From the IMG/VR virus record IMGVR_UViG_3300023435_000009: a stretch of DNA of 64,000 nt. One strand, 5' to 3'. Origin of the DNA: a virus. Lineage: Duplodnaviria > Caudoviricetes. The notes below the pieces were generated by a model, which did not search any database, was not told the DNA's origin, and saw only the letters and a program-made list of their open reading frames with translations. The position numbers and the translations under genes are program-made. This document shows, in pieces, positions 1 to 64,000 of the stretch (within the stretch, counting starts at the first letter, position 1; the number at the start of each line of letters is the position of its first letter).

Positions 1-392
1 TGGAAAAGGTGAGCAAGGAGGGGGGCAACACGGAGAGTGTCCCTCACCAGCGGCAATGGCTTAACAGGTTGCTCAAGTCCGTCCCCAGGGCTTACGGTAA
101 TGAGCACACACCTGGTCGTTGTTGGCGGAGGTCAAGACTCCGGGAGGTACTTGGGAATACTATCAAGCCGAGTTCACAGGAGAACGTGACTTACCCTCGG
201 TTGTTTAAGTTGTTTCCGGTGGCTGAGGACTTGAATGCTGATCCTGTAGTCCTTCAACACTTCCGGGATCTGTTTGATACCCATTATTTTTTTGACGCCG
301 TGACAGAGATCGAAGAGGGGGAGAACCCTGTTTATGATCTCAATGTTCCTGAGGGTGAGTCCTTTGTAGCCAATGGTTTGACAAATCATAAC
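1..392 (+). mobile_element. C-terminal part of an intein in terminase
   Basis: Intein blocks F/G: VYDLNVPEGESFVANGLTNHN followed by Thr (HN|T at 392/393); the extein TFLAAAIAAYE fits the Thr of a Walker A GK|T. Confidence 0.9.
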
Positions 393-1967
393 ACGTTCTT
401 GGCGGCTGCTATTGCAGCATATGAGACCTACAAGCTCCTTCTGAAGGGTGATCCACAATCGTTTTACGGGTTGCCTGCTTCGAACAACGTCCAGATCATC
501 TCAGTTGCAACAGACAAGGACCAGGCGGGACTCCTCTACCAGGAGGCATCAGGACATTTCCGGAATTGCGGGTTCTTCAGCCCGTACATGGCCAACAACA
601 CCCAAAGTTACGCTCGGTTCCAGACCCCAAAGGACATCGAGCGGTTTGGTCGGTACGCAGACGATCAGACAGCCAAGGCAACCATTAAAGTGACCTTCCG
701 GTCCTGTGTTGCGAAGGGGCTTCGTGGTGCCGGTAACTTCGTGGTGATCCTGGATGAGATGGCGCACTTCACGGATGAGGGGCAATCCTCCGCCGACGCC
801 GTCTACACAGCGGTGACACCGTCCACGGCTACCTTCTCCCCGAAGGCTGAGAGGGTGCTTCCTGAGGGGGACTTTGACCCCCAGGGGGACGGTTCCGAGG
901 GACGCCACTACCGGGAGGCCACCGACTCCAGTGATGGTCGCATCATCTCCATCTCGTCCCCTCTGGGTCGTCAGGGGATGTTCTACAAGAACTTCCAGCT
1001 TGGGATGAGTGGGGGGAAGGCTGCTGAGAACTATCTGTGCATTCAGGCTCCCACGTGGGAGGTCAACCCCACGGTACCCTCGACGGAGTTGGAAAAGCAC
1101 TACGTCAAGGATCCTGTTGTGTTCTTCACGGAGTTCGGTGCAGAGTTTTCTGACCGGACGAAGGGGTTCATCGAGGACGAGAAGGACTTTATGGCTTGTG
1201 TGCCCCCTACGGCCAAGCCCGCCTCAATGGGGCTTTCACGCCGTCCTCATTATGTTGGACTGGATATCGCTCTGGTGGGTGATGCCTCGGCCATTGCTAT
1301 TGGGCACCTGGACGATGACGACCGGATTGTGCTGGATGTAGTGGACCAGATCAAGGCGGGAGATGGGAAGTACGAGCATCATGAACGGTTGGAGTTCGAT
1401 GACGTTGCTGATTGGGTGGCGGAGTATGCCCGAAAGTTCTTTTTTTCCGAAGGTATGTTTGATCACTGGGCTGGGATCCCCTTTGAGCAGGCCCTCCACA
1501 AGCGGGGGCTTCAGCAGTGCAATGCAGAGCACATGACCCGTAATTTGAACTCTGACATCTTCAAGAATTTCAAGGATATGATGTGGGACAAACGGTTGGT
1601 ACTCTACGATTGGCCTCTCTCGGAGGACAAGAGCAAGGAGCACTGTCCGTACATCACGGAGATGCTTGAGCTTCAGGCGGAGTACCACTCGAAGTATGTG
1701 ATCGAGGTCCACGCCCCCAAGATCGCTGGCAAGCACGACGATATGTCTGATGCCATCGTGCGGATGGTGTGGCTGGCTTCCAAGCACCTTGCCAATCCTC
1801 GTTACATCTCACGAGGTGGGGGGAAGCACAGGACTAGGACACAGCAGCAGAAGGCCAACAATGCAGGAGACGCTCGACGTGCCCTTATCCGGTCACGGCG
1901 AATGGGCAGCAGTCCTGATCGGCAGTTGTCCCGGTCACGTCCCGGTTGTATCCGAGGGAGACGTTGA
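9..1967 (+). CDS. terL: Terminase large subunit (5'-truncated, intein-interrupted)
   Basis: Walker B-like VVILDEMAH, coupling motif IISISSP, RNase H-like nuclease motifs YVGLDIA and KHDDMSDA; first gene of a terminase-portal-head cluster. Confidence 0.9.
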   Translation: MSKEGGNTESVPHQRQWLNRLLKSVPRAYGNEHTPGRCWRRSRLREVLGNTIKPSSQENVTYPRLFKLFPVAEDLNADPVVLQHFRDLFDTHYFFDAVTEIEEGENPVYDLNVPEGESFVANGLTNHNTFLAAAIAAYETYKLLLKGDPQSFYGLPASNNVQIISVATDKDQAGLLYQEASGHFRNCGFFSPYMANNTQSYARFQTPKDIERFGRYADDQTAKATIKVTFRSCVAKGLRGAGNFVVILDEMAHFTDEGQSSADAVYTAVTPSTATFSPKAERVLPEGDFDPQGDGSEGRHYREATDSSDGRIISISSPLGRQGMFYKNFQLGMSGGKAAENYLCIQAPTWEVNPTVPSTELEKHYVKDPVVFFTEFGAEFSDRTKGFIEDEKDFMACVPPTAKPASMGLSRRPHYVGLDIALVGDASAIAIGHLDDDDRIVLDVVDQIKAGDGKYEHHERLEFDDVADWVAEYARKFFFSEGMFDHWAGIPFEQALHKRGLQQCNAEHMTRNLNSDIFKNFKDMMWDKRLVLYDWPLSEDKSKEHCPYITEMLELQAEYHSKYVIEVHAPKIAGKHDDMSDAIVRMVWLASKHLANPRYISRGGGKHRTRTQQQKANNAGDARRALIRSRRMGSSPDRQLSRSRPGCIRGRR

Positions 1968-1992
1968 CTTTTTATACAAAGACACCCACACT
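1964..1992 (+). promoter_or_regulatory. Possible sigma70-type promoter for tnpB #1
   Basis: TTGACT-17 nt-CACACT directly upstream of the ORF; weak -10. Confidence 0.35.
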
Positions 1993-1997
1993 AAAAG

Positions 1998-3413
1998 ATG
2001 GGGGGTTTTACAAACGTCTTGAAGGTCACCCGAATACTTTTTTCTAAAGACCTCAATGCAGGCAAGTTTGCCGTCTTAGAGGAACAAGCACGTCGATTAG
2101 GACAACTTCGTTCAGAAATATGGCAACGATTCGGATCCATAAATGGCGTTGGGAAATCGGATAGAGAAATCCGAGACGAATGGTTGCAACAGAAAAGAGA
2201 GTTTGATGTTCCAGCCAACGCCTGGAAAGAAACCCTGAGAGACGCTATCTCAGATGTCAGGGCATCCCGAGAAGCTGCAAAGGTCAAAGTACGAAAGACA
2301 ATACATTGTCACACAAAGGACACTGCCGAAAGAAAACATCGGTACACGCTTCTTAAGTCAGATAACTGGACAACTGACCCTTACCTGACTCGTGTCATGC
2401 GAAAGCATTGGAAGCGTGGACACAATCACACACATAATCAAATTATCGTTCGTGCCGACAAGTACAGGATCTTTGAGCTTGATAGTCGGGTTTGGCTCAA
2501 GATACCAGGGCTAACACCACGAAAAATGGTTACAATACCTTTGGACACAACCGTACACCCAACAGGTACTCTCCGACTGATCCTTCGGGACGATAGGGTC
2601 GAGATTCACTACCAAATTGAAGTCAAAAAGGAGAATCGTCACGGAGATACCGTACTAGGTGTGGACAAGGGGTACACAGAAGTCTTTGTAGACTCTGACG
2701 GAGAACACCATGGGAAAGAACTTGGGAAACTGTTATCCTCGGAGTCCGATTACTTAAAAACCAAGCATCAACGACGGAACAAGATCAAAGCAATTACTGA
2801 AAGGAAGCCACACAAAAGAGCGAACATCGAACGAAACAATCTTGGTCGAAAGAAATTGGATCGACGAGATCGGGTTGTGAAAGCCCATGTTCGGGACAAG
2901 GTTTTCAAGGCTGCTCATGCTGTCGTTGACAAGGCAGAGGTAGTTGTTGCTGAGGATCTGACTTTCCCCATTTCTTCGAGGAAATCTTACGGAAGGAATA
3001 TGAACAGGAGACTTTCTGCTTGGACCAAGGGTGTCATTGCGGAGAGTCTTGATTCCGTATCTCAGCGTAGAGGTTCTACGCTTGCACTCGTTAATTGTGC
3101 ATATACATCGCAAGTGGATTCTCGTTATGGTGTTCTTCGTGGACGTCGTAGAGGGGACTCATTTTACTGTTTTGATGGGGTTGTTTTGCACTCTGATGAG
3201 AATGCTGCACGAAACGTTTTGGCAAGACATTACGACTTTGAGATAGGTCGTTGGACTTCATACCGGGAGGTTCGGAGTATTTTGCTTGAACGGACTGAAT
3301 GCCATCGGTTGGGACTGCTCAACCAGGACACCAGTTGCAGACCTGAGGGTCTATCAACGGTGAGCGAATTACCTTTTGGACACATGTCCTACTTAAAAAG
3401 GAACAGACGCTAA
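1998..3413 (+). mobile_element. tnpB: TnpB RNA-guided nuclease #1 (IS607/IS200-605 accessory type), no transposase
   Basis: RuvC triad GVDKG / VAEDL / HSDENAA intact; AYTSQ motif; lower GC than flanks; probable start TTG 2019 (LKVTRIL, matches paralog at 37066). Confidence 0.88.
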
Positions 3414-3670
3414 TGGGAATTCTGAGTCCTCTCAGTCCTGTCCGGGCGGACCACCGCTACATCCAAACCCTGATGCAGTCCATTTTGGGTGGTAAGGTAG
3501 AGCAGGTGCCAGAGGAGTGCAGCATGGTGTCAAGGGTCTTCCTGAAGGCAGGGGGGTCGTGGCAGCGTTTGTTCCAGGGTTCACCAGAGGACACGATCCT
3601 GCTCAAGCGTATTCTCAGGCACGCTTTCAAAACGAAGAGGCTGACCCCGAAGAGGAACTGGAAAGCATGA
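3413..3670 (+). CDS. Hypothetical protein (85 aa)
   Basis: Overlapping start/stop with both neighbours (TAATG, ATGA). Confidence 0.6.
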   Translation: MGILSPLSPVRADHRYIQTLMQSILGGKVEQVPEECSMVSRVFLKAGGSWQRLFQGSPEDTILLKRILRHAFKTKRLTPKRNWKA

Positions 3671-3966
3671 GGGATGGTAGGCAACAGAGAGCGGCTGACG
3701 CTTTTAACGCCCATGTGAGCAACGCCTCCAGATCTTTGTCCCAAGCTTCCCGTTGTGTTACGGAATTCCTCGGGGGGCGGGACATCCTCCGACGTTTGTC
3801 GAGGATGCAGGCGGAACTTGCGGGATTGCATGCCCCCAATGCTCGGACCACTGACGACCACGATCTCCTCCCGGAGGAGACACAGGCGGAACGCTCCCGT
3901 GCCCGTAGACAGAAGCGGGCGGAGGAGCGGAAACACAAGGTAGAGGCAAATGGCCAAACGCACTAA
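3667..3966 (+). CDS. Hypothetical protein (99 aa)
   Basis: ATG 3667 overlaps the previous stop; the stop overlaps the portal start. Confidence 0.6.
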   Translation: MRDGRQQRAADAFNAHVSNASRSLSQASRCVTEFLGGRDILRRLSRMQAELAGLHAPNARTTDDHDLLPEETQAERSRARRQKRAEERKHKVEANGQTH

Positions 3967-6900
3967 GTCCGACGACGCCGTGGAGGTCAAAGCGATCCCA
4001 CCCCGAAAAGGTGTAAGGACCGGCAAACCGGGCAAGATCGTCACCTCTGCCATGCGGATGAAGACTGCCATGGGTCTCCCCACGGCAGGGACGATGATGG
4101 GTGTGGGGGGCAACTACTACTCCCCCGAGTTGTCTACCGATTTCCTAGAGTTGCCCCAGAGCAGAGACGAACAGCGCAACTTCTACCGTTTCTTCTATGA
4201 TTACGAGCCCTTCGTCGGCCAGGCCATCGACCAGCACACGGAACTGCCCCTGTCCAAGCTTCGGCTCCGTATGCCTGTGGCCAAGAACCGGGAACTGGCC
4301 GAGAAGTCCATGCGGTTCTGTGAGCGCTGGGCGAAGAAGATCAAGCTCCTCCAGAAGCTGATGCGGATCACCCATGAGTACCACCTGATGGGTGAGGCCA
4401 ACATCTTCTGTGAGGATACCAACGAGGAGATGCCGGACGAGGTTCGGGCGCAGTTGATCCGAGAGATCAAAGAGGACGGGACTCTGGTCGAGCGTTGGGA
4501 CGAGTATGAGGACGCTGATGAGCGGGCCGTTGCGTGGTTGAAGAAGAACTACAAGGGCTGGACGGCGGTTCGGGTGCTGCCCCCGGAACAGGTCAAGGTG
4601 GAGAGCTTCCCCTTCACGGATGAGAAGTTGGTCGAGCTTGTGCCGGACGCCAAGAGCAAGGCCATCGTGGAAAGAGCCCGTGGCGGTGACCCAAACGCCG
4701 AGCGCATCGTGAACTCGATGCCCACCGACATTGTGCAGGCAATCCTAGAGGGTCGGAACCCGGTCCTCAACACGGACAAGGACGCTGGCTCTTTCGTTTA
4801 TACCCTGGAGCGGAAAAGGTCGGACTACGAACCTCACGGTAAGTCCATTCTTCAGCGGTGTTTTCTGCCAGGCACCCCCATTTGGGTCAGTCGAGGTGGT
4901 GTGCCCCAAGAAGTACCCGTTGAGGACGTTCAGAACGGGGAGATGGTGTTGACCCATAATGGTCGGTTCCGATCATGTCAGGTGGGATCTCGCTCCGTGG
5001 ATGAAGAGATCACCGTGATTGACGTGGAGGGGATCCAAGATCCTTTGCGTCTGACATCTGAACACAGAGTGATGCGAATTGCCGAGGACGGTACCGAGGA
5101 GTGGGTTGAGGCCCGGCACATGCGAGTGGGTGACTTGGTGCGTGAAGCACACATCGCTCCTGAGAGTGACGACGTTCCAAGTGTTGTTGATCTGGTCGAA
5201 TGGTGGCAGGGTCGGCAGTTGTTGTCGACCAAGAGGGGACGACCAAAGCTGGGACTGTCAGAAACGGATCGTCAGTTGCAGGTGCTGTCCAGTACCGCAG
5301 ATTCAGAACTGACTGTTTGTTTTGAGTACCTGTCTGATAACAGAAATCATTTGCGAGCAACAGAAGGTTTGACTCGACTTCTGCAATGGGCACACAAGCT
5401 CACTGCACCCGTTGTCAAAACACAATCTGAGGTGGCCCTGGAAGCGGGGGTTTCCGCACGGGATGTACGGGTCTATGCCCCCAGGTTGCGGAAAGAAGGT
5501 TTACTCAAAACGGAAGCTGTCTCATTAGGCCGAGGTAAACAGGTAACATGGTACCCATCTACGACGTCTGAATTACCGTCCGTTCAGACCACAATAACGT
5601 CTCCAGTTAGTTCAATTAACGTTACAGAGGAGTTTTGTTACCTCCTTGGGACATGGTTGGGGGACGGTTCCATCTGGACAGAAAAAGAGACCCTTTTGAA
5701 CGTGCATTCTCTCAAGTGGTCCCTCCATGATGAGGGAATGCGAGAAAGGATTCGGGGTCTGATCAAAGAGTGTTTTCCTGGTGTGGACATTATCACTGGT
5801 TCTCTGATGAGTAAAAAGGGACATCAGGGTGACGTTCGTGTGGAGGACCCCCTTCTAGCCCGTTGGTTCCTTGAGGAATTTGGGCACGGGTTCGATGGCA
5901 AACATCTGCCGGAATGGGTTTTCAATCTTCCTGTGTTGATGTTGCGGGCTCTCCTTCAAGGAGTGGTTGATACGGACGGATGGGTGAAGAAGGACGGAAC
6001 CACTTTAACTATAGACTTGAGGAACAAAGTCCTGGTACAGCAGCTCCATCTGTTGGCAAACCGAGTGGGGTTTCATACTCAGGTGCGGAAAACAATCCAG
6101 CGTCCGCACGTTTGGAAAAGAAAGTGGGAGAATCAACAGGGAGCACAGGAAAAGACGTACTCCTACGAGGAGCGGGAGTGTTGGAAGGTTGAATGTTGCC
6201 GCTCTGATGATATCCGGGCATGGACAGAGGGGGGGCTAAAAACCCCCACCTTGAGTGTTCCCCAACAGAAATACACCTGGTGTTCCCGTTTTAAGGGGGG
6301 GCATCTCACCCGTAAGGTCCGAGATGTTAGAATTCGCCCGTACCAGGGAGTTGTGTACTCCTTTGGTGTTGTTGGGGATGAGTCCCATATAACTGGGGGC
6401 ATCACTACTCACAACTGTATGAGAACTCTCGTCTTTAGAGACAAAGTTCGACAGTCGCTCACATCGATAGCTTCCCGACATATGACACCTTACCGTCTGG
6501 TTTATGCCGAGGACATGAACGAGGAGCAGACCGAGGCCCTCCGTGAGCAAGTCGACTTAGCTCTTCAAGACCCTGACTACTCAATCGTTACGAACTTCCA
6601 GGTCAACTGGGAGGAGATGGGTGCTGACCAGCGGCTCCCGGACTGGTCCTGGGTGTGGGACAACACGAATCAGCAGCTTTATGCTGGTCTCGGTGTGACC
6701 GAGGCTCTTTTGTCAGGTGAATCCAGCTACTCTGGGGACAGGATTTCCCTGGAGGTCATCAACAGCCGCTACATGTTCCTGAGGGAGGTGCTTCAGGACT
6801 TGGTGGAGGAGAACTTCTTCGAGCCAATGTGTCGCCGGATGGGTTTTGTGGAGGAGGATGAGGATGGGAACATGCAGGTAATCGTTCCTGGCCTGTCCTT

Positions 6901-7201
6901 CACCCGGTTGGCCCTGCGGGACACGGCGGACACATTCGACGCTCTGTTCAATTTGTACCAGAAGGGTTCGTTGGATATTGATGTGATCCTCGATCTTATG
7001 AATATCGATCCGGTGACCACCCAGGAGAAGCTCAAGCGGGATCTGTTCACGTTGAATGATGCCACCTTCAACGAGCTTCTCCGGGGCGTGTATGGCAAAG
7101 CTGGGGATCTGCTTGTGGACGGTACAACCATCATGGAGAAGATCGCAGAGAACCTGGGCCTCAAGTATGTGAAGCCCAAGGACGATGCCGGTCGTTTCTA
7201 A
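3950..7201 (+). CDS. Portal protein (about 564 aa after intein removal)
   Basis: Position after terminase; helical phage-portal-like sequence (FYRFFYDYEPFVGQAID; GVTEALLSGE); interrupted by an intein. Confidence 0.8.
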   Translation: MAKRTKSDDAVEVKAIPPRKGVRTGKPGKIVTSAMRMKTAMGLPTAGTMMGVGGNYYSPELSTDFLELPQSRDEQRNFYRFFYDYEPFVGQAIDQHTELPLSKLRLRMPVAKNRELAEKSMRFCERWAKKIKLLQKLMRITHEYHLMGEANIFCEDTNEEMPDEVRAQLIREIKEDGTLVERWDEYEDADERAVAWLKKNYKGWTAVRVLPPEQVKVESFPFTDEKLVELVPDAKSKAIVERARGGDPNAERIVNSMPTDIVQAILEGRNPVLNTDKDAGSFVYTLERKRSDYEPHGKSILQRCFLPGTPIWVSRGGVPQEVPVEDVQNGEMVLTHNGRFRSCQVGSRSVDEEITVIDVEGIQDPLRLTSEHRVMRIAEDGTEEWVEARHMRVGDLVREAHIAPESDDVPSVVDLVEWWQGRQLLSTKRGRPKLGLSETDRQLQVLSSTADSELTVCFEYLSDNRNHLRATEGLTRLLQWAHKLTAPVVKTQSEVALEAGVSARDVRVYAPRLRKEGLLKTEAVSLGRGKQVTWYPSTTSELPSVQTTITSPVSSINVTEEFCYLLGTWLGDGSIWTEKETLLNVHSLKWSLHDEGMRERIRGLIKECFPGVDIITGSLMSKKGHQGDVRVEDPLLARWFLEEFGHGFDGKHLPEWVFNLPVLMLRALLQGVVDTDGWVKKDGTTLTIDLRNKVLVQQLHLLANRVGFHTQVRKTIQRPHVWKRKWENQQGAQEKTYSYEERECWKVECCRSDDIRAWTEGGLKTPTLSVPQQKYTWCSRFKGGHLTRKVRDVRIRPYQGVVYSFGVVGDESHITGGITTHNCMRTLVFRDKVRQSLTSIASRHMTPYRLVYAEDMNEEQTEALREQVDLALQDPDYSIVTNFQVNWEEMGADQRLPDWSWVWDNTNQQLYAGLGVTEALLSGESSYSGDRISLEVINSRYMFLREVLQDLVEENFFEPMCRRMGFVEEDEDGNMQVIVPGLSFTRLALRDTADTFDALFNLYQKGSLDIDVILDLMNIDPVTTQEKLKRDLFTLNDATFNELLRGVYGKAGDLLVDGTTIMEKIAENLGLKYVKPKDDAGRF
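4859..6415 (+). mobile_element. Intein (519 aa) with LAGLIDADG endonuclease in portal
   Basis: N-terminus CFLPGT, block B LRLTSEH, LAGLIDADG motifs YLLGTWLGDGS and LQGVVDTDG, C-terminus TTHN|C. Confidence 0.92.
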
Positions 7202-7236
7202 GCCTATCCCTTCCCTCCCTTAGAGGGGGATCTATC

Positions 7237-10200
7237 GTGAAAAGAGCCGACGCAGAAAACGGGAAAAAGACGGGTGACCGTTCAGACGTTGGTCTGTTTA
7301 TCCCTCTTCCCGGAGATTTGGCATCCCAGTTTCCTGATCTAGGTAGCAACGACCAGTCGGTGCCTCACTCCACCTTCCTCTTCGTAGGATCCGTCCCGCA
7401 GGGCCGGGAAGAGCGGCTGCTGGAGGTGGTGAGGGGTGTGCTGGCAGAGTTGTCCGGTCCGGTCCGGGCGCAACTGGCGTCGGACATTGAGTACTTTGTA
7501 CATCCGGCCAAGCAACGTCGGGTGGCGGTCCTCCCCGTCCGTTTTAGCCATGATCTGGCGGCGATTCGATGGAAGCTCCGGGACGCTCTGGTAGATGACG
7601 GGTTTGATGTGGATGACAGCTTCCCATTGATCTACCGTCCCCATGTGACCTTGGAGTATCTTAACGACCTGGACGAGACCTATGTCGGGACTGTCCCGTC
7701 CGGTGGGTGGTCCCTCAACGGGATCGAAGTCTGGGGTCTGCCCCGTGTGGTGGAGGTCCCCTTCAGCAGCGTCAGCAAGTTGGCCCACCGGCATGTGGAG
7801 TCCAAGGCCCACCACCGTTCCGTCGCACTCATGAAGTTCCTTTCAGGGGTAGCCCGGAAGCTGGGCGTTGGTAACGACGTGTACGTCGTCGGTGGTGCCG
7901 TCCGGAACTTTGTGCTGGATCCCACGGGTCTGAAGTATCCGATTAAGGACATAGATGTCGTCATAGATCCTGTAGCGCTCCGCCGCCCTGACGCCTCCGA
8001 CTGGTTCGCCCAGAAGGTGAAGCGGGCCATCCCCGTGGACGTGAGCCTCGTGACTAACTCGTATGGGGTGAGCATTGTTACAATTACGGGGGATTGGATC
8101 CTGGATGGTGTGTCCATGGCTGGGGAAGTCATAGAGATCGCCAACGCCCGGACCGAGTCCTATGGCGGCACTGCTGGTAAGGGTTACAAACCCCATTTGG
8201 TGGAGCCTGCGACCATCGAAGAGGATGTTAAACGCAGAGACTTCAGTTTTAATACCCTCCTCTGGCGGATGCATGACCTTGCCAACGGCCCGGATCAAGT
8301 GGCGATTCTGGACCTGACGGGCTGCGGGATGAAGGATCTCCAGGATGGGTGGATGCGCTGCCCCTCCAAGCCGGACAGGACCTTCTCGGACGATCCTTCG
8401 AGGATGGTCCGAACTATAAAGTTCATGTTGAAATACGGTTTCAAGATCAGCTCCGAGGTCAAGGCGTCCATCAAGAAGAACGCCCCGAAGCTCAAGAACA
8501 TCCCACCGGGGCACCTGTCCAATATGATCATTGAGACTTTCTTCACGCCCGGTGTGGGAAAGAAGGCCCTCCTGGAGATGGACAAGCTGGGGCTGCTTGA
8601 GGTGACACGGGACATCGCCAGGAAGGATAAGAAGTTCCGGCAGGCTTTGGCCAACTGGGCGGACGCTCATGCCTCCGTGGAGTTCATCTTCGATCTGATG
8701 GATCTGGGGATGCCTTCCGGCAAGCGGTTGGGTTTCCTGAAGCCTGCACAGAAGGATCGTGTACGGGAGATCACCGTACAGATGGATGCCGATGGGTCGG
8801 ATGCCTTTGTGCGGCTGTTGGAGCAGCCGGGCAAGGTCCTCGACATGCCCGGACTCATTACAGAATATGGGTTCAAGGGTGCTGAGATCCGTGCCCTTGT
8901 AGAGGCAGCCCGCACGGCTCTGTTGGACGAGCCTCTCCTGGCCTCGTCCGGTCGGAAGTGGGAGGACAAGATCCGGCGCAGGCTGGGTAAACCTGCTGGG
9001 AAGACCGCTGGAAATGAGGCTCATGTGGTAGCCTCTAAGCCTGTTGTGATTGACGAGGTTCACCTCAAAAAGCTCAAGAAGGACTTCCTCACCTTCACCC
9101 GACAGATTAAGAAACCGAAGGACTACGACCAAGCCCGGTATATGGCTGACGCCTATACTCGTTGGCGGGTGCAGTTCGAGGATTTCATCAAGCGTCTCTG
9201 GAAGTACATGGATGGCCTTCACTGGAGGCATCCGAATTTGTTCTCTGAAAACGACAGAGACTACTGGCGTCGAGTCGTTGGGGAGGATACCTGGGTCCTT
9301 CAAACTGAGAACTTCCCGCTACAGCATCCTGATGACTACTGGACAGAGGAACAGTGTGTTGCTGAGTTTGAGCAGCGACGTGGGCCATGGGTCCGAAAAG
9401 TTCAGAGAGGGGCTCGGGAGGCTTGGTCCCGTCTTGATGACTTCGTCTCGTGGATGGAGACCAACCGTCTCCAAGCGCTACAGACAGAGGGGGACAAGGT
9501 CACACTTGAGTACCCCGAGGTTTACAAGGAGAACATCGACGGTTTCCAGTTGACGTTCAAGGGAATCGAACCGGATGACCGGGCGGAGGTTAAGGGGTTC
9601 TTGGCAGGGCTGAAGAGGTATAAGGCACTGGCTGCGAAGCGTATGCCCCTTCTTCTTCGGAGGAAACTCCCCATCGTCGTGAACAGTATGGGTGAGGTGG
9701 GGCTTGAGTGGGGTGGTCAGTACCACACCCGTTACATTGATTTCAACCTTGCCTCGTCCAGTAGCTCAGGGATACAGAATCGCACTGTTCATGTCTTGGC
9801 TCATGAGATGGGGCATCATATCTTCAAGTCTCTTGGCAGTAAGTCCCGGAAGTTCTGGGACACCCTCATCCGGGGGGACATGGAGCCGTTGGATCTGAAA
9901 AAGATTTACCCCCTGATGAAGGCGGGGGAGGATCTTCAGTGGCTTGCTTTCGACATCGAGGAGAAAGATCCAATCCTTGCCCTCCAGTTAACAGGGGTGA
10001 GCGAGGACTGGCGATGGAAGCACAATGTCCCGACTAAAGAGAAGGTCAAGGAGTTCATTGACGGCGGTGAGGTGCAGATCCATGTTCCCAAGCGCCCCAT
10101 CACCTACTACGCCTCAAAGAACCCAGAGGAAGCCTTCTGTGAGGTGGTCGGGCTTCTGGTTGCCAATGGCCCTGGGTCGGTGGACAACGAGATCCTCCAC

Positions 10201-13200
10201 TGGCTTCGGGTGATCGTACCGTCAGCCAAGATCGCCAACCTCCAGGGTGTGGTGGAAGTCCCGAAAAACACCCACCCAGTCAAGGTGGAGCCGCCCAAGG
10301 CCAAGAGGAAGCAGTTTCCCTTCGTAGGGTACATCGACTTCCAGGGCATCAAGATTGACGTTGAGAATAAGCAGGGGGACGTGCGGAAGGGTGTCAGCCC
10401 TGATGGTGAAGAGTGGGAAACCCACATGTTCCACCATTATGGCGAAATTCGGAATACTGAGGGTACAGATGGCGATAAATTAGATGTTTATGTGGGGGAC
10501 AATCACGACTCTTCCCTGGCGGTCGTTGTCCACCAGCAGGATCCTGACTCAGGCAAGTTCGATGAGGACAAGGTCATGCTCGGCTTTGATTCGGTCGAGG
10601 AGGCCATCGGAGCCTACAAGAAGCAGTACGACCAGCCTGGGTTCTACGTTGAGGGCGAGCACCTGGAGATGCCCATAGGGCAGTTCTGGCGCTGGGTCAA
10701 TGAGGACCGGAACAAGGGTAAGAAGGTCAAGGATGCTGTTGTGCATACAGCGGCCCAGCACGCCCCCTCTACGGCCCCGACGTGGTTTCCCGAGGTAGAG
10801 GGGCGGGTCACAGACATAGCGGCGTCAGGGGACAACGACGAGGGTTGGAAGGCAGCGTCCCAGCGGAGGACTGCCGAGCATAATGACGATTACCAGAGAC
10901 GGGAGAAGGTGCTGCCGGAGGACCTAGACTTTGCCCGGAAGCACCATCTGCCCTTAGAAGAGGATCAGTATTGGGGCACTGTGGTGCCCCTTAAAGCGCT
11001 TTATACAAAGCGTCCCCAATACCACATTTTTGGCATGAACTTAGGTGATCAGAAGCGGTTTGTTTTCGCATCCATTCCTTTGTCCTTGTTAGTCCCGGCT
11101 CAAGAAACTGTCTCGTTGATAGGGCTGCATCGCTACACCGAAGGAAATGTGCGGAGTGACAAGGGTGTACCAGAAGTAGTGCTCTGTGAGTCAGCTTTTT
11201 TTGTCATGGAGGGGCACACCCGGTTGGCCGCAGAGAGGCTCAGAGGGCACTCACGGGCCGAGGTGAAGCTGTTCCTTTATGACGGTAAGAAGTTTCGGAA
11301 GCCTACAGATGAGGATCTGCCCTCATCTGTGCGGCTCCTTAAAAGGAGGCGGAGAGCAACCGCCGCCCAGCGGATAGCAGATCGTTACGTTGAGGGCCTG
11401 CAGATCAACCTGAACGTGGGTGACCCCGTTTTCTACGGGAAATGGAAGTCTTCGCCAGGTACCATCAAGGACTTCAAAACGGATCCCAAGAGCGGTGACC
11501 CTGTTGTGACGGTCGAACCTTATCCGAAGGGACGCAAGAAGCCGAAGGATCTCAAGCTCCTCAAGATCAGGGAGCGGCAGCCCAAGCCAGAAGAGAAGAA
11601 GGCTGGGATGCTGGAGCCGCCTCCGGCGATGGTGAAGTCTGTCCTTGAGTGGGTCATGGCCGTGACACAGAGCACTAAGGCGTTCCGGGCCAAGGAGGAT
11701 TTGGCAAAGGCTCAGGATGTCCTTCAGGCGTTGACAGCACTCAAGCGGGACATGACGAAGCAGCGGGGTGTTCTTGAGGACGCCGTTGCGGATCCGAAGG
11801 TCGGTGTCCGGGCCGAGTACGCAGCCCTTAAGCAGTACGTGGAGACCCTCTTTGAGGACAACCGGAGGACGGCGGTCTTTGTGCAGCGTCTCGTGTGGGG
11901 GCCTCCCAAGTTCAAGAAGTTCACTGAGGCCCACAACAAGGGTGACCTGCCAAGGTATGTGAGGTCAGTCGGTGACGAGGTAGACGAGGCCCTTGCGGAC
12001 AGGATGAAGGCCGTTAAGGGACAGGTCCAGAAGCTCCGGGCCGGGGCCGGTGGTCCCTCAAAGGTGCAGCCAATAATGCCCGGAAAGGAACTGGTAACCC
12101 GGATCCCCGTAGATCTGCGTGGGTGGAAGTACGAGGGGCAGGTTACCGTAGAGAAGGGGGTCAAGGGACTTGTAGATGTCATCACCAAGGCCATGGCCCG
12201 TAAGACGGACATCGATGAGGAGTCCCGGAAGTTCTTTGACGAGTTGATGGAGGGCAACAAGAAGCAGTGGCAGTCTATCGCTGTAAAGTTGGACCCGAAC
12301 CAGACCCCTCACGGGAGATGGCAGTCCGCAACCAAGATGCTGACCCTGAAGTTCGGTGGTCCCGAGAAGGACGCCGCATGGTACCGCCCCCTCATCGAAC
12401 ATGAGTTGCGGCACGTTGCACAGGATCTGATCAATTTCTCCGAGGGTCTGTATGACAGAGGGGGCCGACCTTCTCGTAAGATGCTTACTCCAGACTACAC
12501 CCAGCAGGACGAGGATGCGGCGAGGCAGAAGCTGAGGGCCGTGGGCATCGATCCACGTCAGGTAGCGATTCATCATCTGGACGATGTGGAGTTCTACACG
12601 GACCTGGCAGACGCTGTCGGAGAGTACAAGAGGCAGCAGCCAAAGTTCGACCATCTCCCTCGTAATGAGACCATCAGGTTCTTTGTGGGTGGGAAGGCCA
12701 ATCCTGAGGTGGCACAGGAACTTCGCAGTTTGCGGATGCACCCCCTCCCCTTCTTCACGACGTTGAAGAGGGTTCCTTCCGCAAGGGGTAAGTACCAGAA
12801 GGCTGTGAATGAACTGCTTAAGGCCACGGGCGGGTCCGCTACCAGGGTGGCTCTCCGTTACCTCCAGGGGAAGCAGGCTGGCGTGTTCCAGGGGCCACCG
12901 GCGCTGTTGAAGACCATCCAGGAGTGGGCGCTGGCCACCTACGCCGGACACATCCTCGCTGGGGTTGAGACAGACCTAGAAACGATCCTTGACGCCAAGG
13001 GGCCGATCAAGAGGGCCATCCAGGACATGGGCAAGGGATACGATGAGGTCACTAAGGCGGGCAGTCTTTCCGTTGGCGGATCCTTCAAGTTCCCGATGAC
13101 GGACACCTTCGGCGGTTCCAGTAGTCTCTCCAAGAGTGTCTGGGGGGTCAAAAGGACGGGGGAAGACGTCTACCTGATCGGGAAGGGTGACCGTTCCGTT

Positions 13201-16200
13201 TCCTGGAAGCCCCAACAGTTGCCCTGGCAGTGGGGTCGTGGACCGTGGACCCTTGAGGAAGTCAAAAAGCATCTGATGCCCTACATCAGCAGGGCGACGC
13301 AGAGGATGCGGTCGAAGCTGGATCAACCTGTTGTTGACCCCAACATGCCCAAGGCCGTGGAGTTAACCCTCCTGAAGCGAAAGTGCCTCCAGTACACGAC
13401 TAAGGCCAAGCATTACTCCGGGAAGGCCACCACTAAATTCAAGCTGGATCTGTCCGGTTGGAAGTACCTACCCAATCCCCGAGAGGCCGAAAAGCACATC
13501 AAGGATGAAGAAGGTTGGGATGTGGTGAAGGTGGTGCTGGACTTCAAGGGGAGCCAGACAAAGGGCGGCTACTGGTCCCTCAAGGAGAGGACCCTGGACG
13601 TAGAGATCGGGGCCGGGGCCACCAGCCACTATATCCGAACACCAGAGCAGGCCCGGACGGTGTCTCTGTTCGAGACAGGTATAACGCAGATCACAGGGAC
13701 TTGTCGTCATGAGGTCCAGCATATTGGACAGGATGCCCTGAGGCTCGCTAAGGGATTATCGGAGGACGCAGGTCTCCCTGGCCGCACTCTACGGAACCCG
13801 GACTTCACCCCCGAGGGGCGGAAGCTGCACGTCCCTGAGGGGGATGCTCCTTCTGGGAAGGTACACCCGCTTCGGGATGTGGAGTTCCATACCCGGATCC
13901 AGGACGAGATAGAGAAGTTCTCTCGCTTTGTGCGGAAGGGTGTTGTCGCCAAGGCTAAGATCAAGGAGGCCCTCCATATCTGGGTGGGGGCGTCCCCCGA
14001 GAATGAGATGAAGGATCCAGACGGCAAGGTCATCATGACCACGCAGCAGTTCTTCTACTCCCTGCGGAAGTACGAGAAGGGGAAGTGGCAGAAGGCCGTC
14101 GATGAGTTCAGGAAGGGTCTTATGCGGAAGGGTCTCCGGATCAGTTCTGAGGACATCCAGTCGGCCATGACGCAGAGGGTCAGGCAGGACCAGGAGTACT
14201 TTGCCTCGCTCTTGGGCACTGTCGCTCAGATCCAGTCCGAGATCGATGCTCATCCCGATTATTACTCTACATCGGACAAGAACAGGAAGCTCTGGTTGGC
14301 GTGGAAAGATCTGGCTTTGCTAGGGGATCGGCTGGCCAGGGCCGTGTTGGATCAGAAGAGCATCCCGCCGGGCAAGAATAAAGCCTTCGAGTTGGCTGCT
14401 CGTGCCTTCATCTCTATACGGGGGACTCCCCGTGACATTGAGAAGTGGATGGTGAAGAACAAGCGGCACATCAACCTTCTCAACGACACCGTAGACTGGC
14501 CAGACAAGTCAGAGGACGAGAAGCTCAAGGTGGGGGCCTTTACGGTACACAACACCCTTGGGTTGGAAGGGGCGGACCTTGACCGAAGTAAGAAGAACGT
14601 TCAGAAGGCTGAGTCGCTGATTCGTCGGATGCCCTTTCCGAAGGGACTCAAACAGGTTCTTTATGGGGACGTTTACATAGTAGCTCGGCTAAACAAAACC
14701 AAAACGTGGGCCTTCTACTACCCTCGGGACGACAACGTCTATGTCAGGGCTGACACCAAGGGTGTGTTGGGAGAGACTCACAGCCTTATTCACGAACTGG
14801 CTCATCGCTATTGGGAACAGTTCGCATCCGTTTCCAAGAAGCACGCCTGGATCCGCCACCACGCCCATATGTCCGGCAAGAGCATGCCCGCCGAGAAGAT
14901 GCCGATGCCGAACGTTGGGGAGACTCTCCCCCTCAAGATTCCGGGTGCCCCTCGGGGGTTCGAACCTGTGGTTTCCCATGTCCATGCCGGGAAGTACTGG
15001 TTCGATGTGCCCTCCAAGGATGGGAAGACGACCAGGACGATGAACTACCCCGTCCACGAGATGGCGAAGTTCCTTTATGACCGGGACGAGAGGACAAAGC
15101 GGCGGGAGACCTTCCCGACCCCCTATGCAGCGAAGAACGCTGAGGAACACTTCTGTGAATCCACGGCATTGAGGGCATTGGGCAAACTGAAGGGGTCAAA
15201 CTTGGATGAGTACGACCGAATCTGGGGTGGCTCAGGGGGGCGGGTGGCCAGTCAGGACTCATCAGTAGAGGCCAAAGTGGACTTCTCTGGCACTCGTTGG
15301 GTAGTGGCACCCCCGTCCAAGTTGGACGAGGCACAGGCTGAAACCGTTTGGCAGGTTTATCATACATCCTATGGGAACCTTGGTGAACACATCTCAAACC
15401 TGTCGGAGCTGTTGTCCAAGTACCAGTTGTTCTGGCTCGTGGATGTAGACGGGGATGAGAAACCGGATGCGTTCATTGCCTATAAAAAGACCCCAGCGGG
15501 TAAGAAGATAGGTGTTATCGGTTCTGACGGGTCTCCGTTGGCCAAGCGACTAGTGGTACGGAAACTCCTCCAGTTGTTTCAGGGCAACGGGTACTACGTC
15601 GAGGCTTCGGGACGACCGGCACAAATGCTAGACTCCGCTGGGGTGCCCCATGTGACGGATCAGGCTGATGTGGAGGCCGTGATGGCTCCGAAAAAGATCC
15701 ACTGGTTGGGGGACGGTAAGTACACCAGGGCCATTGGTGGTTTGGGGACGAAGGAGAAACGCTTGTACGGACATCCCAGGATCCCACGAGCACGTAAGCA
15801 GGCACGTCGGTTGGCCACCCGCTGGCTCAGGTCCTCTGCGAGCATCCCGGCCCAGCAGATTGCAGCACGTTATCTGGAGGCCGGTGCCTACCCCACAAGC
15901 CGTTTGGTGGAGGGTCCACTCATTGACGGGCATATCCCACCGAGAACCCCACAGGGACGGCCTCCGGCGTATTTATACCGCTCTATGCCGGTGGCGGAGT
16001 ACGAGGCAGCAGTGTCTCGGGGTCAGATGCGGGGGCGTCCGCTCCACGCCGCAGGCGAGCCTGTTTTCTACACCCTCAACCCAGGCGAGAACGTCCTGGT
16101 CGCAATAGAGTACCGTGACCGAGATGGCTGGGACTCCAAGGTGGGTATGGGAGGCAGCACCATTTACGCCATCACCCACGACGCTATTCCGATGTCGAGA

Positions 16201-16335
16201 GTTGCTGAGTTGGCACGGGGGGCCAAGGGGGATCTGAAACGGTGGAAGTCCGCTGCCAAGTTCAAGGACAAGAAGAAGGTCAAGAAGCAGGATGGCGGCG
16301 AGATGACCGGAGGTAAAGCTGATGTGTTCTTCTAA
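7237..16335 (+). CDS. Giant multidomain (polyvalent) protein, 3032 aa
   Basis: Domains read by motif: 2H phosphoesterase (HST 7366, HVT 7642); class II CCA/poly(A) nucleotidyltransferase (GGAVR, DID, RRDF, FSDDPSR); HExxH peptidases (9802, 12400, 13708, 14791); phage pyrophosphatase (YGEI..DGDKLDVYVG..DEDKVMLG); ParB-like (EGHTR); SH3/KOW-like; GNAT-like. Confidence 0.85.
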   Translation: MKRADAENGKKTGDRSDVGLFIPLPGDLASQFPDLGSNDQSVPHSTFLFVGSVPQGREERLLEVVRGVLAELSGPVRAQLASDIEYFVHPAKQRRVAVLPVRFSHDLAAIRWKLRDALVDDGFDVDDSFPLIYRPHVTLEYLNDLDETYVGTVPSGGWSLNGIEVWGLPRVVEVPFSSVSKLAHRHVESKAHHRSVALMKFLSGVARKLGVGNDVYVVGGAVRNFVLDPTGLKYPIKDIDVVIDPVALRRPDASDWFAQKVKRAIPVDVSLVTNSYGVSIVTITGDWILDGVSMAGEVIEIANARTESYGGTAGKGYKPHLVEPATIEEDVKRRDFSFNTLLWRMHDLANGPDQVAILDLTGCGMKDLQDGWMRCPSKPDRTFSDDPSRMVRTIKFMLKYGFKISSEVKASIKKNAPKLKNIPPGHLSNMIIETFFTPGVGKKALLEMDKLGLLEVTRDIARKDKKFRQALANWADAHASVEFIFDLMDLGMPSGKRLGFLKPAQKDRVREITVQMDADGSDAFVRLLEQPGKVLDMPGLITEYGFKGAEIRALVEAARTALLDEPLLASSGRKWEDKIRRRLGKPAGKTAGNEAHVVASKPVVIDEVHLKKLKKDFLTFTRQIKKPKDYDQARYMADAYTRWRVQFEDFIKRLWKYMDGLHWRHPNLFSENDRDYWRRVVGEDTWVLQTENFPLQHPDDYWTEEQCVAEFEQRRGPWVRKVQRGAREAWSRLDDFVSWMETNRLQALQTEGDKVTLEYPEVYKENIDGFQLTFKGIEPDDRAEVKGFLAGLKRYKALAAKRMPLLLRRKLPIVVNSMGEVGLEWGGQYHTRYIDFNLASSSSSGIQNRTVHVLAHEMGHHIFKSLGSKSRKFWDTLIRGDMEPLDLKKIYPLMKAGEDLQWLAFDIEEKDPILALQLTGVSEDWRWKHNVPTKEKVKEFIDGGEVQIHVPKRPITYYASKNPEEAFCEVVGLLVANGPGSVDNEILHWLRVIVPSAKIANLQGVVEVPKNTHPVKVEPPKAKRKQFPFVGYIDFQGIKIDVENKQGDVRKGVSPDGEEWETHMFHHYGEIRNTEGTDGDKLDVYVGDNHDSSLAVVVHQQDPDSGKFDEDKVMLGFDSVEEAIGAYKKQYDQPGFYVEGEHLEMPIGQFWRWVNEDRNKGKKVKDAVVHTAAQHAPSTAPTWFPEVEGRVTDIAASGDNDEGWKAASQRRTAEHNDDYQRREKVLPEDLDFARKHHLPLEEDQYWGTVVPLKALYTKRPQYHIFGMNLGDQKRFVFASIPLSLLVPAQETVSLIGLHRYTEGNVRSDKGVPEVVLCESAFFVMEGHTRLAAERLRGHSRAEVKLFLYDGKKFRKPTDEDLPSSVRLLKRRRRATAAQRIADRYVEGLQINLNVGDPVFYGKWKSSPGTIKDFKTDPKSGDPVVTVEPYPKGRKKPKDLKLLKIRERQPKPEEKKAGMLEPPPAMVKSVLEWVMAVTQSTKAFRAKEDLAKAQDVLQALTALKRDMTKQRGVLEDAVADPKVGVRAEYAALKQYVETLFEDNRRTAVFVQRLVWGPPKFKKFTEAHNKGDLPRYVRSVGDEVDEALADRMKAVKGQVQKLRAGAGGPSKVQPIMPGKELVTRIPVDLRGWKYEGQVTVEKGVKGLVDVITKAMARKTDIDEESRKFFDELMEGNKKQWQSIAVKLDPNQTPHGRWQSATKMLTLKFGGPEKDAAWYRPLIEHELRHVAQDLINFSEGLYDRGGRPSRKMLTPDYTQQDEDAARQKLRAVGIDPRQVAIHHLDDVEFYTDLADAVGEYKRQQPKFDHLPRNETIRFFVGGKANPEVAQELRSLRMHPLPFFTTLKRVPSARGKYQKAVNELLKATGGSATRVALRYLQGKQAGVFQGPPALLKTIQEWALATYAGHILAGVETDLETILDAKGPIKRAIQDMGKGYDEVTKAGSLSVGGSFKFPMTDTFGGSSSLSKSVWGVKRTGEDVYLIGKGDRSVSWKPQQLPWQWGRGPWTLEEVKKHLMPYISRATQRMRSKLDQPVVDPNMPKAVELTLLKRKCLQYTTKAKHYSGKATTKFKLDLSGWKYLPNPREAEKHIKDEEGWDVVKVVLDFKGSQTKGGYWSLKERTLDVEIGAGATSHYIRTPEQARTVSLFETGITQITGTCRHEVQHIGQDALRLAKGLSEDAGLPGRTLRNPDFTPEGRKLHVPEGDAPSGKVHPLRDVEFHTRIQDEIEKFSRFVRKGVVAKAKIKEALHIWVGASPENEMKDPDGKVIMTTQQFFYSLRKYEKGKWQKAVDEFRKGLMRKGLRISSEDIQSAMTQRVRQDQEYFASLLGTVAQIQSEIDAHPDYYSTSDKNRKLWLAWKDLALLGDRLARAVLDQKSIPPGKNKAFELAARAFISIRGTPRDIEKWMVKNKRHINLLNDTVDWPDKSEDEKLKVGAFTVHNTLGLEGADLDRSKKNVQKAESLIRRMPFPKGLKQVLYGDVYIVARLNKTKTWAFYYPRDDNVYVRADTKGVLGETHSLIHELAHRYWEQFASVSKKHAWIRHHAHMSGKSMPAEKMPMPNVGETLPLKIPGAPRGFEPVVSHVHAGKYWFDVPSKDGKTTRTMNYPVHEMAKFLYDRDERTKRRETFPTPYAAKNAEEHFCESTALRALGKLKGSNLDEYDRIWGGSGGRVASQDSSVEAKVDFSGTRWVVAPPSKLDEAQAETVWQVYHTSYGNLGEHISNLSELLSKYQLFWLVDVDGDEKPDAFIAYKKTPAGKKIGVIGSDGSPLAKRLVVRKLLQLFQGNGYYVEASGRPAQMLDSAGVPHVTDQADVEAVMAPKKIHWLGDGKYTRAIGGLGTKEKRLYGHPRIPRARKQARRLATRWLRSSASIPAQQIAARYLEAGAYPTSRLVEGPLIDGHIPPRTPQGRPPAYLYRSMPVAEYEAAVSRGQMRGRPLHAAGEPVFYTLNPGENVLVAIEYRDRDGWDSKVGMGGSTIYAITHDAIPMSRVAELARGAKGDLKRWKSAAKFKDKKKVKKQDGGEMTGGKADVFF

Positions 16336-17152
16336 CTTTATCGGACAGGTTTATTCCTTGCATGATCCTGTGACACAGGAGTTGCGTTATGTTGGACAAA
16401 CAACACACACACTGGAACATCGTTTGAAACAACACTTGAAGCAGTTGAAAAAAAGCACACACAAAAACAACTGGATTCGGTCTCTTCTTCCTAGTCGACC
16501 TTTGATTCGGCACGTTTGTTTCGCTGCCTCTCAGTCTGAATTGGATCTTCTGGAGATAGGCCACATCGCAAAAACAAAAACCTCTGGGTGTCGTCTGACT
16601 AATGCAACTACAGGGGGGAGGGGAGGGAGGCATTCTGCTGAGACCATCGCAAAAATGAGAGTGGCACACACAGGAAAAGTGTTTTCACAGGAGGCTCGAC
16701 AAAACATGTCCAAGGCAAAAAAGGGTCATCCTGTTTCGGAAGAGACCAGACGTAAAATTGCTGCCGCAAATACAGGACATGTGCCATCGCTGGACACTCG
16801 AACCAAATTAAGTTTAGCACTTCTTGGCCATACCGTTACAAGTGAGACGAGACAACGCATCTCAGAGGGTAACAAGGGCAAAGAGCGTACTGCTGCTTTT
16901 CGAAGACATCTATCGAAAATTAACCTTGGAAAGAAACACACGGAAGAGTCTAGGCTTCGAATGTCGGGGCGGGTGATGCCTGAGGAGACCCGACAGAAAA
17001 TTTCTAGGGCATTGAAAGGGCGAGCAAAAGAGGGGATGTCCGAAGAAACCAAGCGTAAGATTTCGGATGCCAAAAAAGGAAAGACACTGTCCTTTGAGAC
17101 CAGGCAACGAATGTCAGAGGCGCAAAAAGTCCGATGGGCAAAACAAAAATGA
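16322..17152 (+). mobile_element. Free-standing GIY-YIG homing endonuclease with NUMOD3 repeats
   Basis: VYSLHDP..RYVGQT..RLKQH N-terminal domain; about seven H/V-SxETRxKIS repeats; AT-richer than flanks. Confidence 0.85.
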
Positions 17153-20100
17153 AGACCTTTTTTGATGATGAAAGGGTGGTGCGCCGGATTGCAACCCTGT
17201 ACGTATGCCGGGTTGCACAGGATCACAAATACAAAAAAAGGCACAAGTCCCCTGGCGGAACTAAGATATACGAGTACAGCGACCGTCATGTGAACGACCG
17301 GAACAAGGGCAAAGCCCAGAAGGTTGAAAAGCTTCGGCATGGCATCACCAAGCTCCGGGGTCAGGTCCATAAGGATCTCAAGTCCAAGGATGAGAAGACC
17401 CGTGCAACGGCCCTGGCTGTTGGTCTCATGGACGCCACCTACGAAAGAATTGGTAATCCGACTTCTGCCAAAGAGGGCCATTTTGGGGTCACTGGATGGA
17501 AGGCCCAACACATCACATTTTCCGGGGGCACAGCCACCATCAAGTACGTTGGGAAATCCGGCGTGAAGCATGAGAAGGTCATCAGCACCCCAGGTTCTGT
17601 GGCGGCGCTCAAGGCTGCTGTGAAGGGTAAGAAGCCCGGAGACACCGTGGTGGACGCCTCAGCAGAGGATGTGAACGGATACCTCAAGCCCTTCGGTGTC
17701 ACCGCCAAAGATATTCGTGGCTTTCATGCTAATACAGAGATGCAAACCCGGCTCAAGGCTATCCGGTCCAAGGGCGGCAAGCTGCCCACCGACAAAAAGG
17801 AGCGAGAGAAGGCCCTCAAGGAGGAGTTCAAGAAGGCCCTGGCTGAGACAGCCGAGGCGGTAGGGCATGAGGCAGCTACGTTGAAGAGCCAGTACCTTGT
17901 GCCAGGTTTGGAGTCCGATTTCCTTAAGGATGGAACGGTCAACGACAAGATGGTGAAGAAAGGCTCAGAGTTGGCACACCGCTGGTTGAAGACGGCCATC
18001 ATCAACATCAACAACGCCACCGATGGTCCCGAAGGAGATCTGATGTTGAGGGGCGACTACGGGCTCCAGTCCAGCCTGACTTACTACGAGCAGGCGATCA
18101 TGCAGGATTTGATCATCCACCACCACCCGATCCTGAACACTCCCGAGGGGTATACGCTCAGGGGGCACAAGGTCGGCCCCAGTGCTGTGTGTGAGTTGAT
18201 GGGAGCCGGATACCTGGAGGACCATGGCGGGGAGATATACTTGTCCCCTATGTACGAAGCCAAGCAGAAGCTCTACCGGACAGCCTCTTCATCCAGACTG
18301 ATCCTGTTGTATGAGCGGCACTACCCACCCGAGGACAGGTCCATCGAGCATTACGCTGCTTGGCGCAACAGCCTGACCCTCCCGATGGCCCGGACGGCAG
18401 CCTATGACATCATCAGACACTGCCCCCATTGTCAGTGCGTCCTGCACGACGGTCCTCGCTACCATGAGCACTGCGACGACTGTGGGTACGACGTAGATTT
18501 CCCAGGCGGACGGGAGCGTCTGAAGGACGGGGAATGGACACCCATCCCCGAGGATGACCCCCGGCTGGTCCTGTTCAAAGAGAAGAAGGCAACGCAACTG
18601 GATGCTTTCGAGAAGATGTGGCGGACGGCAACCAAGACCCACGGGGAACGTGAGGACGAGGAAGCCGAGCGGTTGCTACGCCCCGAGCCTAAGAAGAAGC
18701 CCCCCCGGAATGATCTCCGCCGGGAGCAGATGAACACGGACAAGGACAAGGACACAGAGTCGGAGGGTGCTGACGGGGACAAGGACCTCTCTTTGAATTA
18801 CAAGCGGATTGCCCTGCGCTGGCTCGCTGCGGCTGGTGAACACAAGCCCGGCGAGGTGTGGCAGACGGAGTCCGGTTGGGCAGGGCAGAACCCAGACGGT
18901 GTCCCTCATACCTTCAAGGATCGGACGAAAGCCGAAGCCTACGCCAAGGGTCAGTCCGAGGCCCCTGAGGACGAGGAGAAAGCTGCCCCTGAGGAGGAGC
19001 AGTCCCCTGAGACCACCCCTCAGCCTGAGGAACCGAAGAAGAAGCCGAAGCCCCGGAAGGATCCTGAGCAGGTTCGATTTGACCGGAAGGTCCAACGGGA
19101 GGTGAAGAACCTGAGGGCAGAACGTAAGGGTGTCAAGGACGCCAAGGTGGAGCTTCGTCAGGCCAAAAAGGATCTCAAGGAGGCTCGTGCAGAACTCAAG
19201 GCAACCCAGAAGGGAACGCCTGGGTACGTCATAGCTAAGGATACAGTCGACACTGCCAAGGAGTTGGTGGACCAGGCCCAGGAACAGTTGGACACGGCAA
19301 CGGAGTCTTTCGAGGCCACCAAAAAGCGGGTGGAGGAGATAAAGTCAGAGCGGGTGGAACGCTACCCCGACAGCAATACGGAGTTGGGCCGTATTCGTTT
19401 GCTCCTTCGAGAGTTTGATCAGACGTCAGATGATGACAATGACGGGAGTATGAGGGCCGAGACGCTTGAGGATAAACTCTCCAAGTACGACGTTGCTTCT
19501 CAGGAGCAGGCAGCCTCTGCTTTCCAGAAGGAAAGCACCTCCTTGGCCCATCAGGAGTTAACCCCTGAGTTGGTTCAGGAGATCGTGGCAGCCGAGAAGC
19601 AGCTTAAAAAGAAGGGCCTGTCCGCCGAGGTTTTCGGGGAGTTGACTGCCCGTGTGATGTTCGGGCACAGCATCCTGGCGAACCCCACCAAGGTTTCGCC
19701 TATGCGTGGAGTCGAGGTGGATGGTGCGGAGCAGGCGAAGATCGCCAGAGACTCCTACGATCACTACTCTAAGCTCAATCCCGAACTCCGGGCCAACGCA
19801 TTCCGGCAGGCAGCGGAGGAACTCAAAAAGCACCCGGACGATTCACCCGATAGTGTCCATCTGTCCCGTGTGGTGGATGGTCTCTACCTGGCCTCAGTAG
19901 CGGCTGGGGATGATGACTCCGTGAGGGAGACGGACGGGAAGAGACTCATTCCTGAGCCGTCCGGCATCTTCAAGGCCCTGGTTAAGATGCAGAAGGGCGA
20001 CGACAGTTTTGGGAGCGAATCAGGTGACCTTGTAGATCTCATGTCTACTGAGTTCTATGGACCCAAGGGAAGGGCTGCACTGCGGACCCGGATCTCAGAA

Positions 20101-20718
20101 TTGGATGACAATGACCTGACCAACCTGTTTACGGGAGGGGATCAGGAACTGGATCGGATGATCCAGGACGCCCTTTCCAAAATGACAGAGCCTTGGCAGC
20201 GGGAGTTGCTCAGGGGTCTGATGCAGGATCTGACCCTGGACTCAATGACGACCCAGCATGCAATCCTGACGAGTCAGGCGGGGGCTGAGGAAGGCCCCGA
20301 AACTCTGAAAAACCAGGGCACCCGGTCCATGCCTAAGACCCCGGAGGAGATGGACTACACGCTGACGGACTATCGGCGTCGGGCAGCAGATGCTGCTTCG
20401 GATGAGATGGAGGCTCTCTTGGCGTGCCTGAGGGGGCATAAGGATTCTGAGACCGCTCGTCAGGCGTGTCAGGAGAAGGCAAATGCGTACCGGATCAAGT
20501 CCCACGCTGGGTTCCTGCAACTCGTAACTGATGAGTTTGGTATCCGAGATGAACTAGATCCTTTCCTGGTTCAGTTACGAACGATGTTGGATCGTCAGGA
20601 TCTCGCAGAACTTGATTTCAAGTTTGTTTCTGAGGGAGCAAAAACGGCGTTTACACGGAAAACAGTCCGTGCAGTTCAATCCTCTGCCTATACGGATGAC
20701 ATAAAGGCGAGGGGCTGA
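17149..20718 (+). CDS. Multidomain protein with N-terminal DNA topoisomerase IB domain
   Basis: Topo IB catalytic pattern ERIGN, GKSG, KDIRGFH, GH..ATLKSQY (Tyr at 17893); then a small Cys cluster, a coiled coil and a helical C-terminus. ATG 17149 overlaps the endonuclease stop. Confidence 0.8.
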   Translation: MKTFFDDERVVRRIATLYVCRVAQDHKYKKRHKSPGGTKIYEYSDRHVNDRNKGKAQKVEKLRHGITKLRGQVHKDLKSKDEKTRATALAVGLMDATYERIGNPTSAKEGHFGVTGWKAQHITFSGGTATIKYVGKSGVKHEKVISTPGSVAALKAAVKGKKPGDTVVDASAEDVNGYLKPFGVTAKDIRGFHANTEMQTRLKAIRSKGGKLPTDKKEREKALKEEFKKALAETAEAVGHEAATLKSQYLVPGLESDFLKDGTVNDKMVKKGSELAHRWLKTAIININNATDGPEGDLMLRGDYGLQSSLTYYEQAIMQDLIIHHHPILNTPEGYTLRGHKVGPSAVCELMGAGYLEDHGGEIYLSPMYEAKQKLYRTASSSRLILLYERHYPPEDRSIEHYAAWRNSLTLPMARTAAYDIIRHCPHCQCVLHDGPRYHEHCDDCGYDVDFPGGRERLKDGEWTPIPEDDPRLVLFKEKKATQLDAFEKMWRTATKTHGEREDEEAERLLRPEPKKKPPRNDLRREQMNTDKDKDTESEGADGDKDLSLNYKRIALRWLAAAGEHKPGEVWQTESGWAGQNPDGVPHTFKDRTKAEAYAKGQSEAPEDEEKAAPEEEQSPETTPQPEEPKKKPKPRKDPEQVRFDRKVQREVKNLRAERKGVKDAKVELRQAKKDLKEARAELKATQKGTPGYVIAKDTVDTAKELVDQAQEQLDTATESFEATKKRVEEIKSERVERYPDSNTELGRIRLLLREFDQTSDDDNDGSMRAETLEDKLSKYDVASQEQAASAFQKESTSLAHQELTPELVQEIVAAEKQLKKKGLSAEVFGELTARVMFGHSILANPTKVSPMRGVEVDGAEQAKIARDSYDHYSKLNPELRANAFRQAAEELKKHPDDSPDSVHLSRVVDGLYLASVAAGDDDSVRETDGKRLIPEPSGIFKALVKMQKGDDSFGSESGDLVDLMSTEFYGPKGRAALRTRISELDDNDLTNLFTGGDQELDRMIQDALSKMTEPWQRELLRGLMQDLTLDSMTTQHAILTSQAGAEEGPETLKNQGTRSMPKTPEEMDYTLTDYRRRAADAASDEMEALLACLRGHKDSETARQACQEKANAYRIKSHAGFLQLVTDEFGIRDELDPFLVQLRTMLDRQDLAELDFKFVSEGAKTAFTRKTVRAVQSSAYTDDIKARG
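20677..20692 (+). promoter_or_regulatory. Candidate phage promoter (AAT-N8-TATA)
   Basis: CAATCCTCTGCCTATA, 15/16 identical to 43729-43744; upstream of the head operon. Confidence 0.5.
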
Positions 20719-20785
20719 GTGCCCAGCGCTTACCTCCTTTGGGAGGAGCTAATCCGGTCGGCAGACCACATGAGGAGGAATTCCG

Positions 20786-21622
20786 ATGACTGAAATGACG
20801 AAGAAGGGCGCTCAGGTAGTGACCAATGATCTGGATCGGGTTGCGACCCTGTTCCAGCAGGATTGGGCCACGCTGGGTATTCCGCAGAAGCTGGCCGTGG
20901 ATTTCGCATACCGTTGTGATCTTCTGAGCGACGCCGTCGAGAAGAGAGCTGGGGTGCCGAAGACCGCAGCGCCGGACTTCAACCCTGAGGAAATCGGGGA
21001 GGAGAAGGCCGGGCCACTCGAAGACGAGCTGGACGAGGCTTTCATGAAGGGCGAGTTCACCCAGCAAGAGAACCGGGAACTGCGTGAGCGGTACCAGGAC
21101 GGCGACCTGGGCATCACCCCCAACCTCGACCCACAGGCCCCCGCCAGCGGCAAGCAGGGTTTCGAGCAGGTCGGCAGGGACAGCCTGAGCAGCAGGCTCG
21201 CAGCGCTGTGTACCCGTGTGCAGGGTCATGCCACCCGGTGTGGATCATCTGATCCGGCCCTTGCCGGACGCATGTTCCGGCTCGCCAGTGCCCTCCTGGA
21301 CGTGCAGCGGGACGTGCTGACGGGGAAGACCTCGGCGGACCACGCTGTTCGGACGCTCCAGGCCAGCAATCTCCTGAACACTGACAGCCCCTCGGACAAG
21401 TTCGCAGCGCTGGTCGCCCATGCAACCAGGGTGGCGAAGAAGTCCGAGGACGAAGACGAGGACGTTCCTGACGAGGGCAAGGAAGCCGGAAAGATCCCAC
21501 CCCAGTTCAAGGAATTCCTCGATAAAAAGAAGGACGAGAAGGGCGACGAGGACAAGGATGACGACAAGGCCGACGACAAGGGCGACAAGAAGGCCCACGG
21601 CTACAACCTGTTCGCCCAGTAA
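20786..21622 (+). CDS. Hypothetical head-associated protein (278 aa)
   Basis: Shine-Dalgarno GAGGAGG; acidic/lysine tail; first gene of the protease-scaffold-MCP operon. Confidence 0.7.
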   Translation: MTEMTKKGAQVVTNDLDRVATLFQQDWATLGIPQKLAVDFAYRCDLLSDAVEKRAGVPKTAAPDFNPEEIGEEKAGPLEDELDEAFMKGEFTQQENRELRERYQDGDLGITPNLDPQAPASGKQGFEQVGRDSLSSRLAALCTRVQGHATRCGSSDPALAGRMFRLASALLDVQRDVLTGKTSADHAVRTLQASNLLNTDSPSDKFAALVAHATRVAKKSEDEDEDVPDEGKEAGKIPPQFKEFLDKKKDEKGDEDKDDDKADDKGDKKAHGYNLFAQ

Positions 21623-21632
21623 GGAGCCCAGC

Positions 21633-22214
21633 ATGACATCCACCAAATCCGCAGCTTACGTGGATTTCCAACAGAGGGCTAAGGAGTTCTCTGTCGGGGA
21701 TGAGGTGTCACCGCTGTTCTCCCTCCAGGTCATCGTAGGACGTGTCGTAGCCGTGTGGCCCGCCATCGGAATGGTGGACGTTGAGTGGCCGCACGGCTCC
21801 GAACGAGTCCCCGTAGAAGACCTCCAGCGGGGGAATGGTTCCGAGTTTACCCCACCCGAGACGGACAGCGCTAATGTCCCTGGTGGTGAGGGTACGGTTT
21901 CAGTCCCCGGTGGTCCCAAGGACGCTGTCACCAGGGTCGCCACTGCTTATCTGAAAAAGTCCCTTTACTGGGCAGCCCGTGATCGTCACTACAAGGCAAC
22001 AGCCGAGGAGATCACCAGCGGGCAGTTCAACTGTCCCAAGTGCAAGGGTGCCTTCCTTCGTCCTGCCACGTACAAGCGGGCGGAGGGTGTGAGTGATCGT
22101 CTGCTGGCCTGTCCGGAGTGCCTGTTCCTCATCAAGAGGAGCGCCCTGATAGGGCATCCTGACTACATTGACGATGGGATTGACGGTGTCCAGGCGGATA
22201 GGAAGGTGGTCTAA
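21633..22214 (+). CDS. Hypothetical head-cluster protein with SH3-like and zinc-ribbon parts (193 aa)
   Basis: AAGGAG SD then ATG 21633; CPKC...CPEC; contains RVATAYL-KKS. Confidence 0.7.
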   Translation: MTSTKSAAYVDFQQRAKEFSVGDEVSPLFSLQVIVGRVVAVWPAIGMVDVEWPHGSERVPVEDLQRGNGSEFTPPETDSANVPGGEGTVSVPGGPKDAVTRVATAYLKKSLYWAARDRHYKATAEEITSGQFNCPKCKGAFLRPATYKRAEGVSDRLLACPECLFLIKRSALIGHPDYIDDGIDGVQADRKVV

Positions 22215-23791
22215 TGGCGTTCTTTCGTTACGCCAATGCCAAGGTCGTTCACCCACAGGTCTCCAAGACCCAGTGGATGAATGTCCGCACGGCTGCGAAG
22301 AAGGTAGCCACCGAGGACGGTGAGATCGCCCCTAGTCTGATTCAGCGGGCGTCCGAGTTCCTGGGTGCGGAGTTCAGCCCTAAGCGGTACCTCCTAACCC
22401 ACGCCACGATCATTGCCTCCGTGGATGTGTCCTCCCCTCCGGGTGTGAAGACAGGGTCCATCATGGAGGACGGTTTCCGGGTGATGCGGAAGTACTCGGA
22501 TTTCCGGGTCACAACCGAGACCGATAAGTACATAAACAACAATTTTGACGCCTGGTCCCGTGGTGTGTTGCTCAAGGCATTCCAGACCTTCATTGGGGGC
22601 CATAATTTCTTGGAGCACGTTCAGATCGAGGACTTATCGAAAGGTCGCATTATTGATGCGGTTGCTCGGGATGTTGGCGACTCGATCTATGTGGACATTC
22701 TGATCGCTACAGACCGGAGGCATAAGGATCTCGTCAAGGCCATCGAGAGTGGCAAGATGGGAACCTTGTCCATGGGCTGTACAGTCGATTTTACGATATG
22801 TACGAAATGTGGGCATGTTGCAGCCGATGAGACCGAAATGTGCCCACATGTAAAATATAAGAAGGGTAACCTCTTCTTTGATGAGCAGGGTCAGAAAAAT
22901 CGGGTAGCAGAATTGTGTGGACATGAGTCACTTGATCCCACCGGAGGGGTGACCTTCATCGAGGCTTCCTGGGTGGAGACTCCGGCTTTCACCGGGGCCG
23001 TGATGCGGAACGTGCTCGAACCCTCCGTTCAAATGTCCCAACAGATTCAGAAAGTCCTGGCATCAACCCCTCCACAGTGGTTGGAGGATGCGACGGCTAA
23101 GGCGGCATCCATGGACGGTGTCATCACCCGCAATTTCCAGAATCCCACCCGGACCCAGTTCCGTACCTCCGACTTCATAGCGGGGGATGTCTTCCTGGCT
23201 GGGTGGTTGGAAGATGATGGGGGATCTGAAGAGCCAGAGGGCGAACCTGCAGAGACGGCCCCCGAGGAAGAGCCGACAGAGACGGCTCCTGAAGAGACGA
23301 CTCCAGCAGAGACCCCCACCAGTCCGCTCAAGGACATGGAGGATGAGGTTTACAAGGACGTACTAGAGAAGCTGAAGCAGCGTCTCAAAGACGACATGCA
23401 ACAGCCTAGTACCGAGGAGCCACATACCCCCTCGGAGTCCACCAACGAGAACTTGAATCATCAAGCCGCCGTCCGAGCCTATCAGGCCGGATTGCAGGTT
23501 GTTTGTAGAACGGCTTCATCTGATGTTGCTCTGGTTGACGGCGTGGCGCAGTTCAATCAGCAACTCGGAGTCGATGTTCCTGTGTTGTTGTATCGGGTGG
23601 CACTCAAGGTGGGGGATCCCGCTGAACATGGCTCGTCCCAAGCATACCGCAAGGCATGCAGGACGGCGATGGAGCGGAAACCTACATCTAGGGAGTCTTT
23701 GGTACTTGCTCGGTTAGGACAGTTGCTCTTCAGGAGAGGGTCTCTTGAGGGCGGATACGATGGCAAACGCCACGGAGGAGATGGATCATGA
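22214..23791 (+). CDS. Prohead (maturation) protease
   Basis: HK97/herpes-type protease pattern: NFLEH, TLSMGC, EASWVETPAF, with a CTKC...CPH insert; directly upstream of scaffold and MCP. Confidence 0.75.
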   Translation: MAFFRYANAKVVHPQVSKTQWMNVRTAAKKVATEDGEIAPSLIQRASEFLGAEFSPKRYLLTHATIIASVDVSSPPGVKTGSIMEDGFRVMRKYSDFRVTTETDKYINNNFDAWSRGVLLKAFQTFIGGHNFLEHVQIEDLSKGRIIDAVARDVGDSIYVDILIATDRRHKDLVKAIESGKMGTLSMGCTVDFTICTKCGHVAADETEMCPHVKYKKGNLFFDEQGQKNRVAELCGHESLDPTGGVTFIEASWVETPAFTGAVMRNVLEPSVQMSQQIQKVLASTPPQWLEDATAKAASMDGVITRNFQNPTRTQFRTSDFIAGDVFLAGWLEDDGGSEEPEGEPAETAPEEEPTETAPEETTPAETPTSPLKDMEDEVYKDVLEKLKQRLKDDMQQPSTEEPHTPSESTNENLNHQAAVRAYQAGLQVVCRTASSDVALVDGVAQFNQQLGVDVPVLLYRVALKVGDPAEHGSSQAYRKACRTAMERKPTSRESLVLARLGQLLFRRGSLEGGYDGKRHGGDGS

Positions 23792-25089
23792 AGAGAGAAC
23801 GTCTGACGAACAGGGCAGCGTCGGCTCCGCCCGCAAACCCAGGGTACGGTACGGAAGATCAGGATCACCCGGCGCACCAGGCCGATCCGGCACACGGTGA
23901 CTACGCCAAGGGCGACCCTGATGCATGGGCCGAGACCCCGAACCCCCCGCCGTATGCCGAGGGAAACCCCCCTGCGGATCCCGGCTATGACGTCGAGGAC
24001 CAGGATCACCCCGCCCACACGAAGAACCCTCGGGTTCCGAAGGAGGCACGGGGACTCCAGGCTGCCATCCTTTCGATGGCCGAGGCGAAGGCTGACAAGT
24101 GCCTCAAGGTAGCCAAGGCGATGCTTCGGGGTCGGAAGGGCATCACCGCCTCAATGGTCGAGGAGCAGGCATTCACGATGATGGACTGGTCGGATGCCCA
24201 CCTTGCTTCCACTCAGGAGCGACTCGGCGGCGGGTTCCTGGCCGAAGAGTTCGAGGACGACCTCGGTCCGGTGGACATGGACATCCTCGGGGATGACGAT
24301 CTGCCCCCCCCGGACGAGACCGAGTACCTGGAAGACGATGAGTTGGACGCCCTCCTGGCGGATGACGACGAGTTGGACGATGACATGGGCGACCCCATGG
24401 CTATGCTCACTGCCAAGGTCGAGACCCTCACCTCCGAGTTGACCGCCATGAAGGCTGCGGCCAAGAAGGGTGAGGACGACGAGGAAGTCGTAGAGGGCAA
24501 GAAGAAGGCCAAGAAGGGCGAGGACGAGGATGCCCCGGAGGAGAAGGACCCCAAGGAGGTAGATGCCAGCATGTTCGCCTCCGCCGACGAGATGGGCAAC
24601 CCCATCCAGATGACCGCTGAGGATTCGATCCTCAACGAGATCTTCGGTTCCAAGAAGTCTGAGGACGAAGACGAGGAAGCGGACGAGGACGACGATAAGG
24701 AAGCCAAGAAGAAGAAGGCCAAGAAGTCTGAGGACGAAGACGACGTCGAAGAGGACGAGGACAAGGAAGCCAAAAAGAAGAAGGCCAAGAAGTCCGAGGA
24801 CGAAGACGACGTTGAGGAGGACGTTGAAGAGGACGACGACAAGGAAGCCAAGAAGAAGAAGGCCAAGAAGTCCGAGGACGAAGACGACGTCGAGGAGGAC
24901 GTTGAAGAGGATGAGGACAAGGAAGCCAAGAAGAAGAAGGCTTCCAAGCAGCGTCCCCAGCCCCGTAAGCCCTCCAAGGGTGTCAGCCGGGTCGGTTCCG
25001 TGACCCGCACGAGCGGCGGCGAGATCAATGACCTCTCCAAGCTCTGGGAGACCTCCCCCGACGTGTCCGACGTCTTCAACGGCAAGTAG
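23788..25089 (+). CDS. Capsid scaffold protein
   Basis: Highly acidic/Lys-rich low-complexity protein between protease and capsid genes. Confidence 0.7.
   Translation: MKRERLTNRAASAPPANPGYGTEDQDHPAHQADPAHGDYAKGDPDAWAETPNPPPYAEGNPPADPGYDVEDQDHPAHTKNPRVPKEARGLQAAILSMAEAKADKCLKVAKAMLRGRKGITASMVEEQAFTMMDWSDAHLASTQERLGGGFLAEEFEDDLGPVDMDILGDDDLPPPDETEYLEDDELDALLADDDELDDDMGDPMAMLTAKVETLTSELTAMKAAAKKGEDDEEVVEGKKKAKKGEDEDAPEEKDPKEVDASMFASADEMGNPIQMTAEDSILNEIFGSKKSEDEDEEADEDDDKEAKKKKAKKSEDEDDVEEDEDKEAKKKKAKKSEDEDDVEEDVEEDDDKEAKKKKAKKSEDEDDVEEDVEEDEDKEAKKKKASKQRPQPRKPSKGVSRVGSVTRTSGGEINDLSKLWETSPDVSDVFNGK
24652..24942 (+). repeat. Four in-frame tandem repeats (66-78 nt) encoding KKSEDED...DKEAKKKKA
   Basis: Directly visible in DNA and protein. 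Confidence 0.9.
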
Positions 25090-25096
25090 CATTCAC

Positions 25097-25141
25097 AACT
25101 GCAGCCTGGTCTTAGCCATGTTTCAAGACCAGGCTGCAGTT
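25097..25141 (+). terminator. Perfect 17-bp stem-loop after the scaffold gene
   Basis: AACTGCAGCCTGGTCTT / AAGACCAGGCTGCAGTT with an 11-nt loop; short T run only. Confidence 0.65.
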
Positions 25142-25240
25142 TGGATCTGATACTCTTCGTATTTCCTTGTTTTACATCCCTTGTCTTTTCGTTTCCCCCT
25201 CTTTTGTGTGTAACAAGTAACTTTTCTGCCCGTTTGGGGC

Positions 25241-25255
25241 GGTAGAACCCTTATA
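25241..25255 (+). promoter_or_regulatory. Candidate phage promoter (GGT-N8-TATA) for the decoration/MCP operon
   Basis: GGTAGAACCCTTATA; same spacing as other copies. Confidence 0.45.
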
Positions 25256-25374
25256 TTTGCACCATAAGCATGAAAGGGCAGAAGCCCACTGTCGGTTGTC
25301 ATAGGGGCACCCGGCGGATAGGAACTCGGCGGAGAAATCCACCGGACCTGTAAACAGAGTGCAAGGAGGGTAAA

Positions 25375-26109
25375 ATGCCACTGCACGGACAGGCCAGCGG
25401 CGGGTGGACCGAATCGTCAAGCGCACTGCGGATTTTGAATCTCGGGATTCGGAACTCCATTGGTGTGCTCGCTGACGATGCGTTCACGCAAGCCAACCCG
25501 GTTGCGGTTGCAACAGGGATCTCGACTCGTCTCGACGTCACCCAGGTGGGCGTCCTGAGCGGGTCTGTGTGTTTCGGACGCCCCGCAGCGGGCAACAACT
25601 TCGTAGGTGGTCCCGGTACCAATGCGATCCAGACCCTGATCCAGGCCAGCCCGATTCGGGCACTGACCTACAGGCCTCTCGGCGTGTTCATCAACAGCGC
25701 TTCGGGCAATGCCTACGAGAACACCCCGGCGGTGGCCTCCGGCATCGGTCCCTACGTCAGCGCTATGGGCACCTACGCCTCGGCGCTCTACGAGACCGAC
25801 GTCATCGACACGGTGGCGGATGCGGGTGGTGGTGCAGGTTCCTGGGCCATCGGTGACAACCTCGTTTACACCACGGGCAACGAGCTGATCACCTCACGGA
25901 ACGGTTTCCTGATGCCCAAGTGGCAGGCGTGTTCCGGTGGTGCAGCGCTCATGGCAGTGGCCGGACTCGACCAGCCGGAACTGGCCGCACAGTCCTTCGT
26001 AGGAATCGGCGGCGCAGCCGGTGTGCGTGGTTCCTCCACCATCATCGGTGTGGTCAAGATGGCTCCCGATGCTTTCCAGACGGAAGTCGTCTGGGACCAG
26101 CGGGTTTAA
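25375..26109 (+). CDS. Putative capsid decoration/cement protein (244 aa)
   Basis: Strong SD AAGGAGG; Gly/Ala-rich beta-type protein immediately upstream of MCP. Confidence 0.55.
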   Translation: MPLHGQASGGWTESSSALRILNLGIRNSIGVLADDAFTQANPVAVATGISTRLDVTQVGVLSGSVCFGRPAAGNNFVGGPGTNAIQTLIQASPIRALTYRPLGVFINSASGNAYENTPAVASGIGPYVSAMGTYASALYETDVIDTVADAGGGAGSWAIGDNLVYTTGNELITSRNGFLMPKWQACSGGAALMAVAGLDQPELAAQSFVGIGGAAGVRGSSTIIGVVKMAPDAFQTEVVWDQRV

Positions 26110-26121
26110 GGGAGGTACATC

Positions 26122-27000
26122 ATGAGTGAGATGACCAATGCAGTGAAACAGCAGGTAATCGGTGAGTACATCAAGACCCCCGGTGGTCGTGCCAAGCTCG
26201 CCGCCTCCATGACCCAGCCCCTGCGCCTCCGCAGGGACTATGCCGCTGTCGGACGCAAGACCTTCCTGGTCGAGCAGCTTCCCGATGGCGCTCTTCCGAT
26301 TTACGATAAAGACCCCGATGTTACGGCATATGTGGTAGGTGAGGAAGGTCAGAACATCCTCGCCATCACCAAGCCTCGTCGGGTGATCTTCCCGCTGTTC
26401 GAGATCGCCTCGAACCCCGAGATCCCCTTGACCCAGATCAAGGAACGGCGCTTCGATCTGATCGAGCGTTCCCTCGACCTGGCCAAGGCTCAGATCCAGG
26501 CGGCAGAGGACGAGCGGGTCTTCGCAGTCCTCGACTCCATCGCCACGGCGGGCTTCGACTCCCTGGCTGGCCAGATCAACCCCGACATTCCGGTGGTTGC
26601 ACCCGTGTCCGGTGCGGTTCTGTCCGACGCCTTCGGGCTGATCGAGCGCCACGACCTCCGGGTCGCCCGTGTATACATGAACGCCCGTGACTACGCAGAC
26701 CTCCGCAAGTTCGGGCGGGACATCCTCGACATCGAGAGCCAGGCCACCCTGCTGAAGACCGGCCTGATGGCGACCCTTTGGGGCGCTCAGATCATCGTCA
26801 GCCGTCTGGTGCCGGTCGGCACCGTGTACGTTTGCTGCGAAGGGGAACACTTCGGGAGGATTCCGGTTCGTACGGAACTCACCGTCCTCAGCGCCGACGA
26901 CCCGAAGGCACGCACCATCGGTTTCTCGGTCTTCGAGAATTTGGGCATCGGGGCGTTCAACCCTCGTGGCCTCACCCGCCTCACTATCACCCGCGCATAG
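26122..27000 (+). CDS. Major capsid protein (HK97 fold, 292 aa)
   Basis: SD GGAGGT, strong codon bias, position after scaffold, followed by a terminator; sequence pattern typical of HK97-fold capsids (PLFEIAS...AEDERVF). Confidence 0.8.
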   Translation: MSEMTNAVKQQVIGEYIKTPGGRAKLAASMTQPLRLRRDYAAVGRKTFLVEQLPDGALPIYDKDPDVTAYVVGEEGQNILAITKPRRVIFPLFEIASNPEIPLTQIKERRFDLIERSLDLAKAQIQAAEDERVFAVLDSIATAGFDSLAGQINPDIPVVAPVSGAVLSDAFGLIERHDLRVARVYMNARDYADLRKFGRDILDIESQATLLKTGLMATLWGAQIIVSRLVPVGTVYVCCEGEHFGRIPVRTELTVLSADDPKARTIGFSVFENLGIGAFNPRGLTRLTITRA

Positions 27001-27006
27001 TCCCAT

Positions 27007-27047
27007 AATTTCGGGGGGTTTGGGCGATGCCTGAACCCCCCGAAGTT
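27007..27047 (+). terminator. Stem-loop terminator after MCP
   Basis: TTCGGGGGGTT / AACCCCCCGAA inverted repeat followed by a T-rich tract. Confidence 0.65.
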
Positions 27048-27153
27048 GTTCTCCCATCCAGATTTCCGTTGCTAAGATAGCCCCAGGACGGTGCGTTCAA
27101 TGGGATCTGCCTGTCCCTGATGCTCCTAGAAACCTGTAGAAACCCTTTTAGGT

Positions 27154-29721
27154 TTGTGTTACAGTGGGATCCTGATAGGGGGGTGCATGAGGTGGTATGA
27201 AGCAGCCGGGTTGGGCAGGCAAGGGTTGTTTGATCTGTACCAGGAAAAAACGGACAAGGAAATAGCAGCAACGTATGGGGTTACAGATGCCTCCGTGTTG
27301 CAGGCCAGGAGGGGTTTTGGCATTCCTAGCCTGACGATGAGAGAAAGGCGGGAGCTTGTAAACCCTCCTGAGAGAAGCCTTTCCGATCTGACCCCTTCTG
27401 CCTTGGCTGATTTGTATAATCAGATGGGCGATGTGCAGATTGCTAAGATATTTGGGGTTGCCAAACCAGCCATTCAGAGACTGAGACGGAGATGGGGCAT
27501 TGCACCGTTGTCAAAGGCGGACCGCTCTGTGATACGTTCCGTTGCCTTTACAGCGGAACAAAAGGAAATTTGTATCGGGACCGTGTTGGGAGATGGGCAC
27601 ATTCTAAGCAGGGGGGTTCTTAAGGTGGCCCATTCGATTAATCAGCTCACCTATACGAGAAGGATGCACAGCCTTCTGTCCCCCCACACCCGTCCAATGT
27701 TTTACGAAGAAAAAAGGATGCGAGACAGCGGGGCTCTTACTTTCGGGTTTGGCTTCTGTACCGTACAGCATCCATGGTTAGCGCATCTGAGAGAAGTGTT
27801 TTACCCATACGGGGTGAAGGTGTTTCCTGATGATGTTCTACGGAATCTGACTGCTCGGTCTCTAGCCTACTGGTATTTCGATGACGGTCACTTGGCTGAT
27901 GGACTTCCAAGTATAGCTCTCGGGGACTTTACGACCGACGAAGCGCAGCGGATTATCGAAACTGTACGGGACAACTTCTATTTTGATGCATACCAGAGGG
28001 TTTCCTCCTCAACATGCAAGGTGTTCAGGCTTAGGGCTCGATCCGCCGACTCCTTTTACGCCTTGATTCGGGACTATGCGACTCCTGATATGTTCTACAA
28101 GTTGCCGCCTCATCATCGGCCTATTGGGGTGTCCTCTACAGCACTTATAACTCCTGTGACGGTGCCACTGAGTCCTGATCTACCTCAGAGCTTAAGAAGT
28201 CGGTCTAAGCAGTGGACATCCTTGGGCAACACAGAACGTCGTTGTTTGGTAAAGGATGTGGTTGGGTATTGGCGTGGGCAGGGGTTCCCCCATTCGGAAG
28301 CCAAGGTGGCCGAGTTGTTCACATTGTCAGGGCTGGAACAGGCTCAAGTGATTCAGGGGGGTGTTATTAAGGCCCGCCAGGTGGGACAGGCCCTTTGTCA
28401 TGCCTTTTGCCCTCACATATGGAAGGCTCGCAACTGGGACGGCACCCTGAGTCCCATGGCTATCTTCCAGGATGACCGCATGTTGGGGGAGGCGTTACGA
28501 CGAGGACTAGACGCAGATTATGTGCCAAATGGGGCACAAGTTCGGAGAGCGGTTCGTTACTACAAGAGGTCCGGGGTCTATAATTTCAGACCGTCAGCGG
28601 CTAAGGTACTGGTGGATCGTTATTGTATTCCCGGTGGTGTTGTGTGGGATCCTTGTGCTGGATACGGGGGTCGGATGCTTGGCACGGTTTTGTCGAAGCA
28701 GCGCCCACAGTATGTGGCATGTGATCCCCAACCCGAGACCTACGTGAGTCTCCTAAAATTCCAGGACTGGTTGGATGATTACGTCCCTGGGGTTACACAG
28801 AGAATTAGTCTTCACAACATTCCAGCGGAGGATTTTAACCCCCCTGACGTTGATATGGTCATGACATCTCCTCCTTACTGGAAGAAGGAGATGTACGGGG
28901 ATGGTGCAAACCTGGCAGGTAATAGATATCCCACATATGAGGCATGGCTGTCAGGGTTTTGGGTGCCTGTCCTTCAGAAAGCTGCGGATGCCCTTAAGCC
29001 GGGTGGTTGGTTGGTTCTGAACGTCGATGATTTTAAAATCGGCAGGAAGGAATACTCCTTGATTCGGGATACCCTGCGGGTTGTCGAAGGTACCGGGGTG
29101 TTTGAGAAGCCTGAGACATACATTTACGCCATGCCTATCGGGAAGGACCAAGAAAATGCTGAGAAGGTCTTTTGTTGGGTGAAAAGGGGGGTGCCAGAGG
29201 GGACGTCTACGGGCCACCAAGGTGCCGTTGTCGTTAGTGCCGAGAAATGTGTAGGCTGTGGGGGCATCTTTCCGAGTCACCTGATGGAGAAGGGGCGATG
29301 CGTCAAGTGTGTAGCAACACCCGTGAAGCGTTTGTGTAAGGGGTGTGGGAAGGAGTTTGAGCCAACTCGGGCGGACCATGAGTTCCATTCGAAGAATTGT
29401 CACGCCAGGTGGAGACGTCGGGAATACAGGAAGACGCACCCGGCAAAAAAAACACGGACGTTCGTATGTGTAGACTGTGGCAGGAAATGGCAGACGGAAC
29501 TGTTGGGGCATTTTACCCGTTGTCTGTCCTGTGCTGAGATTAAAAAGAACCATGCTCGGGACAAGCTGTGTCAGTACCATAAGTGCAGGAGGCCGTTCCA
29601 TGACAACTCCCCCAAGAATTCCATGCAGTATTGCCATCCTGAACACAGAAGACGAGAAAAGTTGTTTCGATTGGGGCAGGCACCGGAAAAATTCAGGAAG
29701 GACGATCCAGTGTTGGGCTAG
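27154..29721 (+). CDS. HTH-LAGLIDADG endonuclease fused to an N4/N6 DNA methyltransferase and Cys zinc ribbons
   Basis: GTVLGDG and AYWYFDDG (LAGLIDADG_2 type); MTase motif I WDPCAGYGG and motif IV TSPPY; C-terminal CxxC pairs; start may be ATG 27187. Confidence 0.8.
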   Translation: MCYSGILIGGCMRWYEAAGLGRQGLFDLYQEKTDKEIAATYGVTDASVLQARRGFGIPSLTMRERRELVNPPERSLSDLTPSALADLYNQMGDVQIAKIFGVAKPAIQRLRRRWGIAPLSKADRSVIRSVAFTAEQKEICIGTVLGDGHILSRGVLKVAHSINQLTYTRRMHSLLSPHTRPMFYEEKRMRDSGALTFGFGFCTVQHPWLAHLREVFYPYGVKVFPDDVLRNLTARSLAYWYFDDGHLADGLPSIALGDFTTDEAQRIIETVRDNFYFDAYQRVSSSTCKVFRLRARSADSFYALIRDYATPDMFYKLPPHHRPIGVSSTALITPVTVPLSPDLPQSLRSRSKQWTSLGNTERRCLVKDVVGYWRGQGFPHSEAKVAELFTLSGLEQAQVIQGGVIKARQVGQALCHAFCPHIWKARNWDGTLSPMAIFQDDRMLGEALRRGLDADYVPNGAQVRRAVRYYKRSGVYNFRPSAAKVLVDRYCIPGGVVWDPCAGYGGRMLGTVLSKQRPQYVACDPQPETYVSLLKFQDWLDDYVPGVTQRISLHNIPAEDFNPPDVDMVMTSPPYWKKEMYGDGANLAGNRYPTYEAWLSGFWVPVLQKAADALKPGGWLVLNVDDFKIGRKEYSLIRDTLRVVEGTGVFEKPETYIYAMPIGKDQENAEKVFCWVKRGVPEGTSTGHQGAVVVSAEKCVGCGGIFPSHLMEKGRCVKCVATPVKRLCKGCGKEFEPTRADHEFHSKNCHARWRRREYRKTHPAKKTRTFVCVDCGRKWQTELLGHFTRCLSCAEIKKNHARDKLCQYHKCRRPFHDNSPKNSMQYCHPEHRRREKLFRLGQAPEKFRKDDPVLG

Positions 29722-30296
29722 CCCTTCAGTTCGGGTGCATGCTTTTCCAGCCACGCTATAGCGACCAGGGCTGCAGGGCCTGGGATGCCTCCCAGCTTGA
29801 GGGTGGGGACGGACAGTTTGAGGTATTTGTAGAAGAACGTCAGGTGTGCCTCATCCAGGCCGTAGTTTCGGGCAGCATTCACGTAGCCTTCGACGGGGGG
29901 GACCTTTCCCCGGTGCCAGGTTTCCATGTTCATGCTTGTTCTGTAGGCTTCTCCTTCGTAGGTGGCCCGCCATGTCTGGTCAAGAAGGTACCGCACGGGG
30001 AAGAGTGCGTCTCGGGCTTGTACGACGTGTTCGTGTTCATGGGCACAGATGACCATCTGAGCCCATAAGCCGTGTCCAGGGGCCGCTACGCCTACCGTGA
30101 AGGGTGTGTAGATGGTTCTCCCGATGGTGGTGGTGAATTGGGTCAGGAAAGCGTCTTTGTCCAGGATGCCCATCACATCTAGGACACGCCCGATGAGTTG
30201 CATTTCTTCCGCTGACGCTTTGTTCTGAACTTCCGATCCATAGGTCTCGGTCATGTGTGTCCAGAGTGCTTTGACTTGTTCCGGTGTCGGTTTCAT
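29718..30296 (-). CDS. Putative HExxH metallopeptidase-like protein (192 aa)
   Basis: AHEHEHVVQ...YEGEAY; start overlaps the lipoprotein stop (ATGA). Confidence 0.6.
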   Translation of the reverse strand: MKPTPEQVKALWTHMTETYGSEVQNKASAEEMQLIGRVLDVMGILDKDAFLTQFTTTIGRTIYTPFTVGVAAPGHGLWAQMVICAHEHEHVVQARDALFPVRYLLDQTWRATYEGEAYRTSMNMETWHRGKVPPVEGYVNAARNYGLDEAHLTFFYKYLKLSVPTLKLGGIPGPAALVAIAWLEKHAPELKG

Positions 30297-30526
30297 TCTG
30301 CATTTCCCCAGAGGCAGGAGTGCCCCTCCGTTGTTTCCGCACAATACCATCCGTCCCCTATGTTGCAGTCCATCATGATTATCCAGTGACCCTGAGGGCT
30401 GCACAGTTCTACCCTGTTGTCAGTAGAACAGCGGGAGCGGTTGGCGGGGGCACACTCCTCTCCTTCTGGTGCAAGGGGGCTGCACCCCATAAGGCACAGG
30501 AAAAATAACGTTAGTAGTTTTTTCAT
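30293..30526 (-). CDS. Small Cys-rich lipoprotein (77 aa)
   Basis: SD GAGGAGG; MKK + hydrophobic stretch + lipobox LMGC; six further Cys. Confidence 0.7.
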   Translation of the reverse strand: MKKLLTLFFLCLMGCSPLAPEGEECAPANRSRCSTDNRVELCSPQGHWIIMMDCNIGDGWYCAETTEGHSCLWGNAE

Positions 30527-30666
30527 CTTGATTCCTCCTCCTTTCAGTGTACCCCGAAATCGGAGGTGGTTTCGGTAGAAGTATGATAAACGGCATCTTA
30601 GGTAGGGCCTGTTGTTTGTCCCTTTGGGCGAAGTCACAGAGGTGGCCTACATGTGGGGGATGCCTC

Positions 30667-31185
30667 GTGCCTGAGACCTTCAGAAACCGAGACTGTGTGA
30701 CGTTTAACAAGTCCGACACAGTCACGTCTGAGGTAGATGACGCTCTGGCTACTAATGGTTGGCCCGGCGGCGTGGCTGTTAACTGGGCTACTGACCCGGT
30801 AGAGCGGTTCGCTGTGACTCGGTCTGATGGAGCTGGGATGGGGTTCCTCCTCAAAGGTTCCGATGAGGTTGGGGACAGGTACACGGCGCAGACCAGGAAT
30901 CAGGTGTACTACAGGGTGGCGACCCTTTGTTTCGGTGGCTGGTTGATGATGACGACTTCCTTCGAGCGTTACACCTGGGCGTCTCGTCAAGTTGGACCCC
31001 TGGTGGAGATTCCGTATGCTGAGAGCGACCGTTTGCACTTTTCCAATAGGGGCTTGTGGACGAACGAGGATGAGTGGACTCTTTCCGGTGACCCGAGAGC
31101 ACCTAATTCACAAGTGGTGGGGACTGTGATGCAGGTGCCCACCGTAGCCAACGACCACTTCATAACCATCCAGACGTTGCTGTAA
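30667..31185 (+). CDS. Paralog 1 of a tandem triplet, putative virion protein
   Basis: GTG start with GGGGGA SD; shares FSxRGxWTNEDExTLSG..APN with the next two genes. Confidence 0.7.
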   Translation: MPETFRNRDCVTFNKSDTVTSEVDDALATNGWPGGVAVNWATDPVERFAVTRSDGAGMGFLLKGSDEVGDRYTAQTRNQVYYRVATLCFGGWLMMTTSFERYTWASRQVGPLVEIPYAESDRLHFSNRGLWTNEDEWTLSGDPRAPNSQVVGTVMQVPTVANDHFITIQTLL

Positions 31186-31706
31186 TGCCTGAGATCATCA
31201 GAACACGAGACTGCGTGGCACACTTCAAGGGTGATGCCTACCCCGTGGCCATCTCAGACGTCCTGATTACGAACGGGTGGCGTGGTTGCCAGGGTGTGAT
31301 GTGGACGGACTCCCCTGAAGACGAGTTCATGGTAACTCTCTCTGACGGTATGTTTGGTGGGTTCCTTCTTTGGGGGTCTGACGAGGTTCCTGACATGTTT
31401 ACGGGGATGTCGGGGAATCAGGTCCGAGAGGGTTATGGTATTTTGTGTACTGGGGGCTGGTTGTTATCCACCCCTGTGTTCGAGCAGTTCACATATGCCA
31501 GTCGGGTGGGTGGTCCTCCATTGGTCCCCCTCGTTTACACTGCGGGAGAGCGCCTCTTGTTTTCCCTCAGGGGTCGATGGACAAATGAGGATGAATGGAC
31601 CCTGTCTGGTGATCCTAGAGCGCCTAACGATAACTTTGCTGGTAGTGTCTGTCAGCCCCCTCGGACGCTGAACAACAACTGCCTAGTTCTGACGACGGTT
31701 TTGTAA
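31185..31706 (+). CDS. Paralog 2 of the tandem triplet
   Basis: TAATG coupling; same conserved motifs. Confidence 0.75.
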   Translation: MPEIIRTRDCVAHFKGDAYPVAISDVLITNGWRGCQGVMWTDSPEDEFMVTLSDGMFGGFLLWGSDEVPDMFTGMSGNQVREGYGILCTGGWLLSTPVFEQFTYASRVGGPPLVPLVYTAGERLLFSLRGRWTNEDEWTLSGDPRAPNDNFAGSVCQPPRTLNNNCLVLTTVL

Positions 31707-32236
31707 TGGCAAGAAAACTCATCACTGAGATCGTCCGGGCACGGGACAGCATCGTCTTCTACAAGGTGGACTCTACGACCGTCACAATAGATCCGGTTAT
31801 GTTGGCTGCGGGGTGGTCCGGTGGTCAGGGTGTGCAATGGGTTGCAGGGGTCGATGACGAGCGCACAATAACCTTTTCTGATGGTCGGTTTGGTGGTTTC
31901 CTTATCTGGGGTTCCGACGAGCTTGCAGACCAACTCACTGCTGTCACGGATAGTCAGGTGGCTTACCGATACACCACAATGCTGTTCGGTGGGTGCCTCT
32001 TTTCTACCTCTACCTTCGAGCAGTCCACCTACGCCTCCCGGTTGGTGGGTCCGCTGGTCCCTATCGTATACCAACCGAACGACGCCCTGTACTTCTCCCT
32101 CCGGGGTTGGTGGACGAATGAAGACGAGGCCACCCTTTCCGGGGCTGCCTATGCTCCGAACGCCACTGCTGGCTTTGTCGCCCAGGTCCCAAAGGCGAGT
32201 AATAATTTTTATATTGGGATTCAGACACTCTTGTAG
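31706..32236 (+). CDS. Paralog 3 of the tandem triplet
   Basis: TAATG coupling; same conserved motifs. Confidence 0.75.
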   Translation: MARKLITEIVRARDSIVFYKVDSTTVTIDPVMLAAGWSGGQGVQWVAGVDDERTITFSDGRFGGFLIWGSDELADQLTAVTDSQVAYRYTTMLFGGCLFSTSTFEQSTYASRLVGPLVPIVYQPNDALYFSLRGWWTNEDEATLSGAAYAPNATAGFVAQVPKASNNFYIGIQTLL

Positions 32237-32288
32237 ATGGCGGGTACAGTAGAGGCGGTACCTGATCTGCCAGAAGCAGGAGGAGTTT

Positions 32289-33287
32289 ATGGAGATCCAA
32301 TTTGTCGCTGGTGAGTTTCAGCAGTTCCGAGTGTTGCACAAGGTCCATCTGGGACAATTTTCGTTAGACATCCCCGAAGAAGCAGTGGTCGAGTTTGACG
32401 GGATGACTGTCAAGTGGGGGGGCAAGGACTACGCTGTCCCAGCGTTGCGGGGGGCGATCCGAGCCGATTGGTTGGTGCCGGTGGCGGACACCACCACGAC
32501 GACCTTCGCACCTAAGGCCGCAGGGGTTCAGGTCCGGCCTGCTACGACAACGGGGCGGGATAGAGGCGAAGCTTTCTCGGTCACAGCCGTAGACGAGGAT
32601 GAGCAGGTCGTTGGGTCTGTCCAAGATTCGAAGGACAAGACTGAAACGGCCCGTAAGGTAGCAGCAGCGGTGGCGACACCACACAGGCCCGCAGCACCCC
32701 AGTCGGTGGAGGCGTCACCTCAGGTAACCCCCGAACCTGCGCCAGCACCTGGAAAGATGCAGGTGATAGACACTGAGGATGACCAGGGCGCTGTCACCGT
32801 CGCAACGATAGGTAGCCCCACAAAGTCCTCCTTCGTCTCAGGTGACGAGCATGAGGCTGCCGAAGCTCCGCGTCGTGTGGAGTCCCGTAAAGGGAACATC
32901 AAGAGGGTGCCGGTGCCCAGCGCTGTCAATGCCGATGCCGAGGGTGGAACACCCATCACGGAGACCCTGGCGGGTGGTGCTACGGGAGATGTTGCTGTTG
33001 CCACCGAAGGGGATACTCTCGAAGAGCTGCTCCCCAACGCTGTCTCTACGGGAACACCCCCCGCTACCAAGCCCCCCGAGAAGGCCAAGGCGAAGAAGGT
33101 TCCGACAGAAGTTCCCCAGGTAGGCGGAGAGGACTTCAACTGGAGCAAGAAGGGTCACTGGCGTGACAGGGTACAGAGGGCGCTGGTCTACAAGGACAAC
33201 CCCGAGGCTCTTGCCGCCATCAAGGCCATTGAGATCAAGTCTGTGGTCAAGCAGCTTGGCGTAGAGTTGCGGAAGCTCTCTCGTTAG
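32289..33287 (+). CDS. Hypothetical Pro/Ala-rich protein (332 aa)
   Basis: SD GGAGGAG; long ORF with coding bias. Confidence 0.7.
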   Translation: MEIQFVAGEFQQFRVLHKVHLGQFSLDIPEEAVVEFDGMTVKWGGKDYAVPALRGAIRADWLVPVADTTTTTFAPKAAGVQVRPATTTGRDRGEAFSVTAVDEDEQVVGSVQDSKDKTETARKVAAAVATPHRPAAPQSVEASPQVTPEPAPAPGKMQVIDTEDDQGAVTVATIGSPTKSSFVSGDEHEAAEAPRRVESRKGNIKRVPVPSAVNADAEGGTPITETLAGGATGDVAVATEGDTLEELLPNAVSTGTPPATKPPEKAKAKKVPTEVPQVGGEDFNWSKKGHWRDRVQRALVYKDNPEALAAIKAIEIKSVVKQLGVELRKLSR

Positions 33288-33357
33288 TTCCCAACCTTTC
33301 CCGCTAGTCAGTCTATCAGGCCACCCCCAGTAGGTACGGCTTTATCCGGGGGCATGA

Positions 33358-33756
33358 ATGAAACAGACGACAGCAAGCAGCCAAGCGGCCTGGGCACTCC
33401 TGACTGAGGGTGTGACCAACGCACGGGTAGAGGCCCATCGGTTGCAGCATCTGATAGGTCGGGCTACGGCCCTGGTAGAGGGTTCCGACGAGAAGGAGCA
33501 TCTCTACCAAGTGGCAGGGGACATTATTGTAGCCATGCCACAGAGACTCGACCAACTGCTTCGGGCACTGGACCGTACAGGGTTGGCTCTCTCCAAGATG
33601 GGTGAGGAATTCCTGAGTTCACGATTGCCGCTGTCAGACAAGACAATGGTGGAGGAGGCGGTAGCATCTGCCTTTGGGAAGGGCCAACCCCGCCACTCAG
33701 AGGCCCGACGCCTGGCCCAGAGATACCTCCAGAAGCAAGCGGAGTCCCAGGAGTGA
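33358..33756 (+). CDS. Hypothetical helical protein (132 aa) ending in RLAQRYL-QKQA
   Basis: Overlaps the next gene (GTGA); carries the recurrent motif. Confidence 0.7.
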   Translation: MKQTTASSQAAWALLTEGVTNARVEAHRLQHLIGRATALVEGSDEKEHLYQVAGDIIVAMPQRLDQLLRALDRTGLALSKMGEEFLSSRLPLSDKTMVEEAVASAFGKGQPRHSEARRLAQRYLQKQAESQE

Positions 33757-35843
33757 AACTGAAAGCCGACTCGTTGGTAGCAGGGTACAGGCCCCCGATG
33801 GAGGAGCTTACGGGGTGGAAGACCTTTACTCCGTCCACAGACGGCACCAGGCCGCCCGCTACGTCCCCCAAGGACCAGGCCCTGCCCTCACCCCCCAACA
33901 GTCGGAGTAAGCCCATAGGGAAGCCCTCCCTCAACGCACCACCCTCTTCTGAGGATGCACTCGATGGAAGGCCCTTGCACACGGACCGAGTTCGGACTTT
34001 GGCTATCCCAGGTGAGTACAGCCCTCATCCGAACCCTGAACCTCGGACGACGCCTGTCCGGCGACAGAATCTGGCAGCGAGAAGGAAGGTGGCTGGGGGC
34101 TATTATGATCTGAAGCCCCAAACACCTGTGTCTGAGGTTCTTAAGCGGTGGGTGGGTGATGGGGCCAAAGCCTACGATGACTCCATGCCTCAGTTCTACT
34201 CCGCTCAGGAGTTGTGGCCCTACCGTGAGTTTACCCGGAAACGGGAGACTGCTCTCAGGGGATTTGCACGTGTCCGTGGGAAGATGGTAGAGCTTCCGGG
34301 GTTTGTCAAATGGGACGTCCTCAAACAGGACATGCAGAAACGAGGGTGGGATCTTAACAGTCCGTTGCTTCTGTTTGTGGGAAGGAACGGGTCGGCCAAG
34401 ATAGGGGAAGGGAACCATCGTCTTGCGATAGCCAAGGAGTTGGGGCTTAAGCGGATCCCTGTGCGGTTCCTATTTGACCAGAGGGTGGTCAAGGAAAAGC
34501 CCCCTACAGTGTCTCCTCAGGCAGTGAAAAAGGTCGTGGAGAAAGAGGTCCAGAAGCCGCTCTCTGATAAAGACCGGGTTCAGATCGAGGGCCTCATGCA
34601 GCAGATGGAGGACATGGGAATCCTGGCTGCAATGAAGGGTCCGACTTTTCCTGGGATGAACAGGCAGCGCAAGCAGTACGGGGACGCCAAGCGTTATCAG
34701 AAGCAGTACTACCTGAAAAACCGGAACAAGATCCATCAGCGAATGACTCGTTGGTACCGAAAGTACAAGTCCAACCCGTTGTTGAAGAGGGACAAAAAAC
34801 GTCGTCAGGATTACCCCAATCGTTTCAAGAGGTTCCCTGGGGGATTCGGGTCCAACAGTGAACGAGGGAAAGACTGGCGGGAGAAGCAGAAGAAGGCAAC
34901 CTGGGAGGTCGGTGTCCCGATCTGGTATCTACCCTGGGATGAAGAGGGTCACTTGATGTCCGTGGACACTGCTACGGGGACAGTGCTGGTACGAACGCCT
35001 AGCGGGTCAGAGACCCTAACCCTTCCCGAGATGTTCGAGTCCATTGTGTTCGAGTCCGAAGAAGACATGGAGAAGGTGTTCGCTTTCCTGGACGAGGCGT
35101 TGGGGTACGCCCCCGGTGAGGACGATCCTGAGGATCCCAACCAGGAGTCGTTGATCGATCAGTGGTACTTTCCTACGGAGAAGCTGGGCTGGTTCATGGA
35201 AAAAGGTCCAGCAGATAGTTCCGTTGAGTACTACAACAGAGGTACGGACAAGAAGCCTGAGGAGCACCAACCTCTGGAGGGCTTTGAGCCGTATGACCAC
35301 CCGGTTATGGACAATCCTGGATCCGCCAAGGTGATACCCTGGAACTCTGATCTGGTCAACAATAAGGCTGCTGCTCGTATCGCTGAGATTCAGGAGGGGT
35401 GTTCCACAAAGCTAATGGAACAGGCCAAGGGTTTGATCCCCCAGAGAGTTCGGTACAGCCCCCGGAACAAGATGTGGTTGTTCGACGTGCCTGGCTCGAA
35501 GGGGGCTTACCGAGTCCGTGTGAAGGTGTTGCCCAAAGGGAACACCACGACCGTCTCCAAGATGGATGTTTTAGTTTCGTGTTCCTGTCCGTATTGGCGG
35601 TGGCAGGGTCCTGAGCACTGGGCGAAGGTAAATGATTACTTGTATGGACGCTCCCAAGGGACAGCAGCCAAACCTTCGATGAAGGATCCTGATGGTACGC
35701 ACAGAGCCTGTAAGCACGTACTTGCTTGTTTTGAAGCAATGAAGAATTATGCGTTAATTAAGCGGCGTAACAAAAAAACAGCGGCAAGGGCCACAGCCAT
35801 TGCCCATCGGTATTTGGGACAGGCAAACTGGAGGCAGTGTTGA
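33753..35843 (+). CDS. Multidomain protein: ParB-like domain, SH3-like segment, SWIM-type zinc finger
   Basis: IGEGNHRLAIAKELG (ParB/Srx); SCSCPYW...ACKHV (SWIM); ends KTAA...AIAHRYL. Confidence 0.75.
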   Translation: MKLKADSLVAGYRPPMEELTGWKTFTPSTDGTRPPATSPKDQALPSPPNSRSKPIGKPSLNAPPSSEDALDGRPLHTDRVRTLAIPGEYSPHPNPEPRTTPVRRQNLAARRKVAGGYYDLKPQTPVSEVLKRWVGDGAKAYDDSMPQFYSAQELWPYREFTRKRETALRGFARVRGKMVELPGFVKWDVLKQDMQKRGWDLNSPLLLFVGRNGSAKIGEGNHRLAIAKELGLKRIPVRFLFDQRVVKEKPPTVSPQAVKKVVEKEVQKPLSDKDRVQIEGLMQQMEDMGILAAMKGPTFPGMNRQRKQYGDAKRYQKQYYLKNRNKIHQRMTRWYRKYKSNPLLKRDKKRRQDYPNRFKRFPGGFGSNSERGKDWREKQKKATWEVGVPIWYLPWDEEGHLMSVDTATGTVLVRTPSGSETLTLPEMFESIVFESEEDMEKVFAFLDEALGYAPGEDDPEDPNQESLIDQWYFPTEKLGWFMEKGPADSSVEYYNRGTDKKPEEHQPLEGFEPYDHPVMDNPGSAKVIPWNSDLVNNKAAARIAEIQEGCSTKLMEQAKGLIPQRVRYSPRNKMWLFDVPGSKGAYRVRVKVLPKGNTTTVSKMDVLVSCSCPYWRWQGPEHWAKVNDYLYGRSQGTAAKPSMKDPDGTHRACKHVLACFEAMKNYALIKRRNKKTAARATAIAHRYLGQANWRQC

Positions 35844-36595
35844 GAGAGAATCGACTCATACTTCAGTGTCCAAGGTGCAGAAAATTCTTCCCACGTAAAG
35901 CAAGTATTGTTCGGGAACTGCGCAAGCGCAACCCACAGGTTCAAATGTGCTGCGGAACTCAGTGTGCAAGTAGCTTGAAACGACGGGTGGTGAAGATAGA
36001 GGACAGGAAGATTTTTGAGTATCTTATTGGGGTGGTGTTGGGTGACGGGCATGTGGGTGATAGAGCCGTTCGGGTTGCTGTCGGATTACAGGATGAGGAA
36101 TATGTTGAAGTCCTGAGTTCACTGTTCCAATTGGGGGTAGGTACAGCACCTACGATTCAAAGAAATGTAATGGCTCGTTCATATCAGGTTGTGTTGTGTT
36201 TCTTGGCGGGGGCAGAGTTGTTCCAACCCTATAAGTATTTAGGGGGCTGTGAGTGGTCATTAAAAGGGATCAAACATCCTGGGTTTGTTTTGGGTGGGCT
36301 CTGCGATACGGACGGTGGTTGGGAAATCAAGAAAGGACGCCGGATTGCCTTCACCATAACCCAAAAGGATAACGGAAATTTGGAACGAACTCTTCCCCTT
36401 TGGAAGAGTCTCGGGATAATTGTCACTTTGCGTCATTATGCTGTTGACCGAGCGGTGTTGAGAGTGCCCTCAACATCCCAGGAACGATTCCAGAAAAAGG
36501 TGATGTTATTTCATCCCCGGAAAAAGTTCGCTACTCCTGATTGGTATCCTGTACGTGCAGGGGAAAAAAGGAGCAGTCAAAATGCCGACCTATGA
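35837..36595 (+). mobile_element. Free-standing LAGLIDADG homing endonuclease
   Basis: YLIGVVLGDG and LGGLCDTDG motifs; N-terminal CPRC...CC..C; lower GC. Confidence 0.8.
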
Positions 36596-36959
36596 GTTCC
36601 AGTGTAAGTCGTGCGAAGCGGGGTTCGAGAAGATCCTCCGCCTCTCAGAATACAACGATCCACAGGTGTGCCCTGAGTGCAAGAGCACCGATACCCAAAG
36701 GATTGTTTCAGCATGTGCCTTCGTTCTTGTGGGGGATGGGTGGCCCAGCAAGGATCTCCGTTGCAAGGGCCAGATGACCCGTAAAAACGCCCGGATGGGC
36801 AAAAAGATGAAGGACCATGTCTCCCCCGGCGAGACCCTGGCCCCCAATGTAAACGGGGAAGAGACCAAGTCCTGGGCTGATGCCCAGAAGTTGGCAAAAG
36901 ACAAGGGTAAGAATGCTGCCAGCTACGAACCGATGGTTCAAAAGGAAAAACGAGGTTGA
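36582..36959 (+). CDS. FmdB-family zinc-ribbon protein
   Basis: MPTYEFQCKSC...CPEC signature; AAGGAG SD. Confidence 0.8.
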   Translation: MPTYEFQCKSCEAGFEKILRLSEYNDPQVCPECKSTDTQRIVSACAFVLVGDGWPSKDLRCKGQMTRKNARMGKKMKDHVSPGETLAPNVNGEETKSWADAQKLAKDKGKNAASYEPMVQKEKRG

Positions 36960-36967
36960 AGTGTTGC

Positions 36968-36995
36968 TTGATACTTAGGCAATCGCAGTTATACT
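36968..36995 (+). promoter_or_regulatory. Sigma70-type promoter at the left end of TnpB element #2
   Basis: TTGATA-16 nt-TATACT. Confidence 0.55.
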
Positions 36996-37002
36996 AGTCC
37001 TT

Positions 37003-37053
37003 ATGAGCAGGGCTTGCACCATAGGGTGGTTTGCTACGTGCATCAGAAAATAA
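37003..37053 (+). pseudogene. Possible remnant of an IS607 serine-recombinase (tnpA) N-terminus
   Basis: MSRACTIGWFATCIRK* resembles the start of a MerR-type HTH (xxIGEFA); lies between the promoter and tnpB. Confidence 0.3.
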
Positions 37054-37065
37054 GGAGTTAGGATT

Positions 37066-38457
37066 TTGAGAGTCACCCGCATTCTTCAGGCAGATGTCCC
37101 ACCCACCTTGTTGCAGATATGTAAGGTTACAGGGTTTCTTCGTGCAGACATCTGGCGCAGATATGGCGCTCTGAAGAATGTAAGTAAAAGTGCGTTGGAC
37201 ATCCGTAAGGAAATCGTAGCAGGTGGTTTTTACGCCTCTCTCGACGTAGACGGAACCATACGTAATGAAACGACCAAAGACGTCGTGAACGACATCCTAC
37301 TCTATAAAGCAGCGGCAAAGGGAAAGGTTCGCAAAGCAATTGCGCTGCGAACTGACGACAAGACAGAACGTAAACGACTCTACACACTCTTGAAGTCCGA
37401 TAAATGGCTGGAGGATTCCTTTCTCCATCGTCAAATGCGTAAGCATTTCAAGCACGGTGTCTCACACACGAAAAATCAGTTTGTCGTGAGATCCGACCAA
37501 TTCAAAATAAAACACGTTGCTGGTTACCTAACTATCACTATTCGAATCGCTCGTAAATATGGTGACAATATAGTTCTGACGACAACTTCAAATGGTACAA
37601 ACGTAGACCTGAGTGGTTGTAACCTTCGTGTTATTGTGAAGGATGATGTAACTGAAATCCATTACAGTATGGACAAGGGTGAGGGACGTACGCACGGTAG
37701 CCAGACGTTGGGCGTTGATAAGGGCTATACCGAAGCATTCGTTGATTCGGATGGTGAACATCATGGTGAGCAGTTCGGTGCTGTGATGACTGAGTACAGC
37801 GATAAGGTCAGTAAGACTGGTTCAGCTAGGAACAAGTTACATGCTCTGGAGAAAAAACACCGTCAGGGTGGAAACCTCAAAAAAGCTGACAACATCAGGA
37901 CTCACAATCTTGGGCGTAAAAAGATTGATGCCCGCAGGCAACTAGCTCAAACACAACTACGAGGTATTGCCTTCAAGGCTACCCATACCATTGTGGATAA
38001 GGCAGCAGTAGTTGTATCAGAGGATCTAACCTCTCCGATCGCAAAAAAACGACCTTGGAAAAGGTTTAATAGAAGAATGAGTGGCTGGGCAAAGGGAGCA
38101 CTTGCTGAGGCCCTCGATTCGGTTTGTACGCAGCGTGAGGCCAGTCACGAACTGGTCAACTGTGCCTACACATCGCAGATGGACTCTGTAACAGGTTTGC
38201 TGCAAGGTAAACGTGTTGGGGACAAGTTTCACCGTATTAACGGGGATGTTATTCAGGCCGATCACAATGCTGCATTGAACGTGTTAGTCCGGTTGTCTGA
38301 CAAGGACATCGGGCGTTTCACCTCCTATCAAGAGGTGAGGCGCATCTTGTTGGCACGTTCTCCGGCGGAACTGACCGTCAAGAGGCACGAGTTGCAGTCG
38401 AAAGGCTATCAACCGTGTGCGGATAAACCCTCACGATCAGAAGTGATCAACTTCTAA
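37066..38457 (+). mobile_element. tnpB: TnpB RNA-guided nuclease #2 (paralog of #1)
   Basis: GVDKGYTEAFVDSDGEHHG, VSEDL, QADHNAA; TTG start with AAGGAG SD. Confidence 0.88.
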
Positions 38458-38471
38458 GGGACAGGTAACTC

Positions 38472-39272
38472 ATGAGCGACACATTTGGCCCCTTCAACGT
38501 TCGCCCCGGTGTGCTGCAACGCTCTACCAACTTTCAGGATCTGGTGTTGCGTCACCGTGAAGGGACAACGGCGTATCGCCTTTGGGTGTCCGACTCGATT
38601 GAGAACGCCTATGGGACGTTGGCCAACTCAGGTCTCGCTGGTACTGGCGGCACAATGATGCTGGAGGTTGCCAAGGGAAGCTTGGGGATGACCGCTGGAC
38701 CTCGTGTGCGTGGTTGGCGTGTAGAGGAGAGCAGGAGGGGGCAGACCAGCTTTTTGGTAGATCCCAGGGATGTGCCTCTTTCCGATAACGTGGTGGTTTA
38801 CCATCGGGTGCAGGAGCAGCGGATGGGCAACTGGCTCGCCGTGCCTGCTGGTGCTATTCTCAACCCCAATAACCCTATTGGGGGACCAACTCTTGTTGTG
38901 CCTCCTGCTCCCTTTTTTGCAGCCTCCGCCAGTGTCCTGAGTCTTCAGTCCCTGGCCCCATTGATGACGGGTTGTGCCGGGGGGGTTCTCCCAGTCGTGG
39001 ACGAGACACTCCAGACGCCTACACCGATGCATCTGGTGTTCCCCCGTCCGGCGAGCACCATTATCGTCCGGAACCTCTCTGTGGGGGACACATTGTTGGT
39101 CTCCTTCAGTTTGGGGATGCCTATGATCGAGGTGGCTCCTGGTGAAGCTACAATCCCCACGGGTGGTGGTTATGCCCTCCCCGGAGTCCGGGAAATTGTG
39201 GTTGCTTCGTGGGTGCAGGGGCAAGATGCCGTCCCCTTCTCCGTAGAAGCTACGATTGGAATGCAAGTTTAA
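38472..39272 (+). CDS. Hypothetical protein, likely virion (266 aa)
   Basis: Long ORF with coding bias in a structural cluster. Confidence 0.65.
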   Translation: MSDTFGPFNVRPGVLQRSTNFQDLVLRHREGTTAYRLWVSDSIENAYGTLANSGLAGTGGTMMLEVAKGSLGMTAGPRVRGWRVEESRRGQTSFLVDPRDVPLSDNVVVYHRVQEQRMGNWLAVPAGAILNPNNPIGGPTLVVPPAPFFAASASVLSLQSLAPLMTGCAGGVLPVVDETLQTPTPMHLVFPRPASTIIVRNLSVGDTLLVSFSLGMPMIEVAPGEATIPTGGGYALPGVREIVVASWVQGQDAVPFSVEATIGMQV

Positions 39273-39292
39273 CTCCCACTCAGATCGGCCTG

Positions 39293-39307
39293 AATAGATC
39301 CCTTATA
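39293..39307 (+). promoter_or_regulatory. Candidate phage promoter (AAT-N8-TATA)
   Basis: AATAGATCCCTTATA upstream of the 39366 gene. Confidence 0.45.
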
Positions 39308-39365
39308 ACTGCCGCTGGATGACTGACTAGGGTGCCCCGGTGCCCACAACGTATAGAGGTGTAAG

Positions 39366-41690
39366 ATGCCGTACATCTGTCTCGCCCGAGATGATATCCC
39401 CAACGGTGTGGTTCAGGTTCTGGATCTTCAGCCCAACGCTTCCCAGCCCCCTCCGGGCACCCCTACGGCACAGTCACGTTACGTCAATCGGCCCTTGGCG
39501 GCTCCGGTGTCCGTGACTGCTGCCGGTGGTCTGGCTGCGGACGGTTTTGGCCTCGCAGCTTATTTGATGGACCGGGTTGAGCCTGGTGGTTTGGAGGTGG
39601 CTGCGGCTACCCTAACGGCAACCAGTCCTCTCCACGGGGACACAGTCACGGTGGCGGGCGTCGCTTTGACGGCCATCGCCAACTTAGCAACCGGAACCGC
39701 TCAGATGGTGGGTCCGACTGCTGCTGACACGGTCACGGTGGGAGTTACACCCTTCACCTGTGTGGAAGCCGTCGCAACCGGAACCGCTCAGATGGTGGAT
39801 CCGGTGGATGCCGACACCATCGACATCAAGACGGTCCCCTTCCTTTGTGTCGAGAACTACGCCGTTGGGACAGCGACGGTTGGCGGTGCAACTGCCGCTG
39901 GTGATACTCTTGTTATCAAGGGCGTCATCTTCACAGCGGTCAACCCTGGTCCCGGTGTTCCTGCCAACCAGACGTTCACCGATGTGGCTGGCTCAGGTAG
40001 TGCCATCCTCACGGCTGACTCTCTGGTGGCGACGATTAACGATCCTGCATCTCAGGTCCTGATTTTGGCTGCGGCTCCGGCGGGGATCACGGGAGTCGTT
40101 GCTGACAATGTCGGGGGTACCTCCGCAGTTGTCACCCTCACGGCGGATCACCTGGGTCTCCAGGGGGAACTCAGCCTGGTCCAGACTGGTGGAAACATCG
40201 TTGTGTCTGGGGCAGCGATGGTTGCTGTGGTTCCGGATCCCGCTGTTCAAGAGTTCGCTGGACTCCTCCAGGCGGTCGGTGGGACCAACATCGCAGTGGC
40301 CACCTCCTTGGCCCTGGCCGTCAACGACCCCGCTTCCCAGGCGCTTATCCTTGCGGCTGTCGCTCCCGCTGGTGGTGCCGTGTGTGCCGCAGCGACAGGT
40401 GGAACGGATACAGTGACCCTCACGGCGGATCTTCCCGGAGCACAGGGCGACTTTGCACTGGCTGAGAGCACCGCTGGAGCACGGGTGACCATTTCTGGTG
40501 CTGCCTTGGTCCATGTGGACGCTGACCCGGCGACTCAGGAGTTCAATTCACTTGCCCACTACGCCCCAGCGGGAACCAACGTAGCTGTGGCCACAAGCCT
40601 CGTGCTGGCCCTCAACGACGTAGCGAATCCTGAACCAGTGGGCGCTGACAACGCTGGAGGCACCCTCGACACCGTCACAATCACGGCGGGCAACAGGGGC
40701 CTGGTTGGGGAACTGGCGTTGGCAGAGAGTACCGTTGGAGCACGGGTGACCATCTCTGGTGCGACCCTGGTAGCGATCCTGCCGGTAGCGGCGACCCAGG
40801 AGTTTGCAGCTCTGGCGGCGGTAGCGAACAACGACGCTGTCGCCACCTCCTTCCGTACCACCCTCGTGGACGGAGCTACCATTGCCCTCATGCAGATCGT
40901 GACAGGTGGTCCTTATGTATCGGCGGTAGCGCCGGGTGCGGCAATCGTTACTATGACAGCACTGGATGCTTTGGCGGCGGCGCTCATCGGTCCCACCGGG
41001 AACATGCAGTTCATCACCTCCAACGATACACGGCTGGTGCAGGATGCGGTGGCAGCGGTGACGAGCACTCTGAACCGTGCTCACCAGACCTGGACGGGGG
41101 CCTTCCAGGTTGCCACGGCGGCAGCCCTCCAGGCACGAGTGGACGCTGGGACAGCAATGGCGCTGGCGGATCTCGATACGGTTCTGCTGGCTCAGGGTGG
41201 TGGCGAACTGACGGTACTCGGTGGAAGCAATTCGACCGGCACGGTGGTGGACGTCCTGTCCATCCTGGCGGGTCGGGGCTACAGGGCACCCACCAACAAC
41301 GATCAGACGGGAGCCGTCAACATCTACATGACGGGAGCCGCCACATGGAACCCGGTCACGCTTGGTGGGTTCACCGAACTGGTCCGGGAGTTCAGCGCCA
41401 ACTGGGGTCACGGAGAGATCCGTTCCATGGCCATCGGTGGTGACTGGGTGGCTCGGGAGATCACCCCAATCCGTCACACGGTGGACACGGATGCCCTTCA
41501 GATCTCACTGGCACATGGTACTCTGGCTGTGTTTGGAGCGGTTGCTGGACAGCCTCCGGTCACGCTCTGGCCGGACAGTGACTTCCAGCCCTTCTACCCC
41601 TGGACCTATCAGAAGACCCTGGGGTTCCCTACGGTCAACAACGCCCGGCTTTTGACCATTTATGATGACACAGGCGCTGTCCTGGCATAA
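39366..41690 (+). CDS. Ala/Gly/Thr-rich structural protein with internal repeat modules (774 aa)
   Basis: Shares N- and C-termini with the next two genes; about five ~90-aa QEF...ND...VT.TA...ISGA modules. Confidence 0.75.
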   Translation: MPYICLARDDIPNGVVQVLDLQPNASQPPPGTPTAQSRYVNRPLAAPVSVTAAGGLAADGFGLAAYLMDRVEPGGLEVAAATLTATSPLHGDTVTVAGVALTAIANLATGTAQMVGPTAADTVTVGVTPFTCVEAVATGTAQMVDPVDADTIDIKTVPFLCVENYAVGTATVGGATAAGDTLVIKGVIFTAVNPGPGVPANQTFTDVAGSGSAILTADSLVATINDPASQVLILAAAPAGITGVVADNVGGTSAVVTLTADHLGLQGELSLVQTGGNIVVSGAAMVAVVPDPAVQEFAGLLQAVGGTNIAVATSLALAVNDPASQALILAAVAPAGGAVCAAATGGTDTVTLTADLPGAQGDFALAESTAGARVTISGAALVHVDADPATQEFNSLAHYAPAGTNVAVATSLVLALNDVANPEPVGADNAGGTLDTVTITAGNRGLVGELALAESTVGARVTISGATLVAILPVAATQEFAALAAVANNDAVATSFRTTLVDGATIALMQIVTGGPYVSAVAPGAAIVTMTALDALAAALIGPTGNMQFITSNDTRLVQDAVAAVTSTLNRAHQTWTGAFQVATAAALQARVDAGTAMALADLDTVLLAQGGGELTVLGGSNSTGTVVDVLSILAGRGYRAPTNNDQTGAVNIYMTGAATWNPVTLGGFTELVREFSANWGHGEIRSMAIGGDWVAREITPIRHTVDTDALQISLAHGTLAVFGAVAGQPPVTLWPDSDFQPFYPWTYQKTLGFPTVNNARLLTIYDDTGAVLA

Positions 41691-41702
41691 CGGAGGATCC
41701 TA

Positions 41703-42500
41703 ATGGCACGTGCGTACATTGCTCTGGTTCGTGGAGACATTGACGACAACATGCTGCAGATCCTCGATCTCCAGCCCAACAGTTCCCAGCGGAACTCGGT
41801 CTACGACGGCGCAGGGCAGACCGGCTACATGGCGTGGACGCCCCAGCACGACGTCGTGGTCACCGCCGTCCCGGTAGCGAATACCCAGATGGTGGCGGAT
41901 TCCTATGGCCTGGCAGCCTACCTGGTGGACAACGTCGAGGACAACGACAACGCAAACATCATCCTCACGGATGCCCGTGCCAACGCAGTCGCTACAGGCA
42001 TCCTGAATGCTGTGGTTGCAGGGACGGCAGTCACTCTGGCAGCTATTGATGCTCTCATCGCAATTGCTACGGGTGGTGCTACGTCCGGTCTCGCCACGGC
42101 GGACTCTACCGGGACGGTAGAGGAAGTTCTCCGTATCCTCGGCGGCGAGGTTTACAAGGTGGCTGCGGCGGCGACCCTGTCAGGCGCTGCGGCAGCCTTT
42201 GTCGGTCCCGTACACGTTCCCGCTGGCGGGTTCGTAGTGCCCGTAACGGTCAATGGAATCGTGACGTACCCCTCCGACTGGCGGAACGTTCGCACGTTCA
42301 TGGACAACGGTTATTTGCACCTGTCCCGGCTTGCCGGAAATCTGTCACAGGTTGCAGCGGCGACCTACGTGTGGGACAACCCGGCGCTCACCTACGGGGC
42401 AGCGGGTACGGCCCTCTTTGTGGACGCCACCCAGATGCTTACCACGATTTCCAGGGCGCTAGTGGTGTACGACGCTACGGGTGCCGTGATCACCACTTAA
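41703..42500 (+). CDS. Paralogous structural protein without the module (265 aa)
   Basis: MARAYIAL.RGDIDDNMLQILDLQPNSS start; ends VYDATGAV. Confidence 0.75.
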   Translation: MARAYIALVRGDIDDNMLQILDLQPNSSQRNSVYDGAGQTGYMAWTPQHDVVVTAVPVANTQMVADSYGLAAYLVDNVEDNDNANIILTDARANAVATGILNAVVAGTAVTLAAIDALIAIATGGATSGLATADSTGTVEEVLRILGGEVYKVAAAATLSGAAAAFVGPVHVPAGGFVVPVTVNGIVTYPSDWRNVRTFMDNGYLHLSRLAGNLSQVAAATYVWDNPALTYGAAGTALFVDATQMLTTISRALVVYDATGAVITT

Positions 42501-42512
42501 GGGAGGATTCCG

Positions 42513-43685
42513 ATGGCACGTGCGTACATTGCTCTGGCTCGGGGAGACATTGACGATAACATGTTGCAGATCCTCGATCTGCAACCCAACAGTTCCCTTC
42601 GTAACCCAATCTACGAGGGTGCAGGACAGACCGGCTACATGGCGTGGACGGCCCAGAACGAGACAATTGCCCACACGAACGTAGGTGGTTTTCTCCAAGC
42701 GACTGCCACCTACGTCGGCCTGGCAACCTACATCGGTGCAAGGGTCGATGACATCACGGGCGGTGGTAACAACTGCGTGGTGGCGCTGGAAGCCAACAGG
42801 GCAGCGCAGGCTATCCTTGCTCGGGTTCGTCAGGGTCAGGCTCTGACTCTGGCCGGGATCAATGCAGCAATCCAGTCCGTGCCCGGTTTGGCCACCTCCG
42901 GTATCGTCGGAACAGGTACATCAACCGCAACGGTGGCGGAAATCCTTCGCATCGTGGGCGGGGAAGTGTTCCAAATCGCTGCCGCCATCCCCTTCTCAGG
43001 TGCTGCTGGGATCTTCCTCGGCACGGCAGGAGCCTTCATTGTCCCCGTGGTGGTCAACGGAATCACAACGTATCCGGCAGCTTGGCGACACGTCCGCCCG
43101 TTCATCGACACCGGCTCGCTGCATCAGTCCCGCTTCACGGGTGCCCTGTCTCAGCTTGCCGCTGCGACCTATGTGTGGAACAACCCGGCACTCACCTATG
43201 CCCCGGCCAACACCGCTACGGGTACAGCGCTCGTCATCGCAGGTTTGGTAGCGGGTGACACCTTCACCCTCAAGGACATCCCCTTCACCTGTGTCAATGG
43301 TGTGCCCAACCCGGCGGTCCAGGAGTACCGGGACATCGCCGGATCAGGAAGTGCCGTGGCCTCGGCTACGACCCTGGCGGCAGCGATCAACGACCCCGCC
43401 ACCCAGGTGCTCATCGCAGCAGTCGCCCTGGCTGGGCCGACTTGTGCGGCAACAAATGTGGGTGGCACCTCCGCCACGGTGACCATCCTCGCTTCCGTCA
43501 TGGGCGCTCAGGGGCAGTTCACAATGCTTCAGACGGGTGCCCACCTCACCCTCTCCGGTGCTGCACTGGTTGCAGCCGCAGACGCCAGCGATCAGGGCTA
43601 CTGGGTAGACGCCACGCCCCTGACATCTACGACCAGCCTGGCGCTGACGGTGTACGATGCAACCGGAGCCGTGATCCTCAACTGA
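42513..43685 (+). CDS. Paralogous structural protein with one module (390 aa)
   Basis: 5' DNA nearly identical to the 41703 gene. Confidence 0.75.
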   Translation: MARAYIALARGDIDDNMLQILDLQPNSSLRNPIYEGAGQTGYMAWTAQNETIAHTNVGGFLQATATYVGLATYIGARVDDITGGGNNCVVALEANRAAQAILARVRQGQALTLAGINAAIQSVPGLATSGIVGTGTSTATVAEILRIVGGEVFQIAAAIPFSGAAGIFLGTAGAFIVPVVVNGITTYPAAWRHVRPFIDTGSLHQSRFTGALSQLAAATYVWNNPALTYAPANTATGTALVIAGLVAGDTFTLKDIPFTCVNGVPNPAVQEYRDIAGSGSAVASATTLAAAINDPATQVLIAAVALAGPTCAATNVGGTSATVTILASVMGAQGQFTMLQTGAHLTLSGAALVAAADASDQGYWVDATPLTSTTSLALTVYDATGAVILN

Positions 43686-43690
43686 TCCCA

Positions 43691-43724
43691 GGCAGGGTGG
43701 TCCCGCTCACAGGACCACCCTGCC
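43691..43724 (+). terminator. Perfect 13-bp stem-loop ending the paralog operon
   Basis: GGCAGGGTGGTCC / GGACCACCCTGCC; no U-tract. Confidence 0.55.
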
Positions 43725-43728
43725 TCAC

Positions 43729-43744
43729 CAATCCTCCGCCTATA
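43729..43744 (+). promoter_or_regulatory. Candidate phage promoter (AAT-N8-TATA)
   Basis: CAATCCTCCGCCTATA right after the hairpin; near-identical to 20677. Confidence 0.5.
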
Positions 43745-43796
43745 AGCCCCCTCAGAGTAGTACCCTCCGTCAGTCGGAGTGGAAGGATGGAGCACT

Positions 43797-44045
43797 ATGA
43801 CAGACACGACACAGAACACGTACAGAACGTCGGATCTCTATTATGCCGCCTACCTCAAAGTAGCCGGTGTGCCCTTTGTGGAAACAGTGCGGGATAAAGT
43901 CCGGCTGTACTTCCACTTTGAGGTTACGGACGGGATGCGAGAGTTGAAGAATGCGTTCTACAACCGCACGGCGAAGGTTCCCGCTCTCAGTTATGCAGAC
44001 GAGATCCGAACGATGAAGGCCCTCACCCACTCCGAGGACGAGTGA
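43797..44045 (+). CDS. Small DUF5659-like protein
   Basis: YRTSDLYYAAYL...LYFHF pattern. Confidence 0.6.
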   Translation: MTDTTQNTYRTSDLYYAAYLKVAGVPFVETVRDKVRLYFHFEVTDGMRELKNAFYNRTAKVPALSYADEIRTMKALTHSEDE

Positions 44046-44062
44046 CCACCTGAGGAAGAGCG

Positions 44063-44398
44063 ATGGCTGCATTACAGCACGCACTCCCACCTTGGCAGAT
44101 CCTACTGGCCATCTACGGGCTGGCCTATCTCCTCAGGCATAAGTGTATCTTCCTGATGGGACGGGCACGGTGGCTCGATTGGATGCTCGAATGCACCTTC
44201 TGTGTAGGAGGGCACGCCGGATGGCTTGTGTGGTTGCTTGCAGTGGCCATCAACGGGGGCTGGCCCCTGACTACTTGGTGGGGAAATAGCTGTTCCTTTG
44301 TGCTCTGGGTTTTCATCGGCGCAGGATGGGTCTGCATAGTCGATCCGGTGGTAAGGTGCTTTGACAGTAGGAGCGAGGAAGGCACCGATGGATATTGA
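44063..44398 (+). CDS. Small membrane protein (possible holin-like/DUF1360-like)
   Basis: Three hydrophobic segments; CTFC.G.H.GW motif. Confidence 0.5.
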   Translation: MAALQHALPPWQILLAIYGLAYLLRHKCIFLMGRARWLDWMLECTFCVGGHAGWLVWLLAVAINGGWPLTTWWGNSCSFVLWVFIGAGWVCIVDPVVRCFDSRSEEGTDGY

Positions 44399-44657
44399 GT
44401 ACAACGGGGACAGTTGCAACATCGTCGTCCCCACGAAGCAGAAGGTCGGCACCTTCGTGAATGCCTTTAGAGTACTCCCCGACGTGGGGGACGAAGTGCT
44501 CCTGGATTTCTGCATTTACTCACAGCAGGAGCAGGAAGCAAACGTCGTTGCCCGACTCCGTGTCCATCGAGAGTTCCTCGTCCAGATCCGTGACCGCCTG
44601 AACCTGACCATGCAGGAGATCCCCGTCGAAACCGTAAGCAATGAGTTGGTACATTAG
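44388..44657 (+). CDS. Small hypothetical protein (DUF3467-like)
   Basis: FVNAFRV...EVLLDF...VVARL pattern. Confidence 0.5.
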   Translation: MDIEYNGDSCNIVVPTKQKVGTFVNAFRVLPDVGDEVLLDFCIYSQQEQEANVVARLRVHREFLVQIRDRLNLTMQEIPVETVSNELVH

Positions 44658-44668
44658 GGGAGGCGGAC

Positions 44669-45559
44669 ATGGCTTTCAGTCCAGGACAGAATATCGGGCG
44701 TGGGGATTTGGATATCTTCCTTGTGGACGCCCATGGCAACCCCACCCAGGCAGCGGAGATCTACTACGCCCTGTTCTATGTCGATCCAGGACCACCTGAG
44801 GTTGAGGTACTGATCGGATCCGCCCAGCGGACACCCGTGAACCCACAGATCGGTGAGTACTACGCAGCCCTCCAGATTCCCGGCCTCGCCACCCTGGGGA
44901 ACTACCGTATCCGATGGTACTTCCGAGAGTACGTGTCCCAGGCGCTCACCGAAGTCGTGCAGCAGTTCGAGGTCGTGGAACCCGCTGCAATAGGTGTCGT
45001 ACACTACTCGGCAGACCAATGGTCGATGATCAATAAGCTCCGATTATTACTCCGAGATCAGAATCCTGATAAATTTTATAAATTCCGTCCTCCGGAACAC
45101 GAAGGGGCAATCGGAAAGTATAACAGGGTCTTCGGACAGATCTGGGAGGACGCTGAACTGCTGGAGTACCTCGAACGGTCCCTGGACTGGTTCAACATGT
45201 TCCCACCACTCAGCCAAGGGATCAGCACCATCGATATGTTGGTCAACGCAATGCCCGCCTGGAGAACCGCTATCCTGTGGGGAGCTATCACCCACGCCTG
45301 TTTCGCTATGGCGATGAATTGGGTGGCCGACGAGTTCGATTATAGCATAGGTGGGGTTAGCCTTACCATTGAGAAGTCCTCGAAATATGAGAGCTTGAAA
45401 CAGAACTCTGAAACCATGTTTGATAAGGCCACCGAGTCCAAACAACGGACGGTCAAGTTCATCCGTGGTTTGCAGCAGCCACGATTCGGAATGGGCGTTC
45501 GCTCATCTTTCGGACCTTTTGTAGGTCGAGGGGTCCTGAGCCCGAGATCTTTCGTCTAA
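44669..45559 (+). CDS. Putative head-tail connector/neck protein
   Basis: Ig-like N-terminus; LRLLLRD...DAELLEYL...DYSIGGVSL helical C-terminus typical of myovirus adaptors. Confidence 0.55.
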   Translation: MAFSPGQNIGRGDLDIFLVDAHGNPTQAAEIYYALFYVDPGPPEVEVLIGSAQRTPVNPQIGEYYAALQIPGLATLGNYRIRWYFREYVSQALTEVVQQFEVVEPAAIGVVHYSADQWSMINKLRLLLRDQNPDKFYKFRPPEHEGAIGKYNRVFGQIWEDAELLEYLERSLDWFNMFPPLSQGISTIDMLVNAMPAWRTAILWGAITHACFAMAMNWVADEFDYSIGGVSLTIEKSSKYESLKQNSETMFDKATESKQRTVKFIRGLQQPRFGMGVRSSFGPFVGRGVLSPRSFV

Positions 45560-45585
45560 TTTTTTCAAAGGGTTACACCTATTCC

Positions 45586-45615
45586 TTGACAATGCTAGTT
45601 AAGTATCGGCATACT
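45586..45615 (+). promoter_or_regulatory. Sigma70-type promoter
   Basis: TTGACA-18 nt-CATACT upstream of an endonuclease-like gene. Confidence 0.55.
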
Positions 45616-45643
45616 ACCCGAGGCGCAACCCTCGGAGGCTCCA

Positions 45644-47017
45644 ATGTCCAACAAAGTGAAATGTCCTGCATGCGGAAAAGAGATCGCTGTTAAGGGTGTC
45701 CCTGGGCACACGAACGGCTGTCCCAAGTGGAATGGTTTTTCCAAGCTCCCTCCTTCTGAGTTTGACTTCGACCGCTACTACCGCCGGAAGCTGTGGGCTG
45801 ACGGGATGGTAGAGGGAGAGGACTATGTGTCCTGCTTCCTGTGTGGGGGGGACCACCGGGCGAGGAGGCTGGCGGATCATCTGAAGGTGAAACATCAAAT
45901 GACCACGGAGGCGTACCGGGAGGTCTTTGATGGTGTCCTTGTGGTTGCCAAGGGGAGTCTCCGGCAGCGGGCGGCTACGGTACGGGAACGGTACGGAGTG
46001 GACAACGTGGCTCAGGCTGTGGAGATCCGGCAGAAGCTGGTTGAAAACAGCCGGGCTGCAGATCCAGACGTGGTAGCCAAACGGAAGGCAACCAACGTGG
46101 CCCGCTATGGGCACGAGAACCCGTTTGGAGGGGAGGGTGGTAGTGAACGGGCACGTCGGGGGATGAAGGCCAAGTACGGGGCCGAGAACCCCCAGCAAGT
46201 GCCTGAGATCCGGGAAAGGACTATCAAAACGACGGAGGAGAGGCACGGTGCCCCCTCGACGTTTGAGACTGAGGGGTACAGGGAGCGGTTCCGAAAGATC
46301 AGCCAGGAGCGGTTCGGGGCGGACCACCCAATGCAGTCCGAAGAGGGGAAGAGGCGTTGTTTCCGCACCATTCAGGCTCACCATGGGGTGGATACTGTGT
46401 TTGCTCTGCCGGAAGTCCAGGCCCGTGCCTACGCCTCCAACCTTGCCAACCACGGGGGCCGTCACTCTCAGCAGTGCCCCGAGGTGTTGGCCAAGGCACG
46501 GGAAACCTGGATGGAGAAGTACGGGGTAGATAACCCGTCCAAGTGCGAGGAGATCAAGGCCCGGATCAAGGAAGTCTGGATGGGGAAGTACGGGGTGCCT
46601 TTCCCGCCTCAGAGCATGTGGTTTAACCGTGAGCAGAGTTGTCCCAACAAGCTGGAGCAGGCTGTTCAGAAGATGCTCCCTGCCTATGTTGTGTTTGCAG
46701 GGGATGGGTCCTACTGGGTGCGTTGTGCTGGGGCGTCACGGGCAAGGAACCCAGACTTCGTGGTGTTGACCCATGACCAGCTTGAGGCGTACAAGGCGGG
46801 TGCAGCTCTGAATGGTCTCAGGACGTGGCGCATCATCGAGGCGTTTGGTGATTATTGGCATGGACCCCTAAAGACGGGAGTAGACCGACAGACGCATAAA
46901 CTAGATGTTATTGATTATTACACGAAGGCCGGGATCCAGTGCCTCATCCTGTGGGAATCTGAAATCAAAAAGCATCCTCGTCAGACGGCGGAGCGGTTGA
47001 GATCCTTCCTGGGATGA
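45644..47017 (+). mobile_element. Putative Vsr/EDxHD-like homing endonuclease with zinc fingers and YGVDN repeats
   Basis: CPAC and C..C...HL..KH fingers; repeated (R/K)YG.(D/E)N..Q..E units; C-terminal PDF..IEAFGDYWHG..LWESE. Confidence 0.65.
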
Positions 47018-47084
47018 TCATCAGGGCTGCGGTTGGAGTAGACCAGGTGAATGTACTGGGACGTTTGCCCTTGGAGGTACCAAC

Positions 47085-47318
47085 ATGGGACTTTTTATCT
47101 TTTGGATTGTGATGATGTTTCTGGGTGCCTGGATAGGGAGCGGTAAGAACCGGAGCGGTGAGGGGTTTGCATGGGCCTTTTTCTTCGGGCCTCTGGGAGT
47201 TCTTATTATTGCCCTGCGGTCTGAGCACTTCGACTATGTGTGCCCTATGTGTAAACTTGGCATCCGTCAGGGCGCTACCATATGTCCTCATTGCCGTAGT
47301 GGTCCAGGCAAGGAATAG
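47085..47318 (+). CDS. Small membrane protein with double zinc ribbon
   Basis: Two TM-like segments; CPMC...CPHC. Confidence 0.6.
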   Translation: MGLFIFWIVMMFLGAWIGSGKNRSGEGFAWAFFFGPLGVLIIALRSEHFDYVCPMCKLGIRQGATICPHCRSGPGKE

Positions 47319-47365
47319 GTGTTAAGGGGCCGGGGTCGTTGAGAAGCGTTGTGCTGGAGTAGACC

Positions 47366-47983
47366 ATGGTACGGAGGCACCCGATGAGTGATCCTATTCT
47401 GTTGTCTGTCCACGGGGAGCGGGGTCCGGTCAAGGACGACTCTTTGGTGTTCACCTTTGAGATACGTCGGGACTCCTACGAGCCCTTCTCGTATGTCTTC
47501 ACGGCTGAGGAGAAGCTGCTCCAGAAGAGGGTCAAGAGCCTCGTCTGGAGGCTGGCAGGCCACGTTATAGAGGTTTGCGACGAGAAGTCACTGGACCTGA
47601 TGCATCCTGGGGATGATGGTGTTGTGGAGCGTGTAGGTAGCGTCGGCACCCAGGTGATGCTGATCTTCTCAGATGCCTCCGAGAGGTTTCAGGCCCTCAA
47701 TGAGGTACTGAACGAAGCTGTTCGTCGTTTGTGGGTGGCTACGGTGGGGTGTGTCTCAGTCTCCGTTTTTGGAGTCACCCCTCAGGTTGCTGCCTTCTGT
47801 CACGGAAACCTTCATGCCACTCTGGAGGAGTCGGGGGAGTACGCCCTGACGGGAGCCTGGGGTCAGCAGTACCTGAAGAACATCGCAGGGGATCATCCTA
47901 GCCAACCTCTGAGTAGATCGTGTAACTGCCCCATGGTGGGTTGCCAACAGCTTCATTTTTCAGGGACATTCCGCCTCCTTTAG
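47366..47983 (+). CDS. Hypothetical protein
   Basis: ORF with coding bias; start may be ATG 47384. Confidence 0.55.
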   Translation: MVRRHPMSDPILLSVHGERGPVKDDSLVFTFEIRRDSYEPFSYVFTAEEKLLQKRVKSLVWRLAGHVIEVCDEKSLDLMHPGDDGVVERVGSVGTQVMLIFSDASERFQALNEVLNEAVRRLWVATVGCVSVSVFGVTPQVAAFCHGNLHATLEESGEYALTGAWGQQYLKNIAGDHPSQPLSRSCNCPMVGCQQLHFSGTFRLL

Positions 47984-48012
47984 GTTCAATTGAGCCCCTC
48001 TTCTTTTTCCGG

Positions 48013-48041
48013 TTGACACAGTCTTTCCTTTTTTGTATAAT
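48013..48041 (+). promoter_or_regulatory. Perfect sigma70 consensus promoter
   Basis: TTGACA-17 nt-TATAAT, 6 nt before ATG 48048. Confidence 0.8.
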
Positions 48042-48047
48042 CCAATC

Positions 48048-49280
48048 ATGAAGGTGATTCGCTCCACCAAGTGTACTCTTAAGTTCTCCACAGCAGCTAA
48101 ATTGGCTACCCTGGAGATGGTCCTTGCAGAGTATGGGCAGGTTACCAACTTTTTCATCCAGTACTTATGGGTTCTCCCCAAGGTACCTTCCAAGAGCGCA
48201 CTGCTCAAACCCATCGTAGACCTTCCCAAAACGTGGCTCAGTGCCCGCTTACGTAAAGTAGCCGCTAGGGAAGCTATTTCGATGATTGTTGCCGCAAAGC
48301 GACGATGGAAGGACAAGGCCGTACAACCAACGCATAACGGTAAGTCGATGTACGTTTCATCGACGATTGCTGAGTTGCACGAAGCGCAGGACGCCACGGA
48401 ATTCGATTACTGGCTTAAGTTGTGGTCTATTGGTAGAGGGATTATCTTCCATCTCCCAATCCGACTCCACCAGCATTACCATAAGTTGGCTGCCCGAGGC
48501 AAGCGTCTCAACAGCTATGTTATTACCGCTGAGTCCGTTACCTTTGCTTTTGAAACAGACACTGGCCTTAAACGAACAGAAGGTCATCCACTTGGTGTTG
48601 ATACAGGAATTAAAGCGCTTGCGACCACGTCGGATGGTTTGCAGCTTGGTACCGATATCCAACCAATGATCGAGCGGATTAATCGTTGCAAGCATGGGTC
48701 GAAGGGACAGAAGACTGCCCGCAGGGCCTTGAAACAACGGATGGATGAGGTTGCCAGGGATCTTTTAGAAATTCCTGACATTAAGATAATAGTGGTTGAG
48801 AACCTTCGGGGTCTCAATCACAAGAGTCGTGTCAAACGTCGCTTGACCAAAAATATGCGGCGATCTCTTGGTTCGTGGGCTTATCGTTATTGGTTGGGTC
48901 GGGTTCAGGGTCGTTGCGAGGACAACCGTGTTGTCTTCAAAGCGGTGAACCCAGCGTATACTTCTCAACGATGTCCTGAATGTGGTTACACCGAGAGGGG
49001 GAATCGAAACGGAGAGGTGTTCAAGTGTCGGAAGTGTGGTCACACCGACAACGCAGATGTTAATGCTGCCAGGAACATTTTGACTCGATTTCGCTGGGGA
49101 CCTTACGGTGCCCCATTCAAACCTAGCGTCAAAGTCATGAAAGGGACGGTTGTCCCCGATAGTTTTGTGTTAGGAACGGTACAGTCCCCACATGGCAGGA
49201 TTCGTCTACATTGTTCAGGCCGAGGACACCTATCGTTTCAAGGTGGGTCAAACGGTGAATCTTCCTCAGCGGATGCGTAA
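48048..49280 (+). mobile_element. tnpB: TnpB RNA-guided nuclease #3 with zinc finger
   Basis: GVDTG / VVENL / NADVNAARN; CPECG...CRKCG; the ORF runs past the probable element end into the next gene. Confidence 0.9.
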
Positions 49281-49815
49281 CCTTCAATTGGGGTCACCTG
49301 TTCCTCTTCATCTGGTGGGTTGGTTCCGTGTGGACAACCCTCAGCGGGAGGAGGCGGAGTGGCACCATCGTCTGGGTATCAATAGGCGGCATGGGGAGTG
49401 GTTCGATCTGTCCTTGGAGAACCTCACCAAGATCCTGGGGGTTTGTGATTACTTTGGGAGGACGGTGCCTCCTGAAGGCCCTCATATCTTCGACGGGGAT
49501 CGGCCCTACTATGTGTCCTGGGGTGAGGGGTTCATCTTCCCTGTGACCGTGGATGATCGTGATGGGGAGGATCCAGCCCTCGTGTACTTCACACCACGGA
49601 TGAACCACAACGGGCTGGTCGAACACGCATGGCCACCGGGTTGGGTTGCGGACCCTTGCACTTTGCCCGAGGCCGTTTACGAGTGGCAGATCAGTGCTGA
49701 TCCCCGAGGTGCTCTGCTTCACCATGGGATTGACTCAGATAACACGGAAGCTGATCACTTCCACGTCCTGTGTTACCAAGCGATGCGGGACGCCAGGGCA
49801 GTCAGGGGGATTTAA
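49192..49815 (+). CDS. GIY-YIG-like (T5orf172/MUG113) domain protein
   Basis: FVYIVQ..FKVG.T..QR..NLQ..GEWF. Confidence 0.75.
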   Translation: MAGFVYIVQAEDTYRFKVGQTVNLPQRMRNLQLGSPVPLHLVGWFRVDNPQREEAEWHHRLGINRRHGEWFDLSLENLTKILGVCDYFGRTVPPEGPHIFDGDRPYYVSWGEGFIFPVTVDDRDGEDPALVYFTPRMNHNGLVEHAWPPGWVADPCTLPEAVYEWQISADPRGALLHHGIDSDNTEADHFHVLCYQAMRDARAVRGI

Positions 49816-50411
49816 TGAAGCCTAGCTTGTGGTCAGATGAGGGTCTACAGGGGATCCTGGATGTTTTGGGTGGACCGGAGTCGGTGGCTGATCAGGTAGG
49901 ACCGGCGGATGACTCAGTGGAGACCCTTGTTGTCCCTGCCGAACCCTCCTGGTCCTGCCTCCAGGCGGCAGCTTTTCTGAATGCCAACATCCAGAAGGGC
50001 ACGCATTGTCCAGCGTGCCGTCAGAATGTGAAACTTTACAAACGGTCTTTGAATGCCAACATGGTGCGCTTTCTGTTGGACCTGATTCGTTTGGCTGCCC
50101 AGAGAGGTGTGCCGTGGGTCCATCACCGAGATTGCACATATACGGGACGGGACTATTCCTACCTTGCTTCTTGGGGGTTGGCGGTCACTCAGGCGGAGGT
50201 TGAGGGGGGCACTAAGCGGACCTCCGGGATGTGGCGGGCAACGGCTAAGGGTGTGGCTTTTGCAGAGGGAAAAATCAAATGTCCTGCTCATGCTCTCATG
50301 TACAATAGGCGGGTGTTCGAGTACCAGGGTGACCCCGTATCCATCACGGACGCTCTGGGTACGAGGTTCGATTACAGCAAACTGATGCAACCTGCATCGT
50401 TGGACAAGTAA
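49815..50411 (+). CDS. Hypothetical protein with CPAC ribbon and winged-helix-like C-terminus
   Basis: TAATG coupling; CPACRQNVKLYKRSL. Confidence 0.6.
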   Translation: MKPSLWSDEGLQGILDVLGGPESVADQVGPADDSVETLVVPAEPSWSCLQAAAFLNANIQKGTHCPACRQNVKLYKRSLNANMVRFLLDLIRLAAQRGVPWVHHRDCTYTGRDYSYLASWGLAVTQAEVEGGTKRTSGMWRATAKGVAFAEGKIKCPAHALMYNRRVFEYQGDPVSITDALGTRFDYSKLMQPASLDK

Positions 50412-50465
50412 CCCTCTTCAGTCTATAATCCTCAGTGCCCACATACTACGGGCGGTGAGGTTGCG

Positions 50466-50792
50466 ATGAACACCCGAAACCAAGTTCAGAAGTTGCTTGA
50501 GGGATGCCCTGACTTCCCGACCCTCCAGGATGTGGCTGCTGAGACCGAGCCTGAGGTGTTCCTCCCCAGGACGGATGCCGAGGATGCCTGCAGGGCGGTT
50601 CTGCCCGGTGATAGCTTGGAGGGGCACGTCTTTGAGGACACCCTGGAGCCGAACCCCTACCTGGGAGTCCCAGCTTCTGATCTGCGAGGGATGCTTGAGT
50701 GGATGGAGGGTGACGAGCGGCGTGAGGTTGAGCGTGCCCTGGTACTTAAGCAGTTGCAGCACTCTGACGGGAAGATGCCGATGAAGCGCTGA
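50466..50792 (+). CDS. Hypothetical acidic protein (108 aa)
   Basis: GAGG SD; ORF track. Confidence 0.55.
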   Translation: MNTRNQVQKLLEGCPDFPTLQDVAAETEPEVFLPRTDAEDACRAVLPGDSLEGHVFEDTLEPNPYLGVPASDLRGMLEWMEGDERREVERALVLKQLQHSDGKMPMKR

Positions 50793-50799
50793 CCCCTAG

Positions 50800-51846
50800 C
50801 TAGTAGATCCTCACACCAATCCTGAATTTCATCGCTCGGAGTGCCGGGTATTTCGGGATACGCTTCCGGCAAGGGGAGATACCCCTGCGGAGGCGTTCCT
50901 TTCGTGCTGCCGCCAAGCTGACATGCATTCGGGATGCCGCTATCCTGTCCGGGACTTTTCCGAGTTCAGCCTTCACCCAGGGATCAGGTTTGACCTTTTT
51001 GACTTTCGCTGGCTTGGGAGTCTTGTAGCTCGGGATCCCTCGTTTCACCCGTTGCAATCTCACAACGTAGGCCCCTACTCCCAGTTGACGGGCGAGAACC
51101 GCATCCTTCATTTGTCCGAGGGGTTGCTTGTCCCAGTAGGTGTTTTGGGGTGCGACATAGTTCGGGATTCCTCGTTTTATTCTCTGCCGCCGGAGACCAC
51201 CGGGGTCAACACCCAGTTGACGGGCGAGGTGTCCGTCTAGCATTTGGCCGAGGGGTTGTTTGTCCCAGTCAATGCCCTTTGACCCTCTGTTGACGCCAGG
51301 GGTGAGAGAGGGTATGCCGAACCTGTGGCGGGCGAGAGTGGCTGCGCTTGGGGCACAACCCATACGGCGAGCGATCTCACAGTCTGATAGGACACCAAAC
51401 AAGGAAACGTCCCAGATGTAGGGCTCATTCGTGGGTGGGATGTTTCGTTCCCGTCTTGCCTTTTTGACGACGTTGGTGGGACAGCCCATCTGTGTGGCGA
51501 TGACCTTGTCCGACTTCCGTCCCAGGGGCACGTCAGTCCAGTCCAGATGCGCCCAAGGGTCAAAGGCAGCGATGCCCCTCTTGAGCCTTTGGCTCCGCAC
51601 GGTGAGGCGGGCGAGTCCTGTTGCACGGGCCAGGGCAGCGTCGGAGCAGAGGCCCAGGAATTGGCCCCAGTAGTTCCAGTTTGTGTCCTTGCGGTCCTTG
51701 TCACCGTATCCTGTGTAGGCTGCGATGCCGAGGGCTGTCCTGTGTTCCCATACGGCGGTGGCTGAGGTGCCGACCATGTGGGCAATCGTGGGGTCAGGAT
51801 AGGTTCCCAGCCATTTGTCCCAGAGGGTCCAGTCAATGGCGTTCAC
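50800..51846 (-). CDS. Tandem HTH-like repeat protein (seven ~40-aa units)
   Basis: Repeated W..xLG..D..[IL]A...G....V...R...GI. Confidence 0.75.
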   Translation of the reverse strand: MNAIDWTLWDKWLGTYPDPTIAHMVGTSATAVWEHRTALGIAAYTGYGDKDRKDTNWNYWGQFLGLCSDAALARATGLARLTVRSQRLKRGIAAFDPWAHLDWTDVPLGRKSDKVIATQMGCPTNVVKKARRERNIPPTNEPYIWDVSLFGVLSDCEIARRMGCAPSAATLARHRFGIPSLTPGVNRGSKGIDWDKQPLGQMLDGHLARQLGVDPGGLRRQRIKRGIPNYVAPQNTYWDKQPLGQMKDAVLARQLGVGAYVVRLQRVKRGIPSYKTPKPAKVKKVKPDPWVKAELGKVPDRIAASRMHVSLAAARKERLRRGISPCRKRIPKYPALRAMKFRIGVRIY

Positions 51847-52154
51847 AGGGCACCCCCTGCGGCGGCGTTCCGTCTGGCGGCAGTGGCGAGGAGAGCGGGG
51901 AGCTTCCCCTTGGCGTCCTTGAGGGTGTCGAACCGGCGGTTCATGTAGTGAGGGTAGTGGATGTGTTCCTCATCCTGGAATTGCCATTTGAAGCCACCTT
52001 CGAAGTGGCCTAAGTATCCGGCGCACCAGCGTCCGGCACCCATTTCGTACCCCTTGTAGAGGTAGCCTTGGACGACTCCGTCGACTGCAACCTTGTATAC
52101 GTTGGCTCCGCTTTCCTTGTCTCCGGTCTTCGTGAACGTGACCATCGGGTCCAT
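51843..52154 (-). CDS. Hypothetical protein (103 aa)
   Basis: SD AAGGAG; overlaps the next minus-strand gene. Confidence 0.6.
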   Translation of the reverse strand: MDPMVTFTKTGDKESGANVYKVAVDGVVQGYLYKGYEMGAGRWCAGYLGHFEGGFKWQFQDEEHIHYPHYMNRRFDTLKDAKGKLPALLATAARRNAAAGGAL

Positions 52155-52222
52155 GGTGGGTCTCCTTTACGGGGTCATTTGCCCCTCACCTTAACTACTC
52201 TGGCCTGTGGTAAGATGATCCC

Positions 52223-52654
52223 ATGAAACGAAGAAGACGCAGGAAGTCATCGAAGCCGTTCCCCGCCAAGCTCTTCAGGGAAGCCTACTCTGAGCCGCCC
52301 TGTAAGTTTTGGCATGTCTATGTTATTCAGTCTCTGACGGTCCTGACGAAGAAGGGGGTCGGATACACCTACGTGGGAGCCACAAACAACCCACGTCGCC
52401 GTTTACGCCAGCACAACGGCGACCTTTCCGGTGGTGCCCGGAGTACGTTCAGGGGGCGACCCTGGATACCTCGTGCCTTGTTCGGACCTTATCAGGACAG
52501 AAGGGAGGCTATGCGGGCTGAGTACGCCTTGAAGCATGGGAAGCGTGGAGAGAACCGTTGTCGCTGGGCCTCGACTGATTCGAAATGGTGTAGGGGTGCT
52601 GGTCCGGACCATCCCTGGGTTGCAGATCCCACTGTTGCGGTAGAGCCTCTATAA
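52223..52654 (+). CDS. SLX1-like GIY-YIG nuclease
   Basis: HVYVIQS..YVGATNNPRRRLRQHNG..GGARST..RPW..EYALK. Confidence 0.8.
   Translation: MKRRRRRKSSKPFPAKLFREAYSEPPCKFWHVYVIQSLTVLTKKGVGYTYVGATNNPRRRLRQHNGDLSGGARSTFRGRPWIPRALFGPYQDRREAMRAEYALKHGKRGENRCRWASTDSKWCRGAGPDHPWVADPTVAVEPL
52639..52653 (+). promoter_or_regulatory. Candidate phage promoter (GGT-N8-TATA)
   Basis: GGTAGAGCCTCTATA upstream of the 52697 gene. Confidence 0.45.
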
Positions 52655-52696
52655 ACCTCTGAGGATGTGACAGAAGGGTCTAACTGGAGGTTTTCG

Positions 52697-54340
52697 ATGA
52701 GTACCCGAATGGCCACGGAGTTCCCCTCAGAAGAGGCCCTGAAGAAGTACCTTAAGGAACATCCTAAGGCTGACCCGAAAAAGCACTCGGTGGCGGAATC
52801 TGGTGGGGAGTCCGAAAAGAAGGAACCGGAGGGGAAACAGCCCCAGAAGAGATACAGGTACCCTAGTGCCCTGATGAGTAAAGGTAACCTTTATTTCACT
52901 GACGCCGATGAGGTCGAGGCGTTTGCCAAGAAGACTAAATCCCTGTCGGGAGATAAGCAGACAGATGCCCAGGTCATGAAGAAGTTTTTGGCTGGGGCCT
53001 CACCAGGGACTAAAAAGAAAGTGGAGACTATGACTCCTGCTGAGTTCATGGGGCTTGTCAAAGCTCTTTTGGAGAATAAGGGGTTTAAGGATTCCCCCAT
53101 GTATAAGTCCCCGGCAGCGAAGCCTGATGCGAAGGAGCCAAAGAAAAAGGAGCCAAAGAAAAAGGAGCCAAAGAAAAAGGAGCAGACTGCCCCTAGTGGT
53201 TCACTGCCCTCTCCTGAGGCTTTGCGGATGAAGTCGTTCAAAGTTCCAGAGAAGCTTTCGCAGGCAGCCGTAGATAACCCTGTTGATATGCTGAAGTATC
53301 TGAGTAAGAAGGAAGGCAAAGACGATCTTCCCATTTGGGATGTTCCGAAGAAGTTTGCTGACGCTTTCCTTGCCGTTTTAGATGGGGCACCGGACGATGC
53401 TGCTAAGAAGAAAGCGGTCTTTAAGGTGGTGGAAAAGGCCACGCCACTTCAACTTGAATGGATCTGGTCCGAACTAGGATCTTGGAACTACGAGGGTCTG
53501 GCATCGGAACTAGCACATCGTTATGATGTGGGTCGTGATGGGGACTTGGAGCTTGCTGCTGTAGAGTACCTCCGAACATATAACGAAAAGATGCTTAAGA
53601 CTCTGGACCGGGGTTTTCACGCCGGAGACTGGGGGGCAGAAGCTAAAAAGAACCCTCGTTGGTGGAATGACTACGGTATCGAATGGGACATGGGAAAAAA
53701 GAAGAAGGCTATGGCCAACTCAGCAACAAGGATTGCTGCCCGTTACCTCGACATGGTGGCCTGCGATTGCGGTGACGAACTGTTCGCCGGGCGTGAGCAC
53801 GGTGAGGGGGGCAAGGGCTACGGTGAGTCTGGTCCCGATGTCCGAGGTCCCGGTAAGTGGCAACCCAAGCCGAAGGGTAAGTGCTACTACGAGACCGGCG
53901 ACGAGAAGGACCGCTGTTACGTTACGCAACATGGTGGCCCAGGCGGGCAGAAAAAGCCCGGCCCTGCTACGAAGCCTGGCGACTGGAAGACCTACGAGAA
54001 GCAGCGTTGGAAGGGGGCTGCTCTGTCACACCCCGAGGACGAAGAGGGGGCGCTGAAGGCGCTGAAGGTCTTCGCTAAGAAGGCTGAGTTGCCTTTCGCC
54101 ATCCAGGGTATAGAGAACCGGGAGTATCCGGTGAAGAGCCCCAAGGGGTTTGGGTCCCTGTTCGATAAGCTCTACATCAGCGTGGAGTGGTGGCAACCCT
54201 CATGGTGTAAGATTCAGTGGGGCTACACCCACCCCTCTGGTGGTTCCAACGGGTTGAACATTGGATCTGTCGGATGGGATGTTGATAAGGAGAAGTGGTA
54301 CTGGAAGTTGGATACCGGCAAGTACGGTTGGATCAACTAG
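52697..54340 (+). CDS. Multimodule hypothetical protein carrying RIAARYL
   Basis: GGAGG SD; Lys-rich linkers; modules separated by RMA/KKA/RIAARYL/GAA sites. Confidence 0.7.
   Translation: MSTRMATEFPSEEALKKYLKEHPKADPKKHSVAESGGESEKKEPEGKQPQKRYRYPSALMSKGNLYFTDADEVEAFAKKTKSLSGDKQTDAQVMKKFLAGASPGTKKKVETMTPAEFMGLVKALLENKGFKDSPMYKSPAAKPDAKEPKKKEPKKKEPKKKEQTAPSGSLPSPEALRMKSFKVPEKLSQAAVDNPVDMLKYLSKKEGKDDLPIWDVPKKFADAFLAVLDGAPDDAAKKKAVFKVVEKATPLQLEWIWSELGSWNYEGLASELAHRYDVGRDGDLELAAVEYLRTYNEKMLKTLDRGFHAGDWGAEAKKNPRWWNDYGIEWDMGKKKKAMANSATRIAARYLDMVACDCGDELFAGREHGEGGKGYGESGPDVRGPGKWQPKPKGKCYYETGDEKDRCYVTQHGGPGGQKKPGPATKPGDWKTYEKQRWKGAALSHPEDEEGALKALKVFAKKAELPFAIQGIENREYPVKSPKGFGSLFDKLYISVEWWQPSWCKIQWGYTHPSGGSNGLNIGSVGWDVDKEKWYWKLDTGKYGWIN
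53132..53183 (+). repeat. 15-nt tandem repeat x3.5 (KEPKK)
   Basis: AAGGAGCCAAAGAAA repeated. Confidence 0.9.
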
Positions 54341-54843
54341 GTTCTTTGTGCCTCCAGCACGTCCAGCACCATCCCTAACGCCTCCTCCACGATCTGCTGT
54401 TTGGCCTTTGTCCGAGACAGCTTGGCGTCTACGTACACGAAGCAGGTGATCGCTTTGTTCCCCAGTGCCGCCACACCTATGTAGGCGATTCCCACATCTG
54501 AGCGGGGGTTGGCGGGGTCTTCCCGTGACAGGGTGCCTGTGACACCCACCCCGATGTCAGCCATTTCCGCCCCCATTTCCGCCAAGTCGGCGGCGATTTC
54601 GGGGCTGTAGACACCGTGACTTTGAATGAGTCGGGCGACGTGTCCCTCACGACCCAGGCGGTGATCCAGACGTTCCTTGGCTGCGTTGCCGTAGACCACG
54701 GAACCCTCCCGGAAAACCTCGCTGGCTCCGGGGATATTCGTGATGGCAGATGCCAGCGCTCCGCCTGTACAGGACTCCACTGTGTAGATGTGGACCCCCA
54801 TTTTGTCGAGTTCGGCTACCAGTTTCTCCGCAATGTCAGTCAT
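54337..54843 (-). CDS. pncC: CinA C-terminal / PncC-type NMN deamidase
   Basis: VESCTGG..ASAITNIPGAS..F..G.V.Y.N.AK..GVGVTG: CinA family signature with catalytic Ser and Lys. Confidence 0.85.
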   Translation of the reverse strand: MTDIAEKLVAELDKMGVHIYTVESCTGGALASAITNIPGASEVFREGSVVYGNAAKERLDHRLGREGHVARLIQSHGVYSPEIAADLAEMGAEMADIGVGVTGTLSREDPANPRSDVGIAYIGVAALGNKAITCFVYVDAKLSRTKAKQQIVEEALGMVLDVLEAQRT

Positions 54844-55042
54844 GGTAATCTCCTTCCCTTACCAGGAGGCAGCGACCTGCATCATCAGGCCCGATCCGAG
54901 GATCGCTTCGCCCCAGAAAACAGGCCAGCCGTTGTTGGCCGCTTTTACCTTGATGCAGTTGTTGTCCCATTCCGGGTAGGACTTGGAACTCGCCATGAGC
55001 GCCTTGACACCTTCCACCGTGGTCAAATCGGACATTGGTCAC
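54836..55042 (-). CDS. Small hypothetical protein
   Basis: GGAGG SD; overlaps the pncC start. Confidence 0.55.
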   Translation of the reverse strand: MTNVRFDHGGRCQGAHGEFQVLPGMGQQLHQGKSGQQRLACFLGRSDPRIGPDDAGRCLLVREGDYHD

Positions 55043-55171
55043 CTCCTACAAGGGTCTACTCCAACAGCGCCGGAGATGATCCCGTTGGGTTCTCGTTGGG
55101 GTAGACGGGGGTATGCCTGACAGGGGATCATCCTACCGATCCGCTGAGTAGTTGTGGTGTAGGAGGACAAG

Positions 55172-55363
55172 ATGAGCGACGTCACTTTCAAGCCAGGGGA
55201 CAGCGTGATCGTTGCCCACCCTGTTTCCGCAATGGAGCGGGGTCTTTTGGGTGTGACCTTCACCGTGAAACGGCTGGCCCTGACACCATCCCTCAGAGTT
55301 GTCTGTAAGGACGACTGGGGCTCCTGGCACATCCATCCTGAGGCTTTGGAACATGTCTCGTAG
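55172..55363 (-). CDS. Small SH3/KOW-like hypothetical protein
   Basis: FKPGDSVIV pattern; ORF track. Confidence 0.45.
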
Positions 55364-55401
55364 GGTTGCTAACAGTAGGTCAAAACAGCCTTTTAATGAG
55401 G

Positions 55402-55860
55402 ACACCAGTCGGGAAGGGACTCAAAAGTCCTTGACTTGGTCATCCCTCATTCCTATCGTATTTAGCGTAAAGGTGATAGCCAAGCTCTTCAAACTGTTCT
55501 TTGGGATTTTGGATTTGGTGGTTGGTGAGGAAAGACCTCACCGTAAAATCCAAATCGTTGAAGAACTTAGCAGTCTTAACGATTGTGAATGACCGGGAGT
55601 TCCTCGGTTACAGCCTGCTGTCCTGGAAGCTCTGGCTTGATTCATTTGAATCAAGTGAAACTACTGGTTGGGCAGGAACCTAACTTCAATCAAGGCTTGT
55701 CCTCGATTGAGTCAGTTTAGGAGAACGGACTCTAAGCGACTGACCATCATCCGTGCAGCTTTACAAAGCGGGCGGTAACTCCCGCCGGGTCGGGTCTGCT
55801 ATATCACCATCAGACATAACGCCATAGTCTGACACACCGTGTGACATCCTGTCTGATCCG
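55402..55860 (+). ncRNA. Candidate large structured non-coding RNA
   Basis: About 460 nt lacking a credible ORF, with at least seven stem-loops, including a GUAA-capped one. Confidence 0.55.
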
Positions 55861-55903
55861 TTTTGCCGCCTATACGATCACCCTGATGACACTGGAGTCG
55901 CTA

Positions 55904-56125
55904 ATGGATAAGACCACAGGTACCACCCGGATTTACGAGTACATCGCAGATGACGGAACCATCTACTGGTCCTTGAAAAAGAGCGCCCAGATAGTATCAC
56001 CCCCGACCCGCCTTCTCCTCCAGGAGAAGAAGGGGACGATAGTGGGGCAGTTTATTGCCCAACTTCGGATACGTGCCTTGGCGCTACAAAAGCCCAATGG
56101 GAGTGGCAGTACAACGGTACAGTAG
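55904..56125 (+). CDS. Small hypothetical protein
   Basis: GGAG SD, ATG 55904. Confidence 0.55.
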   Translation: MDKTTGTTRIYEYIADDGTIYWSLKKSAQIVSPPTRLLLQEKKGTIVGQFIAQLRIRALALQKPNGSGSTTVQ

Positions 56126-56153
56126 CGGAAGGTTTTAACCGGAGGAGCAAGGA

Positions 56154-56546
56154 ATGAAAGACAACGACTTGAAAGTGGTGGATGACAAGGGGACCGAAGA
56201 GGTCACCCCCGAGATTGCAATGGTGGAGACCCTGGAGGATCCTCCTGAGGTGGCCGGGGAGGCCCCGCAGGATCCTGACATCGCTGGTGTGTTGACCCCC
56301 GAGGAGCAGAGTCAGTTGCAGATGCTCCGCCAGAAGGGTGGTCAGCTTACGATGGAGATCGGCCAACTGGAGCTTCGGAAGGCCCGTGTCCTGGGGACCA
56401 TCTCGGACGTCGAGGCCCAGGGGCAGAATCTGCTGAAAGTCGCTGCGAAGCGGATGGGGATCCCTGATGGGCAGCCCTGGCAGGTGCTCCCGGACGGCAG
56501 GGCACGGCTCGTGACGCAAACGCCAGAGGGGATGCCCCAGGGCTAA
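56154..56546 (+). CDS. Small coiled-coil hypothetical protein
   Basis: GGAGGAG SD; acidic N-terminus, coiled coil. Confidence 0.65.
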   Translation: MKDNDLKVVDDKGTEEVTPEIAMVETLEDPPEVAGEAPQDPDIAGVLTPEEQSQLQMLRQKGGQLTMEIGQLELRKARVLGTISDVEAQGQNLLKVAAKRMGIPDGQPWQVLPDGRARLVTQTPEGMPQG

Positions 56547-56556
56547 AGGATGAAGT

Positions 56557-57969
56557 ATGGCTCACGGATGGGATCCAGACCCCACAGCGCAACCAATACC
56601 GCCGCAGAACGGTCAGGTTATTACGCCGTTCGAGCGGGGGGTGTTGGATGTGCGGTGGGACAATCCAGCGCTGCTGGCGGGGAACACCCTGTACACAGTG
56701 ATTGGGGTGAATGTCTATCGGTCTGATGTTTCCGACCGTGGCCCCTACTTCCGAGTCAACGAATACCCCATTGGTGGTGCCTATTTTCGGGACAGGACGG
56801 AGAACGTCTTCATCTCCCGTGAGCCGGTACTGTGGAACCAGTCCTGGTTGTTCAAGGGGAACGCCCCAAACGACCGTCGATGGGTGTTAAAAACTCACAG
56901 CCCTATCGCCAAGAAGATCCCTCAGGGTCCATTCCAAACGGCAACGGCAGCCAACGCCCCTTCGGACGTGACAGTCTATGTGGATGGGGTTGAAGTTCCT
57001 GTTGATGACGTGTTTGGTCCCTCTGGGGAGGTGACTCTCATCAACCAGGCCACCTTCGATTCGTTGACGGAGAAGAACGAGACGGCGATCCTCCCATCTG
57101 AGACTAGCGTCGTGGAAATCTCCTACTGGGTAACCAGGAACCACGTCCGGTCAGGTCTGGATGCCAATCTTTTCTATCGATTGACGACGGTGGTTTTGGA
57201 TGCCACCACGCCCAGCGGATACAAGGAGACGGCCCTTTCCTATTGTCCAGCGCTGACCCTCAACGATGTAGAGACCATGGACTACATCTGGCGGGAAGCC
57301 GTCAGGCGGAATCACTGGATTCTGCAACAGGGTGGGGAGCGGGTGAAACTGTTTATCCGGCGACAGTCTGGTGTGCCCTGTTCTTGTGAGTTGGACGACC
57401 GCATGAGGGAATACTCGAAGCAGCCCTCCAACCGTTGCACAATCTGCTACGGGACAGGTTTCATCGGGGGTTATGAAGGACCATACTCGATCATCATCGT
57501 CCCTGATGATGCGGAACGACGGATCTCCCAACTGGCTCAGGGGCGACGTAAAGAACACACCTACGAGATCTGGACGGGACCGTCTCCCGTCGTGACCCAG
57601 CGGGACTTTATAGCCAAGCAGACTAACGAGCGTTATTCTGTGGGTCCGGTACGTCGGCCCTCTAACAGGGGTAACAGGCTCCAACAACATTTCAACATCG
57701 CCTACTTCGATGAGCAGGACATTCGGTACTCTGTGCCTATTGATGGGACAGCATCCTTCCCGTGGCCCGAGACCCGTTATGGTCAACTCTCTTACCCGCC
57801 GATGCCAGTGGACGGCGAGTTGAAGCCTCCGCAGTGGGCACAGCCTGATATACCCCCGTACCCTGAGGGAGAGAGTGCCCAGATCCCGATGGAAACGGAG
57901 AAGGATAGTACCCCGAACGAGAAGGAACAGCGAGGCCGCACTCCGGTCTGGGAAAACACTTCGTACTAA
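56557..57969 (+). CDS. Putative neck/head-closure protein
   Basis: FN3-like N-terminus; GERVKLFIRR..PCSC..CTICYGTGF pattern seen in myovirus neck proteins. Confidence 0.6.
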   Translation: MAHGWDPDPTAQPIPPQNGQVITPFERGVLDVRWDNPALLAGNTLYTVIGVNVYRSDVSDRGPYFRVNEYPIGGAYFRDRTENVFISREPVLWNQSWLFKGNAPNDRRWVLKTHSPIAKKIPQGPFQTATAANAPSDVTVYVDGVEVPVDDVFGPSGEVTLINQATFDSLTEKNETAILPSETSVVEISYWVTRNHVRSGLDANLFYRLTTVVLDATTPSGYKETALSYCPALTLNDVETMDYIWREAVRRNHWILQQGGERVKLFIRRQSGVPCSCELDDRMREYSKQPSNRCTICYGTGFIGGYEGPYSIIIVPDDAERRISQLAQGRRKEHTYEIWTGPSPVVTQRDFIAKQTNERYSVGPVRRPSNRGNRLQQHFNIAYFDEQDIRYSVPIDGTASFPWPETRYGQLSYPPMPVDGELKPPQWAQPDIPPYPEGESAQIPMETEKDSTPNEKEQRGRTPVWENTSY

Positions 57970-57978
57970 GAGGAGCCC

Positions 57979-58947
57979 GTGAAGTTTTTAGGGGACTGTC
58001 GAGTTTGTGGGCGGCTGGTTCCAACTTACCGTTCACTGGGCCAACATTTACGTCACGCCACAGATCCATCTCATGCTCGTTTGCGTAAGAAATGGGACAC
58101 CTGGCGGGCCGAGTACCGAGCAACTCTTTGTTGTCGCAAATGTGGGCAACTTTGGGAGATCTCAGACATAGGGGCCAAGGACTCTAAACGATGCCCTAAG
58201 TGCGAGAAACTCCGCCGGTCTATGAGTAAACGGCAATACGAAAAGCTGACGTTTAATAAACTACCTGATCCTCGCCAAGTCATGAGCCCCTCAGGGTCTA
58301 AAGCTAAGTGGGATGGTCTTTCAAGCCGACATCTTGTCTGGACCCCTGGGGATTTAATCTATCGCCAAGTCGTAGCAGGAGTTAAGGGGGGAGAACACCT
58401 AAATGCCCTCAGGGTTCGGCTGGGGATTTCCTACAAGGTACTTCGGGCAGTGGCGGTACATGCCTTTGGGGCAGAGGTTGTTCGGCAGTTGATGAGGCAA
58501 CGGAAAGTTGAGTCTGCCCGCCGGATGGTGAAAAAGGCCCAAACCCGCAGTGGACTAGAGGATCGTTTTGTTGCCGACCTGCAAGTTGCAGGTGTTCCCG
58601 TGGTGTCTCGGAATGACTGGTTGACATTAGAGGTGGCAGGCGTCCGCACGCATCGGGAAGCAGACATTAAGGTGGGCCTCCCCAAAGGGCGGAAGTTGGT
58701 GGTGCTTTGTGATGGGGAGGTTTTCCACGGGCCAAACACCTTATATGGGGATCCCCAGACTCGTATTGCAGACGACGTGGCAACAGCATGGGCTTTTTTC
58801 TCTTTGGGTTATTCCGTCTGTAGATACTCTGAGTCTGAGATCGGGTCCGGCCAAGCCTTGTCCCATTTGCAGAGGGTGCTCCCCGCACTACAGGGGGATG
58901 ACCGGATCCTCCGTCTTTGGTTTCCTCCGACAGAGGAGTTCCACTGA
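57979..58947 (+). mobile_element. Putative Vsr/EDxHD-like endonuclease with zinc fingers
   Basis: CRVC..HL..H, CRKC..CPKC; EADI..VLCDGEVFHG..GYSVCRYSESE. Confidence 0.65.
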
Positions 58948-59558
58948 TGGCCGAGTCAGCCAAGAGAGTCCGAGCTATCCTGGGTGGTCCCTTGGCAAAG
59001 ATGACGGGGCTTCCCGTCACGCCTAAGCTGCTCATGAAGGTGGGTAAGTGCCTGACGGATGCTCTGGCTGAGGAGTCCAAAAAGTACTTCAGCAAAAGAG
59101 GTTGGTCCGGCAGAGACCCAATGGGAGGTCCCGCCATATGGGATTCCTACTCATGTCGATTACGGGGTAAGAGTACCTTGGAGATCACATCTTCCTTTTA
59201 TGGGATGAATGTTCTAGCAAGGGGGGACATCCCTGAACGGAAGATGACCTGGCTCACCCAGGAGGCGAAGGACAGGCAACCCACCAAGTATAAGCTGACG
59301 GACCAGGAGAAGCGGTTGGGGATGAAGCAGACGGGTCGGGTGTCCAAGGGTACCCGAATGCCCCTGATCGTGCCCATCACGACTGATGGCGGTACAGTAG
59401 AGCTACGGCGAGCGCCGCTTCAGCTTGGGAACGCTTGGATTCATCCGGGGATCGCAAAGTTCACGTTCTTCGAGACTGCAGTGCGGAAATGGAAAGCTCG
59501 TTGTGGACAGATCATCGTGGATGAGTTCATCCGAATTGCCACTGGAGGCAAGCCGTGA
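58947..59558 (+). CDS. Putative tail-completion/neck protein (HK97 gp10-like)
   Basis: Basic protein ending HPG..FFETAV; position among neck genes. Confidence 0.45.
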   Translation: MAESAKRVRAILGGPLAKMTGLPVTPKLLMKVGKCLTDALAEESKKYFSKRGWSGRDPMGGPAIWDSYSCRLRGKSTLEITSSFYGMNVLARGDIPERKMTWLTQEAKDRQPTKYKLTDQEKRLGMKQTGRVSKGTRMPLIVPITTDGGTVELRRAPLQLGNAWIHPGIAKFTFFETAVRKWKARCGQIIVDEFIRIATGGKP

Positions 59559-60136
59559 GAGAAGCCCGCATCAAATGTCTTTGTCGGTCGTTGCGGCTGC
59601 CTGACCTCAAAATCATTCTTGTGAAAGGGCAGGAGGTGTCCATCGCAGAGGGGATCGCAATCGCTTCGGGGGATCTGGCGACCGCTGTGCGGATCAAAGC
59701 GGTGCGGGTCCGGTACGTGACCGTTTGTACTACGCAACGGGAGGCCCCTGACACTACCTTGAGGGTTGGGAAGCTCCGTCCCCCAGTGCTCCGTCCGAAA
59801 ACACCACTGAAGGCACCCCAGGCGCTCCCAGAGCCCCCTCCGGCTACCCTGACGACCCAGGTCGTGAAGGTTGATGTGGACACAGGGGCGATAGTGCAAG
59901 AAATCACGGACAAACTGCTGGCAAAGCTGGCCACACTGCCTCTCGGTAGTGTGGCGTTGGGTGCCCAACAGGGTATTGTAGATGAGCCCCTTCATTTCAT
60001 CCCCTCAGGGATGGTGCCTGAAGGGACTGAGGATTCCGTCCAGGTGACGGCTGAGGAGTCCAATGACGAGGCGGTGGCAAAAGCTACTGCTGCCCTTAGA
60101 AAGAGAAAGGGTCTGAAGACGGGGAAGAAAACATGA
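59555..60136 (+). CDS. Hypothetical protein (193 aa)
   Basis: GTGA overlaps with neighbours. Confidence 0.6.
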   Translation: MREARIKCLCRSLRLPDLKIILVKGQEVSIAEGIAIASGDLATAVRIKAVRVRYVTVCTTQREAPDTTLRVGKLRPPVLRPKTPLKAPQALPEPPPATLTTQVVKVDVDTGAIVQEITDKLLAKLATLPLGSVALGAQQGIVDEPLHFIPSGMVPEGTEDSVQVTAEESNDEAVAKATAALRKRKGLKTGKKT

Positions 60137-61167
60137 CGAAGGTTGAGACAGAAAAAAAATCTAAGGTGCCTTTGGGTTGTTCCATCGACATAGGGACTAT
60201 GAATTTGGTGTCTGCCCGGCGGACAGTCAAGGGTGTTGAGACCAAGCGGATGCGGGATGTTTTCCTGGACTTGTCCCCCAGTGCCAAGAAGATGCTGAAG
60301 CTCTCCGGGAAGTCCTTTGTGGATCGTGGGGACGACGTCCTCATCCTTGGGGATGCAGCGATGGAGATTGCCAATGTGTTCGGGCGGGAACCCCGCAGGC
60401 CCCTGTCTTCGGGCATTGTGTCTCCCAGCGAGGCATCGAGCCTGGAGGTTCTGGGTCTGCTGATCAAGAACGTGCTGGGTGAGCCTCAGGTTCCTAATGA
60501 GGTCTGCTACTACTCGGTCCCGGCAGCACCGCTGGATCAGCCGGATCGAGACGTGATTTACCACCAGGGTGTTTTCCAACGTATCGTGAAGGAGTGTGGG
60601 TACACCCCATACGCAGGTAACGAGGCGATGGCAATCATTTACAGCGAAGCTGCAGCGGATGATTTCTCAGGACTTTCCTTGTCCTTTGGGTCAGGTATGG
60701 TGAATGTCGCTCTGGCTATTAACACCATCGAGGGTCTAACCTTTTCAGTTGGCAGGGGTGGCGATTGGATTGACAAGGGTGCTTCCTCATCCGTAGGAGC
60801 TACCCAGGCCCGGATGTGTGCCGTTAAGGAGGCAGGATTTGATCTGAACAAGCCGGACGGTCGCTACCAGGAGGCTTTGGCCTTTTACTACCGGGCGATG
60901 GTAGAGTACGTCTTCGATCAGATCGTGGCCCGTTTTAAGCTGATCGAGGGTCAGTTTGCTCTTGCCCGTCCAATCCCTCTCATCGTGTCCGGTGGCACGA
61001 GCATGGCGGGGGGTTTCATGGAGTTCTTCACCAAGGTGTTCGAGGAGCGACGGAAGAAGTTCCCGATTGAGATCTTGGACATCCGGCAGGCTAAGGAGCC
61101 TTTGAACTGTGTGGCCTACGGTCTGCTTGTCCAGGCCATTCAGGAACAGGAAGGAGATGACGAATGA
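60133..61167 (+). CDS. Actin-like ATPase (ParM/MreB/AlfA superfamily)
   Basis: Phosphate-1 SIDIGTMN, connect-1 GNEAMA, phosphate-2 SFGSGMVN, adenosine IVSGGTS. Confidence 0.8.
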   Translation: MTKVETEKKSKVPLGCSIDIGTMNLVSARRTVKGVETKRMRDVFLDLSPSAKKMLKLSGKSFVDRGDDVLILGDAAMEIANVFGREPRRPLSSGIVSPSEASSLEVLGLLIKNVLGEPQVPNEVCYYSVPAAPLDQPDRDVIYHQGVFQRIVKECGYTPYAGNEAMAIIYSEAAADDFSGLSLSFGSGMVNVALAINTIEGLTFSVGRGGDWIDKGASSSVGATQARMCAVKEAGFDLNKPDGRYQEALAFYYRAMVEYVFDQIVARFKLIEGQFALARPIPLIVSGGTSMAGGFMEFFTKVFEERRKKFPIEILDIRQAKEPLNCVAYGLLVQAIQEQEGDDE

Positions 61168-62318
61168 ATGGGATTTCCGCTACGCCGCACACGACCGGCT
61201 GGACCAAGCCCACTAGGGGCCTCCAGTGCATCCACCCCGTGGTGTACCACTGCACGGATCAGAACAGTTTTTTCCGGGCTCTCATGTACTACCGGAAGAA
61301 ACCCCGTACCCCTTACGAGATTTCCGAGGAGCGAAGTGTCCCTGGAGGGACCGCTCCAGTCCGTGCCATAGGCTTTTTGGTTGAGGACGGGTTGACAAAT
61401 GAAGCCTATCAGGTGGACCTGTACAACGTGGACGTTCCGACACTGGACCAGGACATCCAAGATGTCTTCGGAGAATGGGACAAGGCGGAGTCGTTGGAGA
61501 TGTTCCTGTTGGGGGACATCTGGGAAGCGTCCTGGGCTTCTAAGGCTAACGTGGATGAGGTCGAAGCGATGGAGGAGTCCCTTCGGACCCAACGGCACGA
61601 ACGTCCGCAGAAGACCATCTCTGAGGACAAGGTTCAGGAGTATCGGGACCAGGCCCCTGATGAGATGCCCAGTTGCCATGATTTCCCCGTGCTCACAGAC
61701 TCACCACGGTCCCTTTCTAGGCTGAGGGTGCCGGAGGTCTCACAGGGTCCTTTCCTCTTCTCCGAGGAGCGAGAGTATGCACGGTGCCATCTTGAGGCGA
61801 TGGCTATGGTCGAGGAGGCAGAGGTTCCCTTCCAGGACATCCCCTGGTCACCCATCGTCACAACCCGCCCGTGCGTGTCCTTGGTTGACTGGTTGATTCA
61901 GTTGGCGCTGGCACAGAAGGCGGGGCACAATCTTGCCGTGTGTGATGATCTCAGAACGAGGCCGCTCGGGTTCATTGATGACGAGACGGATGAGTGGGTT
62001 TGTCTGGATCTGGCCCACCTGCACATAGGAGACCCCATTCCTGAGACCGTGGCCAAATCTCTTGGTAGGACGTCTCAGGAGATCAAACAGCTTCTCAATA
62101 CGGAAGAGGGTCGTACCCTTCTGATCACGGGGGCGCTCCCTGAGGCTCCGCCTGCGTCCGATGAGCGTCTGGATGAACTCAGTGCCACTTGGTGTGCCGA
62201 GGCTGAAGCTGACAAACCCGTGGACGTGGGAGTACATCAGCTTGTGCGCCCGAGTCCCCAGGACCCCCCCGTGCTGTCGGAAACGTCAGGGCGAGGGAAG
62301 GCAAAGGACGACGAATGA
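61164..62318 (+). CDS. Hypothetical protein, paralog A
   Basis: C-terminal ~170 aa nearly repeated in the next gene. Confidence 0.7.
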   Translation: MNGISATPHTTGWTKPTRGLQCIHPVVYHCTDQNSFFRALMYYRKKPRTPYEISEERSVPGGTAPVRAIGFLVEDGLTNEAYQVDLYNVDVPTLDQDIQDVFGEWDKAESLEMFLLGDIWEASWASKANVDEVEAMEESLRTQRHERPQKTISEDKVQEYRDQAPDEMPSCHDFPVLTDSPRSLSRLRVPEVSQGPFLFSEEREYARCHLEAMAMVEEAEVPFQDIPWSPIVTTRPCVSLVDWLIQLALAQKAGHNLAVCDDLRTRPLGFIDDETDEWVCLDLAHLHIGDPIPETVAKSLGRTSQEIKQLLNTEEGRTLLITGALPEAPPASDERLDELSATWCAEAEADKPVDVGVHQLVRPSPQDPPVLSETSGRGKAKDDE

Positions 62319-63034
62319 GCACCGTGAAGACGTTCGAGGTCATCACACGCACGACCGTGGAGTTGCCTGACGGTACGATGCAGACGTCTGACAAGACCTT
62401 TAAGCTGGACCCTGACTCCGTCAATATCCATAGCCATGGAGATGCAGGGATGGGGCACTTCCTGTCCCTTTCCGGGATGACCATCCCAGACCCCCTCCGG
62501 CGGCGAGAGATTGTTCCCGGTACAGGAGAGGAGGTGGTGGAGAATGCTCGTCGCCACGTTGGTGCCAGGGCTGTGATAGAGGAGGCTGAGGCTCCTTTCC
62601 GGGCGGTCTCCTGGCCCCCTGTCGTTACACCTCGTCCGTGCGAGTCCTTGACGGACTGGCTGCTTCAGTTGGTGCAGGCAAAGGAAGCGGGGCACGATCT
62701 TGCCGTGTGTGAGGATCCCAAAGCGAGGATGTTCGGGTTCATCGAGGATGAGACGGATGAGTGGGTTTGCCTGAAGCTGGTTTGCCTACATATCGGAGAT
62801 CCTATTCCTGAGGTCGTGGCTAAGGGTTTGGGCTTGCCCGCTGAGGAGATCAAGCAGCTTCTCCATACGGGGGAGGGTCGTACCCTTTTGATTCGGGGGG
62901 CCTTGCCTATTGCACCGCCTGCGTCTGATGAGAAGCTGGCGGAACTCAGTGCCACTTGGTGTGCCGAGGCTGTGGCCGACAAACCCATGGACGTGGGGGA
63001 GCATCATCTTGTGCGGCCAGGGCTGCCTGGATGA
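62315..63034 (+). CDS. Hypothetical protein, paralog B
   Basis: Shares GHxLAVCxD..GFIxDETDEWVCL..LHIGDPIPE. Confidence 0.7.
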   Translation: MSTVKTFEVITRTTVELPDGTMQTSDKTFKLDPDSVNIHSHGDAGMGHFLSLSGMTIPDPLRRREIVPGTGEEVVENARRHVGARAVIEEAEAPFRAVSWPPVVTPRPCESLTDWLLQLVQAKEAGHDLAVCEDPKARMFGFIEDETDEWVCLKLVCLHIGDPIPEVVAKGLGLPAEEIKQLLHTGEGRTLLIRGALPIAPPASDEKLAELSATWCAEAVADKPMDVGEHHLVRPGLPG

Positions 63035-63333
63035 AAGAGATTCGTCTGACTTTGGTTGAGGATGATGGGTCGGAGATGACCTACGTGGTTATGACCACTA
63101 CCTTCGAGATGTCTCAGTCAGCGAACATTGTACCAGTCCGCACCACGGGTATTCCAAGTCCGGTCGCCTACGTTCGGGGTGTCACCCCACCAGCGGAGAT
63201 CAGTTTCAAGGGCTTTGTGCTAAACACAGTCAAGACGGAACTGGACCCCCCCATTGTGGCCACCGTGGTAGAGGAAGAGCCTCCTGGAGCCTTCCGAGAG
63301 TTTCTGGAGGGGAGCCCCTCCGCCCCCCATTGA
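63031..63333 (+). CDS. Hypothetical protein (100 aa)
   Basis: ATGA coupling at 63031. Confidence 0.55.
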   Translation: MKEIRLTLVEDDGSEMTYVVMTTTFEMSQSANIVPVRTTGIPSPVAYVRGVTPPAEISFKGFVLNTVKTELDPPIVATVVEEEPPGAFREFLEGSPSAPH

Positions 63334-63399
63334 CGTTAAAACACTGATAATTTCCGTTGGCTGATGGGTAAAGTATTCAGTTGTTGACGGAGGTGTCCC

Positions 63400-64000
63400 A
63401 TTTATTTCAGATTAACAGCGGCCCTCAAAAGACGCTTCATTCTAGAGTTGCGGAAGTACTGGCAGTATCACCCCCGGTACAGGGATCTGGTGGACAACAT
63501 CCAGGGGAAGTATTCCTTCAAGGAACGACCCCAGCATAGCATCGTCGTTAAGACAGGTGGTGGTAGTCGGGTTGACCTCTCGGCGGACAACTACATTGGC
63601 ATCGTTACCAGCTACGTCTACCTGACCCGAGTGCAGAACTACCCTGGGACCGCTTTGGAGTGGGTCCGGGAGGACTCTGTAGCCATCCAGAACAACAGTG
63701 GGCGTTTCCCTTCCTCGCCGGGGGTCTACTTCATCGAGTTGACGGGGGACACGGAGTTCTACGTTGATCAGCTTTTGGACGTCTACAGGGAAGCCGTCAC
63801 AGCAGTCAGTACCACGCACTGGCAGCTTCAACAGCCGCCTGTGACGGGAACCCTCCGCCTCTTCGAAATGCCTGCTGGATTCCAGCTTGTGGAGGAGGTC
63901 AACTACACCCTCACCCTGGACGGTTCAGGTAAACCTACGGGTGAGATCGTGCTGACTGAGGCCCTCACAGGAGGCCGGTCTCTGGTGGCTGATTACCGTT
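63400..64000 (+). CDS. Probable tail-terminator/neck-region structural protein, 3'-truncated, not in the ORF track
   Basis: Frame open from 63400 to the window end (IYFRLTAALKRRFILELRKYW...); GGAGGT SD; in-frame TGA at 63385 means no upstream start. Confidence 0.7.
   Translation, partial: MYFRLTAALKRRFILELRKYWQYHPRYRDLVDNIQGKYSFKERPQHSIVVKTGGGSRVDLSADNYIGIVTSYVYLTRVQNYPGTALEWVREDSVAIQNNSGRFPSSPGVYFIELTGDTEFYVDQLLDVYREAVTAVSTTHWQLQQPPVTGTLRLFEMPAGFQLVEEVNYTLTLDGSGKPTGEIVLTEALTGGRSLVADYR

What the first reader, a model, noticed from the sequence alone, without database searches (positions are those of the whole stretch)
55402..55860. ~460-nt highly structured intergenic RNA candidate with group-I-intron-like core elements
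Seen stems: GGTGAGG/CCTCACC (55524-55542) inside a ~70-nt rod; CTTGATTC/GAATCAAG (55636-55655); TCAATC/GATTGA; GTCAGT/ACTGAC; GCGGG/CCCGC with a GUAA loop; ATCAGACA/TGTCTGAT. An alternative fold gives group-I-like order: P3 GATTGTG 55581 / CACCATC 55805, AAT, P4 GACCGG/CTGGTT, P6 GGG/CTC, UAA, P7 G-C-GACTG 55736 / TAGTC-T 55825. However, only 13 nt separate P3' from P7' (no room for P8), J4/5 lacks the A-rich motif, and no interrupted gene is evident. It could be a free-standing or degenerate ribozyme, or a new large phage ncRNA class.
Basis: partly seen in the sequence, partly recalled or inferred. Interest (0 to 1): 0.7.

Follow-up and report, generated by a model that had tools for sequence, protein, structure and literature searches.

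The report
Protein-less TnpB guide-RNA mini-element
The "structured RNA" is a 363-base, protein-less leftover of an IS607-type transposon that still carries a complete guide RNA (omegaRNA) for the RNA-guided nuclease TnpB; it is a real, conserved RNA of an already known kind, not a group I-like ribozyme or a new RNA class.

Summary
Only window 55366-55728 is a unit, though, and it is not intron-like. Window 55590-55728 (+) is 72-85% identical to the last ~140 nt of IS607-type tnpB genes and their right ends, in huge-phage and metagenome contigs. It folds into a seven-helix structure: 36 pairs, 24 with compensatory changes, 94% of cells paired against 76% in shuffles.

Every homolog ends ...GGAGAACGG. 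After that, even identical copies diverge. This marks the transposon right end, and the next ~20 nt (55729-55748) are the guide.

No tnpB lies beside it. A second copy of the whole 55357-55728 stretch (85% identical) sits in an unrelated gene context in two IMG/VR phage contigs. Salt-lake contigs stop matching at the same two borders. The left border abuts TAGGG/GAGGG, a published IS607 TnpB TAM.

The element also carries a conserved promoter-like site and a leader hairpin. Rfam gives no group I hit.

Verdict: a standalone-omegaRNA mini-element, a new member of a known kind. This scan already noted the same kind elsewhere in this genome (e1-5401919). Whether it still guides a TnpB in trans is untested.

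The parts
55361..55365 (+). Left flank motif TAGGG, the candidate TAM. It includes the TAG stop of ORF 55172-55363 and the GG at the left junction.
   Evidence: The copies read TAGGG|TTGC (window), GAGGG|TTGC (L078/L075) and ..GGGGG|TTGC (a lake contig). Ren et al. (PMC11061315) report the TAM 5'-GAGGG for some IS607 TnpBs.
55366..55728 (+). Protein-less IS607-type mini-element of 363 nt. The left border is uncertain within 55357-55366.
   Evidence: Window 55357-55728 is 84.7% identical to L078:10306-10680 and L075:9503-9877, and the flanks are unrelated. Salt-lake contigs begin to match at 55357/55363 and stop at exactly 55728.
55431..55459 (+). Promoter-like site TTGACT-17-TATCGT inside the element
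   Evidence: It is the only sigma-70-like site in 55000-56200, but 0.7 are expected by chance. In the L078 copy the -35 box is identical and the -10 box reads TACTGT. Function is inferred.
55496..55566 (+).
   Evidence: It appears in the MFE and centroid folds. The L078 copy keeps it with one compensatory A-U>G-C change, two one-sided changes and no broken pair. Its role is unknown.
55590..55728 (+). omegaRNA/reRNA scaffold, 139 nt, ending ...GGAGAACGG
   Evidence: blastn gives E as low as 5e-27 to the 3' ends of tnpB genes. tblastn shows the TnpB C-terminal tail SACCPGSSG..KLLVGQxPN. The consensus structure has 36 pairs, 24 of them compensatory. The window agrees with 53 of 55 columns that are invariant among 10 omegaRNAs linked to full-length TnpB.
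55729..55748 (+). Predicted guide ACTCTAAGCGACTGACCATC, the flank just 3' of the right end
   Evidence: Homologs with identical scaffolds diverge immediately after AACGG. The ~20-nt length is by analogy with the 20-nt guides and targets used for IS607 TnpBs (PMC11061315). No second match was found in the window or in IMG/VR.
55749..55903 (.). Ordinary intergenic flank, not part of the element.
   Evidence: It has no homolog, folds like shuffles (z +0.42), and lies outside both borders of the repeated unit.

Best explanation
Window 55366-55728 is a non-autonomous, protein-less derivative of an IS607-family TnpB element. It keeps the left end, a promoter-like site, a leader hairpin and the complete 139-nt omegaRNA/reRNA scaffold at the right end. 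It has lost tnpB (and tnpA, if it ever had one).

Shown here: homology of 55590-55728 to the tnpB 3' end and right end of full elements; a covariation-supported fold; a sharp right border after ...AACGG; a sharp left border next to TAGGG/GAGGG; and copies in at least two unrelated gene contexts.

Inferred: the RNA is transcribed from the internal promoter, or by read-through from the 63-aa ORF upstream. A TnpB encoded elsewhere trims it at the 5' side, as TnpB does with its own mRNA (PMC10278001). That protein then uses the 3' ~20 nt (ACTCTAAGCGACTGACCATC) as a guide to cut element-free alleles reading TAGGG+guide. Repair by recombination during co-infection would then copy the element in (homing and retention, as shown for IS605/IS607 TnpB in PMC10055086 and doi 10.1101/2023.11.20.567912). 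A serine TnpA supplied in trans would do any transposition, at GG.

My odds: about 0.9 that this is the element's identity, and about 0.4 that it still works as a trans guide rather than being a well-preserved relic.
For: - Homology: the only significant GenBank phage hit is the 3' end of a TnpB ORF.
- More instances: 4 IMG/VR and 34 metagenome loci share the bipartite core motif, and another pattern found 7 further IMG/VR loci, of which five matched the R1 model and one more holds only the 3' half.
- Extent of homology: blastn matches cover only query 227-366, which is window 55590-55729.
- Gene linkage: 9 loci have a full-length TnpB directly upstream, and a serine-recombinase TnpA precedes tnpB in L004 by Pfam Resolvase.
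- Decay series: the upstream TnpB remnant starts at aa 157, 231, 335 or 358, or only the scaffold remains (window, L042, L045).
- Structure: RNAalifold finds 36 pairs, 24 with compensatory changes. Cells paired are 94.3% against 76.2% in shuffles (0 of 500 shuffles reach it) and 25-48% when partners are slid. The G-U pairs fit the + strand only.
- Right end: identical scaffolds are followed by unrelated sequence right after AACGG, and lake contigs leave the window at 55728.
- Whole-element copy: 84.7% identity over 378 aligned columns (372 window nt) in L078/L075, with unrelated neighbours.
- Integrity: the window agrees with 53 of 55 columns invariant in omegaRNAs linked to full-length TnpB. 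The CM score is 134 bits against 125-147 for linked copies, but the window was in the training set.
- Literature: IS607 scaffolds end NCGG and the TAM ends in the GG core. The TAM 5'-GAGGG and RAGATH-18-derived reRNAs are described. Protein-less PATE-like elements that carry omegaRNAs needing TnpB in trans are described.
Against: - No cognate TnpB is present in the 64-kb window. Its three TnpB-like genes are only 24-28% identical to the TnpBs that carry this scaffold, and the model finds no second copy in the window.
- In the related 188-kb phage fragment G003, the only TnpB linked to this RNA family is a 226-aa truncated gene.
- The window's scaffold does not match Rfam RAGATH-18 at all.
- The promoter match is weak evidence, since 0.7 are expected by chance.
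- The first hairpin of the left part (55395-55450) is not kept in the other copy.
- No element-free allele of this site was found in the four runs laid.
Confidence: 0.85

Rival explanations
1. It is an inert fossil: the last surviving piece of a decayed TnpB element, with no present function. It looks intact only because it is young or because small pieces decay slowly.
For: There is a graded series of 5'-truncated tnpB remnants upstream of the same RNA. No cognate TnpB is in the window. G003's linked TnpB is truncated. L081 shows internal deletions happening.
Against: Two copies that differ at about 15% of positions still keep the scaffold helices, the leader hairpin and the -35 box. The window agrees with 53 of 55 columns invariant in working-context omegaRNAs. 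Both strands of the central helix were exchanged together, so pairing is kept. The unit has sharp borders at both ends in different gene contexts, which fits a mobilised element rather than random decay.
Confidence: 0.45
2. It is a free-standing or degenerate group I-like ribozyme, or a new large (~460 nt) phage ncRNA.
For: The region has many hairpins and folds better than shuffles overall. IS607 elements can be fused to group I introns (IStrons), so the idea is not absurd in this context.
Against: No group I or other large-RNA family matches, even at E<=10. The proposed P3'/P7' lie in non-conserved flank that folds like shuffled sequence. The conserved unit ends at 55728 in every copy. No host gene is split. 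The conserved core is explained base by base as a TnpB guide scaffold.
Confidence: 0.02
3. The RNA has been co-opted for something other than homing, for example as a guide for a nuclease-dead TnpB-like repressor (TldR-type), or as a decoy that soaks up the TnpB of competing elements.
For: It has its own promoter-like site. It sits just upstream of a block of + strand genes. TnpB-derived RNA-guided repressors exist (listed: PMC10705468).
Against: The guide has no second match in the window or in IMG/VR. It is simply the DNA next to the right end, as in any unmodified insertion. No TldR-like gene was identified nearby.
Confidence: 0.05

Closest known systems
IS607-family TnpB guide RNAs (omegaRNA / RAGATH-18-derived reRNA, e.g. 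ISFba1; Ren et al. 2024, PMC11061315)
   Same: The scaffold overlaps the 3' end of tnpB in full elements and ends at the right end, with the guide taken from the flank. It has a central multi-helix domain bracketed by CCUG...GCAGGAA. The left flank carries a GAGGG-like TAM. Close relatives of this element (L084, L086) hit Rfam RAGATH-18 at 30-31 bits.
   Different: There is no adjacent tnpB. The scaffold is 139 nt against 187 nt in ISFba1. The window's central domain has different loop and helix sequences (CUGUCCUGG/CUGGUUGGG instead of UGGAG.../...GAUGAAG) and gives no RF03064 hit. The exact core pattern was found only in phage and metagenome contigs, not in one genome each of 185,579 prokaryote species.
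PATE-like protein-less IS200/IS605 elements that carry omegaRNAs (Meers et al. 2023, PMC10055086) and standalone omegaRNAs of OMEGA systems
   Same: It has both transposon ends and a guide RNA but no protein gene, so it needs TnpB and TnpA in trans. Copies lie at several sites.
   Different: The ancestry is IS607-type (serine recombinase, GG core) rather than Y1-transposase IS200/IS605 with subterminal DNA hairpins. The host is a huge phage rather than a bacterial chromosome.
IS607-type IStrons (CboIStron; Zedaveinyte et al., doi 10.1101/2023.11.20.567912)
   Same: The right-end logic is the same: the scaffold ends in NCGG, the TAM ends in GGG with a shared GG core, and the -3 position separates self from target. 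This is the one known setting where a TnpB guide RNA and a group I intron share an element.
   Different: No group I core is detectable here, and no exon is interrupted.
Guide-RNA-only mini transposon noted earlier in this same genome (scan note e1-5401919)
   Same: By that note's description: 350-360 nt, protein-less, IS607-type, with both ends, a promoter and a full scaffold, at several sites in this salt-lake megaphage lineage.
   Different: I could not compare the sequences. The scan's word index did not link the two stretches, so they may be different sub-families.

Membership tests
Group I intron | Conserved catalytic core (P3-P9 with the P7 guanosine pocket) detectable by the Rfam group I model | tested here: not met
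   There was no hit at gathering scores on the whole window. There was none at E<=10 on 55250-56000 or on 55580-55740.
Group I intron | Interrupts a host gene, with splice sites that restore the reading frame | tested here: not met
   The upstream ORF ends at TAG 55361-55363, before the element. The relatives L002 and L003 carry unrelated genes at this position.
Group I intron | Core pairings conserved in homologs | tested here: not met
   The proposed P3' (55805) and P7' (55825) lie beyond the end of all homology at 55728. That stretch folds like shuffles.
TnpB omegaRNA / reRNA (IS607 type) | The sequence is homologous to the 3' end of tnpB plus the right end of full elements | tested here: met
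   Nine loci have a full-length TnpB directly upstream. A serine TnpA precedes tnpB in L004 (Pfam Resolvase); in L080 the DNA just upstream of tnpB looks coding and TnpA-like, but I did not test it.
TnpB omegaRNA / reRNA (IS607 type) | Conserved secondary structure supported by covariation | tested here: met
   There are 36 pairs in 7 helices, 24 with changes on both sides. Cells paired are 94.3%. No shuffle of 500 reached any of the five measures. Slid controls gave 25-48%.
TnpB omegaRNA / reRNA (IS607 type) | The scaffold ends at the transposon right end and is followed by a copy-specific guide | tested here: met
   Every scaffold that reaches its 3' end finishes ...ACGG or ...ACAG (usually GGAGAACGG), apart from L060, whose 3' end is rearranged. 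After that, even identical scaffolds diverge. Lake contigs diverge at 55728.
TnpB omegaRNA / reRNA (IS607 type) | Match to the Rfam RAGATH-18 model (RF03064) at its gathering score | tested here: not met
   The window copy gives no hit at E<=10. The sister copies L084 and L086 reach 30.2 and 31.5 bits against a cut-off of 44.9. This is therefore a divergent relative, not a member by Rfam's rule.
TnpB omegaRNA / reRNA (IS607 type) | A TAM next to the left end that matches the family's TAM and the GG core | tested here: inconclusive
   The flank reads TAGGG (window), GAGGG (L078) and GGGGG (a lake contig), which is consistent with the published 5'-GAGGG. Only three junctions were seen, and the left border is uncertain by 9 nt.
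TnpB omegaRNA / reRNA (IS607 type) | The RNA is expressed, bound by TnpB and directs DNA cleavage | not testable with these tools
   Testing this needs RNA-seq, RIP and cleavage assays, which these tools do not offer.
Standalone-omegaRNA / PATE-like non-autonomous element | No protein gene between the two ends | tested here: met
   Only chance ORFs of 60 aa or fewer lie wholly inside 55366-55728. No TnpB remnant lies upstream of 55589.
Standalone-omegaRNA / PATE-like non-autonomous element | The same unit, with the same two borders, at different genomic sites | tested here: met
   The window and L078/L075 share the unit but have unrelated flanks and neighbouring genes. Lake contigs show a further left flank.
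Standalone-omegaRNA / PATE-like non-autonomous element | A cognate TnpB (and TnpA) available in trans in the same genome | tested here: inconclusive
   There is none in the 64-kb window. The rest of the genome is not held. Scan note e1-5401844 reports a TnpB element 40 kb upstream that shares words with L076; I did not test this.

The most novel reading that the evidence does not exclude
The mini-element may be a working guide-only hyperparasite. It would borrow TnpB from another element of the megaphage to home into element-free relatives during co-infection. The ~55-nt patch 55617-55672, where both strands of the central helix were exchanged together relative to the sister copy (RAGATH-18-like core replaced by the CUGUCCUGG/CUGGUUGGG core), would have re-tuned it to a different TnpB partner. 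That would be natural partner-switching of a guide scaffold.
Probability: 0.25. Interest if true: 0.55.

Novelty: new member of a known kind. Interest (0 to 1): 0.3.

Why it matters
It explains a conspicuous "structured RNA" in a 528-kb salt-lake phage as a known type of selfish element, which removes a false lead for a new ribozyme. It adds a covariation-supported model for a divergent IS607 guide-RNA scaffold that Rfam's RAGATH-18 model misses. The model rests on 28 distinct sequences, mostly from phage and metagenome contigs. It also documents, in one family, the full decay series from TnpA+TnpB element to guide-only mini-element. If the RNA still works in trans, huge phages would be a natural setting to study how guide RNAs spread and switch nuclease partners independently of their nuclease.

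Tried and rejected
- Rfam at gathering scores on the whole window found nothing. At E<=10 on the region it returned only chance miRNA/SraB matches, and nothing on the scaffold alone.
- ARAGORN found no tRNA or tmRNA in the window.
- The relatives of the window, L002 and L003, carry unrelated genes between CinA and the small ORF, so synteny could not define an empty site.
- The 19-mer core gave 27 hits in prokaryote genomes, but none extends beyond the seed, so they are chance. The stricter bipartite pattern gave none.
- Self-similarity of the region within the window: none. The covariance model R1 on the window found only the copy itself.
- No TnpB remnant lies upstream of 55589.
- The leader-hairpin tip pattern found nothing in IMG/VR. 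The left-end pattern found only the two known copies.
- The 20-nt guide has no match in IMG/VR and no second match in the window at up to 3 mismatches.
- Sequencing runs: no RNA holder is listed, so nothing can be said about expression.
- The contigs laid show no joint that skips the element, so no empty-site allele was seen in those four runs.
- I looked for similarity between the mini-element's left part and the DNA upstream of the truncated TnpB in G003 and found none.
- The better fold z-score of the minus strand was considered. I set it aside because homology to tnpB and the G-U pairs fix the RNA on the + strand.

Full report
**Setting**

The window looks like part of a very large phage. 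It has long + strand operons, a 3032-aa ORF and mostly unannotated proteins. Notes from this scan call it a 528-kb salt-lake megaphage rich in TnpB/IscB elements. I confirmed three TnpB-like genes in the window by Pfam: 1998-3413, 37066-38457 and 48033-49280.

The finding lies in a 540-nt gap. Upstream is a 63-aa ORF (55172-55363, +). Downstream is a small ORF that starts at ATG 55904; its frame is listed as 55841-56125 from an upstream GTG. A CinA/PncC gene (54337-54843, -) lies further upstream.

**The observation**

The gap as a whole folds better than dinucleotide shuffles (z -2.7 on +, -5.0 on -). When it is split, the signal sits in two parts:
- 55366-55589: z -2.7.
- 55590-55748: z -2.6.

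Rfam 15 gives nothing at gathering scores. In permissive searches it gives no group I, GOLLD, ROOL, OLE or RNase P match. No tRNA or tmRNA is present.

**What the core is**

The only significant GenBank phage hit, to a 485-kb uncultured phage, covers window 55590-55688. It falls in the last 100 nt of an ORF that Pfam identifies as TnpB (OrfB_IS605 + Cas12f1-like_TNB).

Pattern scans built on the invariant core (CCTGGAAGCTC...GAAACnnCnGGnTGGGC) found 4 IMG/VR loci and 34 metagenome loci. They found none in one genome each of 185,579 prokaryote species. A second pattern, from the 3' end of the scaffold, added 7 IMG/VR loci; five of these matched the R1 model and a sixth holds only the 3' half.

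In every case blastn similarity to the window is confined to 55590-55729. In 9 loci a full-length TnpB ORF runs into this stretch. In L004 a serine-recombinase TnpA precedes tnpB, which is the IS607 arrangement. The DNA just upstream of tnpB in L080 also looks coding and TnpA-like, but I did not test it.

The shared C-terminal peptide (..SACCPGSSG..KLLVGQxPN) is kept between TnpBs that are only about 60% identical. The window still "encodes" it without any TnpB upstream. This is the known signature of a guide-RNA scaffold overlapping the end of tnpB.

**Structure**

- A 21-sequence MAFFT alignment (A3) gave 27 consensus pairs, 13 with compensatory changes.
- A covariance model (R1) re-aligned 35 instances, 28 of them distinct (A5). 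RNAalifold then gave 36 pairs in 7 helices, 24 with changes on both sides.
- Counting on that structure, 94.3% of cells form standard pairs against 76.2% in column shuffles. No shuffle of 500 reached any of the five measures. With partners slid by 1-3 columns, 25-48% of cells pair.
- A5 was fitted to the model, which favours the structure. However, the same helices appear in the MAFFT alignment and in the single-sequence MFE fold of the window copy.
- Conserved G-U pairs fix the RNA on the + strand.
- The window copy agrees with 53 of 55 columns that are invariant among ten omegaRNAs attached to full-length TnpB. One of the two exceptions is a G-U to A-U change.

**Borders**

Every scaffold that reaches its 3' end finishes ...ACGG or ...ACAG (usually GGAGAACGG), apart from L060, whose 3' end is rearranged. 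Copies with identical scaffolds continue with unrelated sequence from the next base. This places the transposon right end at 55728|55729 and makes 55729-55748 the guide.

Laying contigs of four lake or marine runs on the window showed other copies that start to match at 55357/55363. Some start at 55464, after a diverged 70-nt segment. All leave the window at exactly 55728.

Two IMG/VR contigs (L078 in a 188-kb fragment, and L075) hold a complete second copy. Window 55357-55728 aligns to it at 84.7% identity, with unrelated flanks and unrelated neighbouring genes.

The left junctions read CTCGTAGGG|TTGC (window), CTCGGAGGG|TTGC (L078) and ...AGAGGGGG|TTGC (a lake contig). By analogy with characterised IS607 systems, I place the left end at 55366 and read TAGGG as the TAM. 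The analogy rests on three published points:
- the TAM ends in the GG core;
- the scaffold ends NCGG;
- the TAM is 5'-GAGGG in some RAGATH-18-type TnpBs.

The shared CTCG leaves a 9-nt uncertainty, so the border lies within 55357-55366. The insertion sits right after the stop codon of the 63-aa ORF and splits no gene.

**The rest of the element**

The left 224 nt have no homolog outside the L078/L075 copy and the lake contigs.

They contain the only sigma-70-like site of the region, TTGACT-17-TATCGT at 55431-55459. On its own this is weak, since 0.7 are expected by chance. In the sister copy the -35 box is identical and the -10 box keeps T1, A2 and T6.

The first hairpin (55395-55450) is not kept.

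Read-through transcription is therefore also possible.

**Relation to known RNA families**

The sister copies (L084, which is the L078 site, and L086) hit Rfam RAGATH-18 (RF03064) at 30-31 bits, below the 44.9 cut-off. The hit lies across the central domain: CCUGUGGAG...UGAAGCAGGAA. RAGATH-18-derived reRNAs are the published guides of IS607 TnpBs (PMC11061315).

The window copy keeps the bracket CCUG...GCAGGAA. Inside it, both strands of the inner helix and the adjoining loops differ (CUGUCCUGG / CUGGUUGGG), and RF03064 does not detect it. That window-type core is the one found in the peat, groundwater and other phage contigs.

The two lake copies are very similar on both sides of this ~55-nt tract and differ coordinately within it. 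This looks like a conversion patch that preserved pairing.

**Is it alive?**

Evidence for decay:
- The family shows a graded series of TnpB remnants upstream of the RNA, starting at aa 157, 231, 335 or 358, and three scaffold-only cases (window, L042, L045).
- L081 is an internal-deletion derivative.
- The only family-linked TnpB in the 188-kb relative G003 is a truncated 226-aa gene.
- The window's own three TnpBs are only 24-28% identical to the cognate type.

Evidence for function:
- The scaffold is intact.
- Structure, leader hairpin and -35 box survive about 15% divergence between copies.
- The core exchange preserved pairing.
- Sharp two-sided borders at different sites indicate mobilisation as a unit.

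Protein-less elements that carry omegaRNAs and need TnpB in trans are already described (PMC10055086). Another note reports a TnpB element 40 kb upstream that shares words with L076; I could not test that. The guide matches nothing else in the window or in IMG/VR, as expected for an unmodified insertion.

**Verdict**

The structured RNA is real, but it is a 139-nt IS607-type TnpB guide scaffold inside a 363-nt protein-less mini-element (55366-55728). The group I reading is not supported. It is a new member, with a divergent core, of a known kind. Its present activity as a trans guide is open; I put it at about 0.4.

Noticed in passing
window 1998-3413, 37066-38457, 48033-49280: There are three TnpB-like genes (Pfam Cas12f1-like_TNB), each at a local GC dip. 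The first two are 45% identical to each other. All three are only 24-28% identical to the TnpBs that go with the mini-element's RNA. The third element's right end, ...TTAGGAACGG (49170-49179), resembles the ...TTAGGAGAACGG end of the mini-element.
   Followed up: partly
window 55617-55672 vs L078:10566-10624: Both strands of the central omegaRNA helix are exchanged coordinately between two otherwise ~90% identical mini-element copies. The window has a core that Rfam does not detect, and L078 has a RAGATH-18-like core. This looks like a conversion patch and could mean a switch of TnpB partner.
   Followed up: partly
L053:4625-5234 and L064; L042:3801-3929 and 4676-4813: These are tandem guide RNAs. 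In L053/L064 a full TnpB-omegaRNA is followed 424-468 nt later by a second omegaRNA with only a TnpB tail. In L042 two TnpB-less omegaRNAs lie 875 nt apart.
   Followed up: partly
L081:629-808: This is an internal-deletion derivative. The first ~33 codons of a TnpB are joined directly to the 3' half of the omegaRNA, a possible snapshot of how mini-elements arise.
   Followed up: no
G003 (IMG/VR 188-kb fragment holding L078 and L086): There are nine TnpB-like (PF07282) matches in 188 kb of a phage estimated to be 36% complete. The one linked to this RNA family (L086:957-1637) is a 226-aa 5'-truncated gene.
   Followed up: partly
right flanks: window 55729-55738; L078:10681-10690; L086:1646-1655; lake contigs: The first ~10 nt after the right end look alike in several salt-lake copies at different sites (ACTCTAAGCG, TACATCAGGT/TACATAAACG, TCCGTAAACG, CACGGAAACG). 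This may be a target preference 3' of the GG core. Peat and groundwater copies show no such similarity.
   Followed up: no
window 55126-55151: GATCATCCTACCGATCCGCTGAGTAG lies just upstream of the 63-aa ORF.
   Followed up: no
window 52223-52654 and 54337-54843: A GIY-YIG nuclease-domain ORF and a stand-alone CinA/PncC-like gene lie in the accessory block just upstream. This is another sign that it is a variable, mobile-element-rich spot. The relatives L002 and L003 carry different genes here, including a ThyX-like ORF in L003 (named from its sequence only, not tested).
   Followed up: no
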